NCBI RefSeq assembly: GCF_964204645.1
Contig: NC_134033.1
Span: forward strand, 11,478,655-11,542,654
DNA from: Tubulanus polymorphus
Lineage: Eukaryota; Animalia; Nemertea
Length of the DNA stretch: 64,000 bases
Reading direction: 5' to 3'
The first letter of the stretch is position 1, and every line of letters begins with the position of its first letter. The notes below the pieces were generated by a model, which saw only the letters and a list, made by a program, of their open reading frames with translations, was not told the origin of the DNA and did not search any database. A program made the translations under genes and the position numbers. Shown in pieces: positions 1-64,000 of this stretch.

Positions 1-1144
1 ATTGACTTCAACCCTTAAACAAATGCCAAATGTGACTTTCATGGCGTAGAACTTTGTTGTAGATTCATGCAGATCAATCTACAGCATTATACCACCCTTA
101 AATACATTCTTTGGGTGACGTGGTATTTGTGTTTTTCCCAGACAGACACTACATCATTATACAGTCAGAAGCTTTGTTTAAAAACGATTGTTTCGAATGA
201 AAATGTCATGTAAATGATATCCGAGCTTGCTATGACACAGATGATTTCTCTTGTTGAATAGTTTTTGTCCTCATTAATCACCATCTTTATGTTAGAGTAT
301 AAGCTGTATGCCAGACAGTAGCAGTTGTTCGAAATATGATAGAAAATAGGCACGTAATACGTGTAAATGTACATCCGATTTTGTGCGCATGATACATATT
401 TTTAACTTTATACTAGATGTCTAGATTCCATGCATTACTTGACAAATCCAGCGATACTGGTAACAAAAGGTGAAGTGCCTCCTGGAGGCAGCACAATGCA
501 TAGTATCACAATTTCCTTTAAAACAACCGATGTAACCATGTCATAAAGAAATATACAAAGTTTAATGAATTTATCTTAAACGGTAACGGCGATCGTTGCG
601 ACCCCATACTTTTACTGATGGCAGCTCATCAGAAAAAAAATCATTGTATAGCAATTACCTATGGGACCATACCCCGAACAAGTGTATCGAGTTTCATTAA
701 ATCATCTTGAGCGGTTACTGTTAAAAATGTATTTCATTGACTCGTCATAAACCATCATAGTATGGGTCAGATATTATCAATAACCGATATTTTCATGAAC
801 TAATCTGTATTCCAGACTAGACTGAGAAGATCGTTATAGACTGATAATCATCGATTTCATTATCCTAATAATTTCTCTAATGGGTTCGTTTTTATACGGA
901 TTTATCGAATAACTTTATTTTCTGCGCAGCAATGTGTTCCCGTCATGCATCCTACACGCGGCATTGATGTAACATCGTGTACCGGAACTCCATTTTGGTG
1001 ATGTCTTCGACAAATTAAATTCATTTTCAATAGATGGATATCGCCGCATTTTGTTGTTTCGGGTGGTCATGATTAATTAGTTTTGTTAAAATGTTGGGGC
1101 GAAAATATAATTCAAAATCATGTTTCCAGCAGAAATATGTGGAG

Positions 1145-3143
1145 AGCCTTTTTACAGTTTCCAGGCGCTATTTTTTTGGGTACCCGCCGGGTCCGCATTG
1201 TTGAATTTTTTGTCCCTATTTTTCTCCGGTTTAATTTTTTTATTTCGTTCATATCTCTGGATTTGATTAAGATAAAAACAAAGTAAAAATATCGATGAAC
1301 TTGGCTGATAATAAACTTTTTTATGATATCACTCATTCAACTTGAATTATTGCTCATCTCATTCAAAAGTTCGTAATTCTTACAAATTTTAATCTACATT
1401 TTTGAAGTTTTCAGGATCAATAGCCATCTATATGTGGTCCTATATACCTTTTACCGTTTTCAATTATCCGTATTAGTTTTTAAGTAGTTGCGAGTCAAAC
1501 TTCCAAAACACGTTTTCCCCGGTCCCTTGCGTGCATCTATATATCAGGAAATTTCACAATTTCACCGGTCCCTACTTTGTTGAAAATCAATTTTTTAAGT
1601 AACCATAGAAATAAGGGCACCTAGGTTTTTGAAAAATGGTAATTAAAGATATATATTCTCTAGGATTTGTCAAAATAAACGAAATAACCCAGGTGTTGCT
1701 TTAACCAGCTATCTAGGTTCACAACAGAAATTATCATTTTGTCCAACGTGTTTCATTCGATTCCAAAACTGCACGTACGGGTATACGATTGCAAATGTCA
1801 AAGTCAGACATTATGTGGCACATGCATGAGAACCACAGTCTCAATGCTGCGTCGTATTGCCGTCGCAATTTTACATGGCTACTTACGTGAAGTGGGCTAA
1901 TACAGACCTTGAATACAGACCTTGAGAATGTGCCAAATCTCAAAACAACTATCAAACGCATGAGATCAATTTTGACAGAAAGTAAACGAATGTTATGTTC
2001 CTCAATATATACTAATATATTCAAAAGTTCCAATCTTTACAACACAATCGACTAAGCCTAATATATTCAAATTCAATTTGAAACACCTTCCAGCTCGTGT
2101 CACGATCAGTAATAAAGATCGAACATCGAACATTCTCAAAAAAGCAAACTCGATCCAACGGTTTGCAAGCGTCAAGTTTGACACAGCCATGGCTGCCTCC
2201 ATTTGCGTGGAGCTGCTGCTGCAAATTCAAAAATGTAAATCGGGTACCGGTATTTAACCGAGGACCGAGTGCTCGCCATTACACCATGGTATTTCTGATG
2301 GTTGACTTTTGAACAACTGGCTCGAGAATCACCTGCCAACCGCCGTATTTCATTGATGCAATATACTGTGAAACAATATAATATTGACGGGAGATCAATG
2401 AAACTTAAATGCCTGACACTAGAAGACTTATTTCGACTTTTTTGACTATCTTAGATGATTGTGAGAGGGGTCCAAAAATAAGGACATTTTCCGTATATTA
2501 AGGCTGCGAGTAGGGTGCTCCTCGATGTTGAAACAAATACATCCAAAACAATATAATTTGCAAGAGGATGAGTGTTAGATTTGTAGGTTTTATGCGATCA
2601 CTGTCTTGACAAAGATGGTAACCTTAATGGGAAGGAGCAGGGGTCCGGACTACCGACCCTCCAAACCCGTAGTCTGCCCCTGTGTTACTAGAAATATATC
2701 TCTATTTACCATTTTTTCAAATAACTAGATGCCCTTGTTTCCATAGTTACTGAAAATTTTGATTTTAACAAAGTAGGACCGGTTGAATTGTCAAATTTCT
2801 TGGTATAAATATGCAAACATGATTCTCTAGAAAACGTGTTTTGGAAGTTTGACTCGCAACTACTTAAAAACTAATACGGATAATTGAAAACGGTAAAAGG
2901 TATATAGGACCACATATAGATGGCTATTGATCCTGAAAACTTGTTGCATTAACTTAATAAATGAATGATATAAAAAAAAAGTTTGTTATCAGCCGAGTTC
3001 ATCGATATTTTTACTTTGTTTCTATCTTTATCCAATCCAGAGATATGAACGAAATAAAAAAATTAATAATTTGGACAAATAATTCAACAATGCGGACCCG
3101 GTGGGTACCCAAAAAAATGGCGCCTGGAAACTGTAAAAAGGCT
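1145..3143. mobile_element. Foldback-like non-autonomous DNA transposon with ~500-bp terminal inverted arms
   Basis: Begins AGCCTTTTTACAGTTTCCAGGCGC and ends GCGCCTGGAAACTGTAAAAAGGCT. Arms are ~1145-1663 and ~2688-3143, with 1405-1517 the exact reverse complement of 2830-2942. Absent from the paralogous site at ~13523-13530. No transposase ORF and no clear TSD. Confidence 0.88.
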
Positions 3144-3893
3144 TATTGTTATATGAATATATGTTTGTATATCCTTAAATTTTATCATTCATTTCATAAA
3201 AAAACTGGACAATAATATTTGATAGCTAAGAATACAACTACAGGCTGACCGAGGGCTCCTTGTAATTCTTGAACATGTTCCGCTGGAACTTTTGTTTTCC
3301 TCGACGAGGTCTCATGGTCCACGGTCCTCTCGCTAATTCAGTCCCTGGAAAGGCCGGTTAGAAATGGGTAACCATAAGTCCTAATCCTCCAGTGGAAATA
3401 TTAGTGACCAATAATCATAACTTCAAGAATTTCTTAATTCTGACGTTGTTTTTTATTTGGTTCATACATGATCAGGCAAATTTATCAATATCATGATGCT
3501 GTGCAGCCAATATCCTTTACAAACAACATTTCCCAGCCATGGCTGGGCAACAAGATTGGTCTATAGAGAAAAACCAATATGTACCCTTTTGGCTATTGCA
3601 ATAGCAACTAATTCCTCTTTTTTGAAACCCCACTTCTGAAAAATTTAGAAAAAAAAACCCGTTTAGGTGGGAATTGTATTGAAAACAGTACGTAAACTTA
3701 TCTGATTGCACGTGAACCGAATGATTGTCATAGATTACCTTCATTTGCTGCGATAGTTCCAATGACCATAAACAAGGCCAACGCGATGAACAGAGTTTTA
3801 GTGAACATACTGAAATAAATACGTTACAATATTACATAACAACTAGGTAATAGACGACAGAATAAACCTAGTATTAGAACCTATTAGCTGGAT

Positions 3894-3923
3894 CATGGAC
3901 TCTAAAACGTTTTAGAGTCCATG
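3894..3923. mobile_element. 30-bp perfect palindrome with 7-bp TSD (putative P-superfamily excision footprint or micro-MITE)
   Basis: GCTGGAT[CATGGACTCTAAAACGTTTTAGAGTCCATG]GCTGGAT; direct repeats at 3887-3893 and 3924-3930. Confidence 0.8.
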
Positions 3924-4194
3924 GCTGGATGAAGAATATTTCGAATTTGTGTCATCGAGTTTTGTTTTCGGCTCGAATGGTTACATGTAGATGAACAAAA
4001 TGCTAGTTCATTTGGTAAAATCTCAGATAAGTCAAATTAAGTGAAATAAAACTCCACATATTTAGACCTGGGTTCAATACCAAATTCAAGAACTGGGTCC
4101 ACAGCCAAATGAAACCGATTCAATTCAGGTCAAAATCAGATAGAATCCACACATTATTGTGGAACAGGATCATTTCTGTATTGAATGATTAAAC

Positions 4195-4229
4195 CATGGA
4201 CTATAAAACGATTAGTTTCAGAGTCCATG
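4195..4229. mobile_element. 35-bp CATGGAC...GTCCATG element with 7-bp TSD (same family as 3894)
   Basis: ATTAAAC[CATGGACTATAAAACGATTAGTTTCAGAGTCCATG]ATTAAAC; direct repeats at 4188-4194 and 4230-4236. Confidence 0.78.
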
Positions 4230-6123
4230 ATTAAACCTACTAGAGGCTATATGTTACAAACCACGGAGCTGTACATACCTTATCGTGTGTTTCAAGTAAA
4301 CAATATCATACAGTTTATAATTCCAGTCTTATACATTTCCCAAATTCCCGAATTCGTCATTTCAGACAAATCGTGTCATATATCATCATAATTCCGTCTG
4401 AATATGGCTTAATTTTTTCTGCATGTAGAGCCTTCCATCATTTAACGCTCTAGAATTAGGATTAGCGATCAGAAAATGAAACTTCAAACTCCTCACGGTT
4501 GCAGCGATATACGGTAATAAAAAAATGCCTTTCTTACATTTGTGGAACTACCTCCTACGGCCCTCAAATCTTGCCTCTTGGTCTACCGCTGACATCACGA
4601 CAAATTATGATTCTGAAAATTCATAATCCTTTGTTTCGTAACAGGATTACATACGCGTAAATTAAAATAAATTTCATAACATTAGGATTATAAACGGATT
4701 ATAGGTATATGTTTCACTAAACTCGATACAAGCCATTAATTTGTATTATATATTATTTATCGATATAACCGATATTTCAATAAAATAGTCATCTGTATTC
4801 CAGTCTAGACCGAAGCGATTATTTCAGACGGATGTCATCGATTTTTATTCAAATATCCTAAAACGAAATATCAGAAAATTATCAATAAGTGAAAGTGAGT
4901 AACCGTGAAGAGTTTGACACACGGCTGAATTTGACCACATATCCAACTCTGAAATCTCTCGAATCCGTTGTCGCAGTTCTTGAACTGAGTTTTCCTTCAC
5001 TAAGACACGAACGGTATTTTTGCGATACATTTAAATCACTTTTAATTAAATCGCCAGAAATCCAGTTTCACCAAACTGATTGCAGAAAATAGACTATATC
5101 AATACGAATCTAACATATTCAGTTTTCTTATTATCATGTTTATTCGGAGCTTTCGTAAAAGTCGCCTCCGAACCAGTTTAAACAATAGATTCTCTCTCCA
5201 CTCATAATCATATTCCTTCAAAGTATATCATTACTTTATGCCTCATAAACAGTTTAATCAGAAATTTACTCATTAACTTGTTCTCCCCTGTAAATATACC
5301 GCTTAGTAAAAAAACGTTGTGAACGCCAGATATTTTTGGAAGAGCTTCTTTCTGCATTCTACCAGGTTACATTCCCATGATGTGATCTAACCCGAGTCTC
5401 CGCTGCCCGATTTATGAGGACATTTGGATTCAGTCAACCCATAAATACCCTTTCTAATGTAATGATCTTATTTGGCCAAACGATTTACCATTTCCCGAGC
5501 AGACTTCTGTACTCCTGGTGCCACCTGGAACAATCATGTATTGTGGACACTGTTATGTAGTTCAGATATATCTGGCATAGTTATTTAATAGCGTCTATTT
5601 TCGTTGAATAAAAACACATTAAGATAATTTTGGAACTTCATGTTGTATTAATCATTCCAATCAATTACGATTATGGTCATACTTTCAGCTCATCGTAGTG
5701 GATGGAGTTAATGATGCTTTTATGTGTAATCTAACCCCTGTCCTACATGCTTTCAGTATTGCTTTCGAACAATTTCAGTTTTTGATTTTACCATGTCTGA
5801 GAAGAACTAATCCATACAATCAATTTTGCTACGTATTTTATGAAATTACTCATAATGTACATATGGGCTATTTAGGTAATTTTCGTGTTGAATTGGACGA
5901 ACAGATTTGATGGTTTGATAGTGACTCATGCAGCAAATTATCTAATCGCTTAACAAATTGTTTCATCAATGATATGACCTGCACAAAGCCATTGTGTCTT
6001 CAGTTAAGTTGCATTAGGATATCAGAACGGATAGAGGACACTTCCTACACATATGAGCTACTCATATCTGCGAGCTTCGCCATTCTTGAATACTTAACAA
6101 TCGAAGAAATCATAAGAGCAGAT

Positions 6124-7086
6124 ATGACTCTTTCATACTGGAATAACACTGCCGGTTTAGAATCGATCCGATACGTTAGCCTATTATTCAATCAGTATTT
6201 CCCACCGGTCATAATAGGGCTGGGCGTACCGGCAAACATCTTAGCTATCATAGTGCTCAGCTCGCCACGTTACCGGGGTCTTACTACATCCTTCTATCTG
6301 AGATTCCTGTCGGTTTTCGATACGAACTTATTAGCTGTTGTGTTATTGCTTAGTTACCTGGAAGACAATCGCCCGGAATTGATTTCGAACGTTTTTTGTA
6401 AAATTTACTACACCGAAGACTATTTCGGTTTCGCGATATCGAACAGTCTGTTAGTCGTTGTTACGGTCGATAGATTCGTAGCGATACAATTCCCGCTAAA
6501 AGCGAAGAGCTGGTGCACGGTTAAGCGTGCAAGATGGGTCGTTCTGTTTGTGTTTATATTTGTCGCATTATGCTATTCACATTTGTTGATCTACGGTGGA
6601 TCGGAAACACCGATCTACGGCGGTGAACCATTCTGCCGACTTCAACTAGAAGGCGTTTGGAGGGACGTGTTCTATATGTTTGACGTCATATATTCTGTTT
6701 ATATACCATTCCCTGTCCTGCTTATTCTCAACATCTTAATGGCCAGAATTGTACTGAAGAGCAGGAAACAACGTGAAAGTACTTCGTCCGGTACAAAATT
6801 GCACCAACGAGAAATTTCCCTCACGATTCTCCTACTTCTCGTCTGTTTTGTGTTCCTTGTTACAAGTTTACCCTACGTTTTCCATGCAAATTTTTGGGAA
6901 AGTGGCAACGTTGATTATGAAAACGACCCCGTTCTGTCTGAACTACGCCGCGCGAGTTCTTCTATATCTTATGTTTTTCTATTCATCAATCCGATGGTAA
7001 ATTTCTACCTGTATTGCTTGGGAAGTTCGAAATTCCGTGGCGAGTTTAAGAGACTATTAAGGTGTTGGGCTTCTTCAGTGCGATAG
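6124..7086 (+). CDS. Intronless class A (rhodopsin-family) GPCR, peptide-receptor-like (FMRFamide/GHSR-like group), ~320 aa
   Basis: ORF 5974-7086; probable start is Met 6124 (MTLSYWNNTAG, N-glycosylation site NNT). Seven hydrophobic segments with class A motifs: GVPANILAIIVL (TM1), YLRFLSVFD (TM2), Cys at the top of TM3, VTVDRFVAIQFPL (DRY-like), IPFPVLLILN (TM5), FLVTSLP (TM6), INPMVNFYLY (TM7), SKFRGEF (helix 8). AATAAA at 7228-7233. Confidence 0.92.
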   Translation: MTLSYWNNTAGLESIRYVSLLFNQYFPPVIIGLGVPANILAIIVLSSPRYRGLTTSFYLRFLSVFDTNLLAVVLLLSYLEDNRPELISNVFCKIYYTEDYFGFAISNSLLVVVTVDRFVAIQFPLKAKSWCTVKRARWVVLFVFIFVALCYSHLLIYGGSETPIYGGEPFCRLQLEGVWRDVFYMFDVIYSVYIPFPVLLILNILMARIVLKSRKQRESTSSGTKLHQREISLTILLLLVCFVFLVTSLPYVFHANFWESGNVDYENDPVLSELRRASSSISYVFLFINPMVNFYLYCLGSSKFRGEFKRLLRCWASSVR

Positions 7087-8339
7087 TTCGGTTCCCTTCG
7101 TTCTTATTATACACACCGGACCTCTTTGTAGTTCAGCCACTGTGCTTCATTGGTAAACATTCTACGTATTAATTTTCCAGTGAATTACAAAATATGATGT
7201 ATTTTTATCTTGTTTATATGTGGTAGAAATAAAGTTATTACTTTAATGCAGATAATTCATCAAAACAGCAATGGTGCAATGTCTTTACTGGAATCTTCTC
7301 TTCATTTTTGTCGTTGATAATTCTGTTGGCAAATCTTAATCGCTCTTTAAACCTGAATACTGAAAACATTGTATGATTAATTTACTCATTATTTTACTTC
7401 CACTGCATTCTCGATTTTCTGCTCGATTGAAATACACTAGTAGATGGCTCATTTCTCGTCGAAAGCACCACTTCTATCGAAAGTAGTTTAGAATCTCATT
7501 GAGATTTCTATCTCGAATTGTAATCTGTCATATGTCATTATTTCCACCAACTGCAAGACTGGTTTTGGTCTATCCAGATATTTAAACGTATAACGGTTTG
7601 AATTATGTTAGATCGAAATACTGTATCAACCATGCTTATTCATCAATGAATTAACTTCCAGTAAAACATCACCGTTTTAGGCAGGTCATCTACACAGAGG
7701 ATTATTGACAGTATTGGTGTTGCACTTGATCAAAATCTCTTTTTCCATCTTTTACGAGTCACATAAACAATATTTGTCGTAGTGCTAATTGTCATCTAGG
7801 GATATACGCTACGGTATTTAAGCCAGCAAGGCAAAAACCCGCATCGCTGCTTTGCGGCTGTTTTTAGAGTTTTCTGCGACTTCGTAGGACGTATTGTTTT
7901 CTCGTCATTATCAGTGACCGCCCCCTTTTCCAGCCAGCGAGTGTTTCTAAAGTTCGGTCGACTTCTTCCAGCTTCTAAACGTTATGTTAAATTACTAAAA
8001 AGAATAAACGACACTGTATAAACTGCTCACTGGGTGTCATGCTCTTATCATAAAATGAAAATTATTCTGTGACGTGAAATATTGTATATTGTATATAATA
8101 TAAGCGTATCTGCCTTATACTAGCTGATGTATCCATTTCAAATACATTCGACATCCCGGAAATCAGAAATCGGTGACGCTACAGGGAAATCACTAATTGC
8201 CTCATAAAAAACGAGGATTCACATCAACCATCTACAAATGAAGAAGATATCAATTCTGGGTCCGCCTGAATCATATTTCATAATTCAGTTACTACAGCTT
8301 TCCATTATAAGTTGTTACCTGTAAGGGTTAGTAAGTAGC

Positions 8340-8449
8340 TCTTCCGCGCAACTCCTGCGCGCCGCTCCACTGTCCCGCTCCTCCGTGCCGCTCCTGCGTG
8401 CTGCTCCTGCGTGCCGTTCTTCCGTGCTTCTCCTGCGTTCTTCTCCTCC
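8340..8449 (+). repeat. GC-rich imperfect ~13-bp tandem repeat (CTCCTGCGTGCCG-like) upstream of GPCR2
   Basis: About 8 degenerate units, e.g. ctcctgcgcgccg / ctcctccgtgccg / ctcctgcgtgctg / ctcctgcgtgccg. Confidence 0.8.
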
Positions 8450-8520
8450 AATACGCGAGGAAACACGGTCAGTTTAACCTACGAATAATTATCTCGACGA
8501 GGTAATTGGGCTCGTCGGTT

Positions 8521-8527
8521 TATAAAA
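8521..8527 (+). promoter_or_regulatory. Putative TATA box of GPCR2
   Basis: TATAAAA with GC-richer flanks, 60 bp upstream of ATG 8581 and ~30 bp before an initiator-like TCACTT. Confidence 0.45.
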
Positions 8528-8580
8528 CTGCGCTCCCAAACAGTTTTCACTTGTATAACACTCTCACTTGATCCTCGTTA

Positions 8581-9534
8581 ATGATGAATTCGACTCGGAT
8601 ACAAATCGGTCGACCTTACAACAGTTACATCGTTCTCACGTCGTTGGTGAACAAGTCTGGAAGCTATCGTATCGTGCCAATGGTCATTATGCTTTTTCTA
8701 TTGCCAATTGGAATCTTCGGAAATTCGGCAACTTTCCTGATAATGATAAGTCGTAGATTCCGCAGGTTATCTTACGCTAATTATCTCATCGTTTTGGCTG
8801 TCAGTGACTTTTTGTATATCATCAATTGCGCATTGATGCCTGTGTTACAGTTTGTTCTCTTGTTCGCGAAACCTCCGATATTCACCATGAGTTCATTAAC
8901 CAGTTGTCAAATCTACGAATTTTTTATGATAGTTGTTGTCAGTAATAGTTCGTGGTTGATAGTAGCGATATCTCTAGAACGTGCGGCAGTTGTGCTCTTC
9001 CCGTTCACATCTCGTTTGATATGTACACCTACATTCGCCCGACTTATAATATTGGTAATTACCGCCGTGAATGTTCTGATTCTATATCTCATACCTACTT
9101 TGTCGATACATTTTGTCAACCAGTCTTTCGGATGTTACTACGACGTATTTGACCAGGGAATGATGTTTACCATTAATGTCATCCATATTAACCTCCTACC
9201 TCTAACCTTTATTATCATGTCTAATTCTGTCATAATAGTTCAGTTGTTATTCAGAGGTTCGAAAATGGTTTCGTCCGATCAGAAAACTACAAAATCAAAA
9301 CGTACAACGATAATGCTTGTAACTGTTTCACTCGCATTTGCTATATTTAATCTACCGAACACCATTTCCGTACTGTTACCAATTTCCACAAAACTAATGA
9401 ATTTCCTACTTGACATTTTTACCCAGTTTCATGTTTGTAACTATGTGATAAATTTCTACATATATCTTTTACTTGGACGAGAAATTCGTGAATATTTTTG
9501 TACAAAGATCTGCTGTAGAAATTCGGTCAAATAA
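8581..9534 (+). CDS. Intronless class A GPCR, divergent peptide-receptor-like/orphan, 317 aa
   Basis: GIFGNSATFLIM (TM1 GN), YLIVLAVSD (TM2 LAxxD), Cys before TM3, ISLERAAVVLFPF (DRY variant ERA), LLPLTFIIMSN (TM5), FAIFNLP (TM6), NYVINFYIY (TM7), REIREYF (helix 8); N-terminal NST glycosylation site. Confidence 0.9.
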   Translation: MMNSTRIQIGRPYNSYIVLTSLVNKSGSYRIVPMVIMLFLLPIGIFGNSATFLIMISRRFRRLSYANYLIVLAVSDFLYIINCALMPVLQFVLLFAKPPIFTMSSLTSCQIYEFFMIVVVSNSSWLIVAISLERAAVVLFPFTSRLICTPTFARLIILVITAVNVLILYLIPTLSIHFVNQSFGCYYDVFDQGMMFTINVIHINLLPLTFIIMSNSVIIVQLLFRGSKMVSSDQKTTKSKRTTIMLVTVSLAFAIFNLPNTISVLLPISTKLMNFLLDIFTQFHVCNYVINFYIYLLLGREIREYFCTKICCRNSVK

Positions 9535-10437
9535 TCATTGATTTCAAGTTTACACTAATCAACTTCAACTCGTATTTAATTATGGCGGTTTCCTGACAAA
9601 AAGAACTCTTCGGCATTTATTGAGCTAAGTAGACGATTTTTGTGTACCTTTTTCTTCGACATGAAATTTTTCCAAGAGATTTTTATCGACGCATTTTTTT
9701 CTCTCCGAATCTTGACTTTAAGGATTAAGAATCGAAATATAGACGAAATGGAATCGTGGTAAACTGCTCGCAAACTTCAATTTCAATCCAATAACAACAG
9801 TGACGGATCCGAGGGCCGAGGCGTACGGTCTAGCAACCTGCAGATTTTACATGTCGTCCTGCCTTGTTACAAAGCCTCAGAAAAACATACACTTGCTTTA
9901 ATGATTAGATCATTTTTATCATTCGTTTTGGAGCATACGCCAAATTATACAATGTACAAGGTGGATCATAGAAATGGACGATCATCGACGTTAGTTGAGG
10001 CAGCACCTGCCTATAAACAATGGACAACAAATATGGCTAGGTGGACCCAGCAGCCAGTAGGTTGCCGGCTTTCCATGACAGGAGCAAGGAATTCCTCTCT
10101 TTTCAACTTCAATCTCTGCAATAACAATATTATTTTCCAAGACTCTATATACTTGTAAATTCAATTTAACAGCGTATTTCTGATTCACGTGATAATTTTG
10201 AACAAGAAGTTACCTTCTGCGGCAAAGGCTCCGATGACCATAAACAAGGCCAAGGCGATGAACAGAGTCTTGTACATATTCTGAAAGTGAGTGACAATTA
10301 GATATTTTAAGTAAATGGTATGTTACGAATGTTGAAACTTGAAAGCAACGAGGAAATGTGGATTGGTCCGAACCCCCAATCACGCCAGTCCACACTGGGA
10401 GGTATTCGAACCTATGCGAAACCCAGTTATGGTAAAC

Positions 10438-10469
10438 CAGGGACGTGTTAACTAGATTCTACGTCCATG
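10438..10469. mobile_element. 32-bp CAGGGACGT...ACGTCCATG element with 7-bp TSD (related family)
   Basis: GGTAAAC[CAGGGACGTGTTAACTAGATTCTACGTCCATG]GGTAAAC; direct repeats at 10431-10437 and 10470-10476. Confidence 0.72.
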
Positions 10470-11350
10470 GGTAAACCTATCCCCATAGTGGGCATTTATC
10501 ACTGCAGCAACGAGCCTCGTTCATTCATTAGTCACCGCTACTTCTGCTAATCGTCAAGTTTTATCACTTACCTCAGCTTTATTGTGCGTCTTGTTAATGC
10601 AATCCACAACAATAGACTGAAGGCAGAAATTAATCCTTTATGTGAACAAAGTGTGGTGAACGGCTTTTTCACATAAGCAGCTTTGAAGATTTTCAGAATA
10701 AATCCAAGTTCTAAATCAGACATTCGTATAATCCTGCTGAATATTTTCACGCACGTAGGGCTTAAAAAGATATATTTAGGAAAAATGATTTCGTTTTCGT
10801 TATTTTTGTGAACCCATTGTTTGTGAGGCGTCATAATATCATATTAAATTCTGATTTTCCTTACGGTAATAGTCATCTACTTGAGGAAAGCGGCAAAATA
10901 TCGAGCCTGAGAGCTGGAGTTTGCGTAACTAGGTAAACTCAAGTAACCGGAATTTTTGTAAATGGGCATTTTCCACCAAAATCAATCTTCTCGGCAAATA
11001 AAGAACTCTAGCGAGTACAGTTCATTCTTCACCATTGGTATATTGGTCTAATGTTGATAAATTCTTCGCTTGATTTCCCTCATTCCTTCTGGCATTTTTA
11101 CCTCTGGCATTAATACGTGAATTTTATTGACGACCACAATTTTGGTTTTTGTGTTACTCAACATATTTATCAATTCAGAATGTGGCTTTGTTATAAGAAT
11201 AAACTGATTGCTGCACTACTGTTACTCCATTCCCCAACATTATTGACTTCAACCCTTAAACAAATGCAAAATGTAACTTTCATGGTGTAGAACTTTGTTG
11301 TAGATTCATGCAGATCAATCTACAGCATTATACCACCCTTAAATACATTC

Positions 11351-12107
11351 GCGGTTTATAGGAAACCTACCAACGCTGAATTCTACCTCCATTACTTCTC
11401 TTTTACTTCTCCGGATATTAAACTCGGTTTAGCTCAAGGATTATTTCTTCGCGCTTTGAGAATTTGCGACCCCTCATTTCTACCCGATGAAATTCACCAT
11501 ATTAACCAATCTCTCAAAAAACTTGCCTACCCCGATTTCCTATTGAAAAAAGCTCTACTTAAAGCTCGTACTACGCATTTTAGAAATAACAACCTTAGAA
11601 CTCCTACGTTGGCTACCGATAAACAGCCTATCATTGTACCGTATGTACCTTTCCTCGAGAATTCTAAAGTTTATCTTCGGTCACTAAATAAACAACTTAT
11701 CTTTAAATACAATAATAAACTTAGTAACATATTGATTAATAACAAACCGAAAACCGAATCCCTAAACTGTGGAATTTATAAAATACCTTGTAAAGTTTGC
11801 GACAAAGTATATATAGGAGAAACAGGTCGGAATCTTAATCAACGCATAAAAGAGCATAAATTAGATGTAAAAAACTTTAAACCTGAAAGCGGAGTTGCTA
11901 GTCATGTTTTTCAGACTTTTACACAATTTTGATTTTGCTAATGCTGAATTAATTTACCCTTGCAGCGATAAAACTAGAAGACATATTTTGGAATCTGCAT
12001 TAATCATTGAAAATTCGAACAACGTTGTAAACCTTAACGATGGTTTTTCACCCCATAATAAACTTATATCAAAATTCCTCTGTAAACTGGTTAAACTCAA
12101 CACTTGA
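11351..12107 (+). pseudogene. PLE ORF remnant: RT thumb/linker + GIY-YIG endonuclease, one +1 frameshift near 11915-11921
   Basis: In frame from 11351: AVYRKPTNAEFYLHYFS...LFLRALRICD...AYP...VPY...CGIYKIPCKVCDKVYIGETGRNLNQRIKEH...SGVASH. After an extra T in CAGACTTTTACAC it continues LHNFDF...RHILESALI...VNLNDG, with stop at 12107. Confidence 0.92.
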
Positions 12108-12410
12108 TTTCCCCTTTGATTATTTGTTATTTGTTCTCTCATCAATTTCGTCTCTGACTTAACTTGTATTCACCTTTGTTTTAATTTAAGTGCCCCCTAG
12201 TTTGTCTTTCTTTTTACTACTGACTTTAAGTTTCATTTATATTTATACTCACTATTGTTGTTTATAATTACCCCCTAGTTTGCTTCCCTTTAATCTATTT
12301 TAGCGTGTAACTGTTTCTACGTTAATTTTCCTTTAGTTTGTATCATCTCTGATTACTTGAATTAGTCTCTTTGTCTCTGGATTGTATATATATCTCATAA
12401 TTTCTGCAGT

Positions 12411-12455
12411 ATCTCACTATTCCTGAAGATGACTATTAGGATATAGTCGAAACGT
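12411..12455 (+). ncRNA. Minimal type I hammerhead ribozyme motif of the PLE, truncated at its cleavage site
   Basis: CTGAAGA (12423-12429), T, stem II GACTAT/ATAGTC (12431-12436/12443-12448, loop TAGGAT), GAAA (12449-12452), CGT; palindromic ACGT in place of stem III. H17 and the 3' strand of stem I are absent. Confidence 0.85.
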
Positions 12456-13270
12456 GGGTGACGTGGTATTTGTGTTTTTTTCCCAGACAGACACTACATC
12501 ATTATACAGTCAGAAGCTTTGTGTAAAAACGATTGTTTCGTATGAAAATGTCATGTAAATGATATCCGAGCTTGCTATGACACAGATGATTTCTCTTGTT
12601 GAATAGTTTTTGTCCTCATTAATCACCATCTTTATGTTAGAGTATAAGCTGTATGCCAGACAGTAGCAGTTGTTCGAAATATGATAGAAAATAGGCACGT
12701 AATACGTGTAAATGTACATCCGATTTTGTGCGCATGATACATATTTTTAACTTTATACTAGATGTCTAGATTCCATGCATTACTTGACAAATCCAGCGAT
12801 ACTGGTAACAAAAGGTGAAGTGCCTCCTGGAGGCAGCGCAGTGCATAGTATCACTATTTCCTTTAAAACAACCGATGAAACCATGTCCTAAAGAAATATA
12901 TAAAGTTTAATGAAATTATCTTAAACGGAAACGGAGATCGTAACGACCCCATACTTTTACTGATGGCAGCACATCAGAAAAAATTTCTTATATAGCAATT
13001 ACCTATGGGACCATACCCCGAACAAGTGTATCGAGTTTCATTAAATCATCTTGAGCGGTTACTGTTAAAAATATATTTCATTGACTCGTCATAAACCATC
13101 ATAGTATGGGTCAGATATTATCAATAACCGATATTTTCATGAACTAATCTGTATTCCAGACTAGACTGAGAAGATCGTTATAGACTGATAATCATCGATT
13201 TCATTATCCTAATATTTTCTCCAATGGGTTCGTTTTTATACGGATTTATCGAATAACTATTTTCTGCGCA

Positions 13271-13327
13271 GCAATGTGTTCCCGTCATGCAATGTGTTCC
13301 CGTCATGCAATGTGTTTCCGTCATGCA
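13271..13327 (+). repeat. 18-bp tandem triplication (GCAATGTGTTCCCGTCAT)x3
   Basis: Single copy in the paralog at ~929-946. Confidence 0.9.
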
Positions 13328-16300
13328 TCCTACACGCGGCATTGATGTAACATCGTGTACGGGAACTCCATTTTGGTGATGTCTTCGACAAATTAGATTC
13401 ATTTTCAATATGATGGATATCGCCGCATTTTGTTATTTCGGGTGGTCATGATTAATTAGTTTTGTTAAAATGTTAGGGCGAAAATATGATTCAAAATCAT
13501 GTTTTCAGCAGAAATATGTGGAAAGTATAATTCTTATATGAATATATGTTAGTATAAAAAAAATTTCATCATTAATTTCATAAAAAAAACCTCGACCGAA
13601 GGCTCCTTGTAATTCTTGAACATGTTCCGCTGGAACTTTTGTTTTCCTCGACGAGGTCTCAAGGTCCACGGACCTCTCGTTGATTCAGTCCCTGGAAAGG
13701 TCGGTTAGAAATGGGTAACCATAAGTCCTAATCCAGTGGAAATATTAGTGACCAAGAATCATAACTTCAAGAATGTCTTAATTCTGACGTTGTTTTTTAT
13801 TTGGTTCATACATGATCAGGCAAATTTATCAATATCATGATGCTGTGCAGCCAATATCCTTTACAAACAACATTTCCCAGCCATGGCTGGGCAACAAGAT
13901 TGGTCTATAGAGAAAAACCAATATGTACCCTTTCGGCTATTGCAATAGCAACTAACTCCTCTTTTTTGAAACCCCACTTCTGAATAAAATAAAAAAAAGA
14001 ACCCGTTTAGGTAATAATGTTGTAGAAAAGGCCTGCATTTAATGATGCTATTATTTTAGGTACTTGTATTATGTAGCAAGTGATAAGGAATTAAGTTGTG
14101 TTTTGTTTTAATGGATATCTCTGAGAAAATACTTTTTAACAAATGCAAAAGTATAGACTAGCCAGTATGGCAGATACAGATATGTTAACGTATATACTGT
14201 ACAATCGAATTTAATTGAGATACACGTATAATTTGAGATAGGAGAAAATAACATTTTAACGGACGATTTAAGAAACGAACAAGGTTCGAGATATGCGCAT
14301 TATATAATTATATCAACAGTATCTATGATCATCTACTTATATATATATATATAAATATACATAGGCCTTATTAGTTATCTCTCTGAGACAAACATTAAAA
14401 GAAAAACATTATATATTATATGGATATTTATGATTATATTTTATCGGATTTTCATCATCGTTTTATAGGAGCTAGTTCCCCTAGCGACAACTACGCCGAA
14501 GAGTTTTGTTGCTAAAACTCCTCACGGTTGCAGCGATATACGGTAATAAAAAATGCCTTTCTAACAAGTGTGGAACTACCTCTTAGGGCCCTCAAATCTT
14601 GCCTCTTGGTCTGCCCCCGACATCACGGCAAATTATGATTCTGGAAATTCATAATCCTTTGTTTCATAAGGATTACAAACGCGTAAATTAGAATAAATTT
14701 CAAAACATTAGTAGGATTATAAACGGGTTATAGGTATATGTTTCACTTAACTCGATACAAGCCATTCGTTTGTATTATATATTATTTATCGATATAACCG
14801 ATATTTTAATAAAATAGTCATCTGTATTCCAGTCTAAACCGAAGAGATTATTTCAGACGGATATCATCGATCATCGATTTTTATTCAAATATCCTAAAAC
14901 GAAATATCAGAAAATGAGCCCTGAACAATTATTCATGATTCTGACAAATCATGATCCTTTGTTTCATAACATTAGGATTATAAACGGATTATGCGTATTT
15001 CAGCACTGTTTGTAATAATGTATCGTTCGTGTCGAGTCGCATTGATAGGAATTGTTCTGTGAAATTTCAGAATTACAAAGGATTTAATTTTTAGCATTTA
15101 TTTGGGGTAAAATCTGTTTCAATCGTTTATCACAGATCTGGAGGCTGATGCTGAGACTGCTGTTATCTTCGTGCTAATGTCACCATATTTGCTGTGCCTG
15201 GAATCAGAATCCTCAATTCATGGGTTCGAACCTCGGTCATCCCTTAATAGATCACACATCTTTGTATCTTAGCCATCTCAGCAGTTCCATCCGGTCCATC
15301 TCGAATCCGATAGATTCGTCGAGAGATGAATGAAAACAAATATATATTTATATATTTAAATATATACATATATAGGAATTGAGGGCACATTTATTTATTT
15401 CAATAATAATCATAGGTATTTAAATTGTACACGCACACACATCAACATCGAATGCTGCATTACAAATGGTCAAATACACACCACTCTTTCAGTAATATTA
15501 ATTAATAATAATAATAATTATAATTATAATCAATAACAGGCGATTACATAATAATATTTATTTACAAATTTGATTTGGAAGTGAATACTCTATCATCATA
15601 TCATTATATTATTTAACTATATGTCTAATTTGAATTAATTGACCTAATAGCAATGTTTTCGCGTGTATAGCTATTTTGAAGTAATCGTTTCTTTTCAATC
15701 ATTGATAAACGCTTGTGGCTACAAAGTAATGGCGAATGTGTCGCAATAATTTGATGAAAAGCGAAATTAATAATACACAATCACTTAAAAATCGGTATAT
15801 AGCGTTTTTAAATAACAGTCTGCGTCCGAGCCGTATTTAGCAACATATTGCCCTAACTGACAATTTTGCATTCTAGGAACGACAATTCCGTTTGCGTGAT
15901 TTAAAAATGTGAAGTAACATAGTTTTTAACTTAAATCATATCTCTTCATGTTCACACCAAAGACCTATAAACTCAGTAACTGAAAATCTGAAATACAGAA
16001 TTGGTTCCTCATTATCATTCGAGTGGCTTCTATAAAATTTTGCAGGTACCAATCTGCTGCTTGGACCCACCTACTGGGCGGTTCAATGTTTTATTACAAG
16101 TTATCAAGGCTTCACATGAACTACGTAGACTAGACATTAGACAATTGATTTCATCAGCAAACCTTTGAAAAGTGATCGCCCAGACCTTCAAACTACGATG
16201 GTGTAAGGGGTGATTTCAAGCTGAAGATTGACAACAGTGCATTAGGACTAATTAATCTGTGTTATGAATCAATCTTCTTACATTGCTTGTAGGTTACTCT

Positions 16301-17827
16301 ATAGTTTTTCTGCATTCTGATAAAAGTCTATATTCGTAAAAACCATGTGAACTTCAATCTATATCAATATAATCAAAATCTATTGCTCACATTTAACCAA
16401 TCAGAAAAGTTCAACGTTTTAACAAAATAACAAACTTGCCTCCTTTTTTATATGAAAAAAGAAAAAATATATCACCATCTTATCGTACCAATATCTTAAC
16501 AGATTTATGTTGGAAGACAAATATTTAACTTAATTACAATAATAATGCACCAAAAACTCATGAATTTCGCACTCAACTTTTTAAGAGTTCCAGAGAAATC
16601 GCTTTTTTTCACTCGATAATCGTCAATCGATTAGATATTTGGAGCCGGTAGGTCAGATCTTGATCAATATCAACTATCATGCGACAGAGATCATGCGAAA
16701 TTCAGTTGTTTTTAAATTACATAAATAATGAAATTAAAACCCCTGCAGAACCACCTCAGACAACACTGTGGGCCGTTTTACTCGTCATTACGTCAACCAC
16801 CCGCAGGTTAACTAATATGTAAACCAATTTTCCACCTGACTGGACCTGCTTGAGATGGGAAGAAGTCTTTCATTAGGGACATTGTGGTCACAAACTCGAT
16901 AGAAAAAACCGCAAACATACATCACATATTTTACCAGCACCAGAAATTTTATAATAACAGCTGTTTTTATAACGAAAACTAGCAAAGATAATCAAATTTT
17001 TCTTTCGAGGGTATAACAAGAGGGGTGAAGGTCATAACCGTGGCACCTGGCATTGGTCATGACAGATCATCACTGGATTAACCAAGTCCTGAGCCCGAAA
17101 ATCCAGGGAATCCCTTCATTCCTTGCTACGAAGGATATCATTTTCATTTCATATCCTGTGCTAAATTCAATAATTGGTGGAGGCTAAACGATTATATAAT
17201 TGTCAGACGTTAAAAACTAATTATTTTCACATTAGGATCAAATCTACTGCAGAAATCATTGAATGATGATCAATCCTTTTAAAAAGTGAAAATTTATTAA
17301 ATAATTTTAAAGCTTCAAGCCTTTATAATGACTAGGCGAATTACTATCTCATATGCAGCGTTATATGTAAAAAAGCAGGATGATTATATTAATAATTGTC
17401 AAATTCGAGTTTCACATCACGCAAATTTAAGACTAGTGCGCCAGTCGACAGTGTTATGGATCGGGGTAATCATATCGGGTGATGTATTCAGGTGAAGTCC
17501 TATTGGAACGTTGAATAGCTGAAAGGGATATTCCAGGTGGCAGATTGATACCTGTACTACCATTGGGTCCAGCAGTGCCTAGAGATACTCATCTGGGAGC
17601 AGGTGCCAAGTTATGTGAATCAATGCTTTACTTGGATGAATATATCTAACACTATAAGTTCGCAGTGGGACTGTGCCAAGTCCCAAACCGCACCTCTAAT
17701 CTATATCGGTTTTTTTGTATCTGTCTAAATGAACTTAAAGTTCTTTGATTATAAACACAACGAAACTTCATCACTGCAATGAAATAAAACTTTTTTACAG
17801 GTGATCAACAATTAAAAAAAAAACCAA

Positions 17828-17945
17828 GGGGCCATTTATAAAGTACTTTTTAAGCCCCCTCCCTACCCAATTTTTGTTCACATGGAGAAATGGCCAATTT
17901 GTCAGCCCCCCCAATAAATGTGCATGTACTTTATAAATAGTCCCC
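17828..17945. mobile_element. Short MITE with GGGGCCATTTATAAAGTAC...GTACTTTATAAATAGTCCCC TIRs
   Basis: Imperfect ~19-bp terminal inverted repeats; GGGG/CCCC termini resemble PIF/Harbinger MITEs. Confidence 0.55.
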
Positions 17946-18047
17946 AATTCATGTCAATGCAATAAAACAAAAGATACTTTCTATACATTTCATGCCATTA
18001 GACGTTATCGATGAAATTAGAAGAGCGTGCTCGATTTAATGAACTAA

Positions 18048-18291
18048 AGCCGTGGTCACACGAATGTTTTTGGCCCGGGTCTGTCAAGGCCCGAGCTAAA
18101 TTTTAGCACAGGTCAAATTATTGCATGTAAATTGCAACTGGTTTCAGAAGTTATTCACTTCACTTCATTTAAGCATTGTTTAGTATCGAACGAGTGATTT
18201 ACATATGTTCACACACACACACCAATTAGGCACAAGCCAAATTTGACTCAGGGCCTGATGCGGGCAAAATCGTCTCCGTGTGATCGCGACT
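18048..18291. mobile_element. MITE family (AGCCGTGGTCACACG...CGTGTGATCGCGACT); other copies at ~44625-44864, ~46033-46250, ~51668-51900
   Basis: Shared internal sequence AAATTTTAGCACAGG...ATTCACTTCACTT...AAGCATTGTTTAGTAT...GCCAAATTT, plus TIRs. Confidence 0.7.
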
Positions 18292-18830
18292 GAAGTTCGA
18301 AATACCTTAAAAGCAGTCTGAACAAAAACACAATTTACTTTTGTCAAGCCCATAATGCCGGGGAGTTTTTCCATTCACACAACAAATGGGGCTTTTTGAC
18401 ACGAGTCTACCTCAATTTGAGTAGCGATAAAAAAACTACTTAAAAATCTGTTGTAGACCATTAAAACCTGTATTTTCTTAGACATCTATGAATTCGGTCT
18501 ATCGACATTAACAAGGCATTTGATATGATATAAAACTCATAAACAACAAAAAAGTTCCATTTGCCTCGAAAATGAACTCCCTTCTCAAATAGCTACATCA
18601 TCACTTCAAGCCTAAAAACAGGGATGATACAAAGAATAATCCAGTATTCCGTGTACTGGGCTGGAAGAAGGCCAGCTAGTAACATCTGGACATACATAAA
18701 CTATCAATTATTAATAATACTGAATCACGAAAAGCTCAATTCATTTAATAAAAACAGAAACAATCAGTAAAGCGGACTTAGATCCATCATCACGGCCATC
18801 ATCATTCTTAATAATGTACATAAAACCCTG

Positions 18831-18918
18831 GATCCAGTTCCACAGTTCCGAGTTAACTCATTGAAAAATGGATCTTATCTGAACTCATAGTTAACCCACA
18901 ACTGTGGAACTGTGGATC
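18831..18918. mobile_element. Hairpin MITE family GATCCAGTTCCACAGTT...AACTGTGGAACTGGATC; copies at ~29278, ~32956, ~52593-52680, ~57555-57716, ~59855-59974
   Basis: Recurrent TIR CCAGTTCCACAGTT and internal GAGTTAACTC motifs in at least six dispersed copies. Confidence 0.7.
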
Positions 18919-20277
18919 TACAAGTTATAAGTTAACCAGTAAAACCATTGTCAGGAATGAAGATCTAACCTGCCTTCACCTGGCATTGGTCTCACATATC
19001 AATTCGTAAAGTGGGTTTTTCATTACTGGGGCATCTTACTATAAGATTTTTATCTAGCTTTAAAATCAACTAGGACCTCAACTAATTGTCATTTCTATGT
19101 ACCGGTACACAATCTAATCATTGCATATTAATCATCAATGTCGAAACCGGGTAATCCGGGGGGGGCTCCAGTCAACAAACAACTGAATACTGAATAGGAT
19201 GTTGAGAACGTTCTTCCATGAATTCCCAATAATCTCAGTTGATTTTTTACCTACATGTTTCCGAGTTTCGGCGTTATATCGATTCGATGCTGAAACGTCG
19301 CGATAATCGCGTTAAAAATCACGCCAAAATAGAAGATGAAACGACGCGGCGAATCAAAAGTCCGACGCGAAAACAAAACAAGATAACAATCGCAACAACT
19401 ACCGCACGAGAACAATATACGTCGTCGAGCACCCACGCAAATTAACAAAAGCGGAACACAGCGAATTAACGTAGAGCACCAGACAAATCATTGGCCAGTT
19501 TTTTCCAGTACATCAATAATCAGTATCGGAGCGGCCTAATGGTCCGTAAGACATTAGAATCTTTCTCCGATCAGTCAGTGTAGACATCTCACGCCATCTA
19601 CAACTGACCATTACTCACGTCGGGATCGCTGGATTGATATAATCTATCTAAGTTCAATTACGACCAGGGTGAACTTCAGTTATCGACAAATTACGGACTA
19701 AGTGAAACCGAATGTTAGTTAAGTCCGAATTATACAGGGTCACGATCGCTGTAGTTCAGACCTAGTTCCGAGATAACCGACGCTAGTGAAATACGTAAAA
19801 TCAAAATGAAGTGCATTCGATTATCAGTCACAACCGTAACTGCAACTGCAACTGAAGACGAACGACAAAAACCGAAGCTCGTCCTGTTTTTTCCCATCTG
19901 TTTTGAGTTTCGAAGGTTTTTTTATCAATTGTTTCATCGGATATCTAGCGTTATCCCATTTCTCGCTCGTGGTGACGACCGACTGTTCGCCCGTCGTAAT
20001 CTCTCGGGCAGCTCGGCTGATGTTTTTTCCCCGATCTGTCTTAACCGACGGATTATCGAAGCTTGGATCGCGCGCTAGAAAAACAGCTACAAAGATGAAG
20101 CGATAATATTCGCTGTAACTAATACGTACACAACCTTTCAATATATGCAGTTAAACGTTGTAACAATTGAGCAATGTTGTTGTTGTTGTTGTTATTGTTG
20201 TGGTTGTTTTTTCTATACATTATTCAAAAACACATCTCGAAATTCTATTTCATTTTTACCGCGTCCAGTTGACGGCG

Positions 20278-23200
20278 CTAATTGTCACTGCCTAAACGAC
20301 TGAACATACGATGGAATTTGGCACTGTTGGTAGCACTTCCTATAACTTCCATCCACCTGTAAATGAAAAAACAAGTAATCAATGAACATAGCAAAAAACT
20401 AGACTTGCCGCCTAAAATACCCCCCCAATACAATCTCCATAAATATCTCTTCCACGGGCTGCACATCTTCAACATATCTTTGCGATGAAATATGTTTCGT
20501 TTACAAGGTGATATGAAATAGTCACTGAAACATCACTTTGTTGCGTTGGAATCAAAATGAAACAATCCAATTGATTTCAAGCATCTCGAAGTATTTACAA
20601 ACGACTTACCGTTCGAATGGATATTGGCTTTCAGCCCTAAAGAAATACACATGATTCTTGAATTGTAATTTGAATACGTATTCTTTATGTATCCCGTCCG
20701 TATCACAGGGCGTGCTCACTGCGTAACCGAGCAAAGGCAAACTAGCTAATGGATAGTCATCCTAAAAAAGAAAAGAAAATCACTGAAGCAGTGCTTCCAA
20801 CCTAATGAACGGAGCCCGGTGTTAATGAAGCTTATCGCAATGGGGAACTACAACACCGGCTATTCAACCATCAGATCACGTGACTTATACACTTCGTCTC
20901 ATGTGAAGTGAAGTAAAGTTTATTTAGACACAAAAGTACAGAGAAGAATACAAATACACACAAATATAATTCAGTCATTAATGTACAGAAATGTGTCAAG
21001 GATTCATCCCAAGCCAAACAAGGCTGTACTCAGAAAGGGGATGAACCCTGAAAGCTAATAATGAAAAAAAAAGAAAAATTATATAGATTATGATACATAC
21101 ATAATTTTAATAAATCAGATCCTTACAAGATCCTCATGTTATCAATCAAGTTCATTTTCAGATGACTGAACTGGATTTTTTGGCTCCTGAATCCAAATAC
21201 TATCTTATGAGCCACCAAATAGATATTAGATTGACTTTACTGATCGATGTTTGTACATAGCAAGAATTTTTTCTTTCAGAATATACATGCCTGGAAGGTC
21301 TTGTAGAAAAATAAACAAAAGTTGGTAAAAACGACCCATAATTTCTGCCATCCGTTGCTGTTCTTGAACTTGCGAAGGACGTATCCGCTCAACTGATTCT
21401 GAAATTATCATCAAACACAATAGTTTAAACCCTCACATGGCAGATGGATGCCCTTTGATGTGACGCTTCACTGTATTTGCTTCTCTTTATTCCGCCCTGG
21501 GTCTTCATTCAACGATGACACATAGGGGTTAAGCAAAGAATCATCTGTAGGAAACACACCCTCCACGGAACACGATGTTCAATATCTCCCTATAACATGT
21601 TCTGGCTGGAAATCAGCTGTAGTTTTACTGAATTCGAACACTAGCGATTTTTACGTGCAAATTTTCTTGCGAACAACTAAACCACTAAATACAAGAACTC
21701 ACATAGTTGTCAGGAAAGGCTTTCGTTACAACTTTAAGAAGGGTAAAAAACAGACAAAATGGCTACAGCCAATACAACTCTCAGGCTGTTTGCATCACGG
21801 GAACACCTGAGCTGCTATTGGACCTGTGGCGGGCGACTGAGGTACTCGTTAATGAGGGACTGTCGGGTAACACCAGTCGTCTAGCTGAGCTTAAATGGAA
21901 TTGTAAGATGAAATTGATTTTCAATCAACTTACCTTAACAGCTAACTGATGGTCACCGAAGCTAACACTGGTATTACGATGCCAGCATACGTGCATTGTT
22001 GTGTTCGCTCGATGTTGGACTTGTTTCTCGCTGGCAGGTGGCGTTGTCGGTGGATGTGGTTCATCCAGTTCATCGATAGAACCACCTAGAACATTAATTC
22101 ATAAAACAATCATTGATAAAAATAGCTTTAGCTCCAAGTGTAATGAAATTACTTGATTTGCCATTTTCATGCTTCAACCAACTGAGTGCCACTCGAGGCA
22201 CTATTAGCTAATTCAAAGTTTCTTTTCATGCCTCAAACCACTGAGTGCTACTAAGGGCATTGGTTTCTTTCTCCCAGAGAGACCAGAGAACCTTTGATCA
22301 AGAAACTTTTCATCAAACCTTTGATAAAAAAATTCTGCCACCACAAGAGTTTGACCATTTATGAGGCCTGGATTGACAAGAGACTAAACCGATGGCTCAA
22401 ACCACTTGGCAGCATTTCAACTTCCTTACTACATTTGCCATGTCACAATTTCCTTCAGGGTTACCAAAACACAATGACACAAGTTAATTCAAGATTTAGA
22501 TTAAGTTAATTAGTGAACCTTGTGATTTAAGACTTGGGTATTTATGATCACCACTTCGCTCTTTGGCAGCTATTATTGCATTTGTTATATCTTCTACCCA
22601 TTTATCTTTTTCTTCCAAAGACCTAAATTAAGAAAAGATGTGAAAATGAAATGGAGGTTCAGACAATCATTCTGGATAGACAGTAGAATTTTACTTACCC
22701 AGCAGCTACTAATAAACATCGGTTTCCTCCGTAAATTGTAAAACTATTTGCTACAGCCATTTTTGAGTCAGTTTCTTCGACCTTTAAAACATAAGATTTC
22801 AAACTTGCATTTCTGCATTTTCAAATTCTGGATTCAAAAAGGATATCTGGTTTAAGAATCACTTCAGTGTCTGATCTAATGAAAAGTCTCAGACTTTGGC
22901 TTCATTTGCTTTTGATAACTTCATATTGTACAATAATGAAACTATATTCCGTGTTCAACAGGGCGGGGCTCAGTGATTTATCTTCTTACCGCCATTCCTC
23001 GCAGTGGTAGCTGACCATGCACCTTGAATTGTAACGTCGGTTGAGTCGTACGACTTGTATAAATTAACATATCACTAAACTGAAAACATGAGAGTAAACT
23101 GTGTAATGATCTAGAAACTGTTAATTCATCAGGCTTATCAATGAAAACCAGCTCAGCATCTTTGGATTTATTTGATTTACAAGCCGATTTTTAGTATGGT

Positions 23201-26200
23201 TATAACAAGTTTGAATGCCACAGCCAAACCATGTGGTTTCGTAAACTGCTCATACATTGACAAAAATCACTACAACATAATTACTGGAATGTAGAAATTA
23301 AGAGATATTTGCATAAAATGGGGATCTAAAAACTATTTGCATAGTAACGTGAGGATGTAGAAACTATGGGATGTGTCACGTAAATCACTTATCATATATC
23401 ACATCATATTTGTCAATCATCAGAATATGAAGAAAAAAAAAACGCATCTGTACAAAATCTCTATAGGCCTAAATGTATCATAACTATCACTTACAAGGAA
23501 GAACATGCGTTGCTGGTAGCCCTTCTTGGACAACTTTTGTAAGCACCCCTCACGTATGAATTGCTGAAATGAGAATATACAATGATTATGAATCACGAGT
23601 CACACACGTACTGCATTTGACAACAAGATATCTCATACTTTCACTGCAGCCAACATTTCCACTGTGAGGAAACTTGTAGCTGATTCTCTTATTCACTGTT
23701 AGAGATTTGCGCTCTCAATCTTGTTTTTTTACTTATTTTAATGTAATTCATAAATATTCTACTCACCCTGTGAGGTTGAATTAAGTTGTCAATGCCTGAA
23801 AGATCCCTTTGTAATTCTAAAAGCCTTTGAACATTTTCTAATCTCCAGAAACGATCTCTATATGGATCGGTCACATCTAATATACGTTGATGAGCCACTG
23901 AAATAAAACACATACTCAGCATATAACAACTGCAAAAAGAAAAGCACTGCATCTGTACTAGAGACCCATGTTTGACTGTGAAAGGCTGAAGGGTAAACCA
24001 CTGAAACACAACCCCTCCCATATATTATTTCATCACACATAAGTTTGATGTTAAGTGCTCTTTTTGCCGTGATTTGACATAAAAAGTGCCCTCCCCATAA
24101 TAGTGAGTGCCCTTATACAATTCGGAACCCCTCGAGATAGGGCCCTGGATCCGCCCCTGTGTATAAAATGGAGCTCTAAACCAAAAATCTTTCAGTTTAT
24201 CGGGTCTAACTGCGTAAGTAACTTACAATTACAGTCTCTGTAATCTGGATGGTCGGCTGAATAATGCTGTAATAAACCTACAAATGACAAAAATTACAAC
24301 ATTTTTACACAAAGTTATTTTTGAGGTAAAACATTTTACAGCACAGAGCCACTAAAGGTTTTCATTGATTCTGAAACCAATAATCTAAATTGCTTTTTAA
24401 GCTATGCATATACCAGTACTTGAAACATCATAAGTGCAGGACAGTTGGCTTGAGTTTTTTAAGTCGATTTGAAATTACTGTCAAAGTCTGTTATAACGCC
24501 ACCGATGGGACCCAGAAGAACATGTGGTGTTTTCAATTTCAGGTAGATTTGTGCGTAGTAACAAACTGGCGTTAATTGAGCACTCGCATTAAAAAGGATG
24601 GCGAAATTAAGGATTTTGACGAGTTCATTTGAAATCAATTTACTCGTATCTGTGAAAATGGATGTGCTGGGGTTGGACGTAAAAACAACAGATGGCATTA
24701 CTTACGATCCATGAGCATGTAATAATGTAGAAGACGATGTACTGGTTTCAGGAGGAATGTGTTTAAAGGGAGGTAGCAAAACTTCTGACTTTCAAACTCT
24801 TTGTACGCAGTCTCCAAGCGTTTACTGTTGCGTACGGCGACGTCCATGTCGGTCAAAATTTCATCCAGTTTGTCGAGATACTCTCTGTAGTACTGCATCG
24901 TAAAAATAAATGACAGCCAACAAATTATTAACGGTTATCATCCGAAGCATGTAGGAGTGCTTTTGAATTTCTGGCTTTAAGATTATGTCACACACTATAC
25001 ATAATCCCTTCAGTATACATAATGCCTTACCTGTAAAATTTTAGTATTGTTCACCATCAAATCACCAATTTTCCTATAGTCACCATTTATATGTGCATTT
25101 GATTTGCCCTCCCTGATAAGATAATCATAGATACGCAAAGGTGAGTAACTTACTCTATGCAAAAAAAGAATAAGATTTTGTGTCTGTCATACCAAACAAA
25201 AGAAAAATACAGAATACAGTAACTGTGCAAATCTTTTACATAAGTATATCGATATGCCAAAAGTTGGTTAAAGTTAACGCGTGGATATATGGATGACTAC
25301 GTTATTCAGCTGTCCCTACTGCAAGCTCTACACAGGATGGCAAACCTAACAATTTAATGACTTCATCAAAACTTAAGAGTTTATTTTCGATCAACTTGCA
25401 TCTAGATTTTTAAGCCTCATTCTAGCATTTAGGGAAATCACATCTTGCATAGATAGACTAGCTTCATCTTCTAACGCAGCATTTATATTCGATAGTACAC
25501 TATTGGCATCTGGCGGATCCACACTTGCCATAAATGGAATACAGAGCCCTCATAAAAACTGCATGGTTACCATACATGGCATATCCAAGAGTTTTAAACA
25601 ACTTCAACCAACTTTTGAGCAACTGGCTCCTGCTTACTTATTGTTTTCTATCCTAAAACCGATAAACCGTATCAAATATATACATACCACATAGCAAGTC
25701 TTTGTTCTAACTCCTTTAGAAACCAGCAGTGATGATCATAGATCGGGTCTATGTACGTGAATATGAGTTTAGTTAGATAGTCTGGAAGAAGATCGTTCTG
25801 GCAAAGCATGTTCCGGAACCACTGTAAATAAATAAACATATGTACGACATACTGCAAGCAGAATAATTTTTTTTGAAGAAAGGAGATGTAAATTCGCTCA
25901 AAATCAGGGTTAACAGACTTTTTTTCATCCCTAAACACGCTCAGCTCAGCCAGGATATTATCAACAGGTTCGACGTTTCAATTTCCAAAGGGTGGAGAGC
26001 CAAAGAAGCAAAAACTCTGGATTTTGCTATCTCTTATTCTCAAGTTTCAGGCGAGATGTTAGAGAAATTTCTGACTGCTGAACAATTCCACTAACGACTT
26101 ATTTCCTGATTCCAATCGATCTAAAACGGATCTAATTTCATGGAAATCAGTTGACGTATTACATACCACGGTTAGCACCTCGATATCTTTTTTGTATGTT

Positions 26201-29200
26201 CGCTCTGTCATGAGTAATTCTTTCGCGATGTAATACGCTTGATCAATTTGATGACGCTACGAAATAGAAAAATTCAGTCAATTTATATTGAAGCGATATT
26301 TGAGCATCATTTAACCCTTTCAGTGCTGACTTATCAATACCCTACAGTGCTGGAGATAATTTGAAAATTTTGAAAAATTCCACCCTAGTGTGTTGAATAA
26401 CGGGAATACCACTATAGTGCGTCTACACCGCAACGCAGTGTATCATTAGTTACTAGTATTTCACTATGTTTGACAGGTGCTGCGATTTTTCAAGAGAGAT
26501 AATTATTAATTACTAATTACATCAATACACCGCAGTGCAATGTACTCGCAAAATCCATCACCAATTCATACACCACACTGCAGTGTAGACGCACTGAAAG
26601 GGTTAAAGAATGTTCATCGTATACACAGGCCGATTTTCAAAAGGTCATGGAACCATTTGGCTTTAGACTGAGTTCCATTCCATAGATATCCACCTATACC
26701 TAAAGTCATAATCTATCACGAAGAATAACTCATCAAATTTTTACCTTTCTGCGTCCCTCGTCTTCGGATTCGACGGACTTTTTTCTCTGCATGAGATCGT
26801 CGTCTGAGTCGTCGGTTTTGAACGAGGCACCGCTGGCCGAGCTCAGCGTACTGGTGAACGTACGCGACGTACCCTGCGACTGAACGCTCGTGTAAGAATT
26901 GTCGTGACCTGATTGTCCTGAGTGATTTTGACGATCTTTATCGCGTAACTGTCAGGAAAATAAATAAGGGTTATGAACGAATCAGTCGGTTAGAATAAAA
27001 CCTACTCTACAAAAGGGGATACAATACATTCTTAGAATGATGTTCTAACAATAGTAGTCGTAATAAAAGCCTATATTGATTTCTGGACTCAGCTCGGGTT
27101 ATAGTATTTGAACCTCAAGTCTAAAGCCCATATCACTTTCTCAGTTTTTGCCAGATAGCCGTACCAACGTTGACCGACCGGCTTGGTTTTTTAACGGTTT
27201 GGCAAAATATCAAACTTGTTTTATACACAAATCATAAAATCATACAAACTGACAGGATGAGAAAAATAAATCTATTGCCGATCGAAAATTATCAAAAATC
27301 TAAATGATGAAGTATCTGAGTAATTGTTTGATATAATGACACCACTTTAGATGGCAACGTTGTCCCAATTTGTCAGCGCATGCCTATTTGATCTTACTGA
27401 TTATCCGGTTGAATCAGGAAAGTGCGCGACGAAGGGCTTAAGCCTACTGGTTAGAAATACCGTTCAACTGCGTACATGCATCGTGTATTTGATTGTAAAA
27501 CATAAATTCTCATTCGAACTAACAACTTTAGCACTAATCTCACTATCTTACTCTACATACTCGAAGTAACGCGTTTTTTTTCGAATTTTCATCAAATGCC
27601 GAAAATATGTACGCTACTTATTCATGCAATCGTGATAAAAATTATGATTATGATCATCACACGAAACATCATTATTGACGGGACGAAACTGGCCGCACTA
27701 TTTACCACCCGATCAATCACTTCACAGACTTCATCGACAATATTCAAATCAAATAAAATCAACGTTTATTACCTCTTTCATATTCAAACACAGCATTTAT
27801 AAAGCAAAAATCATGCATTAACCCTAATTAATCTCCTTCAAATTTTTTGGGAAATTTCAGTAATATCTTAATTACAGTGTATGCTAGGATATTGGAGTAA
27901 AGCATTAATTTTGGACCCAGACCTTATGAGACAAGCGCCTTTATAAGGATTATCAATATAAATTAGTGAGTTGAATCTGTCTGTATTTCTTTTTTGATTC
28001 TGTAATTTTTTTGCATACTTGTGCATATACCCAACAACCAAATTTTACATGTACCGTATAGTAGAAGCCAACACTAGTGATTGTGAAATCAGTGTAAGGT
28101 ACCGGTAGCCCGTATTCACTAGTAGGGAGGAATTTAAACCTGATTGTATTAAAACTACTCTCTCAGGTACAGCCCTTCTCAGCTATCCATCATCTGTGCA
28201 TTGCTATCAAATGCTGAATGACTGAAGTTTGCAAGTGAAAATGAAGTTAGGCAATCACAATTTCATTCATAATAGAGTCGGACTAATCAACTTTCAGGGC
28301 GTAGGGCTAATTAGCAGGTGATGATGACCACTGAAAAATTTACTCTTACTGAAAGCATTGTTATATATAAGCGAAGCAGCTTACAAGCATGATATCAGAA
28401 TATGTCGAACCAACGCGCGATGCTCGAGCCAGAATCTTGACAGAAATTTTTGTAAGTGTTTCCGATTGTTAAAAAATGTCATGAGTCAGCTGAGGTGTAG
28501 CGAGATAGCTCGATATCGCAAAAAAAAAGGCTTCGACATATTCTCAGTGATGAAGAGAGAAAGAAAAGCAGGCAGAAAATAATGGAATACCCATGCAGTG
28601 TGTCTCGACTGTCGCCGGCCCTGGGAGGAAAAAAGAAAGAGCTAGGTCTTAAATGACTCTTAAGCACGTAATATGGCAGTGTAATATGCAATAGGTGGCT
28701 GAAAGCCGTCAACACGTCTGAAAGTATGAAAATATATTAGCAAGAGAGAAAATAAAATACGTATGACATTAAAATACACTGAATTGAAATGAATAATCAA
28801 ATAATACAGAGTCGTAGTATTGAGCATAAAAAAAGTTTGGTTACAATTGGGATGAAATGATTTATCTATGGAATGAGATGAATCTCTGTCGTTAGGAACG
28901 GGTTAGAAGTCGAGGTTTCTACAAACAGTAGGTTTACAGGTTTATCATAAAAATAAACTTCAGCCTAGCTCAGTAAACGACCTGGGGCCAGCTGCACAGT
29001 CATGGCTTAGATCTACAGACTGTCCGAGTTCAATAATCGAAACAACTTAAGACCAGTCTTAACGTCTTAAGATCACGTTTGGACCTCAGTCGAGACTATG
29101 CAACTGGGCCTGGTGTTATCTAGGGTGGATCATCATTATGGAACAACCAAATATCAACTGAAGATCTTGAAGCCTGGACACCCATTTTGATCTTTTACCT

Positions 29201-32200
29201 AGAACCAATTTAAACCCACACCAGCAACTACCAAACAAAAACTCAGTTCCACACAGAACAACCTAACTTAAACTCAGACCCAGTTCCACAGTTTTTTGGT
29301 AACGTATGACTTGTGTTGAATCAAGTTTATCTTATCACTCCGTTGAAAAATTTGGAAAAATAACTGTGTGGCTGAATCCAGGATCACCAAAGTTTTACAC
29401 GTACATTGTCTACTTTTGAAGACTGGTTATAGTTAGCACTGATTTCCAATGATTTGCAAATAATCCACAAATCTATGACCAGTCTTATCCTAAGTCCAGC
29501 CCAATTATGGGTCGAACTTACACACACCACCTGGTGGGAAGAACTGATGGATTCATGCACCGATGAATTCGTGTTTAAAGTTGTTATACCTCATAATAGA
29601 AATCAGGCCAAACTAACTTGTTGTACCCTGACGATGATTGCTACAGAATGGAAAACATTCATTTCAAAATGTTGGTAAACTGAATGAAAAATTGACGAAA
29701 CGGTCCTTGAAATTTAGTACATTTCCATGAGTTATAGATATGCATAGCGCTTTATCTGGAGTAGAATATTGTTCATAAATCTGGAATAATTGAAAATGTT
29801 GTCCATAACATAAAATTCATATATTCACCATTACTGTCGGAAAACAGTGAGCGTAAACAAAATGCTACACAAAAAAATAAATAAATCAAATGAATGAATG
29901 AATGGAAAATGAGTGGGAAAAAATACAGGATATTAACAATACAGTAGACAGTGCTTGCCTTAGATCTCATGAGACTTCGAGATATTCCCAGAGGCAATTC
30001 AATTCTGAGGGAGAACATGCTTTACAGTAGAAATGTTTCTAATATTTTGTGCGGGGCACATAATAGTAGCAGGCAAGCGCAGTCTACTCATATATAGCAT
30101 CAATTACTGAATTTGGCCTATTTTATTAACCGGCCACATCAATAAGGTACAGAAACCATAACTAAAATTCTGCAGGAATCTGCCAGGTTCTTCTTCATTT
30201 AAATCAAAATTTGAATCAATTTTTCTCACTATTAAAAGAATAGTCAGTGAGAGCTATGAATGACATACACTGAGTGGGAAATTCAATCTTGTATCTATTC
30301 CATGACTTGTCTGATAATATTAGGATTTGGGAGCCTTAAAGTCGTGTTTGAAATGACCTAATTGTAATCATGGACGTATTAACTAGATCCGGTATACAAC
30401 CATGTTGTATTGTTGCCCTCTTGTGCGGGCCGGTACCCGATTGATTTTCAAAACGAATAAGAAAACCAGTCCCTCAACCATCCGCCCTCGTGAGAATCCA
30501 AATTGGATGACATCGGGTGTCCCCATCACTCCCTCCTGGATCAGGGTATGTTCTACTAAAACATACAATGTATTTTATATCGCGTTGATAACAACATTCA
30601 CAGTTTCCACCGATTTCGCTAAAAAACTTACGTAAAACTCAACTTTTCCCGAGGAAGACGACGTTTCTTGTTTGACGACGGGACCGGTCGGTTTATGTAT
30701 CGGACCCGGCGATTCGTGGCGATAATTCATAGGGACGGGTACGGTATCTTCGTCGTACGTAAACGTATCGTTGTCGAGTTCATCGGCCGGCGTAACTACA
30801 ATAGATAATACACGCTCGCTATTAGATTATATTATTTCACACATTTGAAAAGTCATTCATTCATGTTAGTTATAGTGGGGTTGGTTTAGTAGGGGTTGGA
30901 TGGTATATTCAGGTTAAAGAAAATTATTCATCAAGATTTCTTGATGGATAAATCTCGTTTTCAATCTTTTAAATATGTATATAGTGGGTTTGTTATTTCA
31001 TTATGTACCCTTAAGCCTTGACTGCAACTCCACCCCCCCCTGCCTGAGTTATAAGTTCAGCTGACTTAATAATGATTGATATCACCATAAGCGAGTGTTA
31101 TTTTAGCATGAAAATCCTTGTCCGGCAATATCATCGCATGAAATCCTGAAAACCTCAGAGAAATTTACATAAAAATGCAGCACTAGCTAATGCCAGAAGC
31201 ATCATGAAAGCTTAAATTTTGGATTTTGTCACAAAAACAACTCAACATCAAACAACTCATCAGTTTTTCTTTCTATTTCAGCTGAACAGTTTTTCAAAAG
31301 CTCTAGCTGGATGCATTATCTTTCCAAAATATGAACCGCGAATGAATAAACCTTAACTCACAAGGCTAGACGTGCGTGGCACGGAATGATATGGTATTTA
31401 TCAGAATTGAACCTGTGTAATCCTAAACTATTTTGCAGTAAATTGACACAGACACAAAGGGGTAGATTTTAAGTGCGATTAGCAAATAGAAATTGGACAT
31501 CTACACTATTAAAGCTAGACTTGTCTCGGGGCCAGATAGTCAAGTAATGCAATTGCAGAATGCATCTCGATGATAGAGAAAAGACAAAACTTTAACACAG
31601 GAGATTCAGGAATTCTGATATCAGACGAAATACTCTGGGCCCGGTTTTATAGACTGGTATTACCTTCAACCCGGGTTATTACTCAATTGATAATGAATTG
31701 AGTTAGCCCCCGGGTTTAAGGTAATACCAGTCTATAAAACCGGCCCCTGGTGTATACAATAGATCCTGTCAAATCTTTTGCCCTAATCAAGATTAAATTC
31801 ACCACCAACCACATAAATGTACCTAAAATACGATGCAGAGTTTACTGAACCTTTGATTCCTTGTAAACCGAAATTCAAAATGTTATGGATCGAGTAGGGT
31901 TTACTGAACTTTTGGGTTTCTGGATCAATTCCAGGAATAATGATTAACTTCAGAATTGACTTCATCTCCTGCGAGTTGCTTTACAACTATCTCACGTACT
32001 TGGCTACAGCCTGTGCCCAGATAATATACACCTTTCCGGAAAAGCCATAGATTCATCCATGAACCAAAACTCAGTATCTGGTTCCGCAGTAACCAGCTAG
32101 ATGAGACTCTACAGTTTGTTTTCTTTTTGCTTTACGTCGTGTAGATCTTGGTTTCCCAAGACTTTCTTGGATTATTCACTCAACCTCACGATAACGACGG

Positions 32201-35200
32201 GACCACAGCCTTTGAAGTGCTACCCGCACACTTTATTTTCAAATAGTTTGACTCAGAGTTAAATCTAACTTACAACTGCGGCACTGAGCTCACAAGAATC
32301 ATGGTTGGATTTCTGGAAAGGTCTCAGTAACGTAGCATGCAGAGTTTTCTAGATAGCAATGGCTAATATACAGGACACAGAAATACAAATTCCACACGAA
32401 TTACATAGTTTATACCAGACACTGAGTAGACAAGTCAATCTTATCTATCTTTTTAGAGCCTTATTTGATTAAGATTTGGATTTGAAAGACTAAAAATCCA
32501 GTTCAAAGTCAATTGAATATTAACCAATTTTGCTTTGTGTATAACAGAGTGTTAGTCTGGTGGCATAACTAGTGTGCTGGTACTCCGCGGAACTAATATG
32601 TTCCAATCAAATATAAGCCGAGGACCCATTCCACAGTTAAACGCCGAGAATTTGGCGAACCAGTTCATCTAGTATTTTGGAGTTTGTATGGGTGGAATTT
32701 GTAGATGACACGTTAGTACACATTTCTGATAAAACGAGTGAAAACACTCTCGAGAATTATGAGAAATGAGCACGCGGGGAATGTATTGATGTTGTGCGCG
32801 AAACGTTGAAGACAGAATCCTTACTATCCGTTCGTTCACGAGTTTCCTCATAAATAGCATTAACTGAAACACATCATAAATGCATACAGAAAATAGACAT
32901 AATTCTGAGGTGCCGGGGTTTAGGGTTCACAGCGGTTTACGTGCAACATGCATCCAGTCCCAGTTGCGAGTTTTGAGTTAAAATTTGACTCGGGTTTCAA
33001 AATTTCAAAATCTCGCATCGAAGGAACTGGGTTCCAGTCTTTGATAGTGGATTCATTGAGCTACCAGCAATCATGAGCTAATAATGCACAGTACATTTTC
33101 ACCAGAGCAATATTTTTCTTTACATCATAGACAATACGCATGAAACCTGCATTCTGAGTTAACACACCTGGGACAGGAAAATCCTGTTAGTGCTAACCGT
33201 GGTTTGTACACTGTGGTTAGGCATAAATGGGCGCAGGGAAACGCTGTTAGCTAACCATTGTCTTCGTGCAGCCTCGTATTTCAAGCTGGTTAGACTAACC
33301 ACGAATAAGCCGCTAACCACGGTTAGGCTAACAGGGTTTTCCTGCGCCTGCTTTGATGCCGGTATCTCCGTCTAAAGCAGTGGTCACAAACACTCTTAGG
33401 AAGGATGGTTTACCAACATTTACGTGACACAATTCGGTGGTGATTTTAAACACATCCAGATGAAGGAAAGGAAACACTATCAATCAATGGAGCGTTTATA
33501 GATTGAAATTATACCCACATCTAACAACTTAAGGCAGGTATTAAGATTTAAGACCACTTTAGGACGCACTGGACCCAGAACTATGAGATATTTTTAAGGT
33601 AACGGACGAGGAACCGACAGATAATTGTTAGCAAATCTAATCACGTATTGAGAAACCCATCCGAAACATGCTTAGATTCGTCGATACTCAAAAGATGCAG
33701 ACCCCACCCGCATTCGTACATCAATGAATACGTACGGCAAAGCGGCGAGGGTTCACGGTCTCTGGAAGAACTACGGTCGCGTCGATTCATTCTAGGCGTC
33801 GGTGATAAGCCACTCTCCATGCTGCCGTCAGGCGTATTCGTGCTGTTCGAACGCTGTTGCATAAAATCACGTTTCGTATCGGATGAACTATGAACTCGAA
33901 TCATTCCGTCTTGTTCACGCCTGTGTGTAAAAGTATATTCATATTTTGTTATCGAAACATACATTATCTTAATGAATACAATTTTAAGAGATATGAATGG
34001 TTTCAGGGGCGGATCCAGGGCTCTATCTCGAGGGGGTTTCGAATTGTATAAGGACACTCACTATTATAGGGGAGGGCACTTTCTATGTCAAATCAAAAAG
34101 GCAAAAAGGGTACTTTACATCAAACTTGTGGTTTTCAGGGGTATTTACAACGCCAAATAATGCCAAACGAGGGCACTCCATGGATTCCACTCCACAAGTC
34201 AAATCCATGGATTAAGGGGCACAAACAATGCTTGACGGTATTCCAGAACCCTCGGAACCCCTCTGGATCCGCCCCTGGGTCTTGAGGGTTGTACTTGCTA
34301 GTTAAGGCACTGGCCTAGGTGTAATAATTCACATATTTATGTACTCGTTCATTTTACCACCGGAAAATGTTATGAACAGTGGTAGTTTGTAATAACTAAT
34401 ACTGAAGAGACGTACCAGTTCGCTGCATTGTTCGGCATCAGTAACTTCTGTTTGCGTGTCATACTCGTTATTTGCGGTATATTCTCGACCTCCGGCGATC
34501 GCGCCAACTGCTTCTTCTGATCCTCCAGCCGTTTCAGTTTCTCCTGAATGCTAAATGCGGGCTCCGACATTTTGCGGTCGAAAATCTTCGACGACGGCGG
34601 CGGCGCGAACGACTTGTTGCTATGAAATACATCTGAAACGATACGAATCGAATTGGAATATTTTAGAGACGAATGATTCGGAAGAATAAATTAGGACCGT
34701 TGGTAATAAGTGCGAGTGATTGATTGTCTCTGCAGTTTTATGTGAGGAATTATGACAGGGTGGCGCCACTTTCCACCCATTTACAAATCCCGCGAGTTTT
34801 CCCTGAATCAGAGAAATTTCTAGATTTCAAATGTTACAAAGTTCATTCATTATTCATTGAATCCTGTACTGATTGATAAAGAAACACGTGGTCAATAGCA
34901 TTATCCATATTCCCCGAGGTTTCCAGGTTTTTGACGAAATTTGTCAAATTCCCTGGGTTTTCCGAGATTTTGTCTAGATTTTTCTGGTTCCCTGAGTTTT
35001 CCGGGTCAGTGGTCACCCTGTGTGGAGATTTAAACCAGATTGCATCGCAATAGGTGATAGGGGACTAACGTGAACTCAGTCATGACTGAGCGTACCGGCT
35101 ACAAGGGCCTGATAGACCAGTCAATTGAATATAAATACATCTATAGATATTATCCCGAAATTCTTAATATTGGTAAACACCGGAAAGATCACCAGGAAAC

Positions 35201-36393
35201 CACAAAAAAATGACTAAAAGACATGCTTTCCCTGATCACCAAATATAGATTTAATGATAACCTATGATAACCGAGACAGGAGATTGTAGCTTATGCCGAT
35301 AATGCTGTGAACTTCAACCAGAATAAAAGAAATAATGAAGCAATACTCCAAACAAAACCTACTGGAGTTTGTGAGGTTTAAGAGAGGAAGTGTTCGAAAC
35401 CCTATTACCAACAGGTGTAATAATAATGCATGTATGTACAAAAAGACACTTTGAATCATCCATAAAATTATATCAATTATTGATTTCATGACTGATTCAA
35501 ATGTTCTAAAGTGCCCAGAGCAGCAAATTCACACAAAATCTAACGTATTCAAAACTTTATCATTAATGAGAGTTCTTCGATTTCAAATTTGCTACTCGTC
35601 AAATAGAAAAATTGGCATCCTTCAAAAGAATCTGTCATTTCACCTGTTTCTTAGGGATTCAAAATAATTGGTAAATGATATCCAATCAAAATGACTTGTG
35701 GTGATCAGTGATATTGTGAAGGATTTAATACAGGCTTCTCTAGAGGTCCTACAACCGTGCGCTATATTGGTTGGTTAACGCAATAAGTAGTTTTTACATG
35801 CACATTTATATGCACTAGTTCTTAGTTTCTATACCCCTATTTCATGCAAGTATTTTTCAAGATCCCGATAATTTTGTCATTTTTGTTTGAGTGATCGGCT
35901 CTAATGACCACGTTGTTTAGCTATCGCATCAAACATGTTAATTCAGTCAACAGGTTTGATACGATAGCTTAATGCATTAAAATCTAATCAATCCGAACAT
36001 TTTGTACTATTGTTTGTTTGTGTTGATCTATATCAATGATGACTATGCCTACCAACCAACCAACAGCGTCACAATAAACAATGACATCACGTGTGCAAGA
36101 CCTCTATAGAAGGATCCAAGTGATGATTTCGAAGGAAAGAAAACGTGATTAATATCGCTATAGCAATGCTGAAAGCGGAGAGTGCATTGTTGTGATGTTA
36201 TCGGTACCGTCTTCCTCCAGATAACCGGCGCCACCGGTATCGACGTGCTCGAGAATCGCGCCGTCGCTGTACGGATGGGCGTACCCGTTACTACCCTCGG
36301 GCGGGTACGGTATGTTGTTGTTTACAGCGACAGCCCGTCGTGCCACGTCTTCAAAAAACGGGTACGGAGGAAGCTCCAATACGCCGCCGAGAT
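20278..36393 (-). CDS. FARP2: FERM, ARHGEF and pleckstrin domain-containing protein (FARP1/FARP2/Cdep orthologue); 3' 20 exons encoding linker, DH and two PH domains; FERM part not in window
   Basis: Exons in transcript order: 36393-36208, 34632-34416, 33920-33736, 30795-30632, 28620-28591 (microexon), 26948-26745, 26256-26167, 25821-25688, 25112-25031, 24892-24706, 24277-24227, 23897-23767, 23563-23495, 23079-22990, 22781-22699, 22622-22519, 22085-21934, 21398-21291, 20761-20610, 20356-20278. Phases are all compatible (2498 nt). Diagnostic peptides: AYYIAKELLMTERTYKKDIEV, CYLPLNTFLLKPVHRLLHY, FIREGCLQKLSKKGYQQRMFFLFSDMLIY, HRANTTMHVCWHRNTSVS, NQLSGYVLRKFKNSNGWQKLWVVFTNFCLFFYKTFQDDYPLASLPLLGY, VFKLQFKNHVYFFRAES..FERWMEVI. 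The four linker exons rest on splice signals and frame rather than homology. Confidence 0.93.
24038..24159 (-). mobile_element. Truncated copy of the CAGGGGCGGATCCA MITE (see 34004)
   Basis: Reverse complement of 34004-~34128; ends TGGATCCGCCCCTG. Confidence 0.8.
26315..26602. mobile_element. piggyBac-type MITE, 288 bp, TTAA TSD
   Basis: TTAA-CCCTTTCAGTGC...GCACTGAAAGGG-TTAA; second copy in the opposite orientation at 40601-40888. Confidence 0.9.
28591..28620 (-). CDS. 30-nt in-frame microexon of FARP (GRRQSRHTAW)
   Basis: Strong acceptor TCTTTCTTTTTTCCTCCCAG, donor GG|GTATTC; phase 0-0, between two phase-0 junctions. Confidence 0.55.
28985..29109. mobile_element. Harbinger-type MITE with CTG TSD
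   Basis: CTG-GGGCCAGCTGCACAGTC...GACTATGCAACTGGGC-CTG. Confidence 0.6.
31638..31746. mobile_element. Harbinger-type hairpin MITE, 109 bp, CTG TSD; related copy at ~56765-56872
   Basis: CTG-GGCCCGGTTTTATAGACTGGTATTACCTT...AAGGTAATACCAGTCTATAAAACCGGCCC-CTG; near-perfect long palindrome. Confidence 0.85.
33171..33347. mobile_element. Harbinger-type MITE, CTG TSD
   Basis: CTG-GGACAGGAAAATCCTGTTAG..CTAACCGTGGTT ... AACCACGGTTAG.CTAACAGGGTTTTCCTGCGC-CTG. Confidence 0.7.
34004..34277 (+). mobile_element. MITE with CAGGGGCGGATCCA TIRs, possible 5-bp TSD
   Basis: 14-bp perfect TIR CAGGGGCGGATCCA/TGGATCCGCCCCTG; flanks GGTTT / GGTCT. Related ends at ~2635-2682, ~9798 and ~42985. Confidence 0.85.
34756..35020. 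mobile_element. MITE with CAGGGTGG...GTGGTCACCCTG termini and internal TTCCCNGRGTTTTCC subrepeats
   Basis: Terminal inverted CAGGGTG/CACCCTG and four internal subrepeats. Confidence 0.65.
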
Positions 36394-39300
36394 CTGTAAG
36401 CATAATATTCATAGGACAGCGATAAGCATCAAACAGTTTTACATATAGAAGCAATTTCATGCCAGTTTCTCTTCGTCTAAACGATGAAAGCTCAATAATA
36501 TAATAGAGGTTGAATTATCAGAATCACAAGTTTTGACGAATGTTAGAACGATAGTCGTGTAGCAATCATTTGTTTATCAGCAATTTCATACAAAAGAACA
36601 TTAACGTTTAGAGGCCACGTCAAAGCTTGGATGAACTTTGGAGTTTGACATTTATCTGCTAATCAGCTTTTGAGCAACTGACCCCTGTTCACTGTTGTGC
36701 TCATCCAGTTAAGCCACAGATACATTAATGACATGAGCAATGAAATGCACCACATCATCACCCCTTGTTATATTATATTAGAAGTACCATTCAGCACTAA
36801 GACTATCTAGTACTTGTTCTGTACTACAATTCCACTGGATCAACTTAGAGTTGTTCGAGTGCCAATAGAGGCCATAACATAAATTTGGACGTTTAGAAAC
36901 TGCTGTGGGATCCGTAATGCAAATCATTTATTTCTGATGTCATCACGCTACTATGAATGTTGCTGTAAGCTGTATAATCCCCCATACTGCTAGGTTTGAA
37001 TGAATACTCAATGATTTTGCAAATACTGAATTCGTCTGAATGATTGCTACACTTATTTCATTAGACTAATTATCAATACATTCAAGCAGAAAAATTAAGC
37101 AAGGAGTTCATAGAACAATGTTTGATGTTACAAGGTTATGAAATGAATCTGATGTTCACATCCGCGTTCATCCCAAACGAGGTTACATCACATGTACGCC
37201 ATCTGGTGGGATTGATACCAGTTTACTATGCGCACGCCTGGTAATGGGTTTCGCGTTTAAGGCGTATCCCGCTCATTAAGCCAAATCAATCATACGCATT
37301 CGTTCTTTTCAATAAATGACGAGATCGCGACCAAAATCATATCAATTTTCATCGGTAAATACAACGCGCTAATAATACCGACGCCAGGCCTTCATCCACT
37401 GAGATGCACGAACACAGCAGCAGCAGCAACGAGAGGCAGTTTAGAAATATTCATTAATCTTCATAACTTCTTTCGTCGTGAAAAGTCGAGATTACGATGC
37501 CCGATAGCGCGCGCCTGTCGTTCAAATCAAAAATTCAATCTCCTCCGCGGCTGACTGACACTGTCTGAGATACAACTATTCTAGCTGTTCGGATTCTATA
37601 ATCAAAATACTTGAAGGTGAAAACAAGATGTAACCTAAAAGATTTATGATATCCAATTAGTCGGGAGGCGACACGAATGAAATACTGTAATAATTCCTTG
37701 CATTCCTCCTGCTCGCCGTTTTCGAGATGATTTTTTTCATGCGATCAGTAAACGAGATCAAATGACGAATGACAATAAGCCTGCAGGTAATTCTCATAAC
37801 TGGCGGCAGCTGACGACCATAAAGAAAAGCAATAACTACGTGTACATCGCCAGCATTCTCGGGGAAATGTGTGAGAAAATTGTCCAGTCATGCAGTTCGG
37901 ATAGACAATCTCTTCAGAGGTCGACACGTAAAGTGATGAGTCAACAATATCTGATAACACTGACAACAACACATCATCAACGCTATGCGTAACAGCAACA
38001 TTCTTTCACCGATATTTTTCATTAAAAATGCCTCGGAACTTGAAAAATAATTCAGAGCAATTTGATCAGGATTAGTGACGTTTAGACTCTATTTTCATGA
38101 CCTAACTTTTCACCTAATCTGGACATTACAATCTACTTATCCACTGGAATCAATTCATTTTCCCTCATAATCGGATTGGTCCAGAATGATCGGGATGAAG
38201 CTGGGTATACAATACAGTCATCTGGTATGTGGATGAACTGCTGTATCCCAATCTCCACATTCTAACTTCCATTAATAAAACAGCGTGTCATATCGAGTTC
38301 AATAAAATCAATCCATGATCAATTCTTCTGCACTCTGATGTTATGATTATTTTTAGACTCTCAGCGCGTGGCGTATAATGAAATTTATGGAATACTCTAT
38401 GTAGACATGGGGGTCGGAAGCACTGTCTACTTGACATGTTTGTGCAGTCAAACTCAGTCTAGATCTGATAAGTCGTCTTTATTTTTGAGTCCCGATTTCT
38501 ATTTCTTATTCATTTAACTGAGCGCAAGATGTCATTTGGATAAATCATCGACTACAGTGACTTAAGGGAAAATCAACAAATGGAAAGGCATAGTGGTTGC
38601 ATGAGGTTGGGGGCCCTAGAAGTAGAATTAACAACCTTTCAAATCTATCCAACTGGTTAGCAGTAGAATTAATCAAACAATATGATATAAGGTAGTCAAC
38701 GTAAAACAAAAGTCAAATCAGAACTAATGAAACTTAAAAAGATGCCGATTTTGATGGTATATTCAGCTCATTCAACGGTCCTTCCTCAATTCAGTTCTTG
38801 TCACTAACAACGAACGGTAATAACTCTGCATATTACGCATTATGGCGCGTATATTACATAACCGAGTGCGCTAAGAGCGAAGATTACGAGATGAATTTCC
38901 GCGGTTAGAAGAAATCGTAGATCGTGCACCGGAGGCCCCCCCGAAGACAAGACACACGTAAGACGATGACGCGATTAATGTATCGAATTCATGGGGAAAT
39001 AGATACAGATATTGATAAAACGGTCGGTATCCCGCGTGGCGTATCGCAGGTATCAACATCAGTGCAAACCACCAGAGAGTGATCAGTAATTGAATTCATC
39101 GGTAAACTTATTGGTTACATTCTACCCCCGTACCTGTTTCCAATCAATCATATCCGATATCTAAAGACATTCTATACTGATAAAATATATATATTTTGAA
39201 GCCCTACCAGTCTACCAATCAAACCATACACTAAACCAACAATCAGATGGTTCAATGATGGTTAGTTCATTTTCAACCAGATTTGAACAGGCAATCCAAA

Positions 39301-40600
39301 CTTCATCAAGAAGTTATCGAATAGATATAAGATTAACTTTCCTGCTTAGCGTATTGTACATTCATTTCAAAATTGAATTAATTAAAAGGTTATTTGTCAA
39401 TTCACTTTTTCTTTCATATTTTCTTAATGAAAAACTGATAAGCTGTTTACCAATCTCTCTCTCTCTCTCTATCAGACACAGGTAGTGTCTATAAATGAAT
39501 CAGATATTCCATAAGCCGTTCGAGCTAATATCATCGTCGAAACGAACCTTGACATTATTCATTTCTCTCTAGAGTTATTTCAACTGGAATACTGTCAGAT
39601 TTCATAGTCATTAAACGTGGCGCGTCGAGCCGACCGATGTCGCGTCTCGAATTCGATATTATACCATCGCTCGCGCGAGTTCCCCGCAGGCCGACGCTAC
39701 TCCGGGAGAGAGCGCGATACAAATATATCATAAATATACGAATGAATATGTAAAGCCATAGATACAGGATATCATAAACCTCTGGACAGCAACATATTCA
39801 TCGTCCATACGCAGAATCATGAATAATTATTAAGCCCGGTGCACACCTTTCTGCAATTTCTATTGCCACAATTGCACATAAGCTATTTGACCCATGTCAG
39901 ATTAGGCCCAGGCCAAACGTTGACACAGATGTCAAACCTGTACTGAATTTCCATTCTATGTCACACGTCCTGAACTTCTAAACATGGCTGCGTTCTACAA
40001 TCATACCACCACTACTGAATGGACCCGTGACCCGAACAGGGTGTAAATATACACATTGAGAGATTCTCCACATCGAGTAGAAAAATCTGTACACATTTTA
40101 TGTGCAAACGCGATAAAATATTCTATGGACCGTCCCCAATCGTGAGTGCGCGTAACCCCCATCTCCCCCCTGCGCAGCCGCCGATTGATACCGGCACCAT
40201 TAATTGAATTAGGTTCTTTTTTCTACCGAGCCGTTGCATCCTCATTGCAGATGTGGCCGGCTACATATAATCTGATCGATGATATAATCCTGGCTTCCCG
40301 TTGATTAGTGAGATTTATTCACCGATGCGTGTACGGCCTGTGCGCTGCTATGGGAGGAGGGATTACAGTTTATATCATCATCATCATCGCAGCAACGATG
40401 GAATACGCGGTATTTTTATGATCGGAATTTTTTGCCGTCCGACCGACGATAAATATGACTAATAAACGCGTTTCTATTGTCACCGGTGAACGTATTACAG
40501 AGATCCCCGTTATAAAATATAACGTTTTAGAGAAGTAAGTGTTCCGAGCGATGAAGGACAACGTCACAATTAACGAACAACGACGGTTAATCATGATTAA

Positions 40601-40888
40601 CCCTTTCAGTGCGTCTACACCGCAGTGCGGTGTACGAATCAGTGATGGATTTTGCTAGTACACCGCACTGCGGTGTATTGATTTAATTAGTAATTACTAA
40701 TTATCTCTCTTGAAAGATGGCAGCACCTGTCAAAGATAGTGAAATATTAGTAACTAACGATATACCGCGCCAGGGTGTAGACGCACTATAGTGGTATTCC
40801 CGTTATTCAACACACTAGGGTGGAATTATTCAGAATTTTCAAATTATCTTCAGCACTATAGGGTATTAATTAGCCAGCACTGAAAGGG
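40601..40888. mobile_element. piggyBac-type MITE, 288 bp, TTAA TSD (inverted copy of 26315-26602)
   Basis: TTAA-CCCTTTCAGTGC...GCACTGAAAGGG-TTAA; full-length reverse-complement similarity to the first copy. Confidence 0.9.
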
Positions 40889-43800
40889 TTAATGGAAGCA
40901 CAACGCCAAATATGCTCCGGCTGACTTCGGCAAAACAGGAATCTCCAGTTACTTTATAGAAGCTGAATGGTCATCATTGCCGCGGCGACACAACTCAACT
41001 GGTAACAAAGTGGCACTTCAGGAACTAGCCAGGGATGGAATTAGGGGTTGGTTTCAGGGAGCAGACCGCTGTCTCGCCATTATAGTCCCTATTCAATTCA
41101 CAAGACTGAGATTGTTAAAGCCTGCAATTTCGACATAATTCATCCTCTTGAATATCGGATCAGATTATTATAATTATCATCAGATTCCCTATTTTGAGAT
41201 CAACATTTCATCGCATTCAAGTCTTTGAGGTTACTTTTCATCCCCGGATCTATAAAAAACTTGTCGCTGCCAGTTGCGACTATTTTGTGACATCAAGGCC
41301 TAACCTTTTGCAACGGATGAATAGCCACACAAGTCAGATATATTAATCATGATTATGATTAGGATATTGGCACTACCAACATATCATACAGATACCAACA
41401 TTAAGTTGGTACAGGCAGTGGTCGAGAAGGAGACTCCTATTCCAGGGGTGGATTGAGTGAATTACACTGCAAGGTGTTTTCCCAATGAAAGGGGCAAATG
41501 ATTTTGAAGACATTTTTGTATCGCTGAGATTCCAAAACAAGAGGCTTGTGCTGTGCTGGTTCAGAAAATCGTGAAAATCAGTCACATTTGATACATCATA
41601 GACATGTTCATATTTTCACTATTTCACCTGGAATGGACCAATGCTGTATGTTCCCACATGTTTTTAAATCGCGCGGTTCCAGCCAGACGCAGAACTATTC
41701 ACCCACAGAGAATGATACATTCTAGAATTTCGAAACAGAAATGAGTCTTTTTGTTTAGTCTAAATTGGTTTGTTTTCAAATGAAATGACAAATTTGGAAT
41801 GGACTAATGAAAATGCTTCTACTAAATTCGATATATTCTAAATAGCGTAGTGTGAACGCAGCTCGTGAGGACGTATGGCTTTGTTGATCTTTGGTTTTGT
41901 GGAAATCGTAGCTCTGTAATTTTCTAAGCTAGATCATATTGCCTGCGACAGCAAATATGGTCTGCATTTTACGCATTGCACAAGCAGCCGTTAGCGAACA
42001 CTAAATATAACATGACACGACACTTCGCGTAGCAGCTCCGAGCGAGTCAGAGGCAGCGCGGCTTTACACGCGAGTCATCATCGTTGTCGCCCGTCCATGC
42101 TACGAGACAGGTAAATCTCGGGTTGCATACTAAAACGTCAATTCACCGGCTAACGACATCGAGATATATTTATACTTCGTCTAAATTTGAGGCGAGGTTT
42201 CAAATTACAAATGGAATCAGAAAGTTTCTTCTTTCGGCATCATCATTACATTGAGAAGGGACCGAATATGAGAACTACATATCGTTAAACGGCTAAAACG
42301 CGGAGGTTTTTCAACGAAATTTGTTTTATTTACGTTTCTGGATTAACACGAGTTTTCAAGTATAAATGATATAAAAACGCACGTGTAACGCAGTATTCGT
42401 GATATTTTGTGTAGATCGATGAATCAAGCGCCTTCGTCGATGATTCAAAAGAATAACAAAACCGCATCTGTGAAAACTAATAACAACGTTTTGCGATGAT
42501 CACTTGGTTCGAGAAAAAAGTGCATCAACTTTTATAGCGATGCGAAATTATTACGATGGATTTATGTGTATGGTTAAGTAAGTCACATGCAGCGAGCTGA
42601 AATATGATCTACTGTGTGGAAATGGGAATCATCCGATAAAACAGTGAGTAAACATATAACACATGAACGTATATTTCTTAACGTATTTTTGATGAAATTG
42701 TGTACATAGGATTTCATTAAGGTATTCAACTAAAAGAAGTGTTTGTTTGCGAGAGGGGTTGATATAGTGCATTTCAAGGGTATATAAATAGAATATAGCG
42801 CATTTCAAACCTTGAATCCCCAAAACAAAATTCTTTCCGAGAAGATTTTGAAGAAATATAGGTTTGTGAAGATTTATGAGACTATTTCTGAAAATATATA
42901 TTCTTTCGGGATGCCCATTTAATTCTACGATACGCCCTATAGTGGGGGGGGGGGGGGTGGGCGCACCCCTCCCTGAACCAGACCCTAGATCCGACACTGC
43001 TAAGTGCATGTTGAAGCCGGCCATTATTGGTATATATGGCATTAACGATTGTACGAAATGATATCCATTACGGTCGCAATTATCAACAACTCTCTCTCTC
43101 GTATGTGATTTGTGCAGCGAATGTCGACCGTCCGTAGTCTTAAATATTCATGAACCCTAATTAAACGCCTGTACACAACATGTATAGCTACAGTCTATAA
43201 TTAGACATGAATCAAAACGCATCTAATCTAAAATGATCTATCGTTAACATCGAAATAAGAGCAATTACGCAAATCGAGTTTGAAAGCGATATAGAGAATA
43301 TCGATGAGTTGAGTTGATTTAAGTAAAAGAATTGAGTTGTTGAAAATGAACAAATTTGGCATTGGTCAGCCCTGCGACAGCCAATGACTCAATGCCTGCA
43401 ACACCCTGCAATTGCCAGCCGCGATAAGTCGCACATTTTCTACTTGCTGCGATGCCGAGTGATGCGACCATTTCTCACAGTCACAAATGGCATCAGCTGC
43501 TCTTGTGACTGACACAAGTCGCACACCGTCGTGTCGCAGACGACCGAAGCGTTCATTTGTGACCAGGTACAAGCAATCATGTCACAAGCAGTCACAAATC
43601 ACTCTGGTCCCCACAGCACAATGATCAGTGGCAATATGCGGAGGCAATTGGTATTTAAGTCAAATCCATCAGATTCTAGAAAAATCCCAAAAAAGTGTGA
43701 TGAGTCATTCTCCTCCCTGGAGTTTGTGAACCTCATCATTCACATTGAAATTAGGTTCACAAAAAATCTTCTGTAAGCTGAACCCCCCAGCAGATAACGT

Positions 43801-44624
43801 TTCTATGATGAGATGACGCCGTATCAGTTGCATGTTTGCATCTTAAGTTTTCTAAACACATAAATCTAGATTTAGGTAAATGAGAATAGTTATGAGTTTC
43901 TGCATCCCCATTTTATGCACATAGTTTCCTAGTTTCTAGATACCCATGTCAATTTATCAGCTCCAAAGACCAAACTATGCTTTTAAGTTATTGCATTGAA
44001 CATTTTATAACTGTATTAAAAATCCAAAAGCGCTTCGCTGGTTTTTGTCGTTGCGATGATGTCTAGACAATAGCCAGGAGAAACCAGTGAAATATCTGAA
44101 ACCTGATAAGTTTGAATATTCCATTGTATCGAGCTGGTTCCATCATTTTAAAATGAGAATGATGAGCCATTACTCACTTCATGATTCACGTTCAAAGCAT
44201 TCTCGAAACAGAAAAAAAAGCGAAATCGTTTTTCGTTTGTTCGTCGTTTCGACGATAAGTTAATTCCCGACCGCCGGCCGAACACGAAGAATTGAAATAG
44301 AATTTCGATGACGGAATCACAAATAACTAACTCGATATTGATTTTCTAAACAGCGCGCACGCGGGTTCGCGTGATTTCGTCTTAAAATAAAGCCGACAGC
44401 ATTCGAAAACCTGGCTGGCGTTAAGATGGCATGAGAAAAATAATTGAGATTCTCTTTCTCTTCAAGCCCGGCGTACGAGCTCTACGTTCATCTCATCAAC
44501 GTATGATCGCATACGATGAACTGATGCCACGAGCGAAATCGAGCGAAATCGTATGAAGCCTTGGACTTTAACAATTATTTCGTTGTTTATCAAATAAGAG
44601 AGCCTCTAGTCGGATTCTAACTAT

Positions 44625-44864
44625 AGCTGCGATCACACGAGCATTTTTAGCCCGAGCCAAATTTTAGCACAGGAAAAATGATTGCGTTTCAATTGTAAAT
44701 GGTTCTGGAAATGATTCACTTCACTTTGTTTAAAGCATTGTTTAGTATGGAGTGAGTGGTTTACATGCGAACACGCTCTCTAATCAGCCATGGGCCAAAT
44801 TTTACTAGAGTCTGATCCGTGTCAATTTGGCCCTGGCCAAAACGTCTCCGTGTGATCGGCGGCT
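44625..44864. mobile_element. MITE copy (family of 18048)
   Basis: AGCTGCGATCACACG...CGTGTGATCGGCGGCT, with internal similarity to 18048-18291. Confidence 0.7.
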
Positions 44865-47229
44865 AAATACTGAAAATCTGGAACAGCTATGATAACATAT
44901 TTTCCACATTTTAGCGTAGCTAGACTAGTATACAATGGCTATTTTAAATTGTCATCAAAAGCAATGAAAATGTCACCAGTACACACGCGCTATTCATCGA
45001 CTACGTCTCTGTGATTGTTTGAAGTCGAGCAGGTTTGACATTAATAAGTCTAATTGCCTTCGAAATCTAAATGAAATCATTCAATTACCAACATCCTTAA
45101 CGTCGCGACTACGCAACGATGCAATTATTTTGTAACGTTCACCGCGCTCGAAAAATATCTAATTGGATTTTCTTAATTATTCATGAAATAAAACGATCGA
45201 AGAGGTTTATGAGTTTCAATTAGACACTTGTCCCGTATACATATATAATGCACGCATATTGAACTGAGAATTGATGTAAGTTTGCAACAGTTACAAGCCT
45301 TCGTTTTCCAGGGACTCGATATTAACTCTTTACTAGAAAATAACCAAAACTGGACGAATGTGCAAAATGTTGTTTATCCACAACACACAAGTTTATTAAC
45401 CCGCTTAATTCCGATCAGTAAATCCAGATTTTCTAGATATGCTATAAAACATTTTCTTTCATATTTCGTCTTATTTTGTACATATCTCATGATCTTGTGC
45501 TTTCTGATGTCAGTAAAATGAAAGATTACATAGATTTTAAGTTTTACCCCTATAAACATGAATCCTTAATATCAATATCATTTGTCATTCACAGGTCATT
45601 ACATTGGACAAACCAAAAAAATGCAGATGTTCAAATCGATACGGAAATAAAGCGGCCGCTTCAACAGGAAAACGCGTCGGGCATTTTACTAACGCTAATT
45701 GCTACCATCATGTGAACATTGATTTCTCGTAAATCTTAAACAGTAACCGAGAGATAGCAGTACCAGCGCCGAGCGACTGCGAGAACCCTGCAACATCGTC
45801 GCTTTACAAACTGTCGCTGTAAACAGAGATAAAATGAAGAAACACTGCGGACCAGAATGATGTGAATTTAAACAGCTGTCTTGACGCGTCCACATTTCAC
45901 GCTGGATACAACAAGAAATGGACGCAATCCTCACGTTATTGCTGTATCAATCTTCACTACTGTCAGGTGTAAAGTAAGTCTTTATCATTTATCAACGTAT
46001 ACCGCTGCCAGTGGCAATCGAAACAAACCACATGAGCCGCACGATCACCGCAAGTGTTTTCCAGCAGGGCCAGATTAGGCCCGGGCCAACCGTTCCTAAA
46101 AACAACGCATCAGGCTAAATTTTAGCACGGTTCAAATTATCATGCGTGAATGCTAACTGGTTCACCTCGCTTGCCACAGCAGCATTTTAGTTATGAGTGA
46201 ATTTCGAAATTAAGCACATTCCAAATTTGACTCAGGCTGGTCCCAGCCAGTTCAAACTTATTTCAAAAACAACTTATCTCGTTAACATAAATATAGAACA
46301 GACTTTTGCAAGCGCAAACGCCTTGTCTGTTTTACATTGGAATGGGTTTAGAATCTAAATCTGAATAAAACTTTAGCGGTTGACTGACATATCATTCAGG
46401 TATGTAACGAAAGAGAGCGTGCGATAAACATAATTTAGGCGAGCACATGAATGCCCATACGTATCATTAACAACTAACCCGCTGCTGCCCGCAACAATAC
46501 TGTTAATGAAATTGTTTGTTGCCTTGTTACGCGGCGTCGGCAAATGAAGACAAACTTCTCTCTCTCTCTCTACGTCAGCTTCGTTTGTATTCGTTCAATG
46601 AAGTCACGGCGACCATTTCGGATGTGAAGTGACGTTGTTTGACGTACGACCGAGGCCATTACGATTTATTATCAAACCGCGAATCTCGTATTCTACGCAG
46701 GTTGACCCTCGCTCGTACGAGGAATCATTGCGAATGATAAATTCAAGAGAAATCTTTCCAATTTGTATGAATCGCGACGGGAAAAAACTGGACTTCGGTA
46801 TCTGAATATCAAACTAATGTACAGCTATACCGAGAGCTATACCAACGTGTATTCGAATAATGGACGATCGAAGATATTTTCATCGGTGGTGACGTGACGA
46901 GCAAATAAAAAGAGATAAACAATCTTGCGTTATACGATTGAAGTTATCAATCATCGTTCAGTTTTAACCAACGTCTCCTTCAACAGTGGCGACGTCGTGG
47001 TTCCCGCGAGATTCCCGACTAAGGAATTAACAAATTTGCCAGAATAGATCGCTAACACAACAAGTTCGTAAAATGATTCAGTGCTTAGTAGTTCTCATTG
47101 ATGGGAGTGTTTTTCGGTAAGGCGGCTTAGTGCTGTCTTCGTTTTCATTCGTAATACGTTGTCCGTGGCGCTCTACGTACGCGATATCTCATACTTCCGG
47201 TTCTGTCACCATTGCCACCACGAAAGTAT

Positions 47230-47627
47230 AGCTGCGTTCGCACTAGGATTCCAGTATGGTACCAAGCGTTCACACTAAGAAATCATTCGAGGTCTATTCG
47301 CGGCTTATTCAGTTCTGTACTGAAATACGCGGCTTATTAAGCGCGGAATGCGATTCCGCGCCCAAAACCCGATCTGAGTACGGCACTGAGCTGGCCGCGT
47401 ATTTTCTGTAGTGTGAACGCAGATTCGGCGCTTAGCTAGCCGCGTATTCATATCCTTAAACACTTAGCACTAATTACACTCCCCTCTATTGGCACACTGG
47501 GTGACTACTATACTGGGCTTACTAAGTGCCGAATCACGACTCGTAGTGTGAACGTAAATGGCTGTATAAGCGCCGTATTTTGGTGAATTCGGCACCAGCA
47601 AAGTACGTAAGCGCCGAATCTAGTGTG
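47230..47627. mobile_element. GC-rich MITE-like element with repeated GCGTTCACACTA/TAGTGTGAACGC motifs
   Basis: Multiple inverted and direct subrepeats (CGCGGCTTA, GCCGCGTATT, GGCGCTTA); matching terminal fragment TAGTGTGAACGCAGCT at ~41848. Confidence 0.6.
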
Positions 47628-48992
47628 TTTGATAGCAAATACAACAAATACAACATGGGACAAATCTCACTCCTTACTATACAGAGATAAACGATCATGT
47701 ATCGTATTATGGTTGGTTTTCGGTGTGGAAGTTGATAAACCCGATATGATTTCAGTTCCGCACTGAATAAGCCATAAAATCGAAGAACAAAAGTGAGTCC
47801 AAAATGTTTTTTCTTTCAGATAATTATTCAACGTTTCAATTATATCCAGAATCAGAAGAAGTACAATCCAAAAACAAAGAAACTAAATACAAGCAATAAG
47901 ATGTGCTAGGACGCAATAAAGCTTCGATTAATATTGCTCGCCAGCTAGTTGTTAATGCTGTAGGTGGCGCACGTGTTATGAGAGGTAAAACAATGGCCGC
48001 CCACAATTAAGGCAGTCTCACTGTTTCAAAAGAAGAGCTTTCGCAGTTATTTGGTTGAATTTCAACCAGCGCAAACACTCTGGCAATCATTCAACCAACA
48101 AGGCGAAAATTCTTTCACAGAATTTACGCTTGAATAGATGGCAAAGGGTTAAGCCTATCAACCCTATTGACGATGCAATGAATGAATTATGTAAAATACT
48201 AAGACTGAATCCTGTCAAATTTACTTCATTCATTGAATGGCAAAGCTCCCTCGAAATGTCATCGTGAATAAATTATTCATTCATTTCCAGATATCGAGTG
48301 AATGGGTTAAACCTCAATTAGAAGCGATACTTATTTTTACTAATGGCGAATGAAACAGTAAATGGAAATCCCTAGCCACCAGTTAACCAATAGTGATCTG
48401 GTTAATGTGCTGCTGGTGCGGCATGCACGGCTATATATAGACCTATCATATCGTTTAGCAAAAACTGAAAACTGTATATCCTCCAGAAACGGCGGCTAAC
48501 GATCATTCCCGGGACACTCGTATGAAAATCATCCATCGTCCATTGTGGAATGGAACTTATTTTGGTAAACAACAGGCCCGATGAACCCGCAAAAATCAAT
48601 TGAAAAGTAACGATTCAGGAGTAGATTTTGAAACATCAGGAATTAGAGGCCATCTGACAAGCTCACAATTTCAATATTCAATGCCCCTACCGAAGTAATA
48701 CAGCAGATTTGCCAATCATCAATTACCAGATCAGGGACAAAAAGGACAACTTTCTGGGCAACAATAAGGAAAATGAAGAATAAAGAGGGACAGCAATAGA
48801 TTTTCAATAGCATAAAAAACACCGTCAGGGTAGTGAGACATTTACAGGGACCAGTTGATACAGTTCTGATAAAGGAACCATTGACCTCGAAATTCACCAC
48901 AATCAAAGAACATATCATTAGCTACAATGTGTGAAGTAGATGGAAGCGATACTGCGATGTCTATAGAAAGCAAGTAATCGCATCATCAATTA

Positions 48993-49048
48993 CGATTACA
49001 ACCACGAGTTCGTCTCTGATGATTACAACCAAGAGTTCGTCTCTGATG
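48993..49048 (+). repeat. ~27-bp tandem duplication GATTACAACCAMGAGTTCGTCTCTGAT
   Basis: Two adjacent near-identical copies. Confidence 0.85.
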
Positions 49049-52000
49049 AAATACACCGCGTAAAAACGGTCAGGAATTCAATACCTCGAATGAGACTACT
49101 TATCCTGTCACAACGGCAAGAATCTGCCGTGACGATCCCTAAAAGCAGTTCCCAAACGGGAAGTTCTAAAAATCAGTACAAACATCAGAGAATGGCAGCA
49201 ATCGCGACAGTGATGCCGCGTCTGCAACAGATAACTTATAGTGAACTCAGCAGGGAAATAATCTCATACTGGAATCATCAGTTTACACAGAGCTTCATAA
49301 CAAACAAGCTGCCGTTTACTTCCATTTTTCTGCGATGTCATTTATAAAACGGCGCGACTATACTGACATGTACACCACGGTCTCGCTATGAGAGAACTGA
49401 CATCTCTAATTAAAGATACATACAACTATCAGGCAGACAAGCCGACATCAGACTAAAACACTCCTCGTCCCGATGTTTCCTATTCTAAATTCTCGGATAC
49501 TTGAATCTAAAATGAATTTCACTTGATCTTTTATTTGAATTTAATGAGTTTTTATATCCGTACTTCAGAGACTTTTCAAATAATTTCGACGTCAACATAT
49601 AAAAAGATAATAGATTGGTTCTATGCAAATAAGCATCCTTGTACATTTGTATAATTATTCAGAAATCTATTTACTTCGAGGAAAACATTGGCGAGGTTTT
49701 CGGAATTTAAGAGATTTGTTAATTTGCTTCACTCGCCTCACACAGCAAAATTGTTTTTATCCAATAGTTTTTTTTTCGCAATATTTTAAATTGTAAATCG
49801 CAGTAGATCTTTAGCCAAATGTACCATTATTATCATCAACATTTATTGATCTATTAATGGGTGTTGTTTTGTTTTGACAGGCATGTGCAACGGCTGGAAA
49901 ACAAATACCGAGGCTGTCATGTTCAGAACCATGCATAAGATGTCGTTTTAACCGGAACAATGGAAAGTGGAAAGCATTCAATGAAAAACATTCCAGCCTA
50001 AAACCGAGAGCACTGTGTAGCACTTCACTATCGGGAAAAAGGTATGCAATGAAACGTTGATATCTAGAATGGGTGTTAACTAGAAGTAAAAATAGACTGT
50101 TAAAAAATTCAATATTGAGTAAGTTTTTCCTAAACATTCAGAAAAGACACCACACAAAAGGTATTTCTAAATCTACGTAAATAACTATCAATCAATCGAA
50201 TTTCAATTTGGTTAACGTTTTTTCCCAAATCATTTCGACAAAAAAAATTGTCCTGCATATTTCATCATTTAACTTCGGAAGCTCTTTAAAATGTAACTCT
50301 ATCTATTTTACCGTAGTTCGTGATCTACCAAACCACTACAGACAAGCGCATAAGTAGTATCTAGCTTTACATAACCTTTATAGGTAAAAAACATACGGTG
50401 TGTGACCAAAAATGATAGCGTTTCTAACAAAATTTGCACAAAACATCTGATGTTCATGAACAAAAAATCTCCCCAATCCAATGAGCTGTTGTCACGTATG
50501 GATACATATATATTATATTACGGTACAGTAAGACGACGCAGTAATGGGCATTTCTTATCACCACAGGCGAAATACGTAGCTACTGATAATGACCATCAAA
50601 TGGCAGTGTCAATATCTCAGCCCTCAGTCTCTCTAATGTAGAAGACGTTTTAGTAAATTTCCTGCTGGTAGATATAAACAGGGACGGATGTAGGAAAATT
50701 GGAAGGCTGGCGTCGATAAGAAAAAGGAAGGGATGAGACTGGCACGTGGAAGGTCACACTCAAGGCTTTGAAGAAACGTGTCAGAAAAGATCTGATGCGT
50801 TAATAACATCATACGGGCGTCGAACGTGACCTCGCAGTTTGGAAGCGTCTGAACTTCGGTGGAGAAAAATTGGTCGCAGAAAAGGAAAGAGCACATCATA
50901 ATCAGTACATCATAATTGGGTTTGAATATAGTAGATAATATTCCAATGGCAAGTTGTCAAGTTAAGAAAACTAATCTTCATGTCCTCAATTGAAATTTAC
51001 ATCAAATTTGGGCACATTCATGATATTCATCTTCACGACACCTTTTGGAACTTCTACTCATCATTGCTGATATTTGGTCTTTAGCGATTTCTGCAAAACG
51101 GTGTGAATAGTCACCTGTCACAGCAGTTGCTTCTAGACGGACCAGTGATAACACCTGATTTAAAAACATGAGTGAACATACAGCATTGATATGGTCCCTT
51201 CCATACACGGATTGAATTAGAACGGACTAGCTAGCGATAGCGTGAACGCTGCTAACGCGAGTGACAAGTCGATTTTGTTTTATAGTCCGTTAATTCCGCG
51301 ACAACGGAACCAAAAAACCGTACATCAACCGCACACGTCAAAAGCCTGCACAATCGTACATTCATAGCTGATAGCAATCTCATTTCCATAAATCTCTGTA
51401 ATAATGATGAATAACTAAACTTCGATAATAAGCACTTCACAAACGCGTCCATCAATCATACGATATCAAAGATTTCGTATCGAAATAGAAACGCGCTGAA
51501 TTCCTCGTAAAACGGATTAATTTCTGCTTCAATTCCCGACCCATTTCACGTTTGAGTATCATTCAGATTCACGTCGACGTCGTTTAAAACATTTCTTCAT
51601 CCCCCTCGACCCGCCGAACGTAACTCAAGGTTCTAGGTCTCTTTTCCCTGAGAGAGGCCAGAAACCAAAGCGGTGATCACATAGAGACGATTTGGCCGAG
51701 GTCGAACTGACCAAGGTCAGACCAGAGTAGAATTTTGACCCCTGTCTATTTGACTAGGTATTCATACATATATCACTCATCTGTAGCTAGTGAGTCACTC
51801 CCAGAACCAATAAGCATTCATAATGTGACCCATGATAAGATTTGGCATGAGTTTGGTCTGATATTTTTGGGCAGGCCAAATTTGGCCCATTCAAACAGGC
51901 ACAGACTGATGTGAATGCCTGGGTTGTATCTGACAGGAGGCCAATATACGGTCTTGTGGATCGGATTCAAGGAACCGAACCCATGAATCCTGGATTAACG

Positions 52001-53710
52001 AGAAACCAGTGAAAGAACCACGTGGCTTTACACATATCGAGGCTTAATTAAATTTCATTAACACTTCAAATAAACGAATATTGATTCTTGTTAACGTGTA
52101 TCTTTTTCATTACAGCTCGCATAACGATATAGGAATGAAGAGATTGAAGAGGAATGATTGAGTTGTATTTTGAGAGGAGCACCGATAACAACATTGGCTA
52201 CGCGATACATTCAGCATCGGGATAACTGATGAAAAAAACTGCAGTACAGAATTTCAACCTCAATCCGAGATAAATCCATTTTCTACGCGTTATTCGTTCA
52301 GATTTGATAACAGAATCGTTTTCTTCAGGATCGCATTCAAAAACAGATACCTACGCAGCCTCATTTCATATTCCCACTTCACCAAGAACCTTAGTGTCAG
52401 ACGTACAATGGGATCGTAGAGCGACAGAGATCACTGTGGAGGCAACCTCCGCTGGTTGAAATTCCCACTCAAAATCAGGAGAAATGAGACAGGAGAATTT
52501 CAAAACATTTCGAAGATATCAGTTCCACGGATGATTTCTTTTACTTTACTAAAAATGACTGAAAATCATAACTTTACTTTACTCCACTATAAAGTTCCAC
52601 AGTTCTGAGTTTGAGAGTTAAAACATTGAAAACTAATTTCAACTCAGAGTTAACTCGAATTCCCCACCAGGAAACTGGATCCAGAGGCGTATCTCATACA
52701 GTGGAATTAAGAATTACTGTTTGGCAAGTAATCATTGTTAGTATCTGCGATATAAAATGATTCATGTCTTATTGACTAAACTCTGCGATCAACCTCGACT
52801 GCGGTGACGATGGCGGTGGCAGCAAACTGAGAGCCTGTACTCAAATATTGACAGGGCACTCTAGCGCTACTGGAATCGATATCACAGATAATAAGAATTC
52901 ATCAAGATTTCTCAAACTGCTGATGAATGCGGCGATGTATTAAGCTGGGTGCAAAATTATTCCGTTTACTTTGTGAAGAGAACAGATCAAAAACAGCGTT
53001 GTATATATTAACCCTTTCCAGCACGAGGACAATTCCCACTATATACAGATTTAGGAGTTTTAAAAGATTTAGAAGTTTGAGAAATCGAGAATTTATTCCA
53101 TCAAAAATAATCAAAAAGACTCAACATTTCGACCTCACACTATCAATACACCTTTATCAATATATAACCTATATGAGTGTGTCAACTTTGAAACCACAAC
53201 ATATTCTCAATCTACCGAAGAGAAAATAGAGTGTTTTAAGCCACCGTAACTCCTAACAAGAAAAACCCGTTTCATCGCTTAAACCGTCAGGAGATTGTAA
53301 ATTTTCATTATCCGTGCCCGTCGGCAAATTTTCCAATTAATTTCGACGACAAGAACCACCTATTCAATCTCTCCACAGCCCTGTAATTTATAATACAACC
53401 AAGACAACGTTATATATATACATATAAGACGTTGAGGGTGAAACTATTCTGCTTATACAGGATCCGTCGTTTAATCAAACAAATACAATTCATAAAACTT
53501 AAATCCTAATAATCAATCATACACTTCACACTTGATCAAACTATCTGCAATATGTCGACATTTTCGGCTTTGCCGACAATAATCGAGAAAATTCACATTG
53601 AATTGCAAACGATGCATATTTACAACATACTTTCGCAAATACAATCGAGAAAACGTCCACAGATTTAAAGTTGAGTTGCACAGTTAGGGATTAGAATCAT
53701 GCTACAGCCC

Positions 53711-54296
53711 TTCAAACATTTACAATCATAGAGCGAAGTCTGTCCTGATAAAAATACTAAATTTCAAAGTGTTTACAGTCCATCCATGCATTAGTTAATT
53801 TTCAATCAAAAATGTCAGTAATTGTCAGTGGTGAATTCATGAACATGTGTGAGGACTGGTAAAACAAATATCTGAGGGTTGCAGACAGTTGATCGATAAC
53901 GATATATCAGTCCATCTTTAGTTTTATAGCCAATCTTACAATGATACGGAAATGGAAAGTTGACTACTTCCTTCTCCGTTCATCCCATTCAAACATTCAC
54001 AATTGTAGTGCGAAGTCTAGGCAATCTGTGCTGATAAAAATGCTAAATTTCTAAGTGTTTTGCAGTCCATTCATTAGTTCATTTTGAATTAAAAACGTCA
54101 GTAATTGTCAGTGGTGAATTCATGAACACGTGTGAGGACTGGTAAAACATATATCTGAGGGGTGCAGGGTCCAGACAGTTGAGGGGTGCAGGGTCCAGAC
54201 AGTTGAGGGGTGCAGGGTCCAGACAGTTGATCAATTATCGCTTTAGCCAATCTAACAATGACGGAAAAGGAAAGTTGACTACTTCCTTGTCCGTTC
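53711..54296 (+). repeat. ~277-bp tandem duplication; second copy contains a 24-bp x3 expansion (54156-54227)
   Basis: 53711-53987 vs 53988-54296 share GTCAGTAATTGTCAGTGGTGAATTCATGAACA and GGAAAGTTGACTACTTCCTT; (TGAGGGGTGCAGGGTCCAGACAGT)x3. Confidence 0.9.
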
Positions 54297-54889
54297 GATC
54301 AATTTAAAATTACGTCCTTGGAACGAGCTACGAAGCGAATTCGGAAGGCTGTAAATCCGGCTTTAATCGCTGTCTACATCCTGCCAGCTTTGTCATTATT
54401 CGCTCAGTCAATTAGGCGCGGAAATTTGCGCGCAAATTCCACTTGGCCGTAAACGTCTTCAACAACAAACTAAAAGCCGATAAGAATTCGTGGATAGCTA
54501 TGTATGTGTACACGCACTACCAGGCAGGTAAGTGGTTAGCGGCAAGCTCATATGAAATAGCACTCTGGAAATTAGTAAGTCCATTTGATAACAGACTTCG
54601 CGAGTTATTTCATATTTCCTGCTAGGCAAACATGGATTTCGTTGAGTTGTTCATCATTTTGCCTTTGAAGCGCGATATACATATCTTCAATAATTGCCAT
54701 AACTGTAGTATATAATTGCTCTAACTGTACTGCGCAATTTGTCCAGTTTGTCGCTAATAAATGTCCTTCACCTTTGAACCAGATTTTACAAATCAGTTAT
54801 CCTTATTACGGAAACGGACGTGCTCACAAAGCCGCGGCAGTTGAGGATCCATCAGGTGTGCTAGTAGTTCATCAGGGACGTGTTTTTAA

Positions 54890-55192
54890 CCCTTCGGTTA
54901 CAGGAATGGTTTTTAAGAAGCACTCCTTGACCTAGGGGCGGTTTTCAGAACCCTAACAATGCTTTTGTGCCTGAGAAACTTATTTCAAATTTGTTCTGCT
55001 GATAACAAGTTAATCATACAATTCTCCACATCAGTATAGGTATATATCCATATATCCAGCAAATCTGACGGGAAAAATAGAAAATATGTAGAAATTCTAC
55101 TTCAAATCGAATTTTCAGTCATTTCTCAAAAAGCCAACATCCAAACAGGTATGTAAGAAGGTTTCTGATCAACCAAACCTGTAACTTAAGGG
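54890..55192. mobile_element. Second piggyBac-type MITE family, 303 bp, TTAA TSD
   Basis: TTAA-CCCTTCGGTTACAGG...CCTGTAACTTAAGGG-TTAA (15-bp TIR, 2 mismatches). Confidence 0.8.
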
Positions 55193-58100
55193 TTAATTTC
55201 TCAAGACTTACATAGTCAACATCTTGCATGTACTTAAGCCAGGGACAGTAGGCGCATTACAATATAGTTTTAAAAAATATCTTAATTTTTTTGCCAATTT
55301 TTGTGAGATTTGAACAAATGGTTAACTGGTAATTCCCGTGACAGCGGATTAAGATACCAGTAATGATGTGAATTTTGGCCCAGTCCGATTCAAGTAGACA
55401 ACAGTGCCTGCATTAATGCGCGTAAGCATTGGCTAGGATAATGTGTGCACTAACTATTTCGACCCATATCGTACTTGGACCCAAATTCTTACGCGATGGA
55501 ATCTGCCTTGTGTCCCCTGCTTAGGTCATCTCTCTTCCTCCGTAGTCAAATCAAGACTCAAAAAGTCCATGGTCAAATGCTGTATCGCCATAGTCAGTTT
55601 TAAGACAGCTAAACCGTTGTCAGATTCTAAAACATTGCGTCCAATAAAATGACAATTTACAACATGAAAATTTCCTCGTTACGACATTTGGAAGACGTCA
55701 CCGCCAAGCGCAAGATATACCCACGAAGCTCGAGCTGAACTAACCTTTTCGTAAAACTCAAGAACATGTGATATTTTTATTTCACTATAGAAATCACCAA
55801 TACTTAGAGAGATTGAGAGAGATAGAGAGAGAATTTCATACGGTATTTATGCACATAAAATACACAGGACAAAGAACACATGGAAAGATATAGAGGACTC
55901 ATTTGTTAATAAATCACTGAATAATAATCCAATCATCGATTGTATTTATATCATCACTATAATAGCTACATTATATATTACATATACACTTCTTAATTGT
56001 ATGCTATCCATTGCTAACTTTCATTCGGGGCTCAGGGCCAATATGACAGACCAAAAACCTATTGACCGAAAGCTCCATTATGTTGGCCAACATGAAATAT
56101 AGCAATTGATGACATGTTAATAAACAAATCAATCCGCTATTTCTATAGGCCTTATTCACATGACTCACTGCAGTCATAATGTCCAGTCAAGCGCGCTGTC
56201 TTCTGTGGCTTACTGAAGTTACAAGTCACAGTTGAAAAGACAATATGACATGCGAACAATACATGTGATATCTGTGAATAAGATCTATTGGTTCATAGCT
56301 TACTCAGCTGATATGAGCCTCTGACCAATGAATAAGCAATATGATATTAGCAGCATAGTATTCTCATAATGGCCAAGATGTAGCTGGGCTCATAGTTGTC
56401 AACTATTTTTATGATGTTGACAGTTCAGACTTATATACACACGGTCATTTGAAAACATTTGTCATTTTGAGGAATTGAAAGTAATTTTCACACGTAAAAA
56501 AACAGCTGAGGAGACAATATGACACCTTGCAGTACACCGTACCCGAGTATCGCTACATGATATCAGCATCGATAAGATGTGTTCGCAGTTTATTTATAAG
56601 TAACCATACAAATATTTATCAATAACTGTAACAGCATCATTCCCGAAATCCCCGCGAATAAAAAACAATGTTTAAATTTTAGAATACCCTGTGACGATTG
56701 TTGCAGCAAGAAAGCGATTTTTGATTTGACGTTTGATTCCAGTTGATCGCGCATGGTTACAATGAACCGATCTTAGAGACTGGTTTAAACTTAAACCCGA
56801 GGACTAACTCAATGGACTCATAGTTGAGTTAATACCACAGGTTTAAGTTTAAACTGATCTATAAAACAGGCCTGAGGATTATAAACGGTTCATTACAATA
56901 GGAGTTACTTATGAATCAGAGGCCAAATTCACGAAGTTTGCTCAACAGCGGTCATTTGATCCGTGCGATTCTCTGAAACCAGTGAATTATCTAAGATCAG
57001 TGATGATTAGATCAAATTTGAGAATTAATCCATATATTCCAAAGTCTGGAATCAAGCCTTCAGACTATCACTGCTATAGTATGAAAAGTGTGGAAAAACA
57101 CTTTTTGAATTGGAAGACCGGTGATATGTCTGAATGGGCGGGGCCCAGGCAGCAGATCAATATCTGAATAAGTTTGAAATGCAAGATTTTATCACGGATC
57201 ATTTCAGAATCATCCAAAATCAAATATTTGCTGGACAATACTGATAAAGGCGAATTTTATTATGTAACCGAGCATGATCACTTGGACTGAATGACGCTGA
57301 GATTCTTAGACTTTCAATTTCCGAAGTAAAAACAAATATATATACGTATTTCAGCAAAAAAAAAAAAATTTTATCAATACTAAAAGAGAACAATAAACAA
57401 TTCTTTTCCAAAAATGTACGACTTGTGACCCACTCTATGTTGAGACAATGGAACTAGTTTGACATGAGCATAAAACGCGTTAGTCAGAAAAATCTACTGA
57501 TTGATCGAAAACACCGGAACGGTTTTATAGGTGTATACTATTTCAACCAATAAACCATCCATTCCACAGTCATCAATTAAGATCTGGCTCAAGGAACTCT
57601 AATTCGCAACTGTGGAACTAGATCCAGTTCCACAGTTGTGAGTTTAAGGTAAAATCAGTTCACTTTCAATGAGTTAACTCCGAGTCAAATCTTAACTCAC
57701 AACTGTAGAACTGTGCACCTGGATGCTGGTCTAGAAAACCGGCCCACGGGGTATGTAAGTACAAAAATGTCGGGATGGATCCGACGAAAATGGCACACTA
57801 GACGTAGTACTGATTACTAATTGCGACGATTGATCGCAACAATTTCGCCCTTGTTGGACACTACAAGACGGTCGTTTAGGTTTAAAATACCAATCAGTTT
57901 TTCTACAAATATCGAATGTCTAGTCCGTATAAATTCGCGATAATTTGTTTAAATACTCTCGGCCACGTCGTCGGCCAATCACCAACGGTCGCTTGAGACA
58001 GTTATTTTCAAATGCATTTATATTTTGCGAACGTAAAGTCGAAGTTTCTATTGGCAGGTAAGATCCACGCACGCGCGCAGCGATAACCACAGTTTCTTGT

Positions 58101-58313
58101 CATTACCGCGGAAATAACTGTCGTAGATTATTCGAAAAAACAATATCGGCAGGTAACAACAACGGAAATAATACCGGGCTATGAATGCGAGAAACAGGGA
58201 GAAATGGACAAGGGGGAAATATTGCCATTATCATCATAACTATACATTAACCACATCAGACAAGTCCGGCGAAATGATGAGTCTTGTTGTCACTTTCCAT
58301 TCATTTTTCTACT

Positions 58314-58346
58314 AATATATATATATATATATATACATATATATAT
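58314..58346. repeat. (TA)n microsatellite; others at ~14338, ~58748, ~60083
   Basis: Direct reading of the sequence. Confidence 0.9.
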
Positions 58347-60920
58347 CAGACATATTCACATATACATGCATGTCCAATTCAATCGATTAAAAGCCTCGTC
58401 TAGACTCGAGAGCGAATACAGATTTTGAGTGTCTACACTTATTATTACTATTTTCATATTCAAGTGAAAAAAGAGGCAATCCGATGAGTTGGCGCTGATC
58501 TGATGACGCGCGCCAAAACCGGCAGTTCTCGATCAATCCACATTTGTAAAATCCGGTTTCCTCTTAACGCGACAAACACCGATAAAAACAACACAGAAAT
58601 GACCGGCGTCTAAATTAGCTTACATCTCAGTTTAGACACCAATTAGTGCAGAACGCAGATTGATCGAAAACCCCGTTCAGCCTGACCCTGGTCCAGACGA
58701 GGTTTAACGTTTTACAGTTCATACACGTATACGTGGATATATTGATAATATATATATATATATATACATATATATTTATGGTAATTTGTTTGTTTGTAAC
58801 ATACACGAGCAGCGAGACACACGTCAAAATGCGAATGACAATGAGCAACAAATATATATATATATAGATATAGATATGACACTCGAAACCGACTGCAGAT
58901 TTTCCTATTTATTCATCTGCTAAAAATTGACACAAACACATTTCATTCAGTCGTGAAAAATAACCAATAATGATATAATAATCATCATACAAATCTCACA
59001 GTCACAATTTCATACATGCAGCAATTTCTTCTTTTTTTTCGTCGCCCATTAAAAAAATGAAGAACTGAAACAAGTTCTCACCATCATCGCGTGGACTGAT
59101 ACTGATGTGTTATTGTAGCGAATATCGCGGGTAAAAAATTTTTAGACCCGTAACGAAACTTAACAATAAACCGAATTATCCACGGGCAAATTTGACCGGG
59201 TATAGAAATGCTCGCGCGATTGCATATATTTATTCATTAACTCCAAATCAAATTTTCAAAACACAGCCGTGGAACTGAGAGCTCAACCGCAGTTGCGGGA
59301 TATGCTTCGTATTGTTAGGCAACAATTTCGATTGGGACCTTCTGCGCGTGTATACAAATATACAGAGAAACACCATCTCGACAAAATCAGCAACGTGTGC
59401 GCCGGTAAAATCAATTCAATTTTGCCGCAAACAGCAGCAACAATGGGTAACATTGCGATATTAAACGAAAGTTTGCGGTACTGTTTGAAAAACGGGCCAG
59501 CCCGAACATCGGTACAGGTAAAAATCACCTGTGGTTATATCGAAAACTGTACTGCTATTGCGAAGAAAGAAACTTCTTTTTCAATATTTCTAAGAAGACA
59601 TCGTCTATGGAGGAAGTTCATTTTTTCAGTTAACCGTTTTAAGCTATATACATATCATCGCATCGTATGCAGTTGTTATCAATAATAAGGAAGTTGATTT
59701 GAAAAAACGACGAGACAGGAATGAAGTTCAGACAGATCTCGACGAAAATATCGAAACCTCATTTCTATTAATATAAATCCTGTCAACGTTTCAAATAATG
59801 TATATAGTGATCGGAAGGAAAATGAAAAACCTGGAAAAAGAATTTCATTCTACAGGATCGAGTTCCACAGTTCACGGGTTAAATTTGAAACTTACGAGTC
59901 GAAATATTTCATTTTCAATCAATCGTTTCGCTCTTCGAAGTCAAATGTTAACTCACAACTCTGGAACTGGGTCCTCAGAGAAATAAGAAGCTATATTATA
60001 TAAGATAATATGTAAGAAAGGAGGATTATAAATAAGGCGGGTTGGAAGCACTATTTGTATTATGTATAAAGAGAAGCAGTTCTATATATATATATATAAC
60101 ATATACATCTATGTATATATACATATATACATATGATAGATAGATAATTAGACTAGTTAATAGATACATTAGCAGTAAGGGAATAATTTTCTCGTACTCA
60201 ACGCAAATGCAAATGAATTTCTTCCGTTCAATGATCAGTTAGAAATCAGAAATATAGATAATATAATATATTGCTATCGTATGAAAACGTGATAAGTTTT
60301 TATGGGATATTTTCATTAGAATACTAGCTCATTCACTCGTTTGATAATGCAGTCCGTGATTGATCAAAATGGCAGGATGAATTTCTAGCTGATGAAATTC
60401 AAAACCTGACAATCTTACGAGTCGCAGAATTTCAGCTGATCATCGTTCGTCCTCGAACAATTGCCTTGTCGATAAATCTGATGAAAAACCTATTAGATGC
60501 CTTTTTGCGTGAAAATTGCCCGCATTTTCGATTAAAGAACTGCCTTTCAAAAATTCCTGGCAATGGACTTAAAAATGACTGGTAGAGCATTTCCATAGAA
60601 CACACATTTGACAACCAGTCACCACACTGACCACTGGTCTAATACAAGAACAACCAACAAACTTCGTCAATCACCATTTCTCGGTGGTTTGACAAACGAC
60701 CAGCTCATTTTCACATTCGCGTAATACGCAAAACAAAAGATTAACCGTCAGTAAAACTACTCGATCAGGAATAGAATCTGCGCATCGATCAAATCGATTT
60801 CGGTCAATCCGATAAGCCTTTTTCAATCAAATATTAACCTATTCCAGTCACAGCACGATCCCGGCTAAACCAACGCGGTGACCTTCGCTTTTCTAGACAA
60901 ATAGCGGTGTTCGATCTTAC

Positions 60921-60942
60921 GCATTTCACTCGTGTCAGCCAT
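60921..60942 (-). CDS. Candidate alternative first coding exon of FARP (MADTSEM)
   Basis: CAAG-ATG GCT GAC ACG AGT GAA ATG C|GTAAGA; the phase-1 donor matches the phase-1 acceptor at 36393; CpG-rich surroundings. No homology support. Confidence 0.3.
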
Positions 60943-63900
60943 CTTGGAATACGGTCTGGATTATAGCGATCCTGATCAATCGTCAGACTAGAGGTCGATG
61001 TTATGCAGATCACTGCGTCGGCCATCTTCAAACTAAGTATAAACCTCGGTGACCGTACCTGATCAGACGGTGTTTACGGATAATAATTCCGACTGACGTT
61101 TGTTTTCACTCAGTCGTTAAATCGTGATAACTGAAGTTCGCCCACAGTCTACGTACGTACGTGCGGTCGACCGACCGACATGTCACGAATTGCCTCTTAC
61201 AAACCTCTTACTAATCGTATATAACCGATGATAGTCATTAGGACACAGTAGAAACATTATCAACTAAACTGAGTGCGTTTTATATCCGGCGTATTTCCCA
61301 TTTTCGTTTTTTTTAAATCGTTCACACACTAGATGGTGGCATGTGTAGGGCTCGACTTGACGTTATCAAACGCGGCTCGAAACCAATTTCACGCAATCAT
61401 GAATTTGGAAAATGTCTAATGATTATTCGCGCAATAGAGAAAAAAACTGCGACGACGAAACAAGTCGAAAAGTTTCAAATGAGAGAAAAGAAGCAATATT
61501 TTCACCAGGGTCATGAGACAAATGTTAAGTTTTTTTTAGATATCAACTATCAAATCAATTATCTACTACCATCAGACCATCACAATTTTTTTTTTACCCA
61601 ACAAATATTCTCTAAAATGCAGCATCTGCAATGTGGATATGTTTACTTTGATATTATCTAAACATAAAAAATTTATACGAAAAAGGCAAAAAACTTCTTG
61701 GTCGGGGCTATAGAAAAAAGATCTAGGGCTTCTCAATCCAATTAATTTTGGAGAGCCTTTCGGTCCTCAGCGTTATTATTGACTTTGACATTCATTCATT
61801 ACTCAAACAATATGATTGCACTAATTTGATTCCCAGTGTGATTTTATGAACGATCTTATTATATACAAATGGAATGGCAAATTCTCCTCCTTAGTTCTCA
61901 TATTCTTCATAATACGTACAAAATTTCCACAATTCTAAATTTCAGATCTACATTGCTTTGCCTACCGTTTAGAAAGATATATCTGCGCTACTATTGCCAG
62001 TTTTCAAGCATTTGTACGCTAAAATGCCACAGGATATTTTCTAGACTAACCACAGTTCTTAGGATAAATGAAACTATGTAAAATACAGGGGTGCATTATT
62101 CCGAGCACTATTTCCGAGCCCTTCGTCAACTCAGGAATTTCCGTGTCTCAATTCATAGAAGAGTTTAAGCTTTCAACGGTTAAAATTGAATTTGTCGTCC
62201 TTGTAGAAAACACGAAGTTGCCAATAACAACAGGCGTATTGGAAGCAATTTTTAATTGCTGCGGCCAAATGCAGATTTTGGACAGGTTCTCTAGATATTG
62301 CTGCGGCGAATTTACTTACATTTTTTTCAAAAAGATGGTATTCAAAGAAAAAAGTAAATCATTCAGTAAATTATTGCCGCGGCTGCAGTCGCTGCACTTC
62401 CAACACCACTGAGCAATCAAACCAAAAATGCGAGAGATATACTTTTTCAATCGCTATCTCATTACGAGATCATCCTAAAATTCAAATTTTTTCCCTGAAA
62501 AATGATTGACCTGCACTTAGCATTGCTTCTCCTACTTCTATTCAGGTCCAGAACGCCTTTTGAGATGGCCGAATACCCCTCCTGATAAACATTGAAAATA
62601 AGAACAGAATGACAGAAAATAAAGCGCCTGTTATTAAGTGTATAATGCCTTTCGAAGTTTTTGATTAGATTTTTTTCTCATATATACACAATATATCACA
62701 ATAAAAATACTATTAATATGAAAGTATAGCCATAAATAAATATATATATATGCAAAACACAACAACAAAATACTTAAATCTTTGATTTTACTTTTCACAC
62801 AACCACATATGGGCCAGTGCATACATTGCTTAGATCTTTAACAGGACTGAACTGATTTTGTTCTTATCACCGAAGGATGGATCTAGGAAATGATGAAAGA
62901 CTACGCAGAGGAAATGTTCAGAATTAGGTACAAGCATAGACTTTCTCCAGACTTCTAAGGAAAATATTGGCATGTATATCAATATATCCCTATTTTAAGA
63001 TCAAAAGAGATCAGTCTGACAATTTGTATTATATGATGAACTGAATCCAATCGCGGAAATTTGCGATGAAGGTGTCATCTAGTGACCTGAGAGATGGCGG
63101 TTACTGACTAGTTCAAATATTTCACTCCAGGTGGCAGTACGATCAGGTCCTACATCTATGTATAAAATTGATAATAAATTGCCATGAATCAAGAAATCAT
63201 CGATCAATTAAATATAATATAACAATAAAATAAACGTAAAATAAAATTGACATAAAAACTTTTAAGAAAATATTCTCCTGTAACTGCTAATAAGAACTTG
63301 CATGTAAGAGAAGCACCTACCGAAATCTGACTGACTAGTTTAGCTTAAATCAACTTAAAACAAAATAACAAAACCTATAAATATAATATATACACATATA
63401 CGAAAACCATCACTTTCATAATATACGATATTGATTTCTGGTAATAATAAGCATAATACCAATAATAAAGATGATAAATTAATAGATTTCTTTTTTGAGA
63501 TTTTAGTTTATCCTCGGTATGAAATTTGCATTCACACATTCACATATCTGCGTACGTAGGTTCAATCTAGAATGTCTTAACATGTCAAGCAGTGCGTCTA
63601 GCTCAAGCCTGCTTTGCTTGAGACCAAATCATGAGGGACTGTCAACTGGCGGGTTTAAGTATATCGTAACGATGCCTATCTTCCATAAAGCCCTAGAGCT
63701 GAATAGGGGAGTACTACAACAGCCCCCTGATTACAGTTAGTCCCCAAATTTATTCAGCTTTATGACCAGAGTCAGTTTATCTTCATCATTTGTTAAGAGA
63801 AATCGCCCTTCCGGTCCCAGGTAAGGTTTATCCATTTTATTTCATTCTAGTCAGAATCTTTCTATCTTCAACCAGAATAACACTGAGTGTTCGGTTAAAT

Positions 63901-64000
63901 GTAGATGGCAGCACAGTATGATAGAGTGAAACTCAAGTTTTAATGCATAATGCGATACACTTTTCCATACAGTATGACTGGAAAGAGTGAAAAATGATGG

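Follow-up and report, generated by a model that had tools for sequence, protein, structure and literature searches.

A truncated Penelope-like element in one copy of a segmental duplication

The window analyzed here comprises 64,000 nucleotides (64 kb) of contig NC_134033.1 of the nemertean Tubulanus polymorphus; coordinates refer to the window, and all of its features described below lie on the forward strand. It contains a segmental duplication, diverged by about 4%, in which positions 1-~4840 correspond to 11242-~14870. Positions 1-109 match 11242-11350 at 97%, positions 128-427 match 12473-12772 at 99%, and more matching blocks follow. The second duplicate has 1,105 bases between 11350 and 12456 that are absent from the first. 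By comparison with this empty site and with sister copies elsewhere in the genome, they constitute the insert of a 5'-truncated Penelope-like element (PLE; 11351-12455).

The 5' part of the insert (11351-11932) is the C-terminal remnant of the PLE open reading frame, with a GIY-YIG motif at about 11768-11866. The Pfam GIY-YIG model PF01541 matched the region 11351-11929 with E = 3.1e-6 and 27.8 bits, above its cut-off of 22.6. The frame is broken near 11930, and the remaining endonuclease continues in another frame at 11895-12107. It is followed by the family-specific 3' UTR or pseudo-LTR body (12108-12411) and by a truncated hammerhead motif (12423-12455) that forms the very end of the insert. 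A sister copy (L010:477-1400) likewise matched GIY-YIG (E = 6.2e-6) and gave a weak RVT_1 match below the cut-off (E = 0.0086), whereas the window copy is truncated before the reverse transcriptase.

When the 3' UTR and the terminal motif (12100-12455) were used as a query, at least 527 candidate matches were found in the T. polymorphus genome (268 Mb, 77 contigs). The 40 candidates scored gave 43 listed matches, which share 98-100% identity with the query, and many of these lie in head-to-head inverted pairs. The window element thus belongs to a young, high-copy, endonuclease-bearing Penelope-like family. The window copy itself has neither a two-site tail nor inverted arms.

Insertion junctions and the empty site

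The flanks of the insert (11242-11350 plus 12456-13560) were aligned globally with positions 1-1200, where the paralogous target region is empty, giving 95.8% identity over about 1,175 aligned bases. The left flank of the filled site occupies 11242-11350 and the right flank 12456-13560, the latter collinear with window 113-~1200. The sole difference between the filled and the empty copy at the insertion site is the loss of TTT or TT, which confirms the proposal of an earlier note on this DNA that the duplicate preserves the pre-insertion site at 101-120. This site reads AATACATTC (101-109), TTT (110-112) and GGGTGACG (113-120). The insert therefore spans 11351-12454 or 11351-12455, with 2-3 target bases lost, and the terminal T at 12455 can be assigned to either element or target, as was also suspected earlier when this base was described as a possible 1-nt microhomology. 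The 5' junction falls within a 4-nt microhomology, ATTC, which forms the last four bases of the left flank (11347-11350) and is common to the element (AAATTC followed by GCGG) and the target (ACATTC followed by TTTG); such a junction is typical for the joining of 5'-truncated cDNA. Target site duplication, poly(A) and an upstream pseudo-LTR were looked for at 11351-12455 and none was present, so that the insertion had been accurately described in these respects. The window copy is thus a genuine and fairly recent retrotransposition into one copy of the segmental duplication, and its cDNA was 5'-truncated and joined through the 4-nt microhomology with the loss of 2-3 target bases.

Along the window, the start-to-start spacing of the duplicates shifts from 11.2 kb to 12.3 kb and then to about 10.0-10.3 kb, which points to further insertions or deletions between the two copies besides the PLE.

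A minimal hammerhead that lacks its last strand

The element ends with the sequence CTGAAGA-T-GACTAT-TAGGAT-ATAGTC-GAAA-CG-T (12423-12455), in which CTGAAGA (12423-12429), an unpaired U (12430), GAAA (12449-12452) and the terminal C-G-T (12453-12455) can be assigned to a hammerhead fold. Helix II has six base pairs (12431-12436/12443-12448) closed by the loop UAGGAU, and the 5' strand of helix I lies immediately upstream as CTATTC (12417-12422; TTATTC in sister copies). The motif retains the CUGAAGA core and C15.2-G16.2-U16.1 but has neither H17 nor the 3' strand of helix I. In sister copies GAAACGT is followed by T, which is H17, and then by GAAATAA, and helix I is formed by GAA(A)UAA paired with the upstream UUAUUC. 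This bears out the reported absence of the helix I 3' strand from the insert, and it supplies the stem I complement (GAAATAA, pairing with TTATTC) that was to be sought downstream in full copies. Helix I cannot form in the window copy because this strand is absent. The insert ends at U16.1, or at G16.2 if the final T is target-derived, and thus 1-2 nt short of the predicted cleavage site. Of the original proposal that the element ends at its own cleavage site, the stop at U16.1 (or G16.2) stands, while its placement at the cut itself does not, since it precedes the cut by 1-2 nt.

No match to the Rfam hammerhead covariance models was obtained at E ≤ 1-10 in the window, in complete copies or in arrays. 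Such a negative is to be expected where the helix III hairpin is lacking, and the motif was therefore identified by the published features of PLE minimal hammerheads (Cervera & de la Pena 2014, PMC4209133). The published motif lies in a pseudo-LTR and has CUGANGA and GAAA boxes; its long helix II is closed by G10.1-C11.1, a base between A9 and 10.1 stays unpaired, helix I is short, and a palindromic 15.2-16.2 stands in place of a helix III hairpin, hence a presumed dimer. All of these features are present in the family, including the G10.1-C11.1-closed helix II, the unpaired base after A9 and the palindromic 15.2-16.2, so that the earlier assignment to the minimal type I hammerheads of PLEs holds. 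The core C3-U4-G5-A6-N7-G8-A9...G12-A13-A14...A15.1/U16.1-H17 is present in sister copies; the window copy has it without H17. Among 234 instances in the sampled DNA of this genome, H17 is U in 193, C in 35, A in four and G in two. A U follows A9 as the unpaired base in 232 of the 234, the palindrome reads CG in 223, and all six helix II pairs are present in 185. When folded, the hammerhead was the minimum-energy structure both for the copy L014, which carries the GAATAAAC variant, and for the satellite unit described below.

Two positions just 5' of the hammerhead, 12387 and 12416, carry C in the window copy (ctgCag and ctcaCtattc) and T in all 29 sister copies sampled. The T-to-C change at 12416 costs the window copy one helix I pair.

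Normal 3' ends of the family

The element runs on past GAAACGT in each of the 29 other loci. The 36 other 3' ends mapped, which include a few related by segmental duplication, form two classes about 35 nt apart, with 16 at +65 to +70 nt after the cleavage site and 20 at +102 to +104, so that the hammerhead lies 65-104 nt inside the family 3' end. None of the 36 is located at the ribozyme, and the clustering of 3' junctions at GAAACGT(H) that the earlier note had put forward as a check was thus not observed. Such two-site ends correspond to the PLE 'tail', a mark of reverse transcription that starts internally, and like the head-to-head inverted arms they are a feature of canonical endonuclease-bearing (EN+) PLEs. 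Because all 36 sister ends read through the site and stop at two fixed points, the ribozyme is not the maker of the normal 3' end, and its cleavage does not set this end in the window family. Folding of the post-ribozyme region gave a z-score of 0 and was uninformative on a hairpin-directed start.

Hammerhead arrays

The PLE hammerhead has also multiplied in this genome into a tandem satellite, whose 69-nt unit spans from cleavage site to cleavage site. Examples include L081 (1070-2895), L043, L044, L066, L073, L075 and others. Most of these arrays end in the canonical PLE tail and not at the cleavage site. At two loci (L071 and L077) the 69-nt units are situated between the family 3' UTR and its tail, which identifies them as internal amplifications of PLE 3' ends. 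Two of about 13 true array 5' ends start exactly at G1.1 (L059 at about 831 and L075 at about 623); these are suggestive but too weak to use, and the L075 flank is of low complexity.

Search for other ends at the cleavage site

The window copy was flagged for a coincidence in a genome with thousands of PLE-derived copies; recurrence of ends at the cleavage site is therefore the real test of whether its position has a meaning. In a first genome-wide pass, the patterns demanded a non-consensus base directly after a chosen position. After U16.1 there were 68 matches. Thirty of these were cut out: besides the window copy and one case of an internal 21-nt duplication, they are variants with H17 = C or with point changes. 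The other 38 all read GTC (H17 = C), as judged from the pattern match alone. After H17 there were 21 matches, of which 19 continue into the element and two (L068 and L079) break there, and after G1.1 there were 19, as counted from the pattern alone. Overall, most first-pass matches are H17 = C variants, point variants or satellite units, and L068 and L079 are the only breaks besides the window copy among the loci inspected.

At L068, a 69-nt hammerhead array ends exactly after H17 with GAAACGTT, and no tail was found within the next 1.3 kb. At L079, an arm resumes at GAAACGTT after a 93-nt filler, where a GTT microhomology places the break only within -3 to 0. A third case, L060, is a secondary, unselected arm ending in GAAACG, at G16.2.

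Stricter patterns, combining an 18-nt anchor with three non-consensus bases, were then counted genome-wide for positions -5 to +1. The counts were two at -5 (both resembling deletions), seven at -4 (of which at most three may be real breaks), two at -3 (both with the same triplet), two at -2 (both small deletions), one at -1 (the known internal duplication), three at position 0, after H17 (L068 and two uninspected candidates), and one uninspected candidate at +1. There is no clear peak at the cleavage site in these strict counts, with three candidates against 0-3 nearby, all being small counts in which the control matches are uninspected. The complementary product, a copy starting at G1.1, was represented by a single candidate in the genome-wide search for the family. 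The 5' ends near the tail in sampled loci lie at -5, +10 and +24, and none at +1. Unselected non-canonical array ends lie at various points (-2, +11, +23 and within helix II). The chance for one aberrant end to land within 3 nt of the cleavage site is about 0.1-0.3%. Taken together, the search did not demonstrate recurrence at the cleavage site above background.

Origin of the window copy

The reading that we tentatively prefer, at somewhat short of an even chance, is that the window copy is an off-pathway product copied from a ribozyme-cut PLE RNA and primed at or near the cut 3' end. A PLE transcript would be cut by its own hammerhead after U17, leaving an upstream fragment with the ORF, the 3' UTR and the ribozyme that would have lost the normal initiation site. 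This fragment may then serve as a template, with priming at its new 3' end or one base inside. The nicked bottom strand (...CACCCA) could pair through its terminal A with U16.1, which would yield the single T at the junction, and the cDNA would then have been truncated and joined at ATTC. Priming of cDNA on a ribozyme-cut RNA end naturally explains a stop 1-2 nt from the cut. Both junctions are fixed by the empty site, the predicted scissile bond is 1-2 nt away, sister copies show H17 = U together with the helix I complement, and the motif has every published feature of PLE minimal hammerheads. Aberrant ends are rare in the family (0/36), a random end would so rarely fall within 3 nt of the site, and L068 (exactly after H17) and L060 (at G16.2) break at the same place. 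Frangieh et al. 2024 (PMC11167929), working with the lizard PLE PAc, attributed a faint in vitro product to priming off the template RNA 3' end and reported protein-assisted hammerhead cleavage, both of which agree with this reading. It is weakened by the lone verified case in a family of at least 527 candidate copies, by the offset of the junction from the cut, by strict counts of three after H17 against 0-3 at -5 to +1, by the near absence of the complementary product (one candidate at G1.1) and by the imprecise placement of the L079 break. In addition, hammerhead mutants had no effect on insertion in vitro and no RNA-seq reads ended at the hammerhead cleavage site in PAc, the one PLE tested biochemically (PMC11167929).

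Nearly as likely as copying from a cut RNA is an aberrant start independent of ribozyme cleavage that came to lie beside the cleavage site by coincidence. Reverse transcription may have mis-initiated internally on uncut RNA or been primed at the end of a randomly degraded RNA, or a break may have been repaired through microhomology with another PLE copy as template. The absence of a peak in the strict counts, the scatter of the unselected array ends and the 1-2 nt offset all agree with chance, as do the microhomologies at both junctions (4 nt and 1 nt), which resemble those of end-joining or template switching. Among thousands of PLE-derived copies, one such coincidence would be no great surprise, and it was the coincidence that drew attention to the window copy. 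On the other side stand the low probability per aberrant end given above, the rarity of aberrant ends in the family, and the resemblance of several control-position pattern matches, themselves uninspected, to internal deletions. A further alternative is a later deletion of the 67- or 104-nt post-ribozyme extension from a canonical insertion. Small deletions do occur in the hammerhead region, with 2, 3 or 8 nt lost between GAA(A) repeats in some cases; this one would have had to begin within 2 nt of the cleavage site and to end within 3 nt of the old junction of element and target. As the paralogous empty site shows only TT(T) missing, a post-insertion deletion was rejected as very unlikely.

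The broader claim, that the 3' end of the PLE template normally results from hammerhead self-cleavage and is where reverse transcription is primed, is the least probable of the explanations and is considered highly improbable. It can draw on the window copy alone and on the processing of precursors proposed by Cervera & de la Pena 2014 (PMC4209133). Against it are the 36 of 36 other family ends located 65-104 nt past the site in two tight clusters, the canonical tails of most 69-nt arrays, and the internal initiation and hammerhead dispensability seen in vitro for another PLE (PMC11167929). The suggestion of a ribozyme-made template 3' end may thus apply to one verified insertion that stops 1-2 nt from the predicted cut, and fails for the family, whose 36 other mapped ends all lie further downstream. 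The earlier statement that the locus provides 'base-level evidence for what PLE hammerheads do' is not borne out, as the copy is a lone exception to 36 of 36 sister ends. At best it may record ribozyme cutting once, and it does not prove a ribozyme role.

If copying from a cut RNA is correct, the window copy, with its confirmed empty site and its stop at the cut, would give a first genomic indication that a coding PLE transcript is cleaved in vivo. Cleavage would strip the normal initiation site from the coding RNA, so that, if it occurs, it would be off-pathway or serve a purpose other than making the template 3' end. A more general form of the same idea, to which we give a somewhat lower probability, is that hammerhead-cut PLE RNAs are reverse transcribed from the cut 3' end at low frequency and leave rare, nucleotide-resolution genomic records of in vivo cleavage. 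Of such records, the window copy and the empty site preserved for it would be the cleanest, and the L068 array end and the L060 arm would be others. As a single case, it serves as a lead for a genome-wide survey of junctions rather than as a result.

Comparison with known systems

The closest parallel is PAc, the Poseidon element of Anolis carolinensis (PMC11167929), which like the window family is an EN+ PLE with a hammerhead shortly upstream of two adjacent reverse transcription start sites. Frangieh et al. 2024 found that reverse transcription of PAc starts internally, at these two sites downstream of the hammerhead. Its genomic 3' ends occur with or without a 'tail' of 30-40 bp, comparable to the +65 to +70 and +102 to +104 classes, and head-to-head inverted arms are common to both. 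In contrast to the window copy, an insertion that stops at the hammerhead site, no genomic or RNA ends at this site were reported for PAc. Our literature search for PLE insertions ending at the hammerhead site found no report, and Craig et al. 2021 call the function of the PLE hammerhead 'still unclear'.

The element, hammerhead, tail, inverted arms and derived 69-nt hammerhead arrays are all of known kinds. The motif is the same as in the minimal type I hammerheads of metazoan PLEs (PMC4209133), with the difference that the window copy is truncated, lacks helix I and is Rfam-negative. Non-LTR retrozymes and hammerhead satellites (Cervera & de la Pena 2020, PMC7229834; Li et al. 2026 preprint) resemble the 69-nt tandem unit derived from the PLE 3' end, whereas the window feature is a fragment of a coding element and not an array. 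In the EN-minus PLEs, such as Athena and Terminons (Arkhipova & Yushenova 2019, PMC6431247), a 3' hammerhead adjoins reverse-complement telomeric repeats, and for these elements, too, the hammerhead has been proposed to process the RNA template in advance, close to its 3' end. They lack an endonuclease and attach to telomeric overhangs, in contrast to the window family, which has an endonuclease and a normal 3' end downstream of the ribozyme. The HDV-like ribozymes of R2 and other non-LTR retrotransposons, as far as they are covered by the citations in PMC4209133, are also self-cleaving ribozymes that define a retrotransposon RNA end; by comparison, the possible cut in the window copy is at the 3' end and would be off-pathway.

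Rearranged copies at other loci

Two further structures were recorded in the family. One copy (L032/L011; G000:C1:16716531) has a 21-nt tandem duplication, ATTAGGATATAGTCGAAACGT x2, inside the hammerhead and is otherwise canonical. The L079 locus (1337-1647; G000:C12) contains a complex PLE insertion with head-to-head arms, bounded by a 12-bp target duplication, CATGTAATTTGA. In one of the arms, the 93-nt filler lies between +32 and the cleavage site; an Rfam search of the filler found nothing. The interpretation of this arm as a template jump onto a cut RNA end was downgraded, because the filler is an inverted, GTT-joined copy of the nearby flank. Its source lies at L079:1697-1789, 50 nt to the right of the arm, and is 96.8% identical.
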